DNA from: Neodothiora populina
Lineage: Eukaryota
Assembly (NCBI RefSeq): GCF_041146345.1
Contig: NW_027191410.1
Coordinates: 1 to 64,000 of the forward strand
Reading direction: 5' to 3'
DNA: 64,000 nucleotides
Shown: positions 1-64,000 of the stretch, one piece after another
Layout: each line of letters begins with the position of its first letter
Position numbering within the stretch: the stretch's first letter is position 1
Translations under genes and position numbers: made by a program
Notes under the pieces: generated by a model
What the model was told of the DNA's origin: nothing
Seen by the model: only the letters and a program-made list of their open reading frames with translations
The model's database searches: none

Positions 1-69
1 TATAGACTGTCATTTATGATATACATCTCCCCTACCGTGGATATTCTTTTGACCGAACATCCCTCGGAC

Positions 70-1227
70 CTAGTTTACAAGTAATATGACACTGCCGAGC
101 TGTCTGGCCAGGTCTTGCTTCTCCACATCGTGCGTGTCTTCGACCTCTCCCCACATGTTGGTCTGCCAAGTCACCTCAACAGTGCTGGCCTCGGCTGCCT
201 GGGCGATGCCGAATCTCTCTGCACCCTGCTGCGTGCTCTGGAGATGCTTGAATTCCTCACTCCACTCGACCAACAGGCGGATGGCGACCAGGAGACTCTT
301 GCTGGCCAGCACACCTCTCTCGAGCGCGGCTAGCTCAAAGGCGGGCAGTCCCGAGATCCACCCGCGGATGACATTCTGCGTCATCTGTGGCTGCGGTGTC
401 GGCAAAATACTGTCCTCGCCCAAGACCGGGTGGATCTCGCAGCCGGGAAAGATGTGTGTAGTGAGGTACGCGATAATCGGCTCTGCGACGTCCTTTTGTT
501 TCTGGCGCAGGCTTGGGGCGTCCTTGTCCTGCTTGGAGTCATGAATGCTGCTTTCCGGTGCCCAGCATAATAAAGTATCCGTCCTTAAGTAGCGCAAAAG
601 CATAGCAGACAGAGCATCTCTGATCCCAGTCTTGCCCTCGCCGTCCTCTACCGCGATATCGATGGCTCGTGATGTGAGCGAGGTCAGAGGAATATAGTGG
701 TTCTTCAGCGCCTGGTGTGCGCTGACTAGAAGGTCCCATTCCAGGGCGATTGCGGCTGCGAGTGCGCGCTTGCTCGGTGGTAGAGTCAGAACCTGCTTCG
801 ATGCTAGTCGGACGGGCCTACTATCAAGCATGACCCGGAGACCCTCTGCATAGTTCTTGATTAGCCCGCTAGTCTGTCAAGCAACAGAACAAAGGCTAAA
901 CCGACCTGGTGTTTCTTGCACATCAACCTGCTTCCAGAATCTCTTTCTTAAGGCCGAGGAGGGCTTCTTGGGATCAACTCGCAGCTCTTTTCCCTTCTGT
1001 AGCATTTCCATCTGCTTGCGCTTGCGCGCGAGCTTCTCCTCGGCAGAGTTCTTCGGCGGCTGCGGCGGTGGTCCAGGCACTGTCGGGTGAGGCACGGGAG
1101 TCGCTGTCCTCGAGGGGGAGTTGTGTAGCTGACGGTAGGCGCAGAGTGTGGACCTCGGGGGTTGTGCGCATATGCGGCGCGCACCCAATGAAGAGGCTGA
1201 CCATGTTGGACGCAGTATTCGCTCCAT
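70..1227 (-). CDS. ATP12: Mitochondrial F1-ATPase assembly chaperone Atp12 (2 exons, intron 846-905)
   Basis: Presequence-like N-terminus; LRKRFWKQVDV, LDSRPVR, IALEWD, PLTSL, LRYLRTDTL and Q..MWGEVEDTHDV motifs. A GT..CTAAT..CAG intron joins ORFs 877-1227 and 70-831 in frame. Confidence 0.95.
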
Positions 1228-2156
1228 TGTAGGTGCTCTATGGCTGCACGGGAGACAATCTTAGTGGTAGGAGGTTGATGTGATTGATGGAGGGGATTGG
1301 AGATACGATGGAATAAAATGATTCGAGCTCGCTGCACTTCCGCCTTGCCTTGCGTCTTCCGCCTCCACATAATCTGTCTTGGCAGGACTATCACATCGGG
1401 CAATCGTATGGCGACGACGCCGACGACGACGCCGACGACAACTTCATCTTGGTCTTGCTCGACCGGAATGTAACAGGCAACCATGGCAGCCACAGAGGCT
1501 CTACTGTAAAGGTTCAAGCGTGAGCTGATTCTCATGATACCGAACCCCAAGCCGCAGGCATGGCTACGTAGTGTGCGACTACTGACTGCACCCCCGTTGG
1601 GTCCAATATTTTGGTGTGCTATCATTATCGGAATGTTCATATCTGCAAAGCAGCGCATGCCGTCTTTGAGTATCTAGAGATTAGGAAAGCGTGGGCTGAA
1701 TACATCAACGTGGTACTAATCTCTATAAAACACAGCTTGATGAGCTTGCAATGTTGTAGAATGCCTTTCAACAGTAATGCCCATTACATTGGACGCTTGC
1801 TAGGTTGACTTGATATTGAACATAAGGTCATTCATGACAGGGCAGATCAACACCGCACTACACTCGTAGCTATTCGTCAGAGTTGGTCAAGCACTTGACT
1901 TTCGACCAACCCGGCAAGTGAACTAGTCTATGCGATTGACTTGTCGCAGCCGAGCAACAATAAAAGTCAAGTGACACCAACAGTGGGTGCGTATACTGCA
2001 CTTAGCTTTCTGCTGCTTTCTTCAGATAAGTATATAGAGAGCGCCATATCCCTTCCTTTATTCAACTACAAGACCCAGGAACTCAACATACAGCGACCAG
2101 ACAAACCCAGAAGAACCTCTACCACAGTAGAACTTCAATCAATCAATCAATCAATC

Positions 2157-2636
2157 ATGAAGTGCTTCACCACTCTCGCAGCACTCCTCGCGGCAGCCTG
2201 CACCTGCACCGCCATGCCTGCGAAGTCCTGGAACTGGACCACGGAAGGCAGAGGCCACCACGGTCCCAGCGTCTCCGCCCGCAGCACCGTCGGCCAAGGA
2301 AGCGCGACCAACCTCACGGCCAACATCCACGCCCGCAGCAGAGTCGACCAAGAGGACATGCTCAACATCGTGAACAACATTGGCAGCAGCAACACGAAAT
2401 TCTCGCACCTCGTCTTCTCACTGCTGAGCGGGTTCAACTCCACCTCCAATATATCCGTGTCCGACAATCTGACTTACGACGAGTCTCTGGCCGAGCTTCG
2501 CATCTTGGCCCAAGATCCCAAGGCCGATTTCGATGCCGCGATCGAAGCCGCCTCGGGCATCGTCGAGCACTCTAAAGTCGCTCCTGCTCTTCCTCTTGTC
2601 GTTCCCGCTGCCGAAAACACTACTGCCACTAACGCG

Positions 2637-2685
<49 letters not shown>

Positions 2686-2870
2686 ATACTACTTCCGTGT
2701 TAGAAGCTCGCTCCAGAAACTTCGGCCCAGACCCCCGCTGCGGCATGCAGTTGGAGATCACGTCCACGTGCAAGCAGTACTATCTCTGCGTCATGGTGTG
2801 TGCCGAGAAGCCTCGGATGTTCCCTCACACCACTTGTGACAAGTTCATCTTTAATGGCAGGTGTCCTTGA
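2157..2870 (+). CDS. Secreted pre-pro-protein with poly-Thr linker and C-terminal 6-Cys domain (effector/peptide-precursor-like)
   Basis: ATG at 2157 preceded by TATATA (~2031) and (TCAA)n; signal-peptide-like MKCFTTLAALLAAACTCTA; many N-x-S/T sequons; VSAR/IHAR/LEAR motifs; Cys-rich end. Confidence 0.8.
2637..2684 (+). repeat. (ACT)16 coding microsatellite (poly-Thr)
   Basis: 16 perfect ACT units read directly. Confidence 0.97.
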
Positions 2871-3333
2871 TGAGGGGCTTGTTCTCTTTTGTTACGGGAC
2901 TATGGCGGATGTTTGGTCGTGCTGATTTGAAACGTTGCTGGGCTGTGTGAGAAGTGTCGTTCGTTATTGCCCAAGGGGACCAAATTGGAATGATGTTCCC
3001 TCTTTGGACGAGGTTTTTTTGGTGTTGACGGATGCCAGGGATGACGGCGGCTTGATGGGTTGTCAGATGAAGTTTGGAGGATGCAGGACTTTGATAGCTG
3101 CGTCTTCATGGATTGTATGTGAAGGCCAAGTAGTCTGCTAGAACTTCCGCGGTTGTAGCTAGTATGACCCGGCTTACGCGGACTGAGTCGTGCACTTCGC
3201 GTCGCTCAGCGGTCATATAAGCCGTAGGCATCGCATAGGAGTAATCGTTGTCCGGGAATAAAACCATATGCTGTTTGCACATGATGATGACTTCGTAGCG
3301 TCCTGTGTTCGAGATAGACATATGGCCATGGCC

Positions 3334-4066
3334 TCAATCCAAGAATCCCATCTCTTCGTCCAAGACGCCCGCAAGGCCTCGGGAGTTCCTGTGCACGCCG
3401 CTATTGACAGGAGGCCACTGTTCATTTCTCGTCCGTAGGGCTTCTGCATCAAACAATGCTTGATGGAGATTACTGTACAGAAAACGTCAGCGCATGAACG
3501 ACAAGTCCTACCTCCAGTTCCAAACATACTCTATCCTGCCATGCACGACGTATTCCTGTTCCGCCAAAGCCTCGGCAAGCTCGACCTGATGGTTGTCCAA
3601 AAGTTCCTGGTTCGGGACAACAACGATAAGGACGGCACGTCGAAGCGCATCGAGAATGGTTCCAGAGCCTGTGTATCTACTCTCAGCCTCACGCTGTACA
3701 TGGGAAGCGAATACTCGGCGTCACATCCTTACCAGCATGACTGACAACAACGCCCTCAGCACCGCCCTCCCCACCCGTCTTCGCAAGACCCATGTACTCA
3801 CCCAACCCCCTCTTGTCAAGCGCGATCCCGGAAACTTGAAGCGCAGCCGAATCCCCAGATGCGCGCGCGGCTTTCAGACAGTCCTGGAACATGGCCTCTC
3901 CATCAGCGCCATATTGTACGATGAGATGGGTGTAGTGGAGCTTGATGAGCGCTGCGAAGAAGCTGCATGACACGACGGCGCGGATGAGAGGCGCGAAGGA
4001 TGCTGTCGCGCCGACTGTCACGAAGCAGACTTTGCGTGATGTTTGTGAAGCATGTGTCGTACTCAT
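3334..4066 (-). CDS. ALG13: UDP-GlcNAc transferase catalytic subunit Alg13 (3 exons)
   Basis: CFVTVGATASF, LIVQYG, VVSHAG|SGTILDALR and VVPNQELLDNHQVELA motifs of the glycosyltransferase-28 C-terminal family; introns 3669-3732 and ~3473-3529. Confidence 0.93.
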
Positions 4067-4150
4067 TTTGTTGTGGGCTTGGGAAGCACTGGTACTGAGG
4101 GGCTCTTAAAGGGGCGCTTTGGGGGACTTGGTTGGACCTTTGACTTTATA

Positions 4151-6005
4151 AGCTTGGCAACCTGAGGTTGACGCAACCTACCTTTGACGCGCGTTATACC
4201 ATACTGCAACCTTCTACAGCAATCAACCATTCTACGTCGCGCTTCTTATTGTATGCAATTGAATTGACCTTATATCATTGATACTGTGGATCAACGCGAA
4301 GTCATGTTACAAGGAGCCCTTCAAGAGCTTCGAATTCACCCTGAAAAATCAATCAGAGGCATTGCACGAGAATATGGCATATCCGAAGCAACCCTTCGTC
4401 GTCGTCGCGACGGAGGCATTAATCAACGTGCTGCTCAAGAGCCTACACAAAGGCTTGTTCCTATTCAAGAACAATCCCTCGTTAATTGGATATTACAGCA
4501 AGATTTGCAAGGTTGTGCCCCCTCTCCGAAGCGCGTTCGCGAAATGGCTACACATATCCTTCGTCTACATAACGACAACAAACCTTTGGGGGCTGATTGG
4601 CTCCCTAAGTTCGTAAAGCGTAATCCAAGGATTGCCTCTGTAATTGGGCGTAAAATCGAGGCCGCGCGAATTCATGGAACCTCGTAAGAAGCTATACAGC
4701 AATTTTTCGACGTATTCAAGCGAGTCGAGCAAGAATTCAACGTTCGACGTGAAGATATCTGGAATATGGACGAACACGGCATCGCATTAGGCGTGTGTAC
4801 GAATACGCGTGTTCCTGCTTCTTCTCCGAGAAAAAGGACTTACGCAAAGAGCCCTTAGCCTCGAGAATGGGTGTCGATTCTCGAGGCAATTAATACTACT
4901 GGACGAACGATCAAGCCCTTGATTATATTCAAAGACGCCGCGCCTCAACCCTCATAGTTTGACGTAGATGCCCCCGATTGGACGTATACAACCTCGGAAA
5001 ATGGCTGGACGTCGAATCATATTGCAATCAACTGGTTGGATTCGATATTTATACCTCAAACGACCCCAGTTTCAACTTCAACCTCAACCTCAGCCTCGCA
5101 ACCTTCAAAATCAAGGATCTTACTCATGGACGGTCATGCGAGCCATCTCAGCGTCGATTTCTCATGGACATGTCGAGAACATAGGATTCATTGCGTATTT
5201 TCACCCCCTCACGCTTCTCATATCCTTCAACCTTTAGACCTCGGAGTATTCTCACCCTTGGAAAATCACTACCGAGTTGAGGTATCGTCGCTTTCGCAAC
5301 TTGACGATTCAGCGCCATTCAAAAAGCGACGCTTTATCCAATGTTATAACCTTGCTCGACAACAAATCTGTACGGATCGCGTAATTCGCAGCGGTTGGAA
5401 AGCTGCTGGTTTGTTCCCTAGGAATCTAACAAAGGTATTGACCTCGTCGCAAGTCAAGCAACCGCCTCGTCCAATTACGCCTCCAGAAAGAGCTATTTCA
5501 ATTGAATGGCATCATAACCCCAAAAAAAACTCGCAACAGCTACACCGTAACGTTCAGTTACTTAAAAAGAGTCATGAAATTGACAAGGATATTATGTATA
5601 TGTTCGAAAAAGCAGGTAAAGCGCTCGGTCAATTTGTGCGTCACAAGCAATTCTTCAATATGAATTAGAAAAAAGGCATTTCAAGAGCAAGAAGCAGCTG
5701 CTTCGTCGAACAAGGAAACGAGTAGTTGTTGATCCGAATACTCGATTTGCGAATATAGAACAAATCAAGAAGGCACAAATTAGATATGAGGCCTCTGAGG
5801 CCTTGAAGGTAGCGAAGCAACCTAATCTAGATGCTCAAAAAGCTGCAGAAGCCCTTACAAATATATATATTCATAGAGGCATGCCTCCATGAATGGCAAT
5901 TAGATTAAATTCTATCCATTGAATATTCCAATATTTCATCCAAAGGTTGCAGTATGGTATAACGCGCGTCAAAGGTAGGTTGCGTCAACCTCAGGTTGCC
6001 AAGCT
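4151..6005 (+). mobile_element. Fot1/Pot-type (pogo-related DDD) DNA transposon, full length (~1.86 kb), inactivated
   Basis: Perfect inverted repeat 4150-4213 / 5943-6006 (64 bp; 63 bp if the left TA is the target site); TA on the left, TT on the right; transposase remnants between the repeats. Confidence 0.95.
4286..5877 (+). pseudogene. Fot1-family transposase pseudogene
   Basis: One frame from 4286 to 5668 carries an HTH (SIRGIAREYGISEATLRRR), a CENP-B-like HTH, and WNMDEHG / LLMDGHASH / HILQPLDLGVF. In-frame stops at 4685, 4856 and 4955; frameshift near 5635 before RKRVVVDPNTRFANIEQI; no intact start codon. Confidence 0.92.
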
Positions 6006-6589
6006 TTCCGTTTGTGGAGACTAGCGCATACCTACAGTACCTTAAGCATCAATGATCAGGAGCATACCACCCAAATATTATTGCCATATCTCCTAAGCCT
6101 ATCAAGGTACCTTAGGGTTGCCGCAACCACGGACCACATCGCACGGCCGAATACTGGGGCCGTATACTCAGAATTGCCCCCCCCAACTCCCCAAGGGAGG
6201 CATTGAAAATGTCTTTGCTATGGTCGGGGTGACAGGTCGAAGAGAATGGTATAAGTTTCATGACATGAAATTGAGGTTGAGTTGTGGTGATATGGTGAAA
6301 ATATTTTGGTGTGATGCTCCTCCTGATCATTGATGTACCTCAAGGACGGTAGGGCAGACCCAGCTTCTCCATCCGGGGCCCGGGATTCGGGAGTCGGGCA
6401 CTCGGCAGGCTTTGTTCTAATCTGGCCCAAACTCGAGATATACCGGCCCGATCAACGATGGAATGGGGTGATCGTCACTCTTACAAGTCCATCTGCTGTA
6501 AGTGATTTCTTTATCATCCTTCACATATCCTCCACTAGTACATTGATGCTACTGTGATATGCACAGTCGCACCACGTGTACTTCGAGAC

Positions 6590-7410
6590 ATGCCCGTCGC
6601 TCCAGGTCCGAGTAGGAGATTCGTCCTCCTCTTGATCGGCGTCTCTGCCTTCCTCTGTTTCTTCTTCGTCGCCTCCTTTCGCAACCAGGCTCAGGGTGTG
6701 AGGCACCCCCTTGCAAATGGCTCAGGTAGCTCTGGAAGAGTGTTCCCCGACACCGCCCAGGCCGTGAACGGTGAGGTCGGCGAGATCTCCCAAGCAACGC
6801 TGGATGGCCACGTGATTGCCCCGAAGTTGGGCAACGCGACTATCAAGTAAGTGACGAGTAATGTGAGCGAAACGGCTTGTTCACTGACTCTTCTCACGCA
6901 GAGCTGAGCTTGGCCGCGCCGCTTGGAAAGTCCTTCACACGACCTTCGCTCGATTCCCAGACAAACCCACCAAGGACGAAAGCGCAGCGCTAAAGTCTTA
7001 CATTCATCTGTTCCAGCGCTTGTATCCATGGTCGGTGGCTATCTCATTCTCCCGCCTTCTTAGGTGTTAGGCGACTGACGGCGTGCCTTAGTGGTGAATG
7101 TGCCGCACATTTCCGACACTTTCTCGACAAGTTCCCTCCTCAGGTGTCGTCGCGATCGGCGGCTGCGGCATGGGGCTGCCACATACACAATGAAGTCAAC
7201 AAGTCGCTGAAGAAGGATCTGTTCGACTGCTCACAAATCGGAGACTTTTACGACTGCGGATGCGCCGAGGACGAGACTACGGAGGGAGCAAAATTAAAGA
7301 GCGACGCTGGTGCAGCATCGAAAGAGCAAGGCAGTAGCGAAAAGGGGCAGCAGTTTGGCGAAGAGATGCTGACGGGGGACACCCCTCTCAAGTTGGAGCA
7401 AGAAGGGTAA
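6590..7410 (+). CDS. ERV2: FAD-linked sulfhydryl oxidase Erv2 (3 exons)
   Basis: N-terminal TM anchor; KLGNATIK|AELGRAAWKVLHT, LYP(C)|GECA CxxC, CHIHNEVN and FDCSQIGDFYDCGC motifs. Confidence 0.93.
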
Positions 7411-7903
7411 GCAAGTCCAAGACGCGCGAGGCATGTGCAAGAGTAGACGCTGATGTGATGTCTTTCAAGATATGGACGAGGGGGATGATGATGATGATGA
7501 TCCATACCGCCCTTTGCTAAGCCCACAACATGCTGTGTCTGGCTATTTCGTGCACCTTCTGAAACGCCAGATCATTAGTGCAGTTTATAAAGTACGTGAT
7601 GATCAAGCTCGCCATGCGAAATCTGTCTTGCTTATATTGGCTACATGGCACTAGACTACAACAGATGGCACAACAGAATGGCATGCCAGACGTATGCTAT
7701 TGATACAAGAACAAGAACAATAACAAGAACATGTGACAAAGCCCCGCATGGCGCTAGAAACAAAAAGGGAGTGTTATCTTATCTTCTCATCACAGATCTA
7801 ATCTAAGCTTCGCAAACCCAGCAAGGCGATGGGGAAGATACTGGTAGCTGTCTCTGTAAACACCCGACCTGTCCGCAATAGCACTATACGGGTGGTCCTC
7901 TGC

Positions 7904-7923
7904 GTGTGTGTGTGTGTGTGTGT
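7904..7923. repeat. (GT)10 microsatellite
   Basis: Read directly. Confidence 0.95.
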
Positions 7924-8155
7924 ACATAAGACGCCTGCTGTCACAGCTGGCGCTTTGCATATGAAGACTGGAAAATACTAGGTCACTCGGAACATGTTGT
8001 TGTGACAGGACACTATCCTTGGCTTGTTCCAGTTCTTGTCACAGTTCTCCGAATTCACTGCCCTGATAGCATAGACGTCGAGTGTCCACAGCGTGCTGGT
8101 CGTCCATACTAGACCTCGAAGCAGAAAGTGAAGCGTGGAAGTCGCTCGATGCATC

Positions 8156-8923
8156 ATGGACAATCCCGCTTTCCATGCACTGCTTCTGTTGTCCGACTCG
8201 GCGCTTCCTTTGGGATCTTTCGCATTCAGTAGTGGGCTAGAGTCATATCTCGCTCATCACGGTCTCAATCAGACTGCCACTCGGGCGGCCTCGGCGCTCA
8301 CTGCTCCACCCGCACAGTCCTTGGATACTTTCATAGATCTCTCACTACGGAATCTGGCTTCTACTTCCCTACCCTATGTGTTGGACGCTTTTCATCACCC
8401 GGACCACTTGCCACACTTAGACAATGACATGGACGCGAGTACGCCATGCACCGTCGCTCGCAGGGCCAGTATTGCTCAGGGCAAAGCGCTTGTGCAGCTG
8501 TGGGAGCGCGCACTCGCGCAGTCTGCCATGACTTCCTCCCCTGGCTTGCCGGCGTTGAGCACCTTCATCACAGGCTTGAAATATGGACGCAGGGATGCCG
8601 ATGGCTTATTTGCGCAGAATGCACATTTCGCGCCCTTGTTCGGTGTCGTCTGCGCTGCACTTGCACTGTCGGCCCAGGAAACCTCTTACCTCTTTTTACT
8701 CAATCACGCAAAGGCTATCCTCTCCGCGGCGGTCAGGGCGAGCGTGATGGGTCCTTACCAATCACATGCCATGCTTGCAAGCGAGTCCCTGCAAGCAAAG
8801 ATCAAGACCTGCATGCGGAGAGAAGACGGCAAGTCAGTAGACTATGCTGGATTGACCGTCCCACCCATGGATCTCTGGATCGGAAGGCATGAACTCCTCT
8901 ACTCGCGAATTTTCAACTCGTGA
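8156..8923 (+). CDS. ureF: Urease accessory protein UreF
   Basis: LLLLSDSALPLGSFAFSSGLESY, ARRASIAQG, HFAPLFG and C-terminal HELLYSRIFNS motifs. Start codon uncertain. Confidence 0.92.
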   Translation: MDNPAFHALLLLSDSALPLGSFAFSSGLESYLAHHGLNQTATRAASALTAPPAQSLDTFIDLSLRNLASTSLPYVLDAFHHPDHLPHLDNDMDASTPCTVARRASIAQGKALVQLWERALAQSAMTSSPGLPALSTFITGLKYGRRDADGLFAQNAHFAPLFGVVCAALALSAQETSYLFLLNHAKAILSAAVRASVMGPYQSHAMLASESLQAKIKTCMRREDGKSVDYAGLTVPPMDLWIGRHELLYSRIFNS

Positions 8924-9550
8924 GGTTTGTTCTGGGCCTCAGATGAGACCGAGTCAGCCTTGTCTCGAAATTCACTCCTAGAGAGTGTTGAGAAGGCTGC
9001 ATGGACTCGAAGCCTTGTGACAGACCTTCAAGGGGGCTGGTAGTCAAGACGCTCAACGTACATATAGCCAAGGTCATCCACCCTCCCTTAAGGAGAGTAA
9101 CTCAATCAATCTACCACCGAACCATCCCTATGTATCTATATATTTCCAAGAGAAAGAGCAGAGAAGGAAGACGGCAAGAGGCGTTCCATATCTCGATCCT
9201 TCCCGGCGTCTCTACTTTCTTACGCGTGTAGTGATGATTTCGTTTGAAACCACCACGAATGGAAATCAGTTCGAAACCAGTGTGATAGTAGGTACTGAAC
9301 AACGTATGAATCGCTCGCGAGCAATAGGTCTGCTCGTAGCCAAAGCTATTATTCGTTGTCCTATTGCTATGTTACTGGCGACTCAGGGTCCAGGTTGGGT
9401 AGCTGCAGTGACGATCACGTGGTTGGCAAGATCCACCAGCTAAAGTGACAACAACTCTGGTTGCTACGCTTCGAGGCCATCCATTCTGTCACTCAGTCAA
9501 GCAAAAGTACCGGTAGTGCACAAGCTGCCGCATTTGTTTGGGTTCAAGAG

Positions 9551-11779
9551 ATGGGTAAGTTGACCGAGGCTTTCTGTCCTGATTGTTGTCCCTTGTGCAT
9601 ACTCAGCTCCAAGTGCTCTTCATGGTAGTTGATGGCAGGCGAGGAGGAACAATGAGGTCTTCACGACTGAGCAAGAAAAAAGATGGTCGAAGGAAACGGG
9701 AGGCTGACATGAGCTCTCACGCCAGGCAAGGCCTATTCGGAAGAGTCGCGCAACCAGGTCAAGCAACTCCTGCAGCAAGATGTGGGCGAAGACGAAATCG
9801 AGAAGCAGACGGGAGTGTCTGACCGCACCATCAGGCGGTGGAAGGTGCGCTGCATTCGTCCGACCCACATAGGCATACTGTACCGTCAGCCGGACGGGGA
9901 ACAACGATAAGCTCACGACTTTTTTCTTTTCTGTACAGCTCGAACTGGAACGCTATGGCCGCATCGGAAAACCACCGGAGAGCCGCACGGGTAGGCACAG
10001 AGTGATGAACAAGGAGGTCGAGCAGGCCCTGTTCGACCATGTCGCCCAGAAACCCGATCTATCCGTCGATGACATGCTGTGGTGGCTTTACGACAACTAC
10101 AAACTTGTCGTCGGCACGAGAACCATCAGGCGCGCATTCGAGCGTCGCAACACATCGCACAAGAAGTTCCGCAGCCAAGCTCATGCGCAGGGACACGCCA
10201 GCGTCAGCCGCGACGACAGCGGCAGGCAGGAGGAGGGTGGATACGGCCACGATGACATCTGCAGAGCAGAGAGCGGCGACGGCAACGGTGGGAGGGACGG
10301 CCCTCATGGTGGCAATGATGACGACGATGCAAATCACGATGATCATGCGAACATGGACATGGACTTAGACATGGGCATCGGAATCGACATGGACAACAGA
10401 CACTCGAGACCAGACAGAGACTCGGGCTCCCTTGCCCTTGCTCTGGCTCTGGCCCCAGACTCTGAATCTGTTGCGATTGCAGATGCGGCGCAACACCACA
10501 GAGACGCACCCATGTCTGCACCGCCCATGGCTGCGCCCGAGCGGCACGGCATGGTTCAGTCGAATGGTCCAGTCGTGTCTGCGGCTCAGTCACACGCTCA
10601 CTCGATGCCCCGGGAGCTGGGGCAAGAGACGCAGACGAATCCGAATGCTACAGCTACTTACCAGAGCCCGTATGCGCCCATGGTCCCCACGATGAGCAAC
10701 AATATCAACAACAATTCCAGCCACGCCATGGTCGCGAACTCGTCCGACATAAGCCCCGAGTTGGCTCGCGCACTTGGACGTCTCGCCCACTCGTCCAACG
10801 CGGCTGCCAGCTCCAGTCCCAACGCCAACATCCATCCGGACCTGATGGCAGCTGAGGAGATGGATCTCTCGGAAGACGAAGAGACGCTCCAACTCCAGCT
10901 GCAGCAGATAGCGCTGCAAAAGCGTGAGCTGGAGCTCAAGCTGAAGATGAGAAGGCTGCAACGCGCGCGTCGCTCTCCGTACACCCCGAATGCGTCCATG
11001 GCGCCAGCAGATCACTCCTTCATCTCTGACATGGCCGTGACCCCAAGCGCGCCCGGCTTGCATCAATCAGTCATCGATCCGCAGCCCGCCAATAATTCCA
11101 ACCCAACCACGCCAAACGATGCCCTCGGCTCGGCCGTCAAGCACAGGGACTCGCGAAGCAAGAGCAAGGTCGAAGAAGCAAAAAGGAGGACAGAGGAAAG
11201 ACAAGAGCGCATGCTAAAGGATCTCGAGAGAAGGAGCCGGCGTCGCGAGCACCTCACCGCTGAGTGGGTCCAGAGCAGAGACGTCTGGGCTAAAGGCCCT
11301 GAAAAGCTCCTCGTCGAGCTGATGCACCACCACTCGACCTACGCATACAACCAGAACTCTCTCGATACCTTTGAGGCCATCTTCCAGGCTCTCTATCAGC
11401 TCGTCGATCCGAATGATTGGTACCCGCCCGTTCATGATGACCTGTTGCGCGAACGCACCCGTCGCAAGATGAGCCAATTGCGCAGCAAGATGGTCAAGAG
11501 CGGAGAGATTGCCAGTCGCGGCGAAGGCTACGGAGGCTGGACGAGAGCCGATCCTTTTGCTGCTGCTCACGATGGTTCGTCGAGCCAACAACACCAACAC
11601 CAACACCAACCCCAAGACGAAGTTCAGTCCATGCCTGGCATGCCCATCGACATGTCTGCGTTAGACGAACACACTGAAGACGACGCTGGTGGAGGTGGTG
11701 GTGATGGCTCAGACGACGCCGTGCTCGCCAGAGATGCCATGATGCAGACGTCGCATTCGCAACAGCAACAGCAACAGCA

Positions 11780-11812
<33 letters not shown>

Positions 11813-11948
11813 TCACGATCATCATCAAGATATGCTTTCGTCTCATACTCAGCATCAACATCAACAGCAGATGCAGCAGCAGCAGCAGCATCAGCACCAT
11901 GATCCTCAGCTGTACAGCCAGGCCATGCATGACCCAGGGTTTGATTAA
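9551..11948 (+). CDS. Putative DNA-binding protein with N-terminal IS630/Tc1-transposase-derived double HTH, coiled coils and Gln/His-rich tail; join(9551-9554,9726-9844,9939-11948), ~710 aa
   Basis: ATGG|GTAAGT..GCTGAC..CAG and AAG|GTGCGC..GCTCAC..CAG introns give the in-frame N-terminus MGKAYSEESRNQVKQLLQQDVGEDEIEKQTGVSDRTIRRWKLELERYGRIGKPPESRTGRHRVMNKEVEQALFDHVAQKPDLSVDDMLWWLYDNYKLVVGTRTIRRAFERRNTSHKK; long stop-free exon 3. Confidence 0.8.
11760..11810 (+). repeat. CAG/CAA poly-Gln tract
   Basis: Run of CAA/CAG codons inside the 9551-11948 gene. Confidence 0.9.
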
Positions 11949-12535
11949 GACGACCTTGTTCATCCCGTCGGTCAGACCATGTAGCATGAACCAGCATCCT
12001 GCATACAGTACTTCGATGCTCATGTGCTGTGTCATCTTACAACTATCGTTTATTGATTAGTCGGTTATGTTATAGCAATACATATCTCTATCTTTGATGA
12101 ATCTGCTTCGAGATATAATGCTATCTATTGACGTGCAGAGTTCCGCCTCGAATAATGAAGGAAGTTTTATAATAGGTCCTTTCGAGGCTTTCACCGACAG
12201 CCTTGGAGTGCAGATTGTTCCAGCTCACTGTCATTGGCAGGATCGTCGCAGAGGCTCAGATGAGAAGTTCTTGGTGCGACGTTTACTAGCAAAGTGCGAT
12301 GCTAGTGGCTGCGCTTTTGTTGTAGCATTCTATAAAGTGCAACAGAGCCGGCTTTGGTCAGTTGCCATTTTAGAACCGCTCACGCAGACATGCTCTAGTC
12401 TGTCCAAATTGAACCTGCACTGGCACCGTCCTCCGGTGCTTAATAAGTGGCGAATTAGTAGAGCAAGACAGCTGCTGTATCGCAGCCGCAAACTCAATTC
12501 CTGATTTTTGGAGTTATTTGTTTGATCGACACCAA

Positions 12536-13783
12536 TCAAGCTGATGCTCGCTCAGCCGACTCTTTGGGTTTCTGAAATCGGCCCTGCATCCAGCATCGGT
12601 ACATTTTCAGTTTTCTCTGTCGGTTCACGAGCATACGGCGGTCCACACCAAGAGCTGTGATGTCGAAAGCAGGGGCTCTTTCTTCAGGGGACGATGTGTC
12701 TGCAAGCTGGGTGGTCTCAAGCTTCTCGGTTATTCCATCAGCTGCATCGCCTGTACCGTCCTGGGGCAGTGAGTTCGGTGGCATGCGACCAGACCAGATA
12801 TCTTGGAGTTCCTCTTGCTCGAAAAAGTAGACTCTAGTGCCGTCTCCACGAATGTAAAAGTTCTCCTCGAGATATCGACCTTTCTTGAAGCGCACCTGTG
12901 CCAGGTCACCACGGCCGTAGTCCCTGAATAAGACGACGCCGCCAGGCTTCAGGACATTGTAGACGTTGCGGACAGCCTGCATCCATTGTGTAGGTTGCAG
13001 GGCGGAGAAGATGAAGATCATGATGACAACGTCGACGCTCTCGGGTTTCACTCCAGGTGGCAGCGCGTTCTCCCCCTTACCCGCCACATCCCACACGTCG
13101 GCGCGCAGAACGTCCCCGTCGTATGCCTCGTTGGATCTGATAACCTCGATTGCCTTTTTCGAATAGTCGCAAGCGTGGATCCTCAAGTCTTTGTTCTGAT
13201 TGTTGGCAAGGACGGGGAAAGCGGTATTCCCCGCGCCAGCACCGACCTCGAGCAGAACAGCAGGACCGTACTCTGGCTGCGTGACCTGACCGAGAACGGG
13301 AAACTCCTGCACCAGCCACTTGCGATCCTTGAAGAAGTTGGCGCGGTTGTTGCTGTAGAATTTATCCCAAAACTTCTCGGGGTGCTCGTTGAAGCGCTTC
13401 TTGTCGAAGTCCGAGACGGGGGCGTTCCGTTGCACCTCTGCCTGCTCTTTGATGAATTCCTTGTATGCGTCGTCGACCTCGACGTGGTCCCAGGCGTTAT
13501 ATGCGAAGATGTCGTCGCCTTCTTCCAGCAGACGAGAGCCGAATTGGAAAGGGTCGGTCCGCTTCTGGTCATTCATCTTGGAGGCTTCGGTGGCGGGATT
13601 GCGCTTGGGCATGATGGCTGCGGGAACGCCGTAGGCTGGTGTTCCATGCGTGTCTTCGGCCGAGTCGGTGGGAGGAGGTGACGCGGGAGTCGGCTCGACG
13701 GTGACATACTGGCGCATGTGTTCCATGCCTTTGGAGAGCTGCGCCTTGGGCGTTTTCGTGGTGTTTTTGTCTGACCCCTCCAT
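12536..13783 (-). CDS. TRM140: tRNA N3-methylcytidine methyltransferase (Trm140/Abp140, METTL2-like)
   Basis: FGSRLL, NAWDHVE, FWDKFY..NFFKDRKWL..EFP, LEVGAGAGN, FRDYGRGDLAQVRF, YIRGDGTRVYFF and DRRMLVNR motifs. Confidence 0.95.
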   Translation of the reverse strand: MEGSDKNTTKTPKAQLSKGMEHMRQYVTVEPTPASPPPTDSAEDTHGTPAYGVPAAIMPKRNPATEASKMNDQKRTDPFQFGSRLLEEGDDIFAYNAWDHVEVDDAYKEFIKEQAEVQRNAPVSDFDKKRFNEHPEKFWDKFYSNNRANFFKDRKWLVQEFPVLGQVTQPEYGPAVLLEVGAGAGNTAFPVLANNQNKDLRIHACDYSKKAIEVIRSNEAYDGDVLRADVWDVAGKGENALPPGVKPESVDVVIMIFIFSALQPTQWMQAVRNVYNVLKPGGVVLFRDYGRGDLAQVRFKKGRYLEENFYIRGDGTRVYFFEQEELQDIWSGRMPPNSLPQDGTGDAADGITEKLETTQLADTSSPEERAPAFDITALGVDRRMLVNRQRKLKMYRCWMQGRFQKPKESAERASA

Positions 13784-14226
13784 GTCTCTTTCCTCTATTT
13801 ATAAATATCTTTCGTCGACTACACTTCTTCGAAGGAGAACTGATTTCCTGTTTATCCCTCCAGACAGACCCTTGAAGATCTGCTTTTATCAAAATCGACG
13901 GTTCGGCCCGCTGCCCGGGTTTTTGTGTCGCGTCGGCCTTTGTTCGACTCTAAAAAGAATCCCCGATCTCCTCCGCAATTCATCAGCGTCATTGACTTTA
14001 TTTATACCTCATTGTCTACATCAGGTACTCGTCGTTGATGGCACTCGTTGTGAATCCCGGGAAAGATGGTTTGAATCGAAATCTGCTGAAGAAACGACTC
14101 GCTCATCTTGATCCATCAGTCACACTCTCTTGAGATAATATCGGATTGTTTACAGTCACTGTTTACTCTCCATCACCATCACCACCACCACCACCTCCTC
14201 GGTTTCTTCCATAACAGACAATAAGC

Positions 14227-15006
14227 ATGAAGTCGCTACGAAGCACCTCGGCAATGGCATCTCAATTGACTAAGCCCTTGACACGAACAAGAGCCCCGAC
14301 ATGCTCAATCCGTCAGCACAGCCAACATTACCAACAACAACAAATCCGCACCTTCCTCCCCAACCCTTTCGGACCAACGACGCAGTCCCTCAGCGCCTCA
14401 CGAACCCTGCCGTACCCCTCTCCCCTCCTCTATGAGATCATCTCCGACGTAGAAAGCTACAACACCTTTTTACCCTTCTGCCAAGAAAGCACGATAACGA
14501 AGTTCTCGCAGCCAGATACGGACGGGCGCAAATGGCCGGAAGAAGGCAAATTGGTCATCGGCTTCAACAACGACATCTCGGAGGCCTTCTATAGTCGCAT
14601 CCACTGCGTGCCGGGCACGGTCGTCGAAGCCCTCAGCGGCGCGACGGAGACTTCTCTGGCAGCGGATCAGATCGCGCACCATAACCCGCGCCCGCGGCAC
14701 GGCGATGACCCCAGCAGGAACGCATCTGTCCTGACGCATCTGCTGACCAAGTGGACGCTGCTGCCCTTTCCGTATAAGCCTGGTCCGGAGTCTGGGGCGG
14801 ACCCAAGACACGAGACGTCGAAACAGCCCGCGCGCGAGCAGACGCAGGTCAGTTTGAATATCGAGTATGCGTTTGCCAATCCGATATACGCGGCGCTGAG
14901 CGCTGCGGCAGCGCCCAAGGTCGCTGACAAGATGATTGCGGCATTCGAGGAGAGGGTGAGGAAGGTTGTTGAGGAGAGGAAGAGGAAGACAGGAGCTGCG
15001 CAGTGA
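14227..15006 (+). CDS. COQ10: Coenzyme Q-binding START-domain protein Coq10
   Basis: Presequence; RTLPY..LYEIISDVESYNTFLPFC; IEYAFANPIY..MIAAFEERV. Confidence 0.88.
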   Translation: MKSLRSTSAMASQLTKPLTRTRAPTCSIRQHSQHYQQQQIRTFLPNPFGPTTQSLSASRTLPYPSPLLYEIISDVESYNTFLPFCQESTITKFSQPDTDGRKWPEEGKLVIGFNNDISEAFYSRIHCVPGTVVEALSGATETSLAADQIAHHNPRPRHGDDPSRNASVLTHLLTKWTLLPFPYKPGPESGADPRHETSKQPAREQTQVSLNIEYAFANPIYAALSAAAAPKVADKMIAAFEERVRKVVEERKRKTGAAQ

Positions 15007-15596
15007 TCAAGAAGATGAGCAATAGAAAAACAAGAGACGCAATAGGAAGAAACCTGAGAAAGACTGTATCTGTGTTTCATACTGTATGCATATGGGGATA
15101 TCTAGAGGAAGTTGAGATACACTCGAAACGCTTATACAAAAGCTACGAGCAACCTCGAAAAGCCCCCTGTCAGACCATGCTTCTTTCCTGCATACCCCGG
15201 GAGATCAAGGAACCCGCAACGATGTTTTCTCTCTTACAATTCCCGAGCAAATCCATCCGGCTCTTAACGACAGCAAAAATACCTGTCATATAAGGTAGTT
15301 CCACGTGGGGCAGGTCGACGTGACGTGACTTGACGTTCAATCATTCGTTTGGTCGACTCAAGAATGACGAGGCATCAGAAGTCGCCGTTCGGTTAAACAG
15401 TTTCGCCGACAGAGACAGACCGAAGCTCCAGATGGCGTCTGTGCTTTCGTCATAAAAGTTCCCGTCACCTGCTACTGTTTCTGTATAGGTACTTCCTCGT
15501 ACATTATTCAATTGACCACCTGTTAATCAATCCACCAAAAAGCCCACCCTCTGCAGAAACCAGGCAAACAGAAAGAACACAACTCGAGTCATCGCA

Positions 15597-16284
15597 ATGC
15601 CTGCACGACTACGCTTCCCGGGCTCCCTCGCCTTCTTCGCCAAACGCGTTCCCCAGAATGCCTCTTCCTCGACCACCACCTCTCCCTTCGCCTCACTACG
15701 CTCCTCCCGCCGCACCTTGATCGCAGCGCCGAAACCCAACTCAGGCCCTCTGATGGAACGACGAAGCGACCGCGCCCTGCCGAACCTCTCCTCCTCCCGC
15801 CGCTGGATCCGCTCGATCCCTGTCTTCGTACTAGTCATGGGCGTGTCCATGGCCGCCATCTTCAACTACCAGAAGCAGTCGTCGTCGATTGTCACGTCGA
15901 CGCTGTACTCGCTAAGGACCAACGCGAGAGCGCGAGAGTTGCTGGGAGATGAGGTCTATTTCGCGTCGCAGATTCCCTGGATTCATGGCCAGATGAATCA
16001 GTTGAGGGGCAAGATTGATATTTACTTTTGGGTCAAGGGCACGAGGCAGCAGGCGCTTATGAGGTTCAAGAGCTCGAGGAAGCAGAGGATGGGATATGTA
16101 CGTCTCTTTTCTTTGCCTTCACAGCATCGGTCTGGCTGACACTTTAATTTAGTTCGAGACCACAGAGTGGAGTCTACAAACCGAGGACGGCACCGTTGTG
16201 AATCTGCTGAATGACGAGACCAAGGACCCCTTCCAACAAACTCCCATGGAGGCAGAGGCCCTAGCTAAGCAAGCGAGTACTTGA
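15597..16284 (+). CDS. COA1: Cytochrome c oxidase assembly factor Coa1 (intron 16098-16152)
   Basis: Presequence; TM followed by AIFNYQKQSSSIVTSTLYSLR..LLGDE; WIHGQMNQLRGKIDI.F.VKG; spliced FETTEWSL. Confidence 0.9.
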
Positions 16285-16823
16285 ACAGAAGGAAGATAAA
16301 CTTCCTGCATATTTCGGACCGGCTAGAACTAGAAAGATGAGACGGCTGCCCAAGAGACGAGTTTAGTTGTTCATCTATATACACCAATTGAATCATCCAC
16401 ATCTTTCTTCTCTCCGGTATAAACCTCTCGATACACCCGTCCTGTCCGTTGGTCTCTGCAGCGGCGCGGCCCATTATCATACACATACAGATCTTGGACC
16501 TGACAGCCGAACAAGAGCCGGCCAAAAGCACAACCAACGGGCCCACCAGGGCCCTGCCAGAATACCCTCGAAAGGCCATATTAACCCCCACTCAATCGCC
16601 ATCTCCAGCAGCATCGACACGCACATAGCGCGCTTCACTGTTTTTGCTGTATTCGAAGGAAAGCAATGCGTTGCTGCGCATTATGTTGTCTAGTCTGTGT
16701 GCTACTTTCTGTGGACTTTCTTGTTCATCCGTCATCGCCACATTTCATCCAGTCATAGATAGGCACCTTACTGGAAGGAATGCGAGTCCAGATCAGCTCA
16801 GGTGGTCCAGGCGTCATGAGATG

Positions 16824-17734
16824 CTAAGCTGGCGTGGAAAGCTTCTCGTCCAGTCGCCCAACCAGCTCGACGCACATTTCAAAGATCTTCTTGGCTTCCG
16901 AGACGATGTCGCTGCGCTCTTGCGCACTCAAGAGTCTCTCGGCAAGCTCCAGTCTAGCTTTGAAGTCGGCTTTGATGTCTTGACCGTCCTCTTCTCCCTC
17001 GAAATAGAAGAGCGAAAAGCCAGGGACGGGCGTCTGCGGGCTTCCGAAGCTTGCGCCGTGATTTTCTCCTGCATCCCAGAACGATGGTCCCGCCCGCACG
17101 AACTGCTGTCGCATCCATCTACCGCCGGAGAAGATGGCCATGTACATGATCCATGCATATGCAACGAGCACGTGCGGCTTGGCGGCCGTAACCTCCGAGA
17201 CGTGATATATCATCTCTTTATCTAAGGTGTCGCAATTCCGCGCGGGGTCTAAATCGAGGCTCAAAATGCTTTTCAGATGATCTAGATCGGTGCTGATAGC
17301 TTGAGAGCGCCAGAGACCAGATGGCAGCAATTCGACAAGCCAGGGTCGAAGTCCTGCATCATGCGTCGAAGCGGCAGATCTCGAGTTTGTGCTCTTCTCT
17401 TCTTCGTTCTCTTGCTCTTGCGAACTACAAAGATGTCGCCATCGAGCCTCGAAAGCGTAGTATATCTGGGCAAAGGCGCTTATCCCGTAGGCATACAGTC
17501 GGGGATCCTTGGAATGTGGGGGCACGGATAGAGGGAGACGAGAGACGATGAGTTTGTTCAGCCGGGCATGTATGCCTCTGCCGACGACATTAGCTTCTTG
17601 TGTCAAACACGCCTTCTGCACTCCATGGTCACCCTGCCTTACCTCGTCGCAATGTTGATTTCGGTGCTTATCGAAGGAGGCGCGGGGGAGGGCAGGGGCG
17701 ATAACAGACTCTGGGGCGTGCTCAGTCCGCCCAT
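16824..17734 (-). CDS. Heme oxygenase-like protein (intron 17578-17642)
   Basis: Spliced STEINIATR|GIHARLNKLI..RLP; IYYAFE; LWRSQAISTDL; HVLVAYAWIMYMAIFSGGRWMR; IVSEAKKIF. Confidence 0.85.
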
Positions 17735-18097
17735 CTCGCTTTCCAGGATCCTTCTTCACAGATTACAGATGAACGAGGTTGCGGGCGCATGTCAAGCACA
17801 TGGAAGAGGAGACAGCACTGATCTAGATACCTCAGGCTGCCAGCATGTCAGTCTGGACACCTCGGGAGATAACGTTCTTATGTGCGGTACCTGTACCTCG
17901 AGCCAAATTGGAAGTGGAAGTCGCTGCGATGACGTCAACCACATACCTGGCCTCATCGTCACAATCACATGAAGTTGGAAGATGCAAGATAGGTATCCCA
18001 CCATAAGGTATTCACACATACACAGGGTTCGTCAACCTATAGTACCTTTCGAGCCATATTCGCCCGCTACAGCTTTGTACGTTCCCGATCAGACAAG

Positions 18098-19056
18098 ATG
18101 TCAGGTTTGTTGTCCACCCTCGCAAGAGCTCTGTCCTGTACCGCTGGCTAACCATTTCTTTAGCGCCTCCAGTAGACTATTGTAAGAAGAACGAGACTCG
18201 AGCCCCAGCGCCTTTGTTGTGTAACTGCTTACACCCAAGGGGAAACCAGATGCCACGCTAGACATAGACTCGAAGGCGAGCCAGGAGCAAATCCGCACAG
18301 CATATAAGAAGCAAGCCTTGAAACATCATCCTGACCGTGTCCCCGCCGACAGCCCTGAACGAAGCGCAAGAACCAAGAAGTTCCAGCAGATCAACGACGC
18401 GTACTACACCCTGTCCGACCCCAGTCGCAGAAGAGACTACGATGCCACTCGATCTTTCCATTTTGGAGGCTTTGGTGGCGCGTCGTCGTCATCTAAGCAG
18501 AAGCCGACGCCGGGAGGATTCGACGACGATGATTTCGACGAGGAGGCGCCATCTGGCAACGGTGCGCAGGGTGCGAGCGCGGGAACAGGAGGATTCAACT
18601 TTGGATCTTTCCCGTGGTCAGCATTTGGGTTCGGCGGACAGGCCAAGAACGAGGAGGACGCGAACAAGTTCAGCAATGATCAGTTCGGCGGTGTATTTGA
18701 AGAGATGTTGAGGTAAGCAAGCAAGCAAGCAAATCGCTCTGCGACGAGTGAATATGAAACACGAAAGCTGACATCAGGACAAAAACAGAGAACAAGGCAT
18801 GGCAGAAGGGCAAGACGCGCACCCGACGGGCAAGTTCTGGGGCGTGGTAGGCGCCATCAGCGGAGGCGCAATGGGCTTCATCGTCGCCAATGCCCCTGGC
18901 GCCATCGCAGGTGCTGTAGCGGGCAATCGACTGGGCGCGGTTAGAGACACGAGAGGAAAGAGCGTCTACGCCGTCTTCCAGGAACTGGACCAGCCGGCCA
19001 AGATGAGGCTTCTGAGCGATCTGGCGCAAAAGGTTTTTGCGCACGCTATCAGTTAG
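18098..19056 (+). CDS. DnaJ-domain protein with C-terminal Gly-rich hydrophobic segment (4 exons)
   Basis: Spliced MSAPPVDYYATL..IRTAYKKQALKHHPD..FQQINDAYYTLSD..RRRDYD J-domain; GAISGGAMGFIVANAPGAIAGAVAG. Confidence 0.88.
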
Positions 19057-19538
19057 ATGTCTCTTTTTTATTCGGCAAGGCTACAGTATTTCCGTGGACG
19101 GGTCTCAGGGACTTTGATCATCCGGCGCACCGAGTACGGACAAGGAGTAGCGAGTCATGACTTGATGATTTTCGTGTTAGTAGTCGAGGGATTTTCCTCT
19201 ACGTATGTTGGAAATTAAGGGTATTCGTTGCGCAGAAAACATGTGCGCATCAGGCGTTGATGCAAAGCAAATATACACCCTATATGAAAATTCCAGAGTT
19301 CTCCCGAGTATTGCTCATTCCTAGTGGTACAAAAAGCAGGAGGTTGATTTCCAGCGAGTTGAGAGGTCAGAGTGAGTCAGGGGGTATCTCGATCTACTAA
19401 CACACACTGTATCCAGCAGATATAATCGCTCTATTCCCTCCCGCTTTTCGATTTCCTCTAGCTCCATGTCCCTCCGTTGTCCTCTGCTCTGCTTTTCACA
19501 TGATACAAAGGAGCAAAGAAGAAAAGAAGAGAAGAAGA

Positions 19539-20685
19539 TCACCGCACGACCTCGGCCCCGTCCTTCTTCAACAGTTCTCTCGCAGCGCTCAACTCGGCGT
19601 CGTCGTACCCGTCCCAGCCCTTCTCGCGCGCGCCGCCTCGTCTGACAATCTCTGCGAGTTTGGCCGTCGCTTTCTCGTTTAGTTTCTGGAGAGTGGCTAG
19701 AGATGGGGGTGCGAGGTCACCATCTGTTGCTGTGGTCGTTGAGGATTCCGTTACTGTCGTTGATTTTGAGGATGAGGGCGGGGTTAGGGACATGAGACGG
19801 GTTGTTGTCTAGGACTTCGTGTTAGTTCTTCCCAAGAACTGCGGGAAAGCAGAGAAGACGTACGATTTTGAGACCGTAGTATGCGCGGAGATAGTCCTCG
19901 CACAGCTCCAGACTGCGGCAGAAATGACGCATCGAGTTCGAGAGCAGTTTCAGCGCGTCGGCACCGCTTGTCGTTGATGTTGCTGCGTCTTCCGGCAGTG
20001 ATTGCTGCGCGTGTGCGTATGTGACTTCGCCTAGTCGTGCGTGGATCTGTGATAGCAAATTAGCGATGCAGTCTTTTATGCATGCTGGAATTGTGATACG
20101 TACATTCCAGGCATTGGGTGTGATGAGCAGCACTTCCTCGAGACAAAAGATTGCTTGCGCATACAGGCCTTGAGTGAAGTATAAATCAGAGAGCTCCGCC
20201 CACGCCTCTGCATCGACGGGCGAAGCGTCCAGAAACTCGGTCAATGCCTTGATAGCCTCGTTCTTCTTGCCTAGCGATCTGAGCAGGGCGATCCTTCTCT
20301 TTCGGATGGGGAAGTTGATGGGCGTTTCCGCAATCACGGTATCGTACCATTTCGACACTTCCTGCAGCGCCTTGTCGTCTTCGGCCGTAGCCTCACGGTA
20401 GAGGCCGGTGAGATACTGCACGCGCTCGTTAGACTCCCCGAAGCGATCGGTGAGTTCTTTGAGACAGATGAAGGCGGATCCGTCGTCGCCCGTGCGCAGA
20501 CAGGCGACCAGTAGGTTCTCGTAGGTGTGCCATTGCTCGGGGGACTCGCTGCTTGTGAGGATCGAGAGTGGATAGGGGAGGCTGCTAGGTCGGGTGGATC
20601 TGAAGAAGGTCGGAGCTGCTTGTGACATAGCCAGAGCATCGCCGGGCGAGACGAACCCCGGGGGTTGGAGGAGGTCTACAGACAT
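19539..20685 (-). CDS. EMC2: ER membrane protein complex subunit 2 (TPR) (3 exons)
   Basis: YENLLVACLRTGDD, IRKRRIALL, DAEAWAELSDLY..AIFCLEEVLL, HARLGE and HFCRSLELCEDYLRAYYGLK motifs. Confidence 0.9.
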
Positions 20686-20982
20686 TGTTCATCCGGCGGT
20701 TCTTGCAGTACAGCGAGCGCTGAAGTAAAGCTATGGGAAGGTAAGTGTGGTATGTCGCAAGTACACAGCATGTAGTGAGTGCATAGTGGAGAGTGGTGGA
20801 GCATCACTCTACTAGTAAGCTGGGGGTCGGACGGCGGAGATCGTACTTGGCGTTACCGCGCCGCACCGCTACCCCGCCACTGCTCCACCGACTCCGCTCG
20901 GTACAAACAAGTCGCGGTTGGTGAATGACGAAGTCGTGCTTTCCGTGCTGGACACATGTTGTTGTACGGATGTCACAACACC

Positions 20983-22166
20983 ATGGCGCAACCGTGAGTC
21001 AACGAGCAGAGTAAATAAAACCGCCCGATTGCAATCACTGATAACTCAACGGCAGATCACTCGCGTCAGCAGTTGTTCTCGAAGAGCCGGCCTCGCCATC
21101 TCCACCCCCGCAAGCGGGCTCGAAACGTAGTCAACCTGCCGAAGCCGACGACCGAGATGAAGCAGACAGTGATACTGCCACGTCTCCGAAGCGACAGCGC
21201 ACCTCTCTAGAAGGTCGGAGTGAGCAGGTTAGAGAGAACGGCTCGAGGAGAAGGAGGGAGGACAATGCGCATGCGCCGTCGCATACATTATCAGCTCGGA
21301 AAGGCTCAATACCCTCGGAAGGCAGGAGGGTAGATGAGACTCGCGACAGGCGGCGCAACCAACGCCTGTTTGGTGCTTTGCTAGGAGGACAGGGTGGTAC
21401 TGCAGCGCCTCGCGCTCCACGAGACTCGGCCATTGCGAAGCGTAGAGCGGAACAGGAAGAACGTAGGCGAGAAGAAGCCAGACGGCGGGAAGCGGAGCTA
21501 GGGCAAAGGCAGCAGGAAAGGCTGCAGAAACTACAGAAAGAGCGGGCTCTCAGACAGAGGTCTGTAGGTGAAATGAACCTGAGGATCAGGCATGAACATT
21601 TGAGGGCGCTGGCAGGATTCTTACAGACAGACGCTGAGCCCAGGATAGTGAGTCCTCCTTGCACTTGGCTAAACTTCTGAACAGCCGTGTTGACATCGCG
21701 CCAGTATTACGAGCCCTGGAAACTGCGACCCGAAGAGGAAGACAGGATCAAGCACCAGAAGGAGGACGTTGAAATCCTCATTGATCGCGAATTAGACGAC
21801 CTGGCAGACTTGAAGAAGAAATGGCGCGAACAAGACGGCGAACCAGACCGGACCCGAGACCCCATCGAATCGGTTTCATGCATGCCACACGACGATATTA
21901 GTGGCGACGGGAATGACCAGAGAGGCAGAGTAGCACCAGAGGACATAGAAGACCCCCAACAAGAACGACCACAAGGGACAAACAACACCGAAGAGATCGA
22001 GCAAAGAGGAACAATAGAACGAGCGCCGTCGCCAGAAAGAGCAGCCGAGGGGCCCGGGTCGGAAGAAAACCATCGAGATCATCAACACGATGCAGAACGA
22101 AAGAGTAGCATTGACGACACGGGTGATGTGGTCGTCGAGGGCGACGAGGACACCGTCATATACTGA
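20983..22166 (+). CDS. Pinin/SDK/MemA-domain splicing-associated protein (3 exons)
   Basis: RRRNQRLFGALLG, coiled coil, LAGFLQTDAEPRI|YYEPWKL and C-terminal VVVEGDEDTVIY; GTGAGT donors. Confidence 0.82.
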
Positions 22167-22403
22167 AATCGAAGAGAGTATGCGCCGTCCGAAACGGACG
22201 GCTGATTCTGTCGACCTGAGCCACGGCCTAGCCTTCGATGTGCGTGGCAAAAGTGGCCCTAGTAATGCTGACCGTATCGTGTCTACTTCGAAGCAAACAT
22301 CCCGACGTTCTAGCAAGAAGCAGTGCTGTCGTGTTGTCAAGGGAAATAAGCTACGCGATGTAAGATGGCAGATGAAGGAAACACACCAGGCGAACACTCT
22401 CGC

Positions 22404-23999
22404 TCAGGCGCGCGTACTTTTCTCCTTCTTCTCTCTTTCTTTCTTCCTAGCAGAGGCCTCAAGCTTATCGTAGTAGGCCTGGTACTTACGATTCTGCCTC
22501 TTCAGCTCCGCTATCTCTTGTGCAGCGCGTTGCATCTCCTCTTCCATGGTCCTATCTCGTTCGTGACCAAGCGCTTCTTCGTGCCTCGCTGCCCCAACAC
22601 CGCCCCCCTGCGTCCTTACACTGACCATGCTCTGCGTCAAGGCGGCCATTGATGCATCTTGTGCACTGCGCTCGAAAGCTTGTAATCGATGGGACATTTG
22701 ATCGAGGGCATGCTTGAGCGTGTCGTTCTCGAGTTCTAACTCCTCTACCCGATGACCTTGAGTGGCTCCACCTCCACCAACCTTCTCGTGGGAGTCAATG
22801 TTTGCACCCATGCCGACCCCACCGGTCTTGGGCGCTTGCGTCTCCCTAGCATCCACGAATTCGTTGTCTTCCTCACTTATGTGGGAAAGGTGGCCTTGCT
22901 GCCGTCTAGCATATCTCTGCTCCGTCCTCATGATGTTAGCATAGCTCGCCGTACCGCCACTCGGAGGTACGACGTAAAAGCTTTCGCCAGGGCCAAAAGC
23001 TTGACCGCCAATCCCATGGCGACGTTGTTGCTCCTCGAGCGCGTTCAGGGCGGCCGGAGAGACCAGAGTTCGAAGATCGGGTTCATTATGAGCCCTGACG
23101 GACGTCCTCTCCGTGCGAGATGAAGTTGGCGATGAAGGTTGAGAGAGGGTGTCCGTGAGGGGAAGAGCGGCAAACGACAGTATTGAAGAGAGTCTGGAAA
23201 AGGGGCCAGAAGTCAGGGTGGAGTAGAAACGAGAGAAACCGTCGTCACCGGCCCCAGACTGCTTTCTTTGTGTCGACTCCATGGGTGGAGTAGCAGCATT
23301 AAGAGTCGATTCTTGGACAGGATCATGCTGTCGCGCGCGCGAGATGTGCTTTGTTCGAGGATTTGACGGGTCAGTAGAGTGGGCGAAGTTCGTTTTCCCT
23401 TCCGCGGGTACGTGAAGCCTTCGCTGCTGTGGTTGAGGGATGCCCCGACGTGAAGCTATATCTTTAGCCAACGCTGGTGACGAATCTCGCCTTTGTTGAT
23501 GTATCTTAGCGAGAGTGGAGCCTGAACCTCGCTGAGTTTGAGGCGAGCCATCGAGAGCGTTAGCGGCTGGACTAAGAGCAGACGCGAGGCTCTGCTTCGA
23601 TTCCTGTGTTGGGACGTGTGGTTCAGTAGGATCGGGGAGATGAGCTGAAATAGTATCCTTGGTCTTGATGATATCGGCTAGTCTGTGATGATGCTCCTCA
23701 AGCAGCCGGAGAATACGAAGAGCCTAACAGAACGATTGATTGTGAATCAACAGGAACTCCCTCATGTTACATAAGAATGCTCCTGGTTTCTTACTTCAGA
23801 ATCGTGTGTATCTTCGGCTGCTTTAGCAAATTGTCCAGCGGCGGCCTCGTGCTCACTGGCAGCTACCGTGAGGCTAGCTTTGTTGCTCTCTTGAGATGCT
23901 TTTCTCGCGTGAGCATGAGCCTGTAGTCGGTTTAGTCATCACACATCATCATCACTTGGACAGCACGACACGAACGAGAGCAAGCGGTGCCGCTTCCAT
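22404..23999 (-). CDS. MIT-like domain and C-terminal coiled-coil protein, probable Atg38/NRBF2 homolog (3 exons)
   Basis: Spliced MEAAPLAL|AHAHARKA..ASEHEAAAGQFAKAA..SE|ALRILRLLEEHHHRLA three-helix pattern; ESFYVVP; EELELENDTLK..LSHRL-type coiled coil. Confidence 0.65.
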
Positions 24000-24391
24000 A
24001 TTGGACAAAGCGGCGATGTTTATATGCAGGCGATGCAGAATCCAATCCACTGTCCTGATCCGCGGTCTATTGATACCTTAAAGCCGAGTCACAGGTGCAC
24101 CGGGCAGGCACGACGTCGTCACTGGCCGACCTGCAACCGCCGAGATGGTCTCGGCACACAGCTGCCAAGCCATCTTAACCCCGGATGTCCGTCGTGGACG
24201 ATAATAATCTATTATCATGAATTCCTTACCACACTGTACTCTATTTGATCTAATTAACAAACAACCAACTCATTCTTCGATCTCCCCTGATACTGTCTAG
24301 TACATTCATGCTGCCAAGGAGATCGGCGGCCAACCTTCTAGACAACGGATGAACAGAAGAGAAAAGGAAAGAACACAAAAGAAAAGAAAAA

Positions 24392-25411
24392 ATGGGTTCC
24401 AGCGCGCGACGCAAGAGAGAAAAGAAGCAGGACTTTCAAAAGGCCAAATTAAAAGTGGGAAAGACGAAAGCAAAGGCAGACAACTTCACAGACACGAGTT
24501 TCAAGGCAAAATCAATTGTCCTCAACCAGCAGTCACTCTCGACTGCTGCCCCTACCGCCGTTGCCCAATTCTCCCACCAACTTTCACTCGTGTCTTCGAA
24601 GACAGACTCTCAACGACAAGATGCTCTCGCCGCTTTGACAAACACGATCTCCAATCTGGCCCCTGGACAGCCTTTGCCGCTGCCTGTTGCCACTATCCTC
24701 CCTAAGATCCAGCCTCTCGTCCTCGATGCCTCCAAGAAAGCACGCGAGCAGTTCCTGAAACTACTACGAGTCTTGCCTGTCCTCCAGGTCAGGTCGCATG
24801 TCGACCACATGCTACTATATGTGCGCGCAGGCATGACACATCTAGCAAGCGAAATTCGCATGACCGCTTTAGACGCACTAGACTGGTTGCTCCAGATCGG
24901 ACCCGAGGAGGTGGTGAGCTGCTCCGGCGGCTGGTTGAAGACGCTCAACAGCTTCATGAGTCTGCTAGGCTGGCAGACGGCGGAAAAGTCAGGCAAGTGG
25001 TCGTCCACAAAGGCGCCCGCTAAGCCTGGCGCCGACAGCAAGCTTCTCGTCAAGCAGTTAGCCGTTCTCGCCAGGTTCCTGAGTGCTGGCTTCAAGGACG
25101 CTCAGGACACGACGAGTGCGTCTCTCGAGGCTGCGAGGCTGTTCCCACTCTGCGGCTGTGACGCAAGCGTTTTATACGCGAGATCGACGCCCTTCCGTAA
25201 CCTCAATCTCTTTGGCGCGGCGAGAGACGCCGAGAGCAGCATGTACGACGATGCCGAAGCGCGGAAAAGAGCTTTCGATGAAGCAGCGTTGAAAGCAGTG
25301 GCTCGCGGAATTTCGAATGCTAAGAAAGAAGGCGGTGAGGTGGGCAGAGCGGCGTCGGGGTTGGAAAAGGTGCTAGTAGATGGAATGGGAGATTACGAGC
25401 GAGAAGAATAG
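24392..25411 (+). CDS. IPI1: Pre-rRNA processing protein Ipi1 (Rix1 complex)
   Basis: KKQDFQKAKLKVGKTK..NFTDTSFKAKSI; YVRAGMTHLASEIR. Confidence 0.95.
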   Translation: MGSSARRKREKKQDFQKAKLKVGKTKAKADNFTDTSFKAKSIVLNQQSLSTAAPTAVAQFSHQLSLVSSKTDSQRQDALAALTNTISNLAPGQPLPLPVATILPKIQPLVLDASKKAREQFLKLLRVLPVLQVRSHVDHMLLYVRAGMTHLASEIRMTALDALDWLLQIGPEEVVSCSGGWLKTLNSFMSLLGWQTAEKSGKWSSTKAPAKPGADSKLLVKQLAVLARFLSAGFKDAQDTTSASLEAARLFPLCGCDASVLYARSTPFRNLNLFGAARDAESSMYDDAEARKRAFDEAALKAVARGISNAKKEGGEVGRAASGLEKVLVDGMGDYEREE

Positions 25412-25907
25412 ATACCCCCCCGATTTTTACTTCAAATTTACGATATTCTTACCTTGCGAGTCTAGGGGACTTGATCAGATCACATATCATGCATCCACTC
25501 TGACCAAACAGAAGCTCAGTGTAATCGGGTACCCCAGTGAAACGCGATCTATCAGAACGATATCTGGCGGAAGAATCAAGGTAAATCCAAGGTCATCATA
25601 CGTAATGTTTTTGTTGCTTATCTGGCGGCAGCCTGACGTGGGGTTCGCTGTAGATCCTGATTCCTTCTGCCTCTTTGCTTTCGTGTTCGTTCTGCGACTG
25701 TGCTCAGACCTCTATAGCAGTGCAGCTAGTGGGTGGCATCGAAGACTTTGTTGTCCGATGATAAACATAAGTGCAAAAAAGAGGGTCCGGAATCACGCAA
25801 AGTAGACGAGCTATCACGCCAGCGACCAGTCGTAAACCAACCAGCAGCATCCGGGACCACAGTTGTAGCTCTAAGCTGCACTTCTACCAAAGAGAAAGCG
25901 TAGAGAC

Positions 25908-27018
25908 ATGGCTTCTGCTGCTCTTCTGTTCCGCAACAGCAGCACCACGTTCGCATCTCGATTCGCTCATCCCAAAGCATCGGTGTTCAGTACAATGGCG
26001 TCCTCGACGACGACAACGCGACAGTTCTCGCTAGACACGTTCCTTGTCCAGCCGATCCAACTGACGAATGCTCTCAAGAAGAACCCTACCTCCAAGCTAT
26101 CGACATCTCCTCGTGTGATTCCCCTGTGCGCATCCTGGTTCCTGCCGAATGACCCTGAGAAGCGAAATGGCTACGAGGTCTTCAAGGCCGGTCATCCTCC
26201 CACTGCTCGGTAACGTCGCCTCTGTCTATTGCTCGACTCGCATAAGCCGGCGCAGTCACTAACAGAGGCAACGCAGCTTTTTCGACATTGACGCCATTGC
26301 CGACACCTCGTCTCCGTACCCTCACATGCTGCCAAATGCTTCCGTCTTCGCAGAAGGTATGCGAAAGCTAGGTATCCGTCGTGATGATAGCATCGTCGTC
26401 TACGACACGCACGAGTTGGGCATCTTCAGTGCTCCACGAGTCGCCTGGACTCTGCAAGTCTTCGGCCACCCGGCAGTCCATCTCCTCAACAACTACAAGC
26501 TCTACGTACAAGAAGGCCACCCGGTCGAGCAGGGAGAGCAGGCACAGTACGAGGAGAGCAAGTATCCCGAACCCGAGATCGACGCTACCAAGGTCGCTTC
26601 ATTTGAGGAAGTCAAAGAGATTGCAAAGGACCACAACAAAGAAGGAGCAGAGGGCGTTCAGATCTTGGACGCAAGAAGTCTGGGACGATGGAAAGGCACA
26701 GACCCGGAGCCTCGGCCTGGTCTTTCTTCCGGTCACATTCCGGGCAGCTTCAGTGTTCCTGTACCTGAGCTACTGGACCCCGAGACCAAGGTCCTTCTTC
26801 CCAAGGAGAAGCTGCAGGACATCTTCAAGGAAAAGGGTATTGATCCGGCCAAGCCCATCATCAGCTCTTGTGGTACAGGTGTCACTGCAACGATTATCGA
26901 TGCCGCGTTGACCGAGGCTGGTTTTCCCGACACTAACAGGAGAGTATACGACGGTAGCTGGACGGAGTGGGCTCAGAGGGTCTATCCTACTGACAACTTG
27001 ATCCACAAGGAGATTTGA
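25908..27018 (+). CDS. TUM1: Thiosulfate/3-mercaptopyruvate sulfurtransferase (double rhodanese; 1 intron)
   Basis: GHPPTAR|FFDID..YPHMLP, IFSAPRVAW, LDARSLGRW.G..PEPR.GLSSGHIPG, SCGTGVTA and YDGSWTEW motifs. Confidence 0.93.
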
Positions 27019-27504
27019 GGTGGATAGTGCATAGATGATAGATTTGCTATTTGCCCAGATTGTCCTCAAACTTCAACGGCATGAATGACAGAAAATCGAA
27101 ACTTGCGGTTAGCCAGCGGTTTGGAAGATACCTTATCCTTCTGTTTACGTAGCGATGATTGTCTTTTACCGGTATGATTCTGGTTCTGCCTGGTCACGAG
27201 GTGCTGTCCGCAAATGAGATAGTTCCTGCAACCAAGATTACTAGTAACGATGATGAAACGCCTTCCCCTCCAATCGCCGCGGTGGAGTGTTCGGTGCATT
27301 TAGTCCTGCGACTGCAGAAAAGTGTGATTGACACAAATGATACTACAAAAATGGCCACTTTTCGCGTGGCGCGAGTCGAGTGCCAGAGGGCCTTAGTCGT
27401 ATTGCTGTTGTATGGTAAGGCCGCTCACCGAGAAGATGACCTCAAGGACCGCAATGCCGCTGAAGGTCCGTGTATAACAGTGAGCAGCGAAGAAGGCCTC
27501 AAGA

Positions 27505-28038
27505 TCACCACACTCGACACAGAACCATTCCACCGATCTTTCTCTCTACACACTCTCTTGCCTCCATGATTCCCTGGTCGGTGCTGACAAACAGACACTC
27601 GCCGACACCTCGCATGCCCCGAACGAATTGTGCGTCCCGCCCCCTAACGATGTTGCCCAGCTCTAGCGAGTTCAGCCAGATGCGCTTAGTGGGTTTCGAC
27701 TCCATCTTCATTTTCCTCAGCACGGGCTCGCCGTCCCAGTACTTCATGCCCAGCCATAATCTCCGGGTCGCTCTGTTCTCTTGTGTGACTTTCTCGACTT
27801 CCTCGAGCACGCTCGGGCTCTTCAATGCTGCAGTCGTGAAAGCAGACTCGGAGGGCGGTAGTAGTTTTGCGGGTGGTGAAGGCCCGCCGAGGTTGACAGT
27901 CGCTAGGAATCCTTGTTTTTGTAGATGTATCGCCAGGCCGAGATGTAGTTTCGAGAGGGGAATCGAGGTGAGTCCTAGTCGTGCTAGTGATGCATTTTGC
28001 AGATGCGAGCAGACGTGTGAAAGGTTGACGAGAGACAT
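27505..28038 (-). CDS. MRPS8: Mitochondrial ribosomal protein uS8m
   Basis: MSLVNLSHVCSHLQNAS; RRLWLGMKY; SKPTKRIW; TDQGIMEARECVERKIGGMVLCRVW. Confidence 0.95.
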   Translation of the reverse strand: MSLVNLSHVCSHLQNASLARLGLTSIPLSKLHLGLAIHLQKQGFLATVNLGGPSPPAKLLPPSESAFTTAALKSPSVLEEVEKVTQENRATRRLWLGMKYWDGEPVLRKMKMESKPTKRIWLNSLELGNIVRGRDAQFVRGMRGVGECLFVSTDQGIMEARECVERKIGGMVLCRVW

Positions 28039-28519
28039 CTTTGCGGCGGAGTGATTCGGCCTAGAAGGGCGCTGCGGTGGATATGGATCGTGGGCAGAGC
28101 GAGTAACAGCGGCTCTATAAAGGGGGTTATGAGATGCGGCGAGAGCGAGGCTGCGAGGAAGAACAGTATGCAATTGATGGGTGTAGGCTAGGTATACAAC
28201 AATTGTTGCTGGCCCTAGAAGTCGATGCTCTTCCCAGAAACTTTGGCTTCCGAACTCCGATGTTTGCCCTGTAGGAAGTCATTGCGATGATTATTCTCCA
28301 TCACGTGATCAGCAGCATCAAGGTAGTGTGTAGGTAAATTGGCACATCGGAACATTGGACAAAGGCAAACAAAGGCAGAAAGTACAGTGTTGTTCTCATC
28401 ACAGATCCGACCAATACAACAGTAGCGATAGTGACAGCAATAGTGTTGTGCGATCATAAGCAATCCATACATCTGTCGCACCCGGTGTATCCGGAGAGAG
28501 CATAGAAAGGGCGGAAGTA

Positions 28520-29629
28520 ATGTCGTTTAGACAGACAGTGTCGAGTCTGTTCGGCAAGGCAGAGAAGGTATGGGATGAAAGGACCGGCGGCAGTGGGGCG
28601 AACAACCATCAGCAGCAGCAACAGCAGCAGCAGCAATGGCAAGGCCAGCATCAACAACAATATCAACAGCCATATCAATATCAAAATCAATATGCCCAAC
28701 CACCTCCGATACCCAGCTACAACAAACCTCCTCCTCCTCCACCAGTCCCCACCTCGAGCAAGCCCTCTTTCTCCTCTACTCTTCCTCCTCCACCCGCTTA
28801 TCAATATCCATCCCAACAGCATCATCACAACCACGAGCAACCACAAATCTACTGGCAGCCGAATCTGCACCCTCAGGCGCCCGTGTCCTCCAACTTCTAC
28901 CATGAGACCGGCCAGCACGGATGGGGCAACAACGAATCGCAGAACTACGTCGACTCGCCGGCCAACTCCTTCCACACACCTCAAGGCGACGCTCTCGTGG
29001 TGCGCGCCCTGATCAACCACGCGCACCCCGATCCAGCCCAGAAATTTACTTCGGCGCGTCTGTCCAGCCATCAGACCCTGTCGCGCAGCCGTGGGTGTCT
29101 CAGCGCAGTCATCACCGCGCCGGTAGCGACCGGCATCTGGCCTGCGTTTTGGTTACTGCCTAAGGACCCCTTCAAGTGGCCGGAGGACGGCGAAATCGAT
29201 ATCATGGAGGAATGGGACGGGGATGCGGTCAATCACACTTGTCTGCATTGGGGACATTTTAACGGGCAGGATTGGAACAAACACCGTGTGCTCGAGACAC
29301 CTGTTCCGAACATCGTCGCGCACCGGGGTGGTGTGAGATATGACTTCGTCTGGGACGAGGATGAGAGCAGTGGAAAGGGGAAGCTGTTGTGGTTGATTGA
29401 CGGACGACCGATTATGAGAGCCGAGAAACCAAAGGACACAAGACGCATGAGCGAATTTAGGATTCTGATCAATATCGCTGTTGGCGGCAATGTTTGCCAG
29501 GGTCATATGCCAACTGACGGGTGCTATGAGACTGTGGTAAGAGAATTGGCCATGTGGGACGCGCCTCCTGCGGGCTGGAGTGGGTTCGAGAAGATGTGGA
29601 AGCATGGTAAAGAAGGCAAGACCATGTGA
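28520..29629 (+). CDS. Glycoside hydrolase family 16 (laminarinase-like) with Q/P-rich N-terminus, no signal peptide
   Basis: HGWGNNESQNY, FTSARL and GIWPAFWLLP..WPEDGEIDIME (catalytic EIDIME). Confidence 0.92.
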   Translation: MSFRQTVSSLFGKAEKVWDERTGGSGANNHQQQQQQQQQWQGQHQQQYQQPYQYQNQYAQPPPIPSYNKPPPPPPVPTSSKPSFSSTLPPPPAYQYPSQQHHHNHEQPQIYWQPNLHPQAPVSSNFYHETGQHGWGNNESQNYVDSPANSFHTPQGDALVVRALINHAHPDPAQKFTSARLSSHQTLSRSRGCLSAVITAPVATGIWPAFWLLPKDPFKWPEDGEIDIMEEWDGDAVNHTCLHWGHFNGQDWNKHRVLETPVPNIVAHRGGVRYDFVWDEDESSGKGKLLWLIDGRPIMRAEKPKDTRRMSEFRILINIAVGGNVCQGHMPTDGCYETVVRELAMWDAPPAGWSGFEKMWKHGKEGKTM

Positions 29630-30006
29630 GCATCATGGTCGATGGTCCACTGCTTGGATGCGTTCCTTGCTCGGGCCGGATGTAAGGTAACACCTCCGCG
29701 CCAGTGTCGAGTATTTCCTTGCTGTGCTGCTTGGTGATTTGGGATGTATAATAGGTAGGTTCGTTTGCTATGCCATGTTCAATCAACGACGTGGCAGCTA
29801 TGATATCTGATCTGCTCGAGCTGCGATTAAACTACCTATGAATATCGATGCTCAGTTGCTGGTAGAGTATGATTTCCCACGCTACAGAGTGCTACGTGTA
29901 GTCGAGTCAAGACATGACGGACGAAGCTTCTTTTAGTCAATGTAGTCATTGCATGATCAGAAATGAGGCTCATGTGTGAATAACCCTCCACTTCTTCTTT
30001 TCGAAG

Positions 30007-30794
30007 TTATGTCTTATGAACTGCGATCTCGATTGTGCTGGCGTATCTGATTCTCGTCTCCGGGATGGGCTCCTGTTGCGGTTCCTCTTCTCTAGCGTCC
30101 TTCATAAGTTGATCGGTCTCCGCTCCATCGTTTTCTCGAGCCTGCTCCTCTTCTGCTACTTCAACATCATCAATAGCAGCCACAGACCCCGTCCTAATCA
30201 ATATCCCAAACCCGTCTCTCCTCTGAAACCACAGCCCGACACTTAGCGCCTTCTGGATCGCCTTTCCAGTAGCTTTGACGACGACCTCCTCCTTGCGCCA
30301 CTGCTCCTCTTCCGCCCTAGCAACCCCCCCACTAGTATCTATCTTTACCTTCTTCATCTCCGCTAATCGCTTAGCGACCTCTCCAATCTCCCCCGCCTCC
30401 TCGCCATCTGTCCCCGCTGAGGGAAACTGTCCTCTTTTGCGCTTGAGCCTGTTATCGTTGCGCACAAGCGCGGCGGCAGACTGCGTTTCGCGCTTTTCGA
30501 CCTGATCTAACAGACGCTCGACGCGCTTGATCGCTGACATGAAGGGTGTGCGACTTGAGATGTAGACTACTTTCTGTGCGGAGTCCGGGCCGGCGTATTT
30601 AGAGGGGATGGCGGGGTGTAGGAGGGGGCGTTTAGTTACTTTCGCGTCTAGGTGTTACGGGGCTTGTTAGTCTTTTGTTCGTATCTTAGTCGTGAGAGGT
30701 AGGGAATAGGTGGTAGTAACAGGTTACTTTTTGGTAGATTGGGGAGTTTTGTATGTGGCTGTTGGAGTGGCTGCGGCGCGGTGGTCGAGGCCAT
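30007..30794 (-). CDS. POP7: RNase P/MRP subunit Pop7/Rpp20 (1 intron)
   Basis: VTKRPLLHP..KVVYISSRTPFMSAIKRVERLL; EEVVVKATGKAIQKAL; RTGSVAAIDD; ETRIR. Confidence 0.88.
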
Positions 30795-31249
30795 TGTTAA
30801 AGAGTCGCGTAAGTGGTCCAGGGGTATTAAATGGTCGTGTAGTAGTTCAGCCGTATGTGCTTAGTTGGTCGGTTGGAATAGTCTTAGAATCCTGCAAGTG
30901 ATTTGACAATATCCATGTCGATTTGGGGAAGACGTAAATAATTGTTGTATAGCAAAAGCTCGGATGAAACAATAAAGATCAAGCGCAAGCCACAACCGCC
31001 GCCAGCGGGGAAGAAAATCGTCGAGAATCCCCGAGTCTCGACCTCTTATACCACTCTTACTCCAATAATCTATACAGCCTACTAGCACTACGACAAAAAA
31101 CAACGATCATCACTGCGGTTAGGATGATATGCTAGAGCCTCATCGCCGATAAATAGGAACATCACATAAAACTCCACGACATAGTCTACAAAGCTGCATT
31201 ATTTGCCACCTATAAACCTCGCCCGGCTTTAACGGATCGTTCTTACCAC

Positions 31250-31975
31250 ATGCATCTCCGACATCTCAGACTTCCGGGGTTGACTCCCTATACCAAAGCC
31301 TCAGCTACACAGGACAAACTCGTCCAGGCCTTCCTTGTCGCAAAAGCCTCCGCATCTGCCACATCACTAACAACAAAACTATCGCCCCCGCTACCCACGA
31401 TCATTACAGCAGAGTTCAACCCCGTCTACACATGCGGCCGTCGCGAGATCGGCACAGTATCGTCGTCGAGTCAAGCCTTCCTGCGTGACAATGGCCGTGC
31501 TGAATTCCACGAGGCCCTTCGAGGCGGTCAAACTACTTTCCATGGACCCGGCCAATTGACAGCTTACCCCATCCTTGATCTGAAGTCTCACGGCCTGAAC
31601 CCGCGGAACTATGTATGTCTGTTGGAAAAGACTGTCATCGCCACTCTGGCCCGATACGGCGTCAAGGCATTCACTACCGAGCACCCGGGTGTCTGGACGA
31701 CGGACGACGATAAGATCTGCGCTTTAGGCGTGCATTTGCGACGGAACATCACCAGCCATGGCATTGGACTCAACGTGGCCACGGACTTGACTTGGTTTAG
31801 TCGTATTGTCGCTTGTGGGCTTGAAGGCAAGCGAACGACGAGTCTGGAGAATGAAGGTGTCAAATTGGGCGACGATGCGGTGGAGCAGGTAGGGAATGTG
31901 TTTGTCGAAGAATTCGCTAAGGCGCTGCAGGGTGTGGATAGTGTTGTTGAGATTACAGAAGATGAGCTCGACTGA
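31250..31975 (+). CDS. LIP2: Octanoyltransferase LipB/Lip2
   Basis: EFNPVYTCGRR, RGGQTTFHGPGQL.AYPILDL, KICALGV..ITSHGIGLNV and IVACGL motifs. Confidence 0.95.
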   Translation: MHLRHLRLPGLTPYTKASATQDKLVQAFLVAKASASATSLTTKLSPPLPTIITAEFNPVYTCGRREIGTVSSSSQAFLRDNGRAEFHEALRGGQTTFHGPGQLTAYPILDLKSHGLNPRNYVCLLEKTVIATLARYGVKAFTTEHPGVWTTDDDKICALGVHLRRNITSHGIGLNVATDLTWFSRIVACGLEGKRTTSLENEGVKLGDDAVEQVGNVFVEEFAKALQGVDSVVEITEDELD

Positions 31976-32669
31976 TTTTGACGTTCCTTACATCTGCCTC
32001 GGGGCCTCAGCGTTCTGGTGAGATGACTTGCCGTCACTTGTTCAAAGTGACCACCTCTAGCCATGGATCTCTCGAACATTATCCGAAGGATCGGATTACC
32101 AGCGAAACATGCCGAGTGTCATACTCTATCAGAACCATGTCCAATCTACACAGGAGTTCGTTCTTAGTGATTGACCCGGAGCCGAAGCCTAGCCGTGTTT
32201 GAGGGTAATCACTAATAATGAATTCCTATGTGGACGGAAAGAACGTCCAATTTTTCAGTAGCAGGTGCCTGGTAAGGAAAAGATCTGGGGTCACATTATT
32301 GCAGTAATCTCTGGAGTACAGCTCGTACACCAGCTCGTCCGATAGATCTCATAGCAGCATCTCCGACCTCGGAGGATATGTAGCACAATGATACATAAAA
32401 CGATGATACAAAGTGTGGGGGAAGGATTATCTGCCTCCTCCGCTATTGGTTGCTTTTGCCCGCGACTCACGCTCTACTTTTTTTATTTTGTATCACATAC
32501 CCAGAGATCCGCCAAAGGCCATTCTCGAAGACACACAACGGGCGAGGTACATCCACTGTAGATAGACTGAAGATCCGGAGCCTCCAAATTGGTGTTCTTG
32601 AATTTCTGTCATCTCTTCATATTACAGTTCGCTTTCTTGGACACGTAAAGTCTGGCAAGCGTCGCGCCA

Positions 32670-35249
32670 ATGGCGATTCTCAGACTCACAGCTGCCTCGG
32701 GTGCAAGGCTACGATTGGTATGGAAAACAATATGTTATAATCAACAAAAGCAGGGGTCATGAGTGCTGAACAAGACTTCCTCTCAGGCTTCGACCAGGCT
32801 TGCATCACGTCGCTCCATCCTCCCAGCATCAATCGTTCCTGCCTCTTCTGCATCATATTCCCACAGACCGAGATTCTACTCGTCGACTCCTTCCCTTCGT
32901 CAGGCATCCAGCCACCAGGATGCATTCCATTCATTACTCGAAGACCCCAAGACCATCGACTTCCTCTCCCGCCCGGCCAAACCCTCGCCGGTCCCACAGA
33001 CTCTCACCGAGAAGATTGTCCAGCGATACAGCACTGGTCTCGCCGAAGGAAAGTTCGTCAAGTCCGGCGACTATGTTACTCTCTCTCCTCACCGCTGCAT
33101 GACCCACGACAACTCATGGCCCGTCGCCACCAAATTCATGTCCATCGGCGCAACCAAGATCCACGACAACAAGCAGATCGTCATGACCCTCGACCACGAC
33201 GTCCAGAACAAGACAGAGAAGAACTTGGAGAAGTACAGGAAGATTGAAGCGTTCGCGAAGTCACAGGGCGTCGACTTTTACCCTGCAGGCAGAGGTATCG
33301 GTCATCAGATCATGGTCGAGGAGGGCTACGCCTGGCCTGGCACTCTCGCAGTCGCCTCCGACAGCCACACGAACATGTACGGTGGTATCGGATGTTTAGG
33401 AACTCCTGTTGTGCGAACAGACGCCGCTTCCATCTGGGCCACCGGACGCACTTGGTGGCAGATTCCACCTATCGCCAAGATTACTTTCACCGGTATGCTT
33501 CCTAAAGGCGTCACTGGAAAGGATGTCATTGTCGCTCTGTCTGGTCTTTTCAACAACGACGAGGTCTTGAACCACGCTATCGAATTCACTGGTTCCGAAG
33601 ACACCATGTACTCTCTGCCAGTCGACGATCGTCTTGCTATTGCTAACATGACCACCGAATGGGGCGCCCTTTCCGGTCTCTTCCCTATCGATTCTGTCCT
33701 GCAAGGCTGGTTGCGCGCAAAGGCTACCGAAGCTGCCATCTTCGAGGCTTCTTCCCTGACATCCACCGAGACTAAGACTCGCTTCAATCACGAGCGTCTC
33801 GACGAGCTTTTCGAGAACCCTCTCAGCGCCGATGTCGGAGCCAAATACGCAAAGGAGCTCTACCTCGATCTGGACACCCTCTGCCCATATGTTTCCGGTC
33901 CTAACTCCGTCAAGGTCGCTACTCCCCTCGCCGAGCTTCAGGAGCAAGACATCAAGGTCAACAAGGCTTATCTCGTTTCCTGCACCAACTCTCGCAGATC
34001 CGACATTGCTGCCGCCGCTAAGGTCTTTAAGGATGCAGCCGAGGCTAACGGAGGTGTTGTGCCTCGCATCCCCGAGCACGTCAACTTCTACATCGCTGCA
34101 GCCTCTCTTCCTGAGCAACGCGCCGCCGAAGAGCAAGGTGACTGGGCCACTCTCCTCGCTGCTGGCGCTCAGCCTCTTCCTTCTGGTTGCGGTCCCTGCA
34201 TCGGTCTAGGCACGGGTCTCCTCGAGCCTGGTGAGGTTGGTATCTCTGCATCCAACCGTAACTTCAAGGGCCGCATGGGTTCGACCGACGCCAAAGCATA
34301 CCTCGCATCTCCCGAAGTTGTCGCCGCATCTGCTCTGAATGGCAAGATTTCGGGCACTGGCTGGTATGAGAAGCCAGAGGGTTGGTCTGGAGTCGTGCGC
34401 GGCGAGGGCGATGGTGTTAAGCCCGAGGAGCGCATGATCTCCATCGAAGATGCATTGGACATGCTCGTTAGACAAGCCGAAGAGGTCGTCGCTCAAGGCG
34501 AGGAAGCTCTAGGTGCCAAGTCTGAAGAGTCAAGCGCTGCTGCCACTGGCGAGGAGAAGCTCACCGAAATCCTGCCTGGTTTCCCCGAGAAGGTCACTGG
34601 TGAGATCGTATGGTGCAACGGCGACAACATCAACACCGACGGCATATACCCCGGCAAATACACGTACGACGACGCATTTTCCTCTTCCCCCGAGCGTATG
34701 GCGACGGTTGTCATGGAGAACTATGATACCAAGTTCGCCTCCATCGCTAAGGAAGGCGATATTCTTGTTGCAGGCTTCAACTTTGGCTGTGGATCATCCC
34801 GCGAGCAAGCAGCGACCGCCATCCTAGCTAAGAAGATTCCATTGGTTGTAGCCGGCAGCTTCGGCAACATCTTCGGCCGCAACTCGATCAACAACGCGCT
34901 TATGGGCGTCGAAGTCCCTAAGCTCATCGAGCGCCTGAGAGAGACCTTTGATACTGTCCCGGAACCCTCGTCCTCGGCACCCATCACCGAGCCCGCACAG
35001 AACAAGCAATCCCTCGACTCACCACCTCCCGCACCCACCGCTAAGCCCGCAGAGAAGATGCTCACAAGACGCACGGGATGGACATTTACTTGGGACGTGC
35101 GACGCAGCACCGTCATCATCAAAGAAGGCGAGGGCGGCAAGGAGTGGAGCCAGAAGGTCGGGGAGCTACCGCCGAACGTGCAAGAGGTTATCGCTGTCGG
35201 TGGACTGGAGAAGTGGGTCGGCAAGGAGATTGCTTCCAGCGCTAATTGA
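32670..35249 (+). CDS. LYS4: Homoaconitase, mitochondrial (short first exon probable)
   Basis: [77 protein letters not shown] and [11 protein letters not shown] motifs. Confidence 0.97.
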
Positions 35250-35885
35250 AGACGGACAGACAGTCTTCTCATGTTGCGCTTTTGTGTTGTCTTTGGTTCT
35301 TGTATTCTAGACTTGTAATATTGGACGGACAGACATGTGAAAGAGACCCAAAGGGGAAAATGGGCGGGCTTAAAAGGGTGTACATTGGGCGTTAAGATCA
35401 AGGACGACTTTGAATGTCATATCAGGGCAGCTTGCCTTTCTTTCTCGTTACAAAGCGAGCAAAAATCAACGTACAACTCGTGATGCATTTTGTCTTATTG
35501 CACCCTTTCCACACCATTGTGACTTGTACCCATAGCGCATTAGTCTGGCATTTGGAAAACCCTTCTGACTCAATAGTGTCTGGCACACTTCCAGATTCAT
35601 CAACAGTGCCATCGACGAGGGTGCTAAGCCCAGGGTCTGGATCTTCTGGATCTTCTACGACTCTGACCCAGGCCTACCTTAACGGGAGTGAGATCCTCAT
35701 TGCGATATATTGACGTGTCATCGTGTAACTTACAATCCGAAGAAATGAACATGGCACTTTGTTATGGAGCCACTCCAGCTCATACACGATGCTCAGCGTC
35801 ACCCACCCCTCAGAAGCCTAAAAGATCTTGGGGCATACAGACTTAGCCGAGAGATTGATCGACGACGGCTACAATTGTAGCTCTA

Positions 35886-35962
35886 TCGGGGCCGGCCGAT
35901 TGCTCGCCGAGACCGATATGCCCCTCCATGATAAATGGTTACTCGATAGCAACACCTGATAG
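35886..35962 (+). promoter_or_regulatory. UaY/PCO1-type TCGG-N6-CCGA site plus three HGATAR (AreA/NIT2-type) sites upstream of allantoicase
   Basis: TCGG-GGCCGG-CCGA at 35886-35899; TGATAA 35929, CGATAG 35944, TGATAG 35957; 170-245 bp before the ATG at 36132. Confidence 0.75.
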
Positions 35963-36131
35963 CGTAAATGTCAAGGCATTATGGCCACGAAACATCTGTT
36001 GATATAGTTTTCGTTCCTCCGCTTTCTTTGTGGTTTCCTTTTCTCAACACTTTTCTCTGCTCTGTTTCTCTCTCACACTCTCACTCTGTCCTTTCATTTC
36101 AGACCCTTTCGACTCACCTAACAATTACAAC

Positions 36132-37274
36132 ATGGAGATTCACACAGGTGCTGCTGATACCCTTGCGATTGCGCGCGATGGCGTCACCTTTGTCAAGCCA
36201 GAGGACATTCAAGCAACGTTCAGCGGAGAGAGCATCGGTAAGTGTCGTGATACTTCATCTTCAATTGAAGATCAACTGACGAGAAACAGACCTGATCGGC
36301 AAGAACCTCGGTTCCCGCATTCTATCCTTCTCTGATGAGTGGTTCGCTGCCGCCGAGAACCTCACGACCGCTACCCCCCTATCCGCAAGCCTGGTGTCTT
36401 CACTTACGCGGGCGCCTGGTACGACGGCTGGGAGACACGCAGACACAACCCCGAACCATTCGACTATGTCGTCTTCCGCCTCGGTGTCGCCTCTGGCAGG
36501 GTCAAGGGCGTAGAGATCGACACTGCCTTTTTCAACGGCAACCAAGCACCGGAAGTCGCAGTGCAAGGCTGCTTCGCATCCGACGACAGAGAAAAAGAGA
36601 TCAAGAGCAAGGACTTTGCCGAGTGGGAGACGATCTTACCGAAGCAAGAGTGTGGACCTAGCCAGCGCCATGCATGGTTGCTCCCTGCCAAGACGCCAAA
36701 GGCCTATACTCACATTCGCCTGCAAATGTTCCCCGATGGAGGCATCGCACGTTTCAGACTATATGGATCAGTCGAGGCCGTGCTTCCACAGGACATCAAC
36801 GCCGTCTTCGACCTCGCGGCTACCGTGAATGGAGGTGTCGCCGTAAAGTGCTCGGATCAGCACTTCGGTACCAAGGACAACCTGATCCTTCCGGGCAGAG
36901 GTGTCGACATGGGCGACGGCTGGGAGACTGCGCGCTCGAGAGGTGAGCACATTGACTGGACGATCATCAAGCTAGGTGTGCCGGGTGTGATTGAGAAGTT
37001 GGTCGTCGACACGGCCCACTTCCGTGGAAACTTCCCGCAAAAGGTACAGATCTTTGCCGCCGGTCCTACGAGAGATGGCAAGACCCCAGAGCATGAGGAC
37101 ACGGCTGCTTGGACAGAAGTGCTGAGCCCGCAGAAGACCGGTCCTGATGCGGAACATGAATATGTTTCGGAACTCAGCGAGGTCAAGGACAAGACTTATG
37201 GATTCGTGAAGCTGGTCATCATTCCTGACGGAGGCGTCAAGAGAATCAGGGTCTTTGGCAGGAGAGGTGCTTAA
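36132..37274 (+). CDS. DAL2: Allantoicase (intron ~36238-36289)
   Basis: SDEWFAAAENL, WYDGWETRRHN, DTAFFNGN, MFPDGGIARFRLYG, DMGDGWETARSR, DTAHFRGNFP and IPDGGVKRIRVFG motifs (two allantoicase repeats). Confidence 0.95.
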
Positions 37275-37548
37275 GTGCTACCGTTCTGTCTCGACTCCCG
37301 CCCAGCAGTCGATCGCGAATGCTTAGATACGCCAATAATGAAAAGTCATACACATACCTAGCTTGCATTTATGTTGTTCTGATTCCTTCATCTGTAAAGA
37401 CGACGTCCGGGGGTCGGTCCTCCTAAGGTGCAAGCAGGCCTCGTGCAGGTGCTATCTATTCCGGATATTATACATGTGTTTTCCCATCCTCTAGCTTCCA
37501 CAAAAGACTTTTTGTTTTTCAAGTTGAGGTTGTCAAAGCCGATCAGTC

Positions 37549-38564
37549 TCACGCAGGCTTGACACCCTTATGAACGGCAGCGATGCCATCGGTCAGATCC
37601 TCCCAGCCCTTGCCATCCTGCGCACCAGGAATCAAGAACCCGGCATCCTTGATCATGTCTCTCCACTCGGTCTGGCTAGGGAAGCGATCGATGCTCTCGA
37701 CGAGATACTGGTAGCTGTCCCTGTCTCCAGCAACGACCTGTCCGATCAGGGGAATGGCGGCGAAGCTCCACCTCTTGTACACGAAATCGAACAGCGGGTT
37801 CCGCACCTTGCTGAACTCGAGACACGCAAACACACCGCCGGGCTTAAGCACACGGTAGGCCTCACGCAGCGCCATGTCCTTGTGCGTGAAGTTTCGGATG
37901 CCGAACGACACCGTGTAAAGATCAATGCTGTCATCGGGGATCATGTGCAGGTTCTCGGCGTTGGCTTCGATAAAGTCCAACCGGCCGGTACGAGCATAAG
38001 GGGATTGAGCGGCGCGCTTACGGCCCTCGGCCAGCATGTCCGGGTTGATGTCGGAGATGGTGACGTGCGTGTTGCGGTCGTGGTTGATGTTCGTGGCGTG
38101 GTCGAGCATGCGGAAGGCGATGTCACCGCTGCCGCCTGCGATGTCGAGGATGTGCCAGCCTTGTTGCGGTGCGCCGGGAGTGTGGCCGCCGGGGTTCAGG
38201 CCGCGTACGAAGTGGTCTTTCCAGAGACGGTGGATGCCTAAGGACATAAGGTCGTTCATTGTGTCGTAGGAGCTTGCGACTGAAGAGAAGACGCCGGCGA
38301 CTGGAGAAGTACAGTCAGATGCGGCCCCTTCCACTTTTCGCCATATTCTGTGTTACCTTTAGACTCTTTCTGGGACTCGTCGATTGTCTCGAAACCGAAA
38401 TGCGTCGTCTTCTCATGTTGCCTCTGTTGTTGCGTCTTGTCTTCTGCCCGCTGCTGCTCCGCTAGACCCCGAGAGGTCGTGAATGCACACCTGGGCTGCA
38501 CAAACCGGCATACAGGAGGCGACAGCCTCAATCGCTTCGAAGCGCGTAGGGAAATGGTAGCCAT
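37549..38564 (-). CDS. COQ5: 2-methoxy-6-polyprenyl-1,4-benzoquinol C-methylase Coq5 (1 intron)
   Basis: Presequence; THFGFET, VFSSVASSYDTMNDLMSLGIHRLWK, LDIAGGSGDIAF, FGIRNFT and YQYLVESI motifs. Confidence 0.96.
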
Positions 38565-38777
38565 TTGTGTGCGTGGACGGAGGCGTGTTTCGAGCACTCA
38601 CGGTATTACAAGCGGCAAGAAGATCAAGTCGATCACCGCCGAGCTTTACTTTGACAGAACGTTGACGCTAAGCATCTCTATGTCATGAGATTGAGTTGCG
38701 GGTAGATCTTGCTCGACTCGGTCATCTACCATGACCATTTCTCCACAAATTTGCATATCGGAAGGAAAACCAAGGCA

Positions 38778-38804
38778 CCTACCTTACCTACCTTACCTAC
38801 CTTA
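38778..38804. repeat. (CCTACCTTA)3 tandem repeat in the COQ5/BCD1 divergent promoter
   Basis: Three exact 9-bp units. Confidence 0.85.
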
Positions 38805-38872
38805 TGGTAAGTTGCGTCGTCATTGTCATCGATTACTAGATATCATCGTTTTCATCCATCTGCACGGCCTCC

Positions 38873-40179
38873 ATGGCCGATCGAGACGCTCCTCTCACGA
38901 GCCTGTGTAGCATCTGGTAGGTCGGTTGCTTTTCATCTCTCTGCCGTGGATATCACTCTTCTCTTTACCCTCCTTCCACGCTGACACGCTCAGCTACACC
39001 AATCCTCCAAAATATGTCTGTCCCCGCGATCACGTCAAAACATGCTCTCTGCCCTGCTACAAGCGCCATCAGCAGCGTGCTTCCTGCAACGGAAAGCGTG
39101 ATCCAACCGCCTACGTCAGGAAAGAGAAACTGACGACGGCCTCCGGTATTGATCATGACTACAACTTTTTGAGCGGCGTCGAGAGCGTCTTCGACAAGGC
39201 TGATCGAGACCGTGAGGAGAGGGGGATCGACCAATCAGATCAGAATCACAGGCGACGATGGCATTTTGACGGACCTCTGCAGAAATACCTCCGACACAAC
39301 CAGATCCAGATCGACCATGCTCCGCTGGGCTTGAGCCGACAGAAAGCCAACCAGACGAGATACATCCAAAAGTCAAAGCGCATCGTCTGGACCGTCGAAT
39401 GGATCGATGCGGACGGGGCCAAGAGGCTGAGCGAGGTGCATGAAGCGGCCACGATAGGCGAAGCATACACTGCGATGCTTGCCGACAAGGAACGCGGAAG
39501 CAAGAAGAGGAAGCGCGCCGGATCCGTCGAAGCTTCACCTTCCAAAACACCCAGACAGGGCCCGGTGGCGGCTGCTGAAGAGATGGCAAAGGAGGATAAC
39601 CCACGGACGTCAACATCAGCCCCGGACACGCTCACTGGCGACGACACAGTCATAGACGAGGCAGCAGGAGTAAGAACTCTTGTCGAATCCGAAGAACCTC
39701 AGGAAGCAGAAGAAGACAAACGCTCGCTGATCCTCTCCCGGATCGAGTCCGAGGCCTCACGCCAGGCAACTCTACGTGCAGCCAAATCCCCCACCGGACC
39801 TCCATTCTTCTATCTCCTACGCCCTCACACATCGGCGACTTCTCGTGTCTTGATCCCGCTCTTGCCCGATCAAACACTCACAGCTTCTCTCGAGCTACGG
39901 ACGGTGCTCGAGTATCCCACCGTGTACGTTCTCGACCAGGGCCAGGAAGAGCTGTCTGAGCGATACATGACCGAAGCTGCATATACACAAAAACTACAAG
40001 AAGACGACAAGGAAGTCGAGGAGCTGCTGAAGGCCGTTCCCGACGCGACAGCAGCAGGCAGAATAGGGACATACGGCGGAAAAACAGTCACTACCGCAGA
40101 AGGCAGCAGCAGCGGAGCCACAAACGACCTAGATCCCTCCAAGATACTAGAGATGCTGAGAAGAGACGTGCCAACGTAG
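38873..40179 (+). CDS. BCD1: Box C/D snoRNP assembly factor Bcd1 (zf-HIT; 1 intron)
   Basis: LCSIC|..PKYVCPR....CSLPCYKRH..CNGKRDPT; DYNFL; WTVEW; RTVLEYPTVYV. Confidence 0.9.
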
Positions 40180-40748
40180 AACGAAGCATAAGTCCCCGTT
40201 TCGGCCCAGCAAACGAATAACCCAAACAGATGTAATCAGATACAGTCGGCGACCAGACCAAAGAAGTCCCAACTCTCACCCTTGTCCATGTGTCCTTTCC
40301 TTGCGTTTTATCCCTGCTCGAACAGATGTTATGAATGAGCGCAGTAAGTGTCGATACAGGCACGGTGGGTTCCAGCTGTAGGAGGGCCGAGGGAGTCGGA
40401 GATATGTTGCCGCCAATCAGAATGCACACAGTCCCGATTGACATCTTGGCGCCGCCGACCAGCTGTTTGCATCTGTGTTTGCTCTAGGAAAGCGCATCAG
40501 CGGCAGCGACTCTTGACGTGTGGGAAGTAAATGTAGACAATACCGTAGCTTTACTCTAGTCAGCGATACTACCGTCGTCGCAGTAAGAGTAGGAATTTCG
40601 TACAGCGGCTGTGCTTTGTCGTCTTCCAGTCTATACATCCGCAACATCCAATCGAGTGCTTGCCTCATCGATCAGGACCGAGTGACCTCCAACCGGCGCC
40701 ACCCACCCGTCAACCTCCACTTCCTCTATCCATCTTTCCACCGACAGA

Positions 40749-41591
40749 ATGAGGGCCTCCCTACGTCTTCTGGCTTCGGCCAAGTACCTCACCCCTGGCG
40801 CACCCACTGGTCTCACCGGTGTCTTCACCCACGCCGCGCCTCGAACCACCCTGCTCTACCTCTACAACAGCACTTTGGACAAGCTCAAGCAGTTCCCCGA
40901 ACACTCCGTCTACCGCCAGTCGGTCGAAGCCCTGACCAAGCACCGCCTCTCCATCGTCGAGTCCGTCAAGCCCGAGGGTCTCGAGTCATGGCAGGAGCGC
41001 GTGCGACACGTCGTTGAATCCAACCCTCAAGCCTTCAAGCAGATTGGCAGCATCACCGACCCCAAGCAGCTGAACTTTGTCTTCAAGGAGTCCATTATCG
41101 AGGGCATGCGCACCGAGGAGTTTGACGACGAGCCCCTGCAAAAGGCCGAGCCCGAGGGCCCCAGATCCCAGAAGGACAGGTCACACCAGGGCGAGGCTTT
41201 CGCCAGGGATCTCAAGGTCGAGAATGAGCAGATTCCGAGGATCGAGCCTGAGCCGAGACTCACCGCTGACCAGTGAGTGCCTGTTTAGCACGCAGCATGC
41301 TTTCCTCTCCCACTGACATCGTCTCCCAGGGTCGAGTCTATCGAGCAGCAGGTCGGCGCCGGTCTGATCGAGGAGATCATCAACGTCGCAGACGCCGAGC
41401 ACAGCCTCGTCGATGTCATGTACAAGAGCGAAGTGTACGTCTCTCTTTTCCCTTCTCTTCGCTCCCGGCTCCGTCACAATCATACTGACATCGACAGCTG
41501 GGACGATCTCGCCGAGACACCCGTAGAAGGCCAATGGAACTACCACGACGTGCAAGCCGACTCTCACGTCCCTGCCACTCAAGCCCCTTAG
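40749..41591 (+). CDS. Complex I 29.9-kDa accessory subunit (NDUFA5/B13; 3 exons)
   Basis: PTGLTGVFTH..PR..LLYLY; SVYRQSVEALTKHRL; IEQQVGAGLIEEII..A..E; WDDL.ETPVEGQW.Y. Confidence 0.93.
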
Positions 41592-42094
41592 ATGGACTCG
41601 AGTCGACTGTTGAACGTGCAAAAAACCTTTTCTCTTTCCTATACCAATTACCAAATTGCATTCAGCGTCATGCACTCTCAACCTTTTCCTTTCGGATGCG
41701 TGCACAGCTCGTGCTCTCCTTGTGTCTTCTAATGTTGACTTACAGAGACACACGTACAGGAACTCCCTACAATTGCTCATCATAGTGACCAACGAAGCGT
41801 ATTTGAGTGAATGTAGTCATCGCATGATCAGAAATGAAATTCGTATATGAATACAAGGATAAAGATGAATAGAGCCGAGTTTCCATGCCAGTCGTTTCCT
41901 GTCCCGGAGGTCACTCGACCTCGTCGATGCCAACATCGGGACTCCCTCGCGTGTGTGCCCGGTACCATGTCCAATCCAAATGGAAAGAACGATCAGTTCC
42001 CTCCAATAAAAACTCCAACGACACCAACGCTTGTTGCAAATTTCACAAAACGATACCTCTCAAGGTAGATCTTTCACTGATACAAGTCCGTGCT

Positions 42095-42898
42095 TCATTT
42101 ATCGTCGAAACGGACCTCGACAACACCAGTCTCGGGGTCTTCTTTGCCAGTCGCGAAGCCTCCGGCGCTGATGGTGTCCCGGTCTCTCCTCATACCGTCG
42201 AGGACACCCTTGAGCCCACCTTTTCTCATTCTCTCGAGTACGACCTTCATGCCCTCTTTGGCCTTGGGCTGACTCTTCTCTGCTCGTCGGAGCCCAATGA
42301 CCTCGATGCTTTTCTGAATCGATCCGTTCGCCCATTGTCTCAAGAAGCCACCCAGGCGAGGCTTGTCCTCATCCTGCTGTTCCGCTCTGGCCGCTCGTCG
42401 CTTCCTGATGTTCTCTCCGATGTGGGAGTGCAGCGTCACCGAGGTTTCGACATCGGTGGTCTGCTGTTGTGCATCGGTGTTGAACAGGTCACCCTGCTGC
42501 TGGACGGAGACTCCTGGGAAAGCAGGACGACGGAAGACCTGGCGCTCGACGACGCTCAGCACGCCCGTCCACTCCAGGTTCTGCGATTCCGTCTCCATGC
42601 TTCCATTCTTGACATCGACGGTAGACTTCTCGAGAATGTAGCTCTGAGTGGACCCGTCCTTGCCGGCACCTAGGATGGACCCGGGCAGCAGCTTGAGCAC
42701 CGCAGAGGGCAGCTTGGACTTCTTCAAGTGCAGGCGCACAGTCGTGAGCTTTTGCGTCACGGGATCGAAGTTGCGCGACAGAACATCGCTAGACTCGACA
42801 TGGGTCGAATACGGGTTAGGATAGCGCAGGAAGTAGGCCAATGTGACGGCCGGGAATGAGTATGGGTAGCTGTCCGTCGACGAATAAAATCTGACCAT
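42095..42898 (-). CDS. UPS1: PRELI/MSF1-family mitochondrial lipid-transfer protein (Ups1-like)
   Basis: VTLAYFLRYPNPYSTHV.SSDVLSR; SYILEKSTVD; GMKVVLE. Confidence 0.88.
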   Translation of the reverse strand: MVRFYSSTDSYPYSFPAVTLAYFLRYPNPYSTHVESSDVLSRNFDPVTQKLTTVRLHLKKSKLPSAVLKLLPGSILGAGKDGSTQSYILEKSTVDVKNGSMETESQNLEWTGVLSVVERQVFRRPAFPGVSVQQQGDLFNTDAQQQTTDVETSVTLHSHIGENIRKRRAARAEQQDEDKPRLGGFLRQWANGSIQKSIEVIGLRRAEKSQPKAKEGMKVVLERMRKGGLKGVLDGMRRDRDTISAGGFATGKEDPETGVVEVRFDDK

Positions 42899-43570
42899 TG
42901 TGTCGACAACTATGACGTAAGAAGATATAGGCTGTGAGTTGTGTTATAAGTGGCCTGACGCGGAGAACTGTAGAATGCTTTGATCCAGGGTGGGTTGGAG
43001 GGGCTTTAGTGCATGCTCGTGGGCCGAGTGTCGTGGTAAGGCAGGGCGATGACGACAGGCAAAGAGAAGAGAAGAGAAGATGATAACAGAAAGCTAAGCT
43101 AGGGGCTGAAGGGGGGTGTTATACAAGAAAGGTAGGTAGTGGTGGGTGCCAAAAAGAGGGGTTGTATCATGCAATAATCTGGGTGTGAAAAGATATACAG
43201 TAGCTACATCAAGGCAAAATGCAGTGCTCTGCTGACGGTCGTGTGAGCCTCTGTACTCTGGAAATGCCTCGCCCAATGATGAGAGAGCAGAAGCACACAG
43301 AGGCTGACCCGGAAGGCCACGCCGAAGTGCCGATATGCCGATCCTGAGGTGACGAGACCTGATCTAGATTGCTTCTTCTGTCTTTCACCGTCCTGCGTTC
43401 CACACTTCGCGGAGTCGGCTGCACCTGCGTCTCAATGCCGGTGCCAAGCCTATCGCCACTCTTGCTCCGCATCCTTTGTTCTCCACGCCCGTTCCACGTT
43501 GTGGGGACACGGTCGATAGTAGGCGAGGTCATGGCAAGAAGAACAAGAATACCACTCCTACCTGAGGTGG

Positions 43571-45246
43571 TTATAAGAATATGACCTCAGAGCTCTGGAA
43601 TATGCCTGTAGATCAGGGAATGCTTACATATTGGCAAGGCCTTGGACAGAAGTTCTGTATCGATATTCTCTATGTCTATGTCCTTGTCTATGATATTTCT
43701 ATGGTATAGCTATTCAGAGGTGTACTTGGCCGTGAATTACCTTCGTATAAGACTCTCAACATGCCTTTCTCTGACATGGAGTTGTTGCTCGCCAAGGCGC
43801 TGGATGAAGATACTGTCCGCATCATCTTGTTGTGCCTCGTAGATCAGCAGCTTTTCAAGGTGTTGCAATGCTTCCTGATGAGATATCTGTGGTATAGGAC
43901 CAATTACTTCTTCAGCGTCGTCGTCGCCGTCCGGTCGATCCGTAAACTGCGCAACAATCGCCGCCTCAATGTCTTCGTTAGCGTCGTCGTACACTTGCTC
44001 TTCGACCGGATCGAGGAAGGATTCAATAGACATTAGAGTCGTAATGCGCCGTCGTTTTAGTAGTTGTTGGACAAGCTGAGCAACCTCCTGGTCTTGTTGA
44101 ATAGTGGCAGCGGCAGCCGCATCTATAGGTAGTTCTCCTTCGATCAGCCGAGCACTGCGCCAGCAATGAAGGATTGTGGATGGCATAACGGCCGACCACG
44201 CAGTTATTGACCACCGTACAGCCTTTAGAATATTGATGGTTCGTAATGGCGATCGTCCAGCTTCGAATTCGTCGAGCATGTATTGTAACCACGTCTTTCT
44301 ATAATGCCGTTTAAAGCTAGCGATGATTCCTTGATCCAGAGGTTGTGTGTTACACGTCGAAGTAGTGGGCAACCAGCATATAAATGTATTACGAAGCGGC
44401 TCAGTCAACGACAAGGTAGTAACCGCCGCTCGATGTGCCGAAAAGTCGTCCATTAGTAATATGACCTTACGACCAGCCATACGTTGATCAAACCATTGCA
44501 GCCATTCAATCATGATTGGTTTTGTCATGCACGCGTGACCATTATACAGCCAGTGGCAGTTCCATGCAGAAAAGTCGACATTTGCGGCTCGTACAGCGAG
44601 AGGCCTTTTCGCATGACCTACGAGCCAGAGAGGGAGCTTGTCGCTACCGTCTGCATTACAGCAGAAATGGACAGTAAGGCGCTTCTTTTGAGTAGTTGTG
44701 CCGCTAATCTGTTGTGTCGATAAACCTCGATCCGGCGTACTCTCCCAAAAAAAAAAATGCCTGATTCGTCGCAATTATAGATGTTCGAAGGGTTCCAAGA
44801 CCGTAGAAAGGATTGGACAGCAACCTTTCATGTAGGTGAGCTTCACGTTCACCCATATAACGTTACATACATACTAGTTGTTGAGCGACTTGTTCGTCGT
44901 TATTACTACTGCTTTCGCCATGTCCAATACGCCGCTTGACATTGCAGCTTCGTTCAGATCCAGCGACCCAGCCATTAATGAATTGCGGCACCTCCATACC
45001 TTGATACGCCGATATACGCATCTAAAATCGCTCCGCTTGTGTACGAAGAAGGGCCTCCGAAAATTGGTATACAAGTCCACCCTGGATATAGGCATATCCC
45101 GTATAAGAATAACTTCGTCTTGGCAAGAATATCGACTTGCAGACCTGTTCAGATAGTGGTGCAATACTCACTCAATATAAGCATTACCTGGTCTACAAGC
45201 ATGTTCTAGAGCTCCGAGGGTGCATGCTTATAAACAGGGTTTACTG
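43571..45246 (-). mobile_element. Degenerate pogo/Tigger-type (CENP-B HTH + DDE_1) DNA transposon
   Basis: Right end reads TA|CAGTAAACCCTGTTTATAAG on the - strand (TA at 45247-45248); ~80% identical inverted repeat 43571-43632 vs ~45173-45233; the outermost ~13 bp of the left TIR are missing. Confidence 0.85.
43737..45060 (-). pseudogene. pogo/Tigger-like transposase pseudogene
   Basis: QAERF*..PQFINGWV..HGES (HTH_Tc5), IYNCDESG, poly-T frameshift near 44750, KKRLTVHFCCNADGSDKLP, LLMDDFSAH, TQPLDQGIIASFK; first HTH deleted. Confidence 0.88.
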
Positions 45247-45448
45247 TATCATGACTCCATAAAATTGCAGGTCTCGCGGATTTGGATACTAGTCCTGAAC
45301 GGTGGCTGGCAGTCAAGGTGCTAGAATACACGCTCGTGATACATCACTACAGGTATCGGTTCATCTGGACAATTAGCCTGTCTCCAGTGCCGTTGCGCCA
45401 CGCAGAAGTGACAATGACTTTTGTGCTATTCTTTGTCTTTTCGTTCTC

Positions 45449-46944
45449 TCAACCAATGTTCCCTGCACCTCTCTCAAAGACGGCGACACCGCCATCAGGC
45501 TGAACGAAATACAAAACTTCAAGCTCCTTCTCCACGGCAGAGTCGCTCGGAGAGACCTGCCCAAGCCGCTCGTGATTGTCATCGTGATCATTATCATAAT
45601 CGTAACCATAAGCATAATCCCACGCGCCTCCCCTCGTAACCCTTAGAACACCAGTGACATCTTTCGCCACCCCCGTATCCAGTCCCCTCACCCCAACAAT
45701 CCATCTAGCAGCATGCGCAAGCCCAACGACGAATCGACTCATTTCTGTCTCTAGTGGCGTCTTGAGAATCACACCCGTCGCTGTGCTATCTGAGTCATGC
45801 TGGCCCGAAGAAGCAGCGTTAGAATTCGAGAGAGCTAACGTGGCTGCTGCCAGGAAGGTCGAGTCGATTTCGAGGGATATGACTGCCGAGTGGACAGATG
45901 GTAGGGAGCGAAGAGAGAGGATGAGGGTTGAGAGGGCTGCAGACGGCGGTTGCTGTGGTTGGCTTTGCGGTAATGACGAAGAGTCGTGGTATATGAGAGT
46001 TGTTGTCGGAGAGTCGAGGATTAGTAAGATCTTTTTGGGCTTTGGTACTGAGGAAGAAGAGGAAAGAGCGGCTATGGCGCTTGTTATCGTCTCTTGCGCG
46101 TGCGTTAGGGATGGACTTGTCAGCGTGTGGAGGTTTTTGAGCTGCGATTTTGTTGTTGTTGTTGTCGATGCTGATGGGGCTGAAGCAGGGATTGGGGATG
46201 CTTGAGGAGAAGTAGCTGCTGGAGGAGGTTGACGGGAGGGAATGGGCCCTGCGTTACGTAGTGGTAAGGTGCGCTGTGGCAGGTCTCTTCCTGCTGCTGG
46301 AGAGATGGGTGATACCGGAGATCTACGAGGTGGTTGCTGTTGTTGTGCACTGGTCGATGGCGTTGTCACTGTGGATGATGTGGAGAAGATGCCGGTCAGA
46401 CCGTCAATGAAAGCGAACTCATCGTGCTGTGCCAGTCGTGCTAGGTCGAGTCCCTGTGTGGCAGCGACGAGTCAGCGTTGATCAGATAAAATTTGGGGTC
46501 TCTTTCTCTCTCTCCTCTGGTCTCCTTGATACTCCTTCTTGTGTTAAAGAGAACGAAAGATGCTGGATAAGACAGAAGAGAAGAGAGCAGGAATGAGAAG
46601 AAATAGAGGAAGACATGAAGACATACAGCTCCCCTCCTAGCCTCAGCCTTCCAAAACTCCCAATCTCTCATCCACGAAACCAACACGACAGCCACATCTT
46701 CTCCGTCCCCATCTTGTCTCTGATCCTCTCCTCCCTGCTCCTGTCCAGCTACCGTCGTGGCTCGCGCATGCTGTGCTTTCTCCGAGGAAGTCGCGCCGTC
46801 GTATGCGCCACGCAAGACGCGAACCGTGAGCCAGTGAGGCGACGCATTCAGCACGCCTGTCAGCAGGGACAGAGATGCTTCGGGTGGGAAGTGGCCGAGG
46901 TATGGTTCCAGAAGAGGTGGGATCGCTGTTTTGCGCCGCGACAT
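45449..46944 (-). CDS. ELP6: Elongator complex subunit Elp6 (1 intron; Ser/Pro/Thr-rich inserts)
   Basis: IPPLLEPYL..SLSLLTGVLNASPHWL, VVLVSWMRDWEFW, FAFIDGLT, GLDTGVAKDVTGVLRV and EVLYFVQPDGGVAVFERG motifs. Confidence 0.88.
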
Positions 46945-47936
46945 TTTTTTCCTTCCTCGAGTCTTCGACTTTCTGCCTTGGGAGGCACTTTGGACGCCCT
47001 CTTTTTTCTTCTTGAGTTCTTGGGGACTTTTCGGCTTGCTTTTGGAATTTGTTCTGTGGCCTTGTTCTCTGTTTCTCAACACAGCAAGGTCATTTGTTCC
47101 AGCAGGTCGCGCAATGTTCACGATCTCTACAAGAATTATATATTGTCGTTATTGCCATGTAATCCAGACCTGTGATCGAAAATCATGACGTCGGCCCTGT
47201 CCCGACTTTTTCCCTCTGGCCGGGAGCTGCACATTCGGCCGTCATGAAACGACGGTTTGAGCTGCAAGTCGGCGGGCCGAAGCCGCGACCGGGATTCATC
47301 TATCGTCTACCTCCGTACAATCGCGGGATCCCATACCTCACTCGCCCTCACCCACTCGTACGATGAGACAGGCATCTGGGACTCCGTCCAGATTTCAACT
47401 CTACTCGCAAATTGAGAGACATGTCCGTTTGTCTCAGGACGAGGAAACGCAAGCATCCGGCGTCCAACACTAGTATACCTCAAGCATGTCCTCGCGAGAC
47501 TCGACCTTGACTGTCTTCAATCAGTTCCTTGTACATTATATCTCACAGTAGGTACGTCACTGAAGATACTTCAAGGCAAGGTAGGGTATCACCACCGTAC
47601 AGACCGCAGCACTGTACAACGTGGCATTAGTCGAGTAGGGGGTTGTGTACCGTAGCTTATGTGATGAGGCAGTGATGTTGCCTTTAGTAGTTGCTGCACT
47701 CCAGGACATTGCCCTGGCTTTTGAACGTTGAATGACCGAAGGGCTGATGCTAAGCTTTCCAAGTGCTTCACATGTCATCGTTGGCCAATTCCCCTCTGTG
47801 CCCTGTATGGCAACTGTAATTGTGACTGTTTCGTCCGTGTACACAATCATCATCCCCGCAACACATTGTGTTCAAGTCAAATACAATCGATCCGCCGCAA
47901 GCAGCCGGACGAAACTAGCAGTGACAGAAAGCAACC

Positions 47937-48833
47937 ATGGACACGGCCGTCGATCTTGCAGACATCTCCAAGGCTCTGGACCTTGCGAACATCCGCTTCC
48001 AATTGATGTAAGATATATATCGACGCCACCACTTCGGCAGATAAATTGTCATGTGCACATCCTGACGTGGACTCTTCCACACTTGCGACAGTCGGCTAGA
48101 GGACACTATAACTTTCCATCTCATCGAGCGCGTTCAGTTCCCCCTCAACTCGACCATCTATCGACCCAATGGCATACACATTCCCAATGAGCCAGACATC
48201 TCCCTCCTCGACTGGATGCTCCGAGAGCAGGAGCGCCTGCAGTCTCTCGTGCGTCGCTACCAGGCACCCGACGAGTACCCTTTCTTCCCCGAGGTTCTCC
48301 AAGAGCCGATACTGGCTCCCATCAAGTATCCCCGTGTGCTGCACGAGAACGATGTCTGCGTGAACGACCGACTCAAGGAGTCATATATCCACCACATCCT
48401 GCCGCCGGCGTGCGCCAAGTTCGATCGAGAAGAGCGAGGCGAAGCGCGAGAAAACTTTGGATCGGCCGCCACTTGCGATGTGCTCTGTCTGCAGGCATTG
48501 TCGCGGCGCGTCCACTTTGGCAAGTTCGTCGCCGAGAGCAAGTTTCGCACGGAGACAGAAAAGTTCGTCAAGATGATCAAGGAAAGCGACAGGGAAGGCA
48601 TCGATCGCGCAATCACAAACCAGGCCGTCGAAGAGAAGGTCCTCGAGCGACTACGACTCAAGGCCAAGACCTACGGCACCGACCCCAGCATCGGTGCCTC
48701 GACCGCTGCTGCACATGGAAAGATTGATGTCGAGGCCGTCGTCGCCATGTACAAGGACTACATCATTCCTCTCACGAAGCAGGTCGAGGTCGAGTATCTG
48801 ATGCAGAGACTCAAAGGCACCGAGTGGGAATAA
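47937..48833 (+). CDS. ARO7: Chorismate mutase (AroQ, eukaryotic type; 1 intron)
   Basis: ALDLANIRFQLI|RLEDTITFHLIER, VRRYQAPDEYPF, LQALSRRVHFGKFVAESKF and IPLTKQVEVEYL motifs. Confidence 0.97.
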
Positions 48834-49034
48834 CGCGAAGCATCTTGATCTGTTTGTAGATACAAGAACTGCCAAACGCAAGTTCGATTACACACAGCTA
48901 TCGGCAAAATACCATCCTACTATTGGCAAGACCTTCTTCGAGTATCTTGCTGTACCTGGGTTGATACCGTATCTTTATATACCTTTGCTGCGGCCAACGG
49001 AATTACGTCTGGGCCACCGCGTGTCACCGATATA

Positions 49035-49477
49035 CAGTGTTCTCATGCGTTATCTGTTGCCACAATCTGCTCGCATTCGGTGTGCAGATATAGATAGAAG
49101 TGTGCACCGAGCAATCTACTAGGATAGGTCAACCTCTCTGTTACGCAAACAATATTTGTGTATCACAATTCTGCGGAGTCATACTTGTGGTGGGTTGTTC
49201 GCCTCGTTTGGCAGTTTCAAAGGTTTGTGAGTCATTGAATGGCTTGTAGTCTATAGATTCAACCATGTCACCAACCGCTCAGTTGACCGTCGCTTTTGCT
49301 ACAACCATGGAGCCTCGAAGGCATGCTCTCTACAAGGGAATTAATCCACACCTGATCCGCGACATACCATCCTTTTTGAACGAGCTCAGGTGTCTCATCG
49401 TTGAAATGAGGGTGATGTCGAACGTACGGTTTCACCTTTTGCCATACGTCCTCAATTGGGGACAGATCTAGAGACAA
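49035..49477 (-). mobile_element. Tc1/impala-like transposon remnant (3' end of transposase)
   Basis: ORF 49268-49477 SLDLSPIEDVW..WINSLVESMPSRL..DG resembles the SPDLNPIE.W / L..SMP.R C-terminus; TA|CAGTG terminus at 49033-49039. Confidence 0.7.
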
Positions 49478-49882
49478 GGTTTGTTTGAATTATTGATGGT
49501 TGAAGTATTGAGGTCGTTGCATTGGAAGCTGCAATTCGAGGGCACGGATACCTCCGAACTAATTCCTGTCAACCGCGAGACAATTCCTCAACTACCTCCC
49601 CGTCCCTTCTGTAATTGAGGTAATTGAATGGTTGCATTACTTGTATCTCCATACGGTGGTTGGTGGTCGCGTTGCGAGGGGACAGTTAAATGCAGGCTAG
49701 CGTAGTAGCCTAATCGATAACTATTTACATATTGTTTCAACACTATTCTTCCTTTTTTTTAGCACTTTACATAACTATATCGTACACCTCATCATACAGT
49801 CATCACGACCTTTATTGATCTGTTAAGCAGCAAGTCCCGATATCATCAAGTGGGAGTGTTTGATCCATTCCACCTTCTTATT

Positions 49883-51085
49883 ATGCCTGGCGACGACCTA
49901 ATGGAGCATGCGACTTCTTCGCATGACTTTTACGAACTCCTGGGTGTCACCTTCGAGACATCCGAAGCAGACATTCGTCGCGCATACCGCAAGGCTGCTC
50001 TCAAGTACCATCCCGACAAGAACGCCGGGAAGCCAGAAGTCGTCGAGAAGTTTCATCTCCTACAGATCGCCAACGATGTCCTCTCCGACCCGGCGGCCAA
50101 AGCCTTGTACGACAATACCATAAAAGCAAAGCGCGCCAAGGAGGAGCGTGAGCGGGGTTTTTCGGACAAGAGGAAGCAGATGATAGCTGATTTGGAGCGA
50201 CGCGAGAGCGAAGGTCTCAAGCGCAAGCGAGGGGAGGACGAGGACGATCCCGAACTCGCCCGCATCGCAGCAGATGGTGCCAGGAGGGTCCGCGAGCTGC
50301 GGGAGAGGCGGAACAGAGAGATTAGAGAGGAATTGGAAGAATTGGACCGGTTGGACCGTGAGCGGAATGGACAGTCCACGCCTGCAGAACCTGAATCGCA
50401 AGGCGGCACCCAAGTCGACGACGTTGAGCGCTGTGTCAAGGTCAAGTGGGTACGAGAAGGCCTGGGAGCCGATATCGACAAGGATCGCCTGCTCGAGCTC
50501 TTTACCGCTTTCGGCCCCGTAGAGCATGTTCTGCTACTGAAAGACAAGAAAAAGAAACGGGGCGATCGCAAGGTGATGGTCGCTGCTGGAGCCATTGTCT
50601 TTTCCGACGTCGTAGGCGCTTATGCTGCGGTGGAAGAGTACAAGAAACAAACCGCGCCCGAGTTCGCCTTCTTCGACTCGATATACTGGGCTGGCAACAA
50701 AGAGCCGGACTTCCTTCAAAGACCACCATTCACCGACGCACCTGGGTCCAGTGCCGCCCCCTCAACCGCAAACAGTCCTTCGCTGTACGAGTTGACCAGG
50801 ATCGGGTTGAAGATGGCCGAGAAACGGCGGTTGAAGGCACTGTCAAAGGAAACCCCTGAACCGGATGGAGCTCCAGCCACACCTTCGCAGAAGACTGGTG
50901 ATGGGAAGACATCACGACACGTCCCCTCGTTCTCTACCTACAAGAAACCACAGGCCTCTACGCATGAGGAGATGTACGCCGCCAAGTCCAAAGAGGCAGA
51001 ACGACGAGCACTGATAGAGCAGATCAAAGCGGAGGACGCTGCAGAAGACGCTGCAGCAGAGGCCGAGAAGCAAAACGCTGAATAA
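49883..51085 (+). CDS. CWC23: Spliceosomal J-protein Cwc23/Cwf23 (J-domain + RRM)
   Basis: DFYELLG..IRRAYRKAALKYHPDKN; RKQMIADLERRE; RRM-like VKVKW..LLELFTAFGPVE. Confidence 0.85.
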   Translation: MPGDDLMEHATSSHDFYELLGVTFETSEADIRRAYRKAALKYHPDKNAGKPEVVEKFHLLQIANDVLSDPAAKALYDNTIKAKRAKEERERGFSDKRKQMIADLERRESEGLKRKRGEDEDDPELARIAADGARRVRELRERRNREIREELEELDRLDRERNGQSTPAEPESQGGTQVDDVERCVKVKWVREGLGADIDKDRLLELFTAFGPVEHVLLLKDKKKKRGDRKVMVAAGAIVFSDVVGAYAAVEEYKKQTAPEFAFFDSIYWAGNKEPDFLQRPPFTDAPGSSAAPSTANSPSLYELTRIGLKMAEKRRLKALSKETPEPDGAPATPSQKTGDGKTSRHVPSFSTYKKPQASTHEEMYAAKSKEAERRALIEQIKAEDAAEDAAAEAEKQNAE

Positions 51086-51100
51086 GACGAGGATCATTCA

Positions 51101-51624
51101 ACAGAAGCCGCTATTCACTTTTCACGATTACATGAACAAAGATACCCCTTACAGCGATCCTTTTTCAAACAGCTTCCGATCAACCCTGAGGTATAGCAGT
51201 CCACACTCTTTTAGCTAGAACCCATTTTACAGAAACCGACATTCACTTCCCACGATTACATAAACAAAGATACCCCATACAAAGGAGCTCATATTTGGTT
51301 AATGATCCCACAATGAATATGCAATAGCTCCTCCCATGAATGGTCGAATGGTCTTCTATTCTTCGAAGACTCACTAATGACTGATCAATGATTCCTCAAT
51401 AAGTAGTGAACGACTAACGCATGAAATGTCAATGAACCCTTAACGGATTGTAGATGACCACCTAGTGAATGGTCAATGACTGTCTAGTAAGCTGTTGATG
51501 ACTGCTGAGCGAAAAGTCAATGACTGAAAACGAGCTCCTTCATACAGCGATCCTTTTTCAGACAGCGGTCGATCAACCCTGAGATATACCAGTCCACACT
51601 CTTCTAGCTAGATTCTGTTTTACA
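51101..51624. repeat. 128-bp tandem duplication, second copy interrupted by an insertion
   Basis: Copy 1 at 51101-51228; copy 2 at 51229-51281 plus 51547-~51621. Shared blocks: ATTCACTT..CACGATTACAT.AACAAAGATACCCC and TACAGCGATCCTTTTTCA..GATCAACCCTGAG..CAGTCCACACTCTT.TAGCTAGA. Confidence 0.9.
51282..51540. mobile_element. 259-bp MITE-like element with 6-bp TSD (CATACA), 9-bp perfect TIR and internal 11-bp periodic array
   Basis: CATACA|AAGGAGCTC ... GAGCTCCTT|CATACA; empty site CTTACA in duplicate copy 1 (51148-51153). Confidence 0.8.
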
Positions 51625-51672
51625 TGATTATATCCTGTCTAATTCCCCTTTCCATCTCGCCATGTCTTCCAA

Positions 51673-52249
51673 TTACAGGTTCAGGCGAGAGTTGATGGCC
51701 TTACCAGCGAACCAGAGCAGACGAATGCAAGTGACGTTGCCGACCCAGAACAGAACCGAGCGCACGGCGGATGCACCAGCGGTGGTGTTGGTGGCATAGA
51801 CAAAGGTATAGGCGATTCTGCCGAGGGTGTAGATCAGACCGTACTTGTTGACAGTCTGGTTGTCGAGGCCAGCGGCGACGGCGAGACAAAGGGCGGCCAC
51901 GATGTTGGGGTAGTTCTCGATGTTGTTCTGGTGCGCGGCCTCGATCCTCCTGAGGCGGTCGAGCTGGACCTGTGTGATCTTGCCGTCGCGCACGGCACGC
52001 TCCGCTCTCTCGCCCAGGTCACGGCGAGGGGTGATGTTGTTGTCAATGCCGAGGAGCTTTCGCTGCATGCGAGACGAGGAGAAGATGTGAGCGAAGAGGA
52101 AGTTGGCGATCAGGAAATGACCTGCATAATTGGGGATCTGGGCATGCTGGAATGCAGAGGCGGTACGGAGACCGAGGTTTGTCAAGAAATCGGGCCTGAA
52201 CAGGGTCAGAAAGATGGTGTTGACCTTGTAGGTGGTCTGTTACTTACAT
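51673..52249 (-). CDS. MAPEG-family membrane protein; start codon split by intron 52196-52247
   Basis: DNNITPRRDL, RLRRIEAAHQNNIENYP and YTLGRIAY..VRSVLFW motifs; AT|GTAAGT..CTGAC..CAG|G restores MPDFLTNLG. Confidence 0.87.
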
Positions 52250-53374
52250 GTTCGTGTCTTGCCTGAGGCGTCAATGGACTGAATATGGACCGAGGTATTG
52301 AGAACAAGAAACAGGGAGGGCTTGTCTGTCCTTATTGCTTTCGCGACAAACGGTACCGCCTTTTTGCTACAGACTCGACCTCGGTGTCTTGGTGAAACCT
52401 TGTCGTGACGAATTGACGTCATGCATAGCTCTTTCACAGTTAGAGGCAGCAAACCTCTATCTCTAGTAGATACACCAACATCATCACAACAATTCATTCG
52501 GTCATACGACCTTCAGTACCTCAGTCAACTTGATCAACATGATTACGAGCATTCCACGCCAACTGCAACAAGACAACCCTGAAAAAAACACTGATGTGCT
52601 AGCGACGGAGAGAATGTCTATGAAACCTAGCTCTTCTGCTATTATTTGTTGCTGGTGTAAAAACCAGGAAAACTCATCGTCGTGGTCTCGTTCGATTTGA
52701 AGTACTCATTTAGTTTCTCAATAATAAGTATTTATCATGTATCGTGTAATTTGCAAGTACAAGCCCATCTCTACTACGTCACAAATGGCACGGAAATCTT
52801 GGTGCGAAGGACTCAGTCTATAAGTGAACGATCGGGAGACAAAGAGAACAAAGAAAGATATGAGAAGAGTGAATCAAGAGATGACTTACACGATTGCGAT
52901 GGCTCAGATGTTACATTTTGCAGAAAAAGCTATAAACCTACCGGAAAAGACAATTGATGAACAACGCCTGTTGCCCTCAAGGACCCGCTGATGTAACGAC
53001 AATTCGTTAACAGTATACCAAACAGGACTCACTCGTGCTCTCAAATTGTGGCGCGTAAAAGGGGCAGCTGCTTAGAAAAGGAGAAGCACCATGTCTTACC
53101 TTCGCGACAATGCTCGGCGCTGGCAGAACACCGTCCGAATGCTAAAGACCTGTCATGTTCACCCGTCGTCTCCCAGATGTTGAAATGAACGAGGTTCGGG
53201 GGTCCCACAACTACATCGCGGCTTATGTTCGAGAAGATGCTGTCGCGCCTTGATCCTTCCTTCAAGACGTTGAGGTCCAAAGGAGGTTGAAGTACTGGCG
53301 GTGTCGTAGTTTGAGTTTTCGACATATATATCTGCTTGTTGTCAATAACCGCTACGAAGCATCGTCCCATCGAC

Positions 53375-53752
53375 CTACTGAGAGAAGGGCGGTTGGTCGA
53401 AAACGGCTGCATGTCTCCTGACACGCCCATTGAAGTGTCCGCTGTCGAGTTTCTGTACTTGGTCTTCGGTCTGCTTTGAGGTGACAGATTTGTCTTCAGA
53501 CGATGTATCGTTAGAAATAACGGATTCCTGATCACTTCTGCCAGCAGAAGATGACAATGCTTGCGAAGAGTGACCCATGCGGATGCAGCGAGGGCAATAC
53601 TCATACTTTGCGACTACTCCAAGATGCTGACTATCTTCGCATCCTTTGCTGCTTCCAGGCATCGTGTCTGCACGTACGCATCGCTCAATGAAGATCGGGT
53701 CAGTACCGTAGTGCTTGCAGGAGTGATAGAAAGCTTCTTGAATGTAACACAT
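53375..53752 (-). CDS. Small hypothetical protein with N-terminal Cys/His (putative Zn-binding) motif
   Basis: MC-x9-CKH-x10-C-x12-C-x14-CPRC followed by a Ser-rich tail, a pattern common in small fungal proteins. 3' end uncertain. Confidence 0.55.
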   Translation of the reverse strand: MCYIQEAFYHSCKHYGTDPIFIERCVRADTMPGSSKGCEDSQHLGVVAKYEYCPRCIRMGHSSQALSSSAGRSDQESVISNDTSSEDKSVTSKQTEDQVQKLDSGHFNGRVRRHAAVFDQPPFSQ

Positions 53753-54279
53753 GATGAGGCCGGACTCTCAGCCGTGATGAATCTCTCGACTACCTGTCGT
53801 GCTAGATCTCTCGAATCTAGTGGGACAAAGTAAATTAAGTGAATCGAGAAATCCAATACTTATCTGCTGGCCGTGCAACAAAGTAAAGCAACACAGATGG
53901 AAAGTATAGCATCTCACTTCTCGGTATTTATATTTGTGCTGAGTGTGATTGTGAGCATCTTGCATGTCATTGTCAATTTGACAAAGACTTATTTCTTTGT
54001 TGACTTGGAAGAAAAACAAAGCAGTTTCGGCAACTCTCCTTTGTGTTTTCCACCCACTTTCGTAAGGACTGGAAAGCGGGTATGGCTCGAACGTGAGCAC
54101 AGGATGTGTCCAAAAAATGAGACTCTGGAGAGTCTGGTATCGTCAATGAAACCATCGAGATCATGATGCTTGGGCGTAGTGACGAGGTGCCGAGTTCAGT
54201 CGCTCATGGGTGTTGTCCGGTGTTCTTGCCAGCTCATAATCACAGATGTGTCGTCGTACCGATCTCTGAGTCACTTCTC

Positions 54280-55443
54280 TCATGATAACAGCTCCTCGTC
54301 ACCCACTTCGGCGTTGGTATAGCCACCTCTAATGTCTTTCCAAGCCCGCGAGAATATATCCTGCTCTGGTGAATCTTTCCATGCCCATGTGATGCAATAA
54401 TGCCTTCCAAGTAGCTTCCATTCCTCGATCTCATCTAACCATTCTAGGCGCTCGACGCGCTGCCTCTCCAGGTCAGCAAGCCATGCTTCCTCAGCATGAC
54501 CGTAATAGATGTCCTCGATAGACCTGGCACCCTGGCCTGCATCAAATCCAGCTTGCTTCAGCCTAAGTCTCTGCGCAGCTAGACTGTAGTACTTCTTTAC
54601 AGTTCGCAATTCGATGCCCCGTGAACCAAGATTTTGCACCATGGTCTTGCCAAAAGAGTCGTAAGGACGAACAGGCTCATATAGGATGATGCTGGACGGC
54701 CCCTGTAACAACGTTTGAAGGGTAGACAATATTTTGGCAGTTGATTCAGGTGCAATGTAGCAAAGGCAGCACTCGCTCAGTACAAGGGTCGGAAGTTTTG
54801 GGTCAAGATTGGGAAGAGTCGGCAATGTTGACGGAGCTACGAGTTCACGCAGGTCGATAGGGTGGATGTTCAGAGTCGGGCTGTACAGTGCCGTCTTCTC
54901 GGCATTGATTTCAAGCGAGGAAGGCTCGGTCAGAGATTGTGTTATCGTATCTTTCAACAAAGAGGATTGTTGTATAATGGCGATCTTGGTAGCAGTATTA
55001 GAAGCGAAATCAAGCTCATGGTAAACCAAGTTGGGGCGGGCTCTGCGAAGGAAACGTGTATCCGAGCCTGCTCCAAGAGACACTATTTGCTTTCGTTCAC
55101 TCAGATCCGTTGCAAGGAAAGCATCGACAAGGCGGTCGATGCCTGTTGTTCTGACATAAGTGCCTCGATTTATTATGGGATACTTTCGGGGGATGGGTTG
55201 TGTGACGAAGCTCCGAGCAAATTGATCATCTAGATAGTTCAAGGCCACTGCACTCATCCGGGACTGACTTGCGTCGTTGTCTGTCTGCTGAATCACTGCA
55301 TCCCGTTTCGCCTCACTGTCTTGTTGTGTGACCACATGGTCAGGATCGGCAGGAGGACCTCTTCGCCTTGCAAGACCTCTCAAGCCACCACGCTGGCCTC
55401 GCAAGCTGTTTAAATTAGGGATCTGTGAAGCTTGCCCAGACAT
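54280..55443 (-). CDS. PPM1: Leucine carboxyl methyltransferase 1 (PP2A methyltransferase)
   Basis: IQQTDNDA..SRMSAV..YLDD, PIINRGTYVRT, QIVSLGAGSDTR, LSECCLCY, FGKTMVQNL and LDEIEEWKLLGRHYC motifs. Confidence 0.94.
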   Translation of the reverse strand: MSGQASQIPNLNSLRGQRGGLRGLARRRGPPADPDHVVTQQDSEAKRDAVIQQTDNDASQSRMSAVALNYLDDQFARSFVTQPIPRKYPIINRGTYVRTTGIDRLVDAFLATDLSERKQIVSLGAGSDTRFLRRARPNLVYHELDFASNTATKIAIIQQSSLLKDTITQSLTEPSSLEINAEKTALYSPTLNIHPIDLRELVAPSTLPTLPNLDPKLPTLVLSECCLCYIAPESTAKILSTLQTLLQGPSSIILYEPVRPYDSFGKTMVQNLGSRGIELRTVKKYYSLAAQRLRLKQAGFDAGQGARSIEDIYYGHAEEAWLADLERQRVERLEWLDEIEEWKLLGRHYCITWAWKDSPEQDIFSRAWKDIRGGYTNAEVGDEELLS

Positions 55444-56187
55444 TGCAGTAGAGTGAAGAGTAAGTCGGCAGCAGGTGTTATATATATGTATATAACCTCG
55501 GACAATGTTGCTGTCCGGCCCTTGGAAGATCATCGAAGTTGAGGGGCGGTGAACTTGATATAGACGTGGGGGCTTGGCATAGTTTGCCACCGTTCGAGAT
55601 CGGAGTAGTTCACAAAGAGCAAGCACCAGCAATTTCCTCCAAACATAGAGAATACGGAAGGGGTGATGAATTATAGATGGTTACAAGATCTGTCGCAAGG
55701 CTTCAAGTTCATCCAGCCTTCTCGACATTTTCCAGGACCGGTTTTGGATATGAAAAAGTGGAGAAAATTGAGAGAGTGAGAGTATGATCTCAAAGTATTT
55801 GTGTAGATAAGAAACTATCACTACTAGCCAGAGACCGGCAAGAGATTTTCAATCCCCTCGTCAATACTACTATTACCAAGTGTCCCGTCTCCCTCCTACA
55901 AATCTGTACTTAAACTCCCGCCCAAAAGCAAACGCAATGGTGTACACAACATTGAGGTCAATTTCCAGCAGGACAGGGTCCCGCCGAAGGATGACCCCTC
56001 ACTGCAGCCGCAAACACACCCCCACATGACGTATGACTCTTCGAAGCAGGCATCACAGCAACAAAGAAGCGAGTGAAACCGTCCTTTTCTCCAACAATAC
56101 CCTGTGTCTCTGTTTGTTTCCATCTAGCCATCTTTACATGACATATACGCAGCTCACATACTACCGATAAGGAAGGCTGTCATCTGC

Positions 56188-56931
56188 ATGCTAAGAAGGA
56201 GCATCACTACCACCAAGTCGCATCTCTCGCCCATAGCTGTTTACAGTAAAGCAATACCAAGGATATCCAATCACAGCGCCAACAGTCGACAACCTCTAAG
56301 ATTTCAGGGCCATCATCTATTCCGCCCCTTCAGCAGCAACAGCAAAACCCTAGCAAAGATGTCCTCCGACGACGCCTACGCCTCGTTCCTCGAGAAGGCC
56401 AACCAAGACACTTCTTCGTCGACCACGCAACAAGCGAAGAAAGACACGGGCTTCGCGCAGACGAAATCAGTCGACACGGATGTGCCCGCGCAGCTGAAGA
56501 GTGTTACTGGCGAGTCTTCAGAGCTGTTCTACATGTCTGAGACGGATGAGCCGTTCGAGGCTGTTGCACTCGGGTTTGAGAAGGGGGCCGAATTGAGTGT
56601 TGGTCCGTTTCCCTCTTCCACTTTACTCTACCTATTACTGTGATATATTCTTGAATGAACAAGGCTGATTGACTTTCGTACAACAGATGCATTCGCGAAA
56701 CTCATCGGGACAAAAAGCAGCGACATCGAAGAGTCGTCTCTCTCCTCGTGGAACGTAAAAGGCGCATACAACGATGTCGTCGATGCCGTTAAGAAAGCAG
56801 TGGGAGGAGGAGAGGTGGGCATAAAGGTCTTCAGAGTCGCCCATGAAAGCACGAGGTGCGAATATTTCGTCGTCGGCGTCAATTCCCAGGGCGCTGTTGT
56901 CGGTGTCAAGGCCAAGGCTGTCGAGACTTGA
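56188..56931 (+). CDS. NuiA-like (nuclease A inhibitor-like) protein; intron 56603-56686; two in-frame ATGs (56188, 56359)
   Basis: Spliced product ..LFYMSETDEPFEAV..IKVFRVAHESTRCEYFVVGVNSQGAVVGVKAKAVET* resembles cyanobacterial NuiA as recalled. Confidence 0.72.
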
Positions 56932-57919
56932 GTTTGTTTCCTTTGATATGCGTTTAAGATAGGCAAGATCTAGAGCGGGAGGATGGGAGACGGTGCGCCC
57001 CTTCTAAGGACGAAGCGCGTTGATTTTGATGTTGACAAGACAGATCTACTTTTGGATCGTCTGATACCCACTTTACTAATGTCACACGCTGGTTTTTGCT
57101 ACGGCGTAGCAATGACTTCTTGCACTTTGCCTCGACATGATTACCTTGCATGACTGCTTCTCCCGCCAAAATGAAGACTGACCCTCGTCGCAATTTGACT
57201 CTTGCGTCTCAGATACGCGGCACTCTGTATAGAAGTAGGCTCTGATAATTCACCGAGGCTGTATCTGTGCGAAGATCATGCACGATTGACAACCAATTAG
57301 GAGCACAGCACCGCAGATCTCTTGTATATTGCGCGCATTCAAAGTGTCGTATAGCAAGCGCAAGGCAAACACCATTGGCAGAACAAAAATCACGAATATG
57401 ACCACAGTCTGCATACGAGACGCCGCTTGATTGTATTCTAGATGATACGATCACTGGTAGTCACAGGCGGGATCTTGTGTACAGTCCAAATCGTCGCAGT
57501 GGAGACGTGCCTGAGACGGATGATCACTTAATGGGGACGTCTTGGCAAGTTGTCTTTTGATCAACCTCTATTGTTTATTGCGGCTCACATTAGTAAAGTG
57601 TTCAGTACGGAGTATACATGTATGTGACAAAGGATGTATCGTCGTCTCTTCATTTACTTATCGTGCCGACTTAATTCATGACATGCACATCATACGTCTG
57701 TCATCTCATACAACGTCATGTATCATGCGTCTGCATGTGCCATTCCACCAAAGCGCCAAAGAGACAACGTGCCAGCTCAAACCCCACTTCCTGCCCAAAG
57801 TTGTTTTTGGTGATTTAGTAAGGTGGTAATTACCTAAATCACGATTGTCCACCTTTTGATTTAACTCATCATAATTGGACATTTCTCCCAAAGAGGTCGG
57901 ATATAATTAGTTCACACGC

Positions 57920-59286
57920 ATGTCATCATCTTCGGAGAAACCAGAGCCGTCGTCGTCGTCGTCCTTTCCGTTGTTTCAATCGCCTTCTTCCGCACTTCCT
58001 TCCGCTACAACACCTCCTTCTTCTTCCGCATTAGGCAACGCTAGAAACAACAGACACAAACCGCACAAGCACAACGACAGTAGCAGTGTTAACAACAATT
58101 ACGCACTAGAGGACGACGACGACGGAGAACAACAGAAAAGTCCCCACGAGGACCAAAGTGGTCATAAACACGAAAACGACGACAACAACAACAACCACAA
58201 AGCATCAGGTTCACTCTTCAGCCACCTAACCTACCCAATCTCATACACGACATCTGCTCTCCTGCGCCGACTATCAGAAGACTCGGCGCCCACTCCTCTC
58301 GCCCGCGCCCTGAGCGCAAACTATAACGGATCCATGTTCGAGATGCGTTCCTCATCGTCCACAACAGCCACAACGTCATCTCTCTTCAATCCTCCCCATC
58401 GCACACATTCCCCCTTTCAACCTCCGCCTCTGACGCCGCTCACGTTGTCTGGGTACAAGGAAAGCACGGGCGCGAGAGGCAGGCTGCTAAGTCGAGCTCT
58501 AGCGGAGGAGATTCGGTTGTTGGTTCCTTCGAGGTTGCAGCTAGTGGATGAGTGGGAGTTGAGATATAGTCTTGAGCAGAATGGGAGCAGTCTCAAGAGT
58601 CTGTATTCTGCGACTGGGGAATTAAGGGGAAAGAGGGGAGGCTTTGTTGTTGTCGTAAGAGATGGAGGTGGCGGAGTGAGTTCTGCTTTTCATCCACCAG
58701 AAGAAGAAAACCAAAAATCTAACAAAATCTTGCCTAGATCTTCGGCGTCTACCTCTCAGACGCACCCTACCCACAAGCGCACTACTACGGCACCGGCGAG
58801 TCCTTCCTCTGGCGCGCGTCTCGACTCCCTAACCTTCCAGACCTCTCATCGCTACCCCCGCCCCCATCAGCCGACACGACGAACATGACACGCAGCACGA
58901 CCATCGGCGCGCACCTGTCCCGAAACTCATCCTCTGCGTCGTTCGCATCCCTGAGCAAACACCCTGATAATACGAAATCATCGTCATCGTCAACAGGAGG
59001 CGGAGGAGCAGGAAGCAACAGCACAGGGAACACAGAAGGCACTAACACGCCCGAGAGGATACGGTTCAAAGCCTTCCCTTACACCGGCGAGAATGACTTT
59101 GTGCTGCTTTGCCAGCAAGGGTTTTTATCTGTAGGTGGTGGAGATGGAAGGTATGGGTTATGGCTCGATGACACGCTGGCTCGGGGGATCAGTAGTCCGT
59201 GTCCGACTTTCATGAATGAGAAATTGAGTGATGAGGGGGAGAAGTTTGGCGTGTTAGGGGTAGAGGTTTGGTATCTCGGTGCTTGA
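57920..59286 (+). CDS. OXR1: Oxidation resistance protein 1 (TLDc domain; 1 intron)
   Basis: [45 protein letters not shown] and [28 protein letters not shown] motifs. Confidence 0.93.
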
Positions 59287-59532
59287 GCAGCCCTTTTGGC
59301 AAGGAGGATAGACGATGGGAAGGAAAGGGATATCCAGAGAGTCGAGATTCTCTATTCTTCTCTTTCTCTCAATCAGGAACCAAATACATTGGCTGAAAGT
59401 CTCCCAACAAGAGAGTAACTAATTGTTTCTATACATTGATGGCATATTTATCTTTTATTTTTGAGACGGATCGGACTTAATCACGGTGCCGAACCCCTAA
59501 GTGAAGCCGGTGAATGGAGACACAAACACCAC

Positions 59533-60300
59533 TCAAAGCTCAGGCCCGACGACCTCCTGTTCTGCTCCCTGGGGCTCCTCTTGGATGAAGAAATAGGCTA
59601 TACACAAGGAGCAATTGCAGCTTCTGGTATACAAGGCATTGTGCTGAATGTGGCGATGAATCTGAAGGTCCATGGCAGTGAAATGGACATGGTCGACGGT
59701 GCATTGACTGCAGGTGAAAATAGTCGCCGAAGGAAAAGGAGGCAGAGCAATGAGCTTTGTCCAGGACCTGGGATTGGACGCGTCGAGACCGGGGATGATT
59801 TGTGGTGCATGGACTTGGTCCGCAACCGCCACTTCTATACCGCCGGTCAGATCACCACCGGGACTATTGCCAACGACCGAATCTTCTCTGTCCGGATAGA
59901 TATCGGGGATTGAGAAGGGAGCATAGACAGACTCGTCATCGACATCATCACCATAACCATCGATGTCTCTGTCCCCGCTGACACTTGTTGTATTGAGGCT
60001 CGAAGTCCAAGAGTCTCCCGGGTGTTTGGTCTTTGTATGACGATTAAGCAGCCACTGACGAGCGAATCCGGCATCACAGAATGGGTGCTGGCAGCGATAA
60101 GGCTTTTCTCCCGTGTGCGTCCGCATGTGCTGCCTCAGGTTGAAGTCGCATGAGTGTGTGGAGCCACAATGTGGGAATGGACAAGACAGCGTTTTGCGAT
60201 TGTTGTAAGACGAGCCGCGAGTGCGAGAACTACGTGTGCGAGCCCTGGAATCGCTTGTGGCGGAGTGGCGGCGGGTCCGGCTTGTCGTGGTCATTTTCAT
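59533..60300 (-). CDS. C2H2 zinc-finger protein
   Basis: CPFPHC..NLRQHMRTH-TGEKPY-RCQHPFC..F..LNRHTKTKH; additional C-terminal CSQC..HRHIQH..CNCSLC. Confidence 0.8.
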   Translation of the reverse strand: MKMTTTSRTRRHSATSDSRARTRSSRTRGSSYNNRKTLSCPFPHCGSTHSCDFNLRQHMRTHTGEKPYRCQHPFCDAGFARQWLLNRHTKTKHPGDSWTSSLNTTSVSGDRDIDGYGDDVDDESVYAPFSIPDIYPDREDSVVGNSPGGDLTGGIEVAVADQVHAPQIIPGLDASNPRSWTKLIALPPFPSATIFTCSQCTVDHVHFTAMDLQIHRHIQHNALYTRSCNCSLCIAYFFIQEEPQGAEQEVVGPEL

Positions 60301-61432
60301 GTTCCTCTTGGACGGTTTACTCGAAGTCGCCTTGGTCAGGATAAGATGCAGCGTCAAGCTGTGAGTCGAAGTTGTCGTGAGCTATAGAAGAAAGTGCTGG
60401 AATCTTAACAACGATCTCTCGCCGAGGTGTCGAGTATGTTGTTGTTGCGCCTGGTTTTCTGGGGAGCAAAGAACAACCCAATTGCATAGAACAAGGTGAT
60501 ATAAATCAGGATTGGACATATTGGAATCTGGTGGTGAACGTCGAGAGTGTTGCGCTCACCTCGGATAGTAGACCAGCCTTTTGAAATAACACCGCGACGG
60601 CCTTTCACCCTTTGGCTACATTTCGTCTCTCCGAGTACACTAGTCCTCTTGCAACCCGTGGAGGGTGTTTGGCCGCCCTCGTCTACATTGTTCGATCAAG
60701 GTATGAGACATTCAAGGAGAAGAATTCGAGAACAAAGTCCAGTCATACAAACACGAATGAAATGATATTGACCAAGTCGACTTCTACCTTCATGATGAAG
60801 CCCAACAGTTATCCTTGCTCACTTGGAAGATGAGGATAACAGCGGAATGACAGTGGCCAACGGAAGTGGCCTCTACACCCTGTAACCACAACGGAGCCTA
60901 GGCTTGTCTAGAAACGAAGACGATAATTCCATTGTTGATGACCTGGAGTAGCCTCTACAAGGTAGACCACTTGTTGGACCGAATCGCCTTGATTGTCGAC
61001 GGCTGGGGCTGGTTGACTGGAAGAGACAAAGCGCCGGACAATGGGGAATCCGACAAGGAAACCAAGGCTTTGTCGACATCCATCAGGTATCGTCACTCTC
61101 TGTTGTTCTTTGTCGAGTGTGCCCTTTGAGAACTTATCTTCATTCGGACGTTTGAGACAGGTCTCACCCATTTTCTTATCTTTCAATAAGTGTATCTTTT
61201 CTTGGAATCTATCGCATCGCCATTCATCTGTGCTTCGTGGAGCTTGCGCTCAAAGTTGGGTTTTTTGTTGTGCTGTTCGTAAGATTGTCCCTTTGTGGGG
61301 ATGAAACACGCTCGGCTTTCAGTCTTATGCAAACAAAGGATGATGACTCTCGACACTGATACTTCGCAATGAACAAAGGCGATAACAAAACCCTTTGTGC
61401 ATGTGTCGCGAGGTCAATCTGAGCCGTCGATT

Positions 61433-62365
61433 TCACTCGCCGTTCTCCATCAGCCGCTGCGTCTCGATCTCGGCCTGCAGCTCTTCGACCGTCAACGGTG
61501 TCTTTCTTCCGGTCCATCTCTGGGCCTCTTGTTCAGCAAAGCCAGTCATGCTTATCAAGGCCACGACTAGAAACCCCAATTCTTCTCGATCGACATCAAA
61601 GACCTCCCACCACTCATCCCCAGGCAGCTTTACGCCAGTCTCCTTGGATGCTAGATAGATGGCAGAGGTGGCAATCGCATGAGGCTGATGGGTAAGATAA
61701 ACGCATTGGGGACTGAGCAGAGCTATGTTCAAATATGCAAAAGCTCTCTTGGCCAGCGCAATCCCCTCTTCAGGTGCAGAGAATACTTCTAGAGTTTGCA
61801 GATAATTGATGCATAGTGTATACGGAAGAGCAACGTGGGTCTGGTATCCGAGGACTCGTAAAATGTGAGCTTCGTTCTGGACTAGGGATGTGAGAGCATC
61901 CTGGTATGTCCCTTCAGGTAGAAAGGAATCTGCAAGAGTCACTTTGCTCAAAGACTCCAAGGACAGATTTTGTGGAAGCTTGTACAGATACCAAAGAACA
62001 GACAGCAATTGACGAGGGCTGACTGCATGAGCAGATGGCTTTGTCACCAAGTAAATGGTCGCAGAAGCGATGTCCTGAAGGTGATCAGCATTCGCCGATG
62101 CGTTATAATGCTTATGACTTACCATGGCACTGTGCTGCGTAAGACTTCCACCTTCAGGACCCACCCAAAATCTGGTGAAGATTATGATAGCTTCCGCGAT
62201 TACTTCCTGAGGTAGACGCAGAAGTACGCCGGCTGTCTGAATCAGCTTACTTGATTCATAGCGGACGGACTCCTCAAGCTCAGGAGGAACTCCATCAATC
62301 TGCGATGCAGACGTTTGTAGCTGCTTGGGTGTAGCAATCGGATTAGTCAAATGCGACAGCTCCAT
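61433..62365 (-). CDS. Cyclin L-like transcriptional cyclin (in-frame intron ~62077-62121)
   Basis: LTNPIAT..SASQIDGVP.ELE, LIQTAGVLLRLPQ, EAHILRVLGY..HV..P, PHAIATSAIYLA and WWEVFDV motifs. Confidence 0.85.
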   Translation of the reverse strand: MELSHLTNPIATPKQLQTSASQIDGVPPELEESVRYESSKLIQTAGVLLRLPQEVIAEAIIIFTRFWVGPEGGSLTQHSAMVSHKHYNASANADHLQDIASATIYLVTKPSAHAVSPRQLLSVLWYLYKLPQNLSLESLSKVTLADSFLPEGTYQDALTSLVQNEAHILRVLGYQTHVALPYTLCINYLQTLEVFSAPEEGIALAKRAFAYLNIALLSPQCVYLTHQPHAIATSAIYLASKETGVKLPGDEWWEVFDVDREELGFLVVALISMTGFAEQEAQRWTGRKTPLTVEELQAEIETQRLMENGE

Positions 62366-62720
62366 CCTGTTCAAGTTCCATTCTTCACAATTGTCGGTTC
62401 CGGTACTGCATGAGGTGGACTTGTGGTTGGATCGCTCGAAGCGCGGGGCTTCGCCGAGACCGAATTCTTGGCGCAAGAGCGCTCGCGATTTACAGTACAT
62501 GAAACAACCATCTCTATAAGTGACCGCTATCTAGTGGACTTCCTTTCGTTCTGTCTCATGATTTGTATCCCATCGCAAGTGTTGGCGCCACTTGTGTGAG
62601 GCAATAAGGTATTGTATTGAATATTGTGATTACGTTCAACTGCCATTCCATCTTTCGCCTTGTGAACAACATGAGTTGAAGAATATACGAGGGCTGGTAA
62701 GGCGCATGGTCAATGGACCT

Positions 62721-64000
62721 TTAAGTAGACCTGTGCGAAGTCTGAAAAGCCGACGAGGGCGAGTAGTGCACACTCCCATCCTCGCGAGTAGACTCAGATG
62801 TTGCCCATGCCCCCTCCTTTTCCTGACGAGTAGACGAGGGCGGATAAGACACAAGCTCATTATACTCTTCGCGAGCGCGAGTAGAGCCGCGAGACCATTT
62901 GTCAGGCTCGTAATAAATCGGGATTGCGGGAAACAGTCGTTGATGCTCTACCATTGCGAGGGCCTTCATCCTCTCCTTCTGACGATAGCGAAAGTCCCTT
63001 TTCGCATGTCCATCGTCTTTCTGGATTTCAGCGATGGTTTTCTGCTTGAGTTCCGAGTCCAAGACGTCGCTTCCCCAGACGATGTCCCATGTCTCCGAGG
63101 CGGAGTCCCATTCCATCTTTGGACATTGGGCAAAGACAGCGGCCCATCTCCGCTGCATGAATCGCTCGTTCAGCTCTCGGGGCCTGGCGGTTTGATCGGC
63201 CATGAAGTAGATTTCGTCCGGGGTCTTAGCATCGGACAGGCCCAGTTGTTGTGTGAGGATAGCATCTCTAGAGTTGGCGTATCCTCTGCTGGGTTCGAGT
63301 ACCGGGGTGGCCTTTACTCTCCGCACGACAGGTTCATAAGGTAGTAGGCCTGTGGCGCGCCGGCGGAGCTCCTCCCATGCGTTGGTTTCGAGGGGTGGCA
63401 GAGTGCGGTCGAGCATGGTGGCATACCATTCCTTTGTCAAGTTCTTGACTCTCTTCATTGGCAGGGGCCGGTTCCAGACATTTTTCGAGGGAATGTCTGG
63501 CTTAAGGGAGCGTGGATTAGGGCGCGTGATTTCAGGGACGGAACTGCGCATCTGCGAGGACAACAGGGCTTTGAGTTTGTTGGTGAGTTTAGGCAGTTCG
63601 AGGTGCTTAGCTTCGGCGTCGAATCTCGCAGGCCAGAGTCCAGCAAAAGTAGCGTCCTCCTCCTCTGAATTCTTCTTTTTCTTTTGCTGCTTTGATGCTG
63701 CTTCCGGGACAGAGACAGACGCGGGTTCACCGTCGAGGATGGAGTCGTCCTTGAGCAGCGGAGCCATCAGCTCGTGGCGTCTCTTGCCGGTGCGGCCATA
63801 AGTCATGTGCAAGACTTTGGCGACAAGCTTTAGTTGTCCACGGTTGGCTCTGTATATCTCGGAGAGGGCCTTTCTGGCCTTTTGCACGGCGCGAGGCCTG
63901 CGACCATAGGTCAAAGTGATTGAATGCTGGCGGAGTTGATGGTCGCGGAAGCGATCGCCGATGTGGGCAGCAATGTACTTGCGAGCGTGAGGGTCTGGCA
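62721..64000 (-). CDS. Mitochondrial LYR-motif (Cup1-like) protein, 5' end outside the window
   Basis: Frame open to the window edge (PDPHARKYI..RFR); RAN.G..KVL.MTYGRTGKRRHELM; NVWNRPLPMKR..N; RFMQRRW. Confidence 0.75.
   Translation of the reverse strand, partial: PDPHARKYIAAHIGDRFRDHQLRQHSITLTYGRRPRAVQKARKALSEIYRANRGQLKLVAKVLHMTYGRTGKRRHELMAPLLKDDSILDGEPASVSVPEAASKQQKKKKNSEEEDATFAGLWPARFDAEAKHLELPKLTNKLKALLSSQMRSSVPEITRPNPRSLKPDIPSKNVWNRPLPMKRVKNLTKEWYATMLDRTLPPLETNAWEELRRRATGLLPYEPVVRRVKATPVLEPSRGYANSRDAILTQQLGLSDAKTPDEIYFMADQTARPRELNERFMQRRWAAVFAQCPKMEWDSASETWDIVWGSDVLDSELKQKTIAEIQKDDGHAKRDFRYRQKERMKALAMVEHQRLFPAIPIYYEPDKWSRGSTRAREEYNELVSYPPSSTRQEKEGAWATSESTREDGSVHYSPSSAFQTSHRST

What the first reader, a model, noticed from the sequence alone, without database searches (positions are those of the whole stretch)
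9551..11948. Candidate domesticated IS630/Tc1 transposase DNA-binding domain recruited into a spliced, Gln-rich host regulator
Seen: a 4-nt first exon (ATGG|GTAAGT) and a 119-nt second exon, both missed by the ORF track, splice in frame onto the 648-aa ORF. The resulting ~120-aa N-terminus reads HTH1 (..EIEKQTGVSDRTIRRWK), a GRPR-like linker (RTGRHRVM) and HTH2 (QALFDHVAQKPDLSVDDMLWWLYDNYKLVVGTRTIRRAFERRNTSHKK). Known: this is the bipartite DNA-binding layout of IS630/Tc1-type transposases, which normally runs directly into a DDE domain. Seen: no DDE motif follows, no TIRs were noticed, and there are no stops or frameshifts. Instead come low-complexity spacers, a leucine-rich coiled coil (ETLQLQLQQIALQKRELELKLKMRRL), a predicted helical domain (~11150-11510) and poly-Q/H tracts. 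Inference: a transposon-derived, transcription-factor-like gene under host selection, possibly binding dispersed TIR-derived sites. This would be analogous to PAX or CENP-B domestications, in a family I do not recognise as described.
Basis: partly seen in the sequence, partly recalled or inferred. Interest (0 to 1): 0.8.

Follow-up and report, generated by a model that had tools for sequence, protein, structure and literature searches.

The report
Fungal gene with transposase-derived DNA-binding domain
An intact, spliced fungal gene, conserved across the Dothideomycetes, starts with the two-part DNA-binding module of a Tc1/IS630-type transposase but has no DNA-cutting domain, so it looks like a jumping-gene part recruited into a host DNA-binding protein whose job is still untested.

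Summary
Exons 9551-9554, 9726-9844 and 9939-11948 join into a 710-aa ORF with one terminal stop. No RNA data could be obtained. The model rests on comparison: 19 annotated homologues start MG[KR]AY, 15 of 29 related loci have that start unspliced, and the two closest loci share both introns. Residues 1-~112 are a PAI-linker-RED bipartite helix-turn-helix. Its nearest relatives outside the family are fungal Tc1-like/IS630 (DDE_3) transposases (hhalign 99.4%, E 2e-21, DNA-binding domain only). The AlphaFold model (pLDDT 91) best matches Pax6/Pax5 and the Tc3, SETMAR and Mos1 DNA-binding domains. There is no DDE domain, no terminal inverted repeats, and GC content matches the housekeeping neighbours. 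The family was found only in Dothideomycetes. It forms one group in the domain tree, shows partly conserved microsynteny and is under strong purifying selection (median dN/dS 0.01-0.07). The predicted ureF/TRM140 synteny fails. Copy number in this genome is untested. Transcription-factor function and binding to transposon ends remain inference. I found no paper on this family. It is a new fungal member of the known class of genes built on a co-opted Tc1/mariner DNA-binding module.

The parts
9551..9554 (+). Exon 1: a 4-nt micro-exon (ATG plus the first base of codon 2), followed by donor GTAAGT.
   Evidence: Sequence. L012 and L013 have the same ATGG|GT micro-exon. The start MG[KR]AY is contiguous with ATG in 15 of 29 testable loci. 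It is annotated as the N-terminus in 19 database proteins.
9555..9725 (+). Intron 1 (171 nt, phase 1): GTAAGT ... GCTGAC ... CAG.
   Evidence: Sequence. The exon-2 frame is closed upstream and has no ATG.
9726..9844 (+). Exon 2 (119 nt). It encodes residues 2-41, which is most of the PAI subdomain (first helix-turn-helix).
   Evidence: dN/dS for residues 3-69 has a median of 0.073 over 69 pairs.
9845..9938 (+). Intron 2 (94 nt, phase 0): GTGCGC ... CTCAC ... ACAG. It splits RRWK|LELER.
   Evidence: Sequence. L012, L013 and L014 have an intron at the same position; the other loci are contiguous here.
9939..11948 (+). Exon 3: residues 42-710 plus the stop codon TAA (11946-11948).
9957..10010 (+). 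Inter-subdomain linker (residues 48-65) with the GRHR motif in the column where the transposases have GRPR. It is nearly invariant in the family.
   Evidence: Alignments. The model shows a linker with lower pLDDT at residues 48-65.
10011..10145 (+). RED subdomain (second three-helix helix-turn-helix, residues 66-110).
   Evidence: Pfam HTH_32: E 2.8e-6, 28.2 bits, below the 33.7 cut-off. Model helices 66-78, 84-95 and 101-110. dN/dS median 0.014 over 85 pairs.
10146..10658 (+). Spacer rich in Asp, Gly, His and Ala (residues ~111-281). It is mostly specific to the window's lineage.
   Evidence: Low alignment occupancy. Composition. An 18-nt tandem repeat lies at 10351-10395.
10659..10679 (+). 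Conserved short motif YQSPYAP (residues 282-288).
   Evidence: Y, P and Y are invariant and S nearly invariant in A1. Position.
10851..10970 (+). Acidic patch plus a Leu/Gln-rich long helix (residues 346-385). It is a candidate coiled coil or dimerisation helix.
   Evidence: Conserved block. The equivalent residues 215-243 of P0015 are modelled as a single long helix with block-mean pLDDT 70-87. Dimerisation was not tested (tool unavailable).
11139..11522 (+). Conserved C-terminal domain (residues 442-569): a long basic helix, then a compact helical core with a beta-hairpin.
   Evidence: This is the most conserved block. dN/dS median 0.027 over 19 pairs. Block-mean pLDDT is 92-96 over about residues 320-400 of P0015. 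No Pfam or PDB sequence match. Only weak fold matches.
11523..11945 (+). Gln/His-rich low-complexity tail (residues 570-710), including a CAG array at 11759-11812.

Best explanation
This is a real three-exon host gene encoding a 710-aa protein. Its first ~112 residues are the bipartite (PAI-linker-RED, 'paired-like') DNA-binding module of a fungal Tc1-like/IS630-superfamily transposase. The catalytic DDE domain and the transposon ends are gone. The module is joined to family-specific parts: a conserved YQSPYAP motif, an acidic patch with a long Leu/Gln helix, a strongly conserved C-terminal helical domain and a Gln/His-rich tail.

Shown here: the gene structure (by comparison), the homology and fold of the DNA-binding domain, the loss of DDE and TIRs, one family spread over Dothideomycetes, and strong purifying selection.

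Inferred: the protein binds DNA sequence-specifically through the two helix-turn-helix subdomains and the GRHR linker. It probably pairs through the long helix. It then acts in the nucleus as a regulator (transcriptional or chromatin) through its C-terminal domain and Q-rich tail.
For: Gene model.
- The joined ORF has 710 codons and one stop.
- 19 database proteins start MG[KR]AY.
- The start is contiguous with ATG in 15 of 29 loci, and L012/L013 share the same micro-exon and second intron and give intact 575- and 573-aa ORFs.

Transposase origin of the DNA-binding domain.
- A profile of the N-terminus searched against 1.84 billion representatives gave 373 hits at E<=1e-3.
- I scanned 91 of the 150 listed hits against Pfam. 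Five carry DDE_3, none carries rve, and at least 32 carry HTH_32.
- Named relatives are 'Tc1-like transposase DDE domain-containing protein' of Paraphaeosphaeria minitans (several paralogues) and a truncated copy in Botryosphaeria dothidea.
- Pairwise: 34% identity over 93 gapless residues, E 2e-12, and 31% over 108, E 8e-21.
- hhalign, family against transposases: probability 99.4%, E 2e-21, 115 columns, DNA-binding domain only.
- Best NCBIfam model: IS630 transposase, E 2.9e-11, covering model positions 1-140 of 299.

Fold.
- The model has pLDDT 90.9 and two three-helix subdomains.
- Foldseek top hits are Pax6, Pax5, Tc3 and Prd. VIA-align top hits are Tc3, SETMAR, IstA and Mos1.
- The full-length model built from a family-only alignment shows the same architecture and top hits.
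- A widened profile hits Pax5/6/8, Prd and the Sleeping Beauty PAI and RED subdomains in the PDB.

Host-gene status.
- 109 homologues were found. All those named after fungi are Dothideomycetes.
- The family is one group in the domain tree (95/69; 92% of bootstrap trees), sister to the Botryosphaeria copy, with short branches.
- dN/dS between L012 and L013 is 0.038 overall, 0.018 for the DNA-binding domain and 0.0025 for the C-domain. Block medians are 0.073, 0.014 and 0.027.
- A BAH-PHD gene lies upstream in 11 of 17 loci and a shared gene lies downstream in 11 of 16.
- No TIRs. GC content is like the neighbours', and the neighbours are housekeeping genes.
Against: - There is no expression or splice evidence for this organism.
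- The window's genome is not held, so copy number there is unknown. Only the 64-kb window was shown to hold a single copy.
- The window's locus lacks the neighbourhood shared by relatives, and none of its own neighbours occurs beside any relative. It may therefore sit at a rearranged or secondary position.
- Pfam HTH_32 is below the gathering score for the window's protein (24.8-28.2 against 33.7).
- Family-only profiles find nothing in PDB sequences.
- The domain tree has 129 columns and only a midpoint root, and the family branch is not 'starred'.
- dS between the window and its nearest loci is saturated, so the selection estimates rest on relatives.
- DNA binding, dimerisation and regulatory function are not tested at all.
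Confidence: 0.78

Rival explanations
1. Transposon-control factor. The protein keeps the ancestral specificity for the ends of cognate Tc1-like elements. It acts mainly by occupying or silencing those elements, as a competitor or repressor of transposition, and is not a regulator of host genes.
For: The DNA-binding domain is closest to Tc1-like transposases that still occur in other Dothideomycetes. A passage read in PMC5751038 says Dothideomycetes have few DNA transposons. KRABINER, a host-transposase fusion, binds cognate mariner TIRs (abstract of 10.1101/2020.05.07.082677).
Against: The DNA-binding domain is almost invariant across orders. That fits a stable, conserved target better than fast-evolving transposon ends. 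No cognate element or TIR was found in the window or in the loci flanks. Nothing here tests binding.
Confidence: 0.15
2. Generic helix-turn-helix. The N-terminus is an ordinary homeodomain/Myb-like domain or an IS481/IS3-type HTH, and the resemblance to Tc1/IS630 is superficial.
Against: The nearest full-span relatives carry DDE_3 (5 of 91 scanned) and none carries rve. Among the transposase models, IS630 scores best. hhalign against Tc1-like transposases gives 99.4% and is collinear over 115 columns, including the GRPR/GRHR linker. Whole-domain structural matches are to Tc3, SETMAR, Mos1 and Pax.
Confidence: 0.05
3. Decaying or non-autonomous transposon remnant, or a mis-called pseudogene, and not a functional gene.
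For: The domain is transposase-like. Truncated transposase N-termini of 105-190 aa are common among the hits. The window's locus does not share the relatives' synteny.
Against: The gene has an intact 710-codon ORF with two canonical introns. Orthologues are intact in many species with dN/dS of 0.01-0.07. No TIRs were found. The C-terminal domain is conserved and unrelated to transposases. The setting is gene-dense and of normal GC content.
Confidence: 0.02

Closest known systems
Fungal Tc1-like / IS630-family transposases (Pfam DDE_3 PF13358; NCBIfam NF033545), e.g. 'Tc1-like transposase DDE domain-containing protein' of Paraphaeosphaeria minitans (P0216 cluster)
   Same: The N-terminal PAI-linker-RED DNA-binding module is collinear: 29-34% identity, hhalign 99.4%, and a GRPR-type linker motif in the same column.
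   Different: There is no DDE catalytic domain and there are no TIRs. The copies found sit in host-gene neighbourhoods and are spliced. The module is fused to a conserved, unrelated C-terminal region. The protein scores 43 bits against a 100-bit cut-off for NF033545, whereas the transposases score 162.
Drosophila genes built on a co-opted Tc1/mariner DNA-binding module (CG4570, cag, toy), Guseva et al. 2026, PMC13548663 (abstract, sections 7 and 20 read)
   Same: Only the transposase HTH module is retained. The genes form one group apart from the transposases, are under purifying selection (CG4570 dN/dS 0.124), show microsynteny and lack TIRs. These are the same criteria applied here.
   Different: Those are animal genes. 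This is an independent event in a fungal class, with a different fusion partner and a much larger protein. No expression data are available here.
Host-transposase fusion transcription factors ('transposase capture', e.g. KRABINER), Cosby et al. preprint 10.1101/2020.05.07.082677 (abstract read)
   Same: A transposase DNA-binding domain is joined to non-transposase regions to give a putative sequence-specific regulator.
   Different: The vertebrate cases fuse to known host domains such as KRAB, and binding and repression were shown experimentally. Here the partner domain has no known relative, the capture route is unknown and function is untested.
PAX paired domain (Pax6 6pax, Pax5 1k78, Prd 1pdn)
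   Same: These are the best Foldseek matches over the whole 115-residue bipartite domain (TM 0.61 and 0.52). A widened profile also hits them by sequence (E 6e-8 to 9e-6).
   Different: The family proteins gave no Pfam PAX hit. PAX proteins are metazoan and usually carry an octapeptide or homeodomain (recalled). The resemblance reflects the shared Tc1-type ancestry of the fold, not membership.
CENP-B / fission-yeast Abp1, Cbh1, Cbh2
   Same: These are fungal and animal host proteins that descend from IS630-Tc1-mariner-group transposases and bind DNA with a two-HTH N-terminus.

Membership tests
IS630/Tc1-mariner transposase | Bipartite N-terminal DNA-binding domain: two three-helix HTH subdomains (PAI and RED) | tested here: met
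   Model helices are 7-18, 23-30, 34-47, then linker, then 66-78, 84-95, 101-110. hhalign to Tc1-like transposases gives 99.4%. Top structural hits are Tc3, SETMAR, Mos1 and Pax.
IS630/Tc1-mariner transposase | GRPR-like (AT-hook-like) motif between the subdomains | tested here: met
   GRHR aligns in the GRPR column of 35 transposase-like N-termini. It is invariant in the family. The feature is described for ITm transposases in passages of PMC13469147.
IS630/Tc1-mariner transposase | DDE/DDD catalytic domain (Pfam DDE_3) | tested here: not met
   No DDE_3 hit in the window protein or in 5 homologues. hhalign aligns nothing beyond the DNA-binding domain. tblastn with 4 transposase-like proteins finds only the DNA-binding region in the window.
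IS630/Tc1-mariner transposase | Terminal inverted repeats (and a TA duplication) around the gene | tested here: not met
   The repeat finder shows no convincing bracketing pair. The best inverted match between the 500-bp flanks is 9 nt, E 0.73.
IS630/Tc1-mariner transposase | Curated model cut-off (NCBIfam NF033545, 100 bits) | tested here: not met
   Family members score 30.7-43.3 bits and cover only model positions 1-140. The fungal transposases P0216 and P0206 score 162 bits.
Pfam HTH_32 (PF13565) | Score at or above the gathering threshold (33.7 bits) | tested here: inconclusive
   The window protein scores 24.8-28.2 bits (E 3e-5 to 3e-6). Five homologues score 29.2-32.7. P0118 (39.8) and P0119 (33.8) pass.
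Domesticated transposase-derived host gene (criteria as used in PMC13548663, section 20) | Homology to a transposase, limited to one module | tested here: met
Domesticated transposase-derived host gene | Intact orthologues across species under purifying selection | tested here: met
   109 homologues. dN/dS is 0.038 between L012 and L013. Block medians are 0.073, 0.014 and 0.027 for pairs with 0.05<dS<1.
Domesticated transposase-derived host gene | Orthologues form one group apart from the transposases | tested here: met
   21 family rows lie on one side of a branch (95/69; 92% of 200 bootstrap trees). The root is midpoint only.
Domesticated transposase-derived host gene | Stable genomic position (microsynteny) | tested here: inconclusive
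   A shared upstream BAH-PHD gene is present in 11 of 17 loci and a shared downstream gene in 11 of 16. The window has neither, and its own neighbours are found beside none of the 31 loci.
Domesticated transposase-derived host gene | Single or low copy in the genome | not testable with these tools
   No genome is held for the window. There is one copy within the 64-kb window.
Domesticated transposase-derived host gene | Expressed and spliced as modelled | not testable with these tools
   No RNA run was listed.
PAX (paired box) transcription factors | Sequence membership in Pfam PAX (PF00292) | tested here: not met
   No PAX hit for the window protein or 5 homologues, even at E<=1-10. PAX hits appear only for some multi-HTH relatives and for the widened profile against the PDB.
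Sequence-specific transcription factor | Binds defined DNA sites and changes transcription | not testable with these tools
   Inference from domain architecture only.

The most novel reading that the evidence does not exclude
A transposase DNA-binding module was captured once, early in Dothideomycete evolution, and fused to a new C-terminal domain. It then became an essential, almost invariant class-specific regulator. Either it is a master transcription factor with a conserved regulon, or it is a guardian that recognises Tc1-like transposon ends and helps keep DNA transposons rare in this class. It would be a fungal counterpart of the PAX or KRABINER stories, arising independently.
Probability: 0.2. 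Interest if true: 0.75.

Novelty: new member of a known kind. Interest (0 to 1): 0.52.

Why it matters
Co-option of transposase DNA-binding modules into host regulators is well documented in animals (PAX, CG4570/cag, KRAB-transposase fusions). The fungal domestications named in the passages I read are K. lactis alpha3 (MULE-like) and Kat1 (hAT); CENP-B-like pogo derivatives are recalled.

This family is a Tc1-type, DNA-binding-module-only capture. It is conserved across an entire fungal class that includes major crop pathogens, black yeasts and rock fungi. Everywhere it is annotated it is a 'hypothetical protein'.

It offers a clean, testable case in three respects. The DNA-binding domain is almost invariant. 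The partner domain has no known relative. Related transposases still exist in sister lineages for comparing binding sites.

It also shows that a 4-nt first exon hides the true N-terminus from ORF-based gene calls. Most metagenome-derived models of this family start at internal methionines.

Tried and rejected
- RNA evidence: no RNA holder was listed for 9400-12100.
- Own genome: not held, so genome-wide copy number and dispersed TIR-like sites could not be examined.
- Complex prediction (homodimer of the helix plus C-domain) was not available. Dimerisation is untested.
- Family-only sequence profiles against the PDB gave nothing useful: A2 best E 0.14, a Trp-repressor-like protein, and A1 no hit at E<=1.
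- Word-indexed searches with the DNA-binding domain alone and with residues 205-405 of P0015 returned only family members. No donor of the C-terminal part was found. Remote relatives may be missed by this method.
- C-terminal domain fold:
  - The Atlas gave TM<=0.36.
  - Foldseek on the full model gave only weak rows, which may or may not concern this domain (MukE, histone H1 globular domain; E 0.4-1.2).
  - The helix-helix-helix-hairpin layout is compatible with a winged helix, but I do not assign it.
- Synteny with ureF and the methyltransferase: none in 31 loci.
- The methyltransferase fused in database model P0111 is not the window's neighbour.
- Rfam: no RNA family in 8900-12600.
- Literature: five full-text searches found no paper on this family or on six of its locus tags.
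- The top PDB row for the widened profile (8vd6, a designed repeat protein) is five short repeats of one helix pair and was ignored.
Full report
OBSERVATION

ATGG is followed by GTAAGT at 9555. A branch-like GCTGAC and the acceptor CAG end an intron at 9725. Exon 2 runs 9726-9844 (119 nt). A second intron (GTGCGC ... CTCAC ... ACAG) ends at 9938, and exon 3 runs to the TAA at 11946-11948. Joined in a script, the exons give 2133 nt, or 710 codons with one terminal stop.

The frame of exon 2 is closed just upstream and holds no ATG (ORF 9713-9910), so the conserved exon-2 peptide can only be translated from a spliced start. The '648-aa ORF' is exon 3 counted from its first Met. No RNA run could be listed, so the junctions rest on comparison.

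SUPPORT FOR THE GENE MODEL

A search with the exon-3 protein gave 109 proteins at E<=1e-3. Of these, 19 begin MG[KR]AY at residue 1, and two more carry the same peptide a few residues in. Most metagenome-derived models instead start at internal methionines.

A scan of metagenome contigs gave 31 related loci. In 15 of the 29 loci where the start can be read, ATG-GGN-AAR/AGR-GCN-TAY is contiguous. The two loci closest to the window, L012 and L013 (85-87% identity in exon 2 and 95% in the first 77 codons of exon 3), have the same ATGG|GT micro-exon. They also share the second intron at the same codon boundary, and they give intact ORFs of 575 and 573 aa. Other clades appear to have a 10-nt first exon (6 loci) or an ATG-only first exon (3 loci); this is read from the sequence and is inferred.

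WHAT THE N-TERMINUS IS

Pfam finds only HTH_32, below its gathering score. The window protein scores 24.8-28.2 bits against 33.7. Five full-length homologues score 29.2-32.7 bits, covering residues 36-107. Two divergent members pass the threshold.

A profile of the N-terminal 117 residues, run over 1.84 billion representatives, found 373 proteins at E<=1e-3. After the family's own fragments come proteins that match the whole span. I scanned 91 of the 150 listed against Pfam. Five have DDE_3, none has rve, and at least 32 have HTH_32. Many are 105-190-aa N-terminal pieces, several of which run into the first catalytic Asp.

The named relatives are 'Tc1-like transposase DDE domain-containing protein' of Paraphaeosphaeria minitans (several paralogues), a 149-aa truncated copy in Botryosphaeria dothidea, a JGI 'transposase' and a lichen-fungus protein. 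Pairwise comparisons give 34% identity over 93 gapless residues (E 2e-12) and 31% over 108 (E 8e-21). Profile-profile comparison of the family with six such transposases gives 99.4% probability and E 2e-21 over 115 columns, and nothing beyond the DNA-binding domain. NCBIfam ranks the IS630 transposase model first (E 2.9e-11, model positions 1-140 of 299), ahead of IS481 (3.2e-8). The fungal transposases themselves pass that model's cut-off.

FOLD

The AlphaFold model of residues 1-117 has pLDDT 90.9. It shows two three-helix subdomains joined by a less confident linker that carries GRHR, in the column where the transposases have GRPR. Foldseek ranks Pax6 (E 3.2e-4, TM 0.61, 115 columns), Pax5, the Tc3 bipartite domain and Prd first. 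Double homeodomains come at E 0.3-0.5.

That alignment was dominated by transposase rows. The full-length model made from family members only has the same six helices and the same top hits. A widened sequence profile hits Pax5/6/8, Prd and the Sleeping Beauty PAI and RED subdomains in the PDB. Family-only profiles hit nothing there.

NOT A TRANSPOSON

There is no DDE domain. No inverted repeat convincingly brackets the gene, and the best inverted match between the 500-bp flanks is 9 nt at E 0.73. The 64-kb window holds one copy. GC content is 0.54-0.61, like the neighbours'. The neighbours are housekeeping genes: Erv1/Alr, UreF, a SAM methyltransferase and a Coq10-like protein. The label TRM140 was not verified.

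A CONSERVED HOST GENE

All named fungal homologues are Dothideomycetes. They include Dothideales (Aureobasidium), Mycosphaerellales (Baudoinia), Cryomyces and an unplaced Dothideomycete; the orders of the remaining named genera were not looked up. Two entries labelled Quercus suber are probably fungal contaminants (my inference).

The family alignment shows near-invariance of the DNA-binding domain, a YQSPYAP motif, an acidic patch with a Leu/Gln helix and a ~130-residue C-terminal domain. dN/dS between L012 and L013 is 0.018 for the DNA-binding domain, 0.0025 for the C-domain and 0.038 overall. Over all pairs with 0.05<dS<1 the medians are 0.073 (69 pairs), 0.014 (85 pairs) and 0.027 (19 pairs). 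Between the window and its nearest loci dS is saturated; dN is 0.06-0.10 in the two domains against 0.44-0.80 in the spacers.

In a tree of 62 DNA-binding domains, the 21 family rows form one group (95/69; 92% of bootstrap trees). The group is sister to the Botryosphaeria copy (99/96) and lies among transposase domains, with much shorter branches. The root is midpoint only.

Related loci share a BAH-PHD gene upstream (11 of 17 loci with enough flank, reference included) and another gene downstream (11 of 16). Some loci are near-duplicates of each other.

RESULTS AGAINST THE READING

- The window has neither of these shared neighbours, and none of its own neighbours occurs beside any of the 31 loci.
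- Copy number in its genome could not be tested.

THE REST OF THE PROTEIN

The long helix (residues 215-243 of P0015, window 346-385) and the C-domain are confidently modelled. The C-domain consists of a long basic helix, three helices and a hairpin, with block-mean pLDDT 92-96 over its core. The spacers and tail are disordered.

The C-domain has no Pfam, PDB-sequence, Atlas or clear fold match. It was found only in this family. Its layout is compatible with a winged helix, but I leave it unassigned.

MECHANISM (INFERRED)

The PAI and RED subdomains and the GRHR linker bind a bipartite DNA site, as in Tc3, Mos1 and Pax. This is established knowledge for those proteins; passages of PMC13469147 describe the layout. 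The long helix may pair two molecules. The C-domain and the Q/H tail provide the effector function. Whether the targets are host promoters or relics of Tc1-like ends is open.

COMPARISON AND NOVELTY

The closest described kind is co-option of the Tc1/mariner DNA-binding module. Examples are CG4570, cag and toy in Drosophila (PMC13548663; abstract and sections 7 and 20 read) and host-transposase fusions such as KRABINER (preprint 10.1101/2020.05.07.082677, abstract).

The protein is not a transposase, because the defining DDE domain and TIRs were tested and are absent. It is not a PAX protein by sequence. Five full-text searches found no paper on this family or its locus tags. Database names are 'hypothetical protein' or 'Homeobox-like domain superfamily protein'.

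Verdict: a real, ordinary-looking but uncharacterised host gene, and a new fungal member of a known kind.

Noticed in passing
window 9551-9725; L012, L013, L002, L021-L023, L028, L030, L004, L005, L025 (start regions): The intron next to the start codon sits at different places in different clades of the same gene. There is none in 15 of 29 loci. It comes after ATGG in the window, L012 and L013. It appears to come after a 10-nt exon in 6 loci (two or more with an apparent GC donor) and after ATG alone in 3 loci. The last two classes are read from the sequence only.
   Followed up: partly
L003:1506-6044 (+) and L003:9382-10836 (+), and the equivalent flanks of L004, L012, L020-L022, L028, L029: In relatives the gene lies downstream of a ~1300-1600-aa BAH + PHD + zf-HC5HC2H chromatin-reader-like gene and upstream of a ~480-aa gene with no Pfam match. 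Neither is in the window.
   Followed up: partly
proteins P0219, P0220, and P0183, P0188, P0200, P0237, P0240, P0241, P0249, P0251, P0258: Other proteins carry the same kind of DNA-binding module without a DDE domain. One is joined to Hikeshi domains. One is joined to a linalool dehydratase/isomerase domain (Acrodontium crateriforme). Nine proteins of 440-862 aa have two or three paired-like modules in tandem (HTH_SB, HTH_32, Tc3_2 hits; PAX in four of them). They could be further captures or merged gene models.
   Followed up: no
protein P0111 (NCBI partial model, Oleoguttula sp.): This database model fuses a SAM methyltransferase to the first ~70 residues of this family. It is probably two neighbouring genes merged. 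Its methyltransferase is not the one beside the window's gene.
   Followed up: yes
window 10146-10658 and 11523-11945: The window's protein (710 aa) is 110-220 aa longer than the annotated full-length relatives (about 490-600 aa). The extra length comes from an Asp/Gly/His-rich spacer with an 18-nt tandem repeat (10351-10395) and from long Gln/His runs with a CAG array (11759-11812).
   Followed up: partly
window 12536-13798 (-): The downstream neighbour matches only generic SAM-methyltransferase Pfam families (Methyltransf_12/25/11/23).
   Followed up: partly
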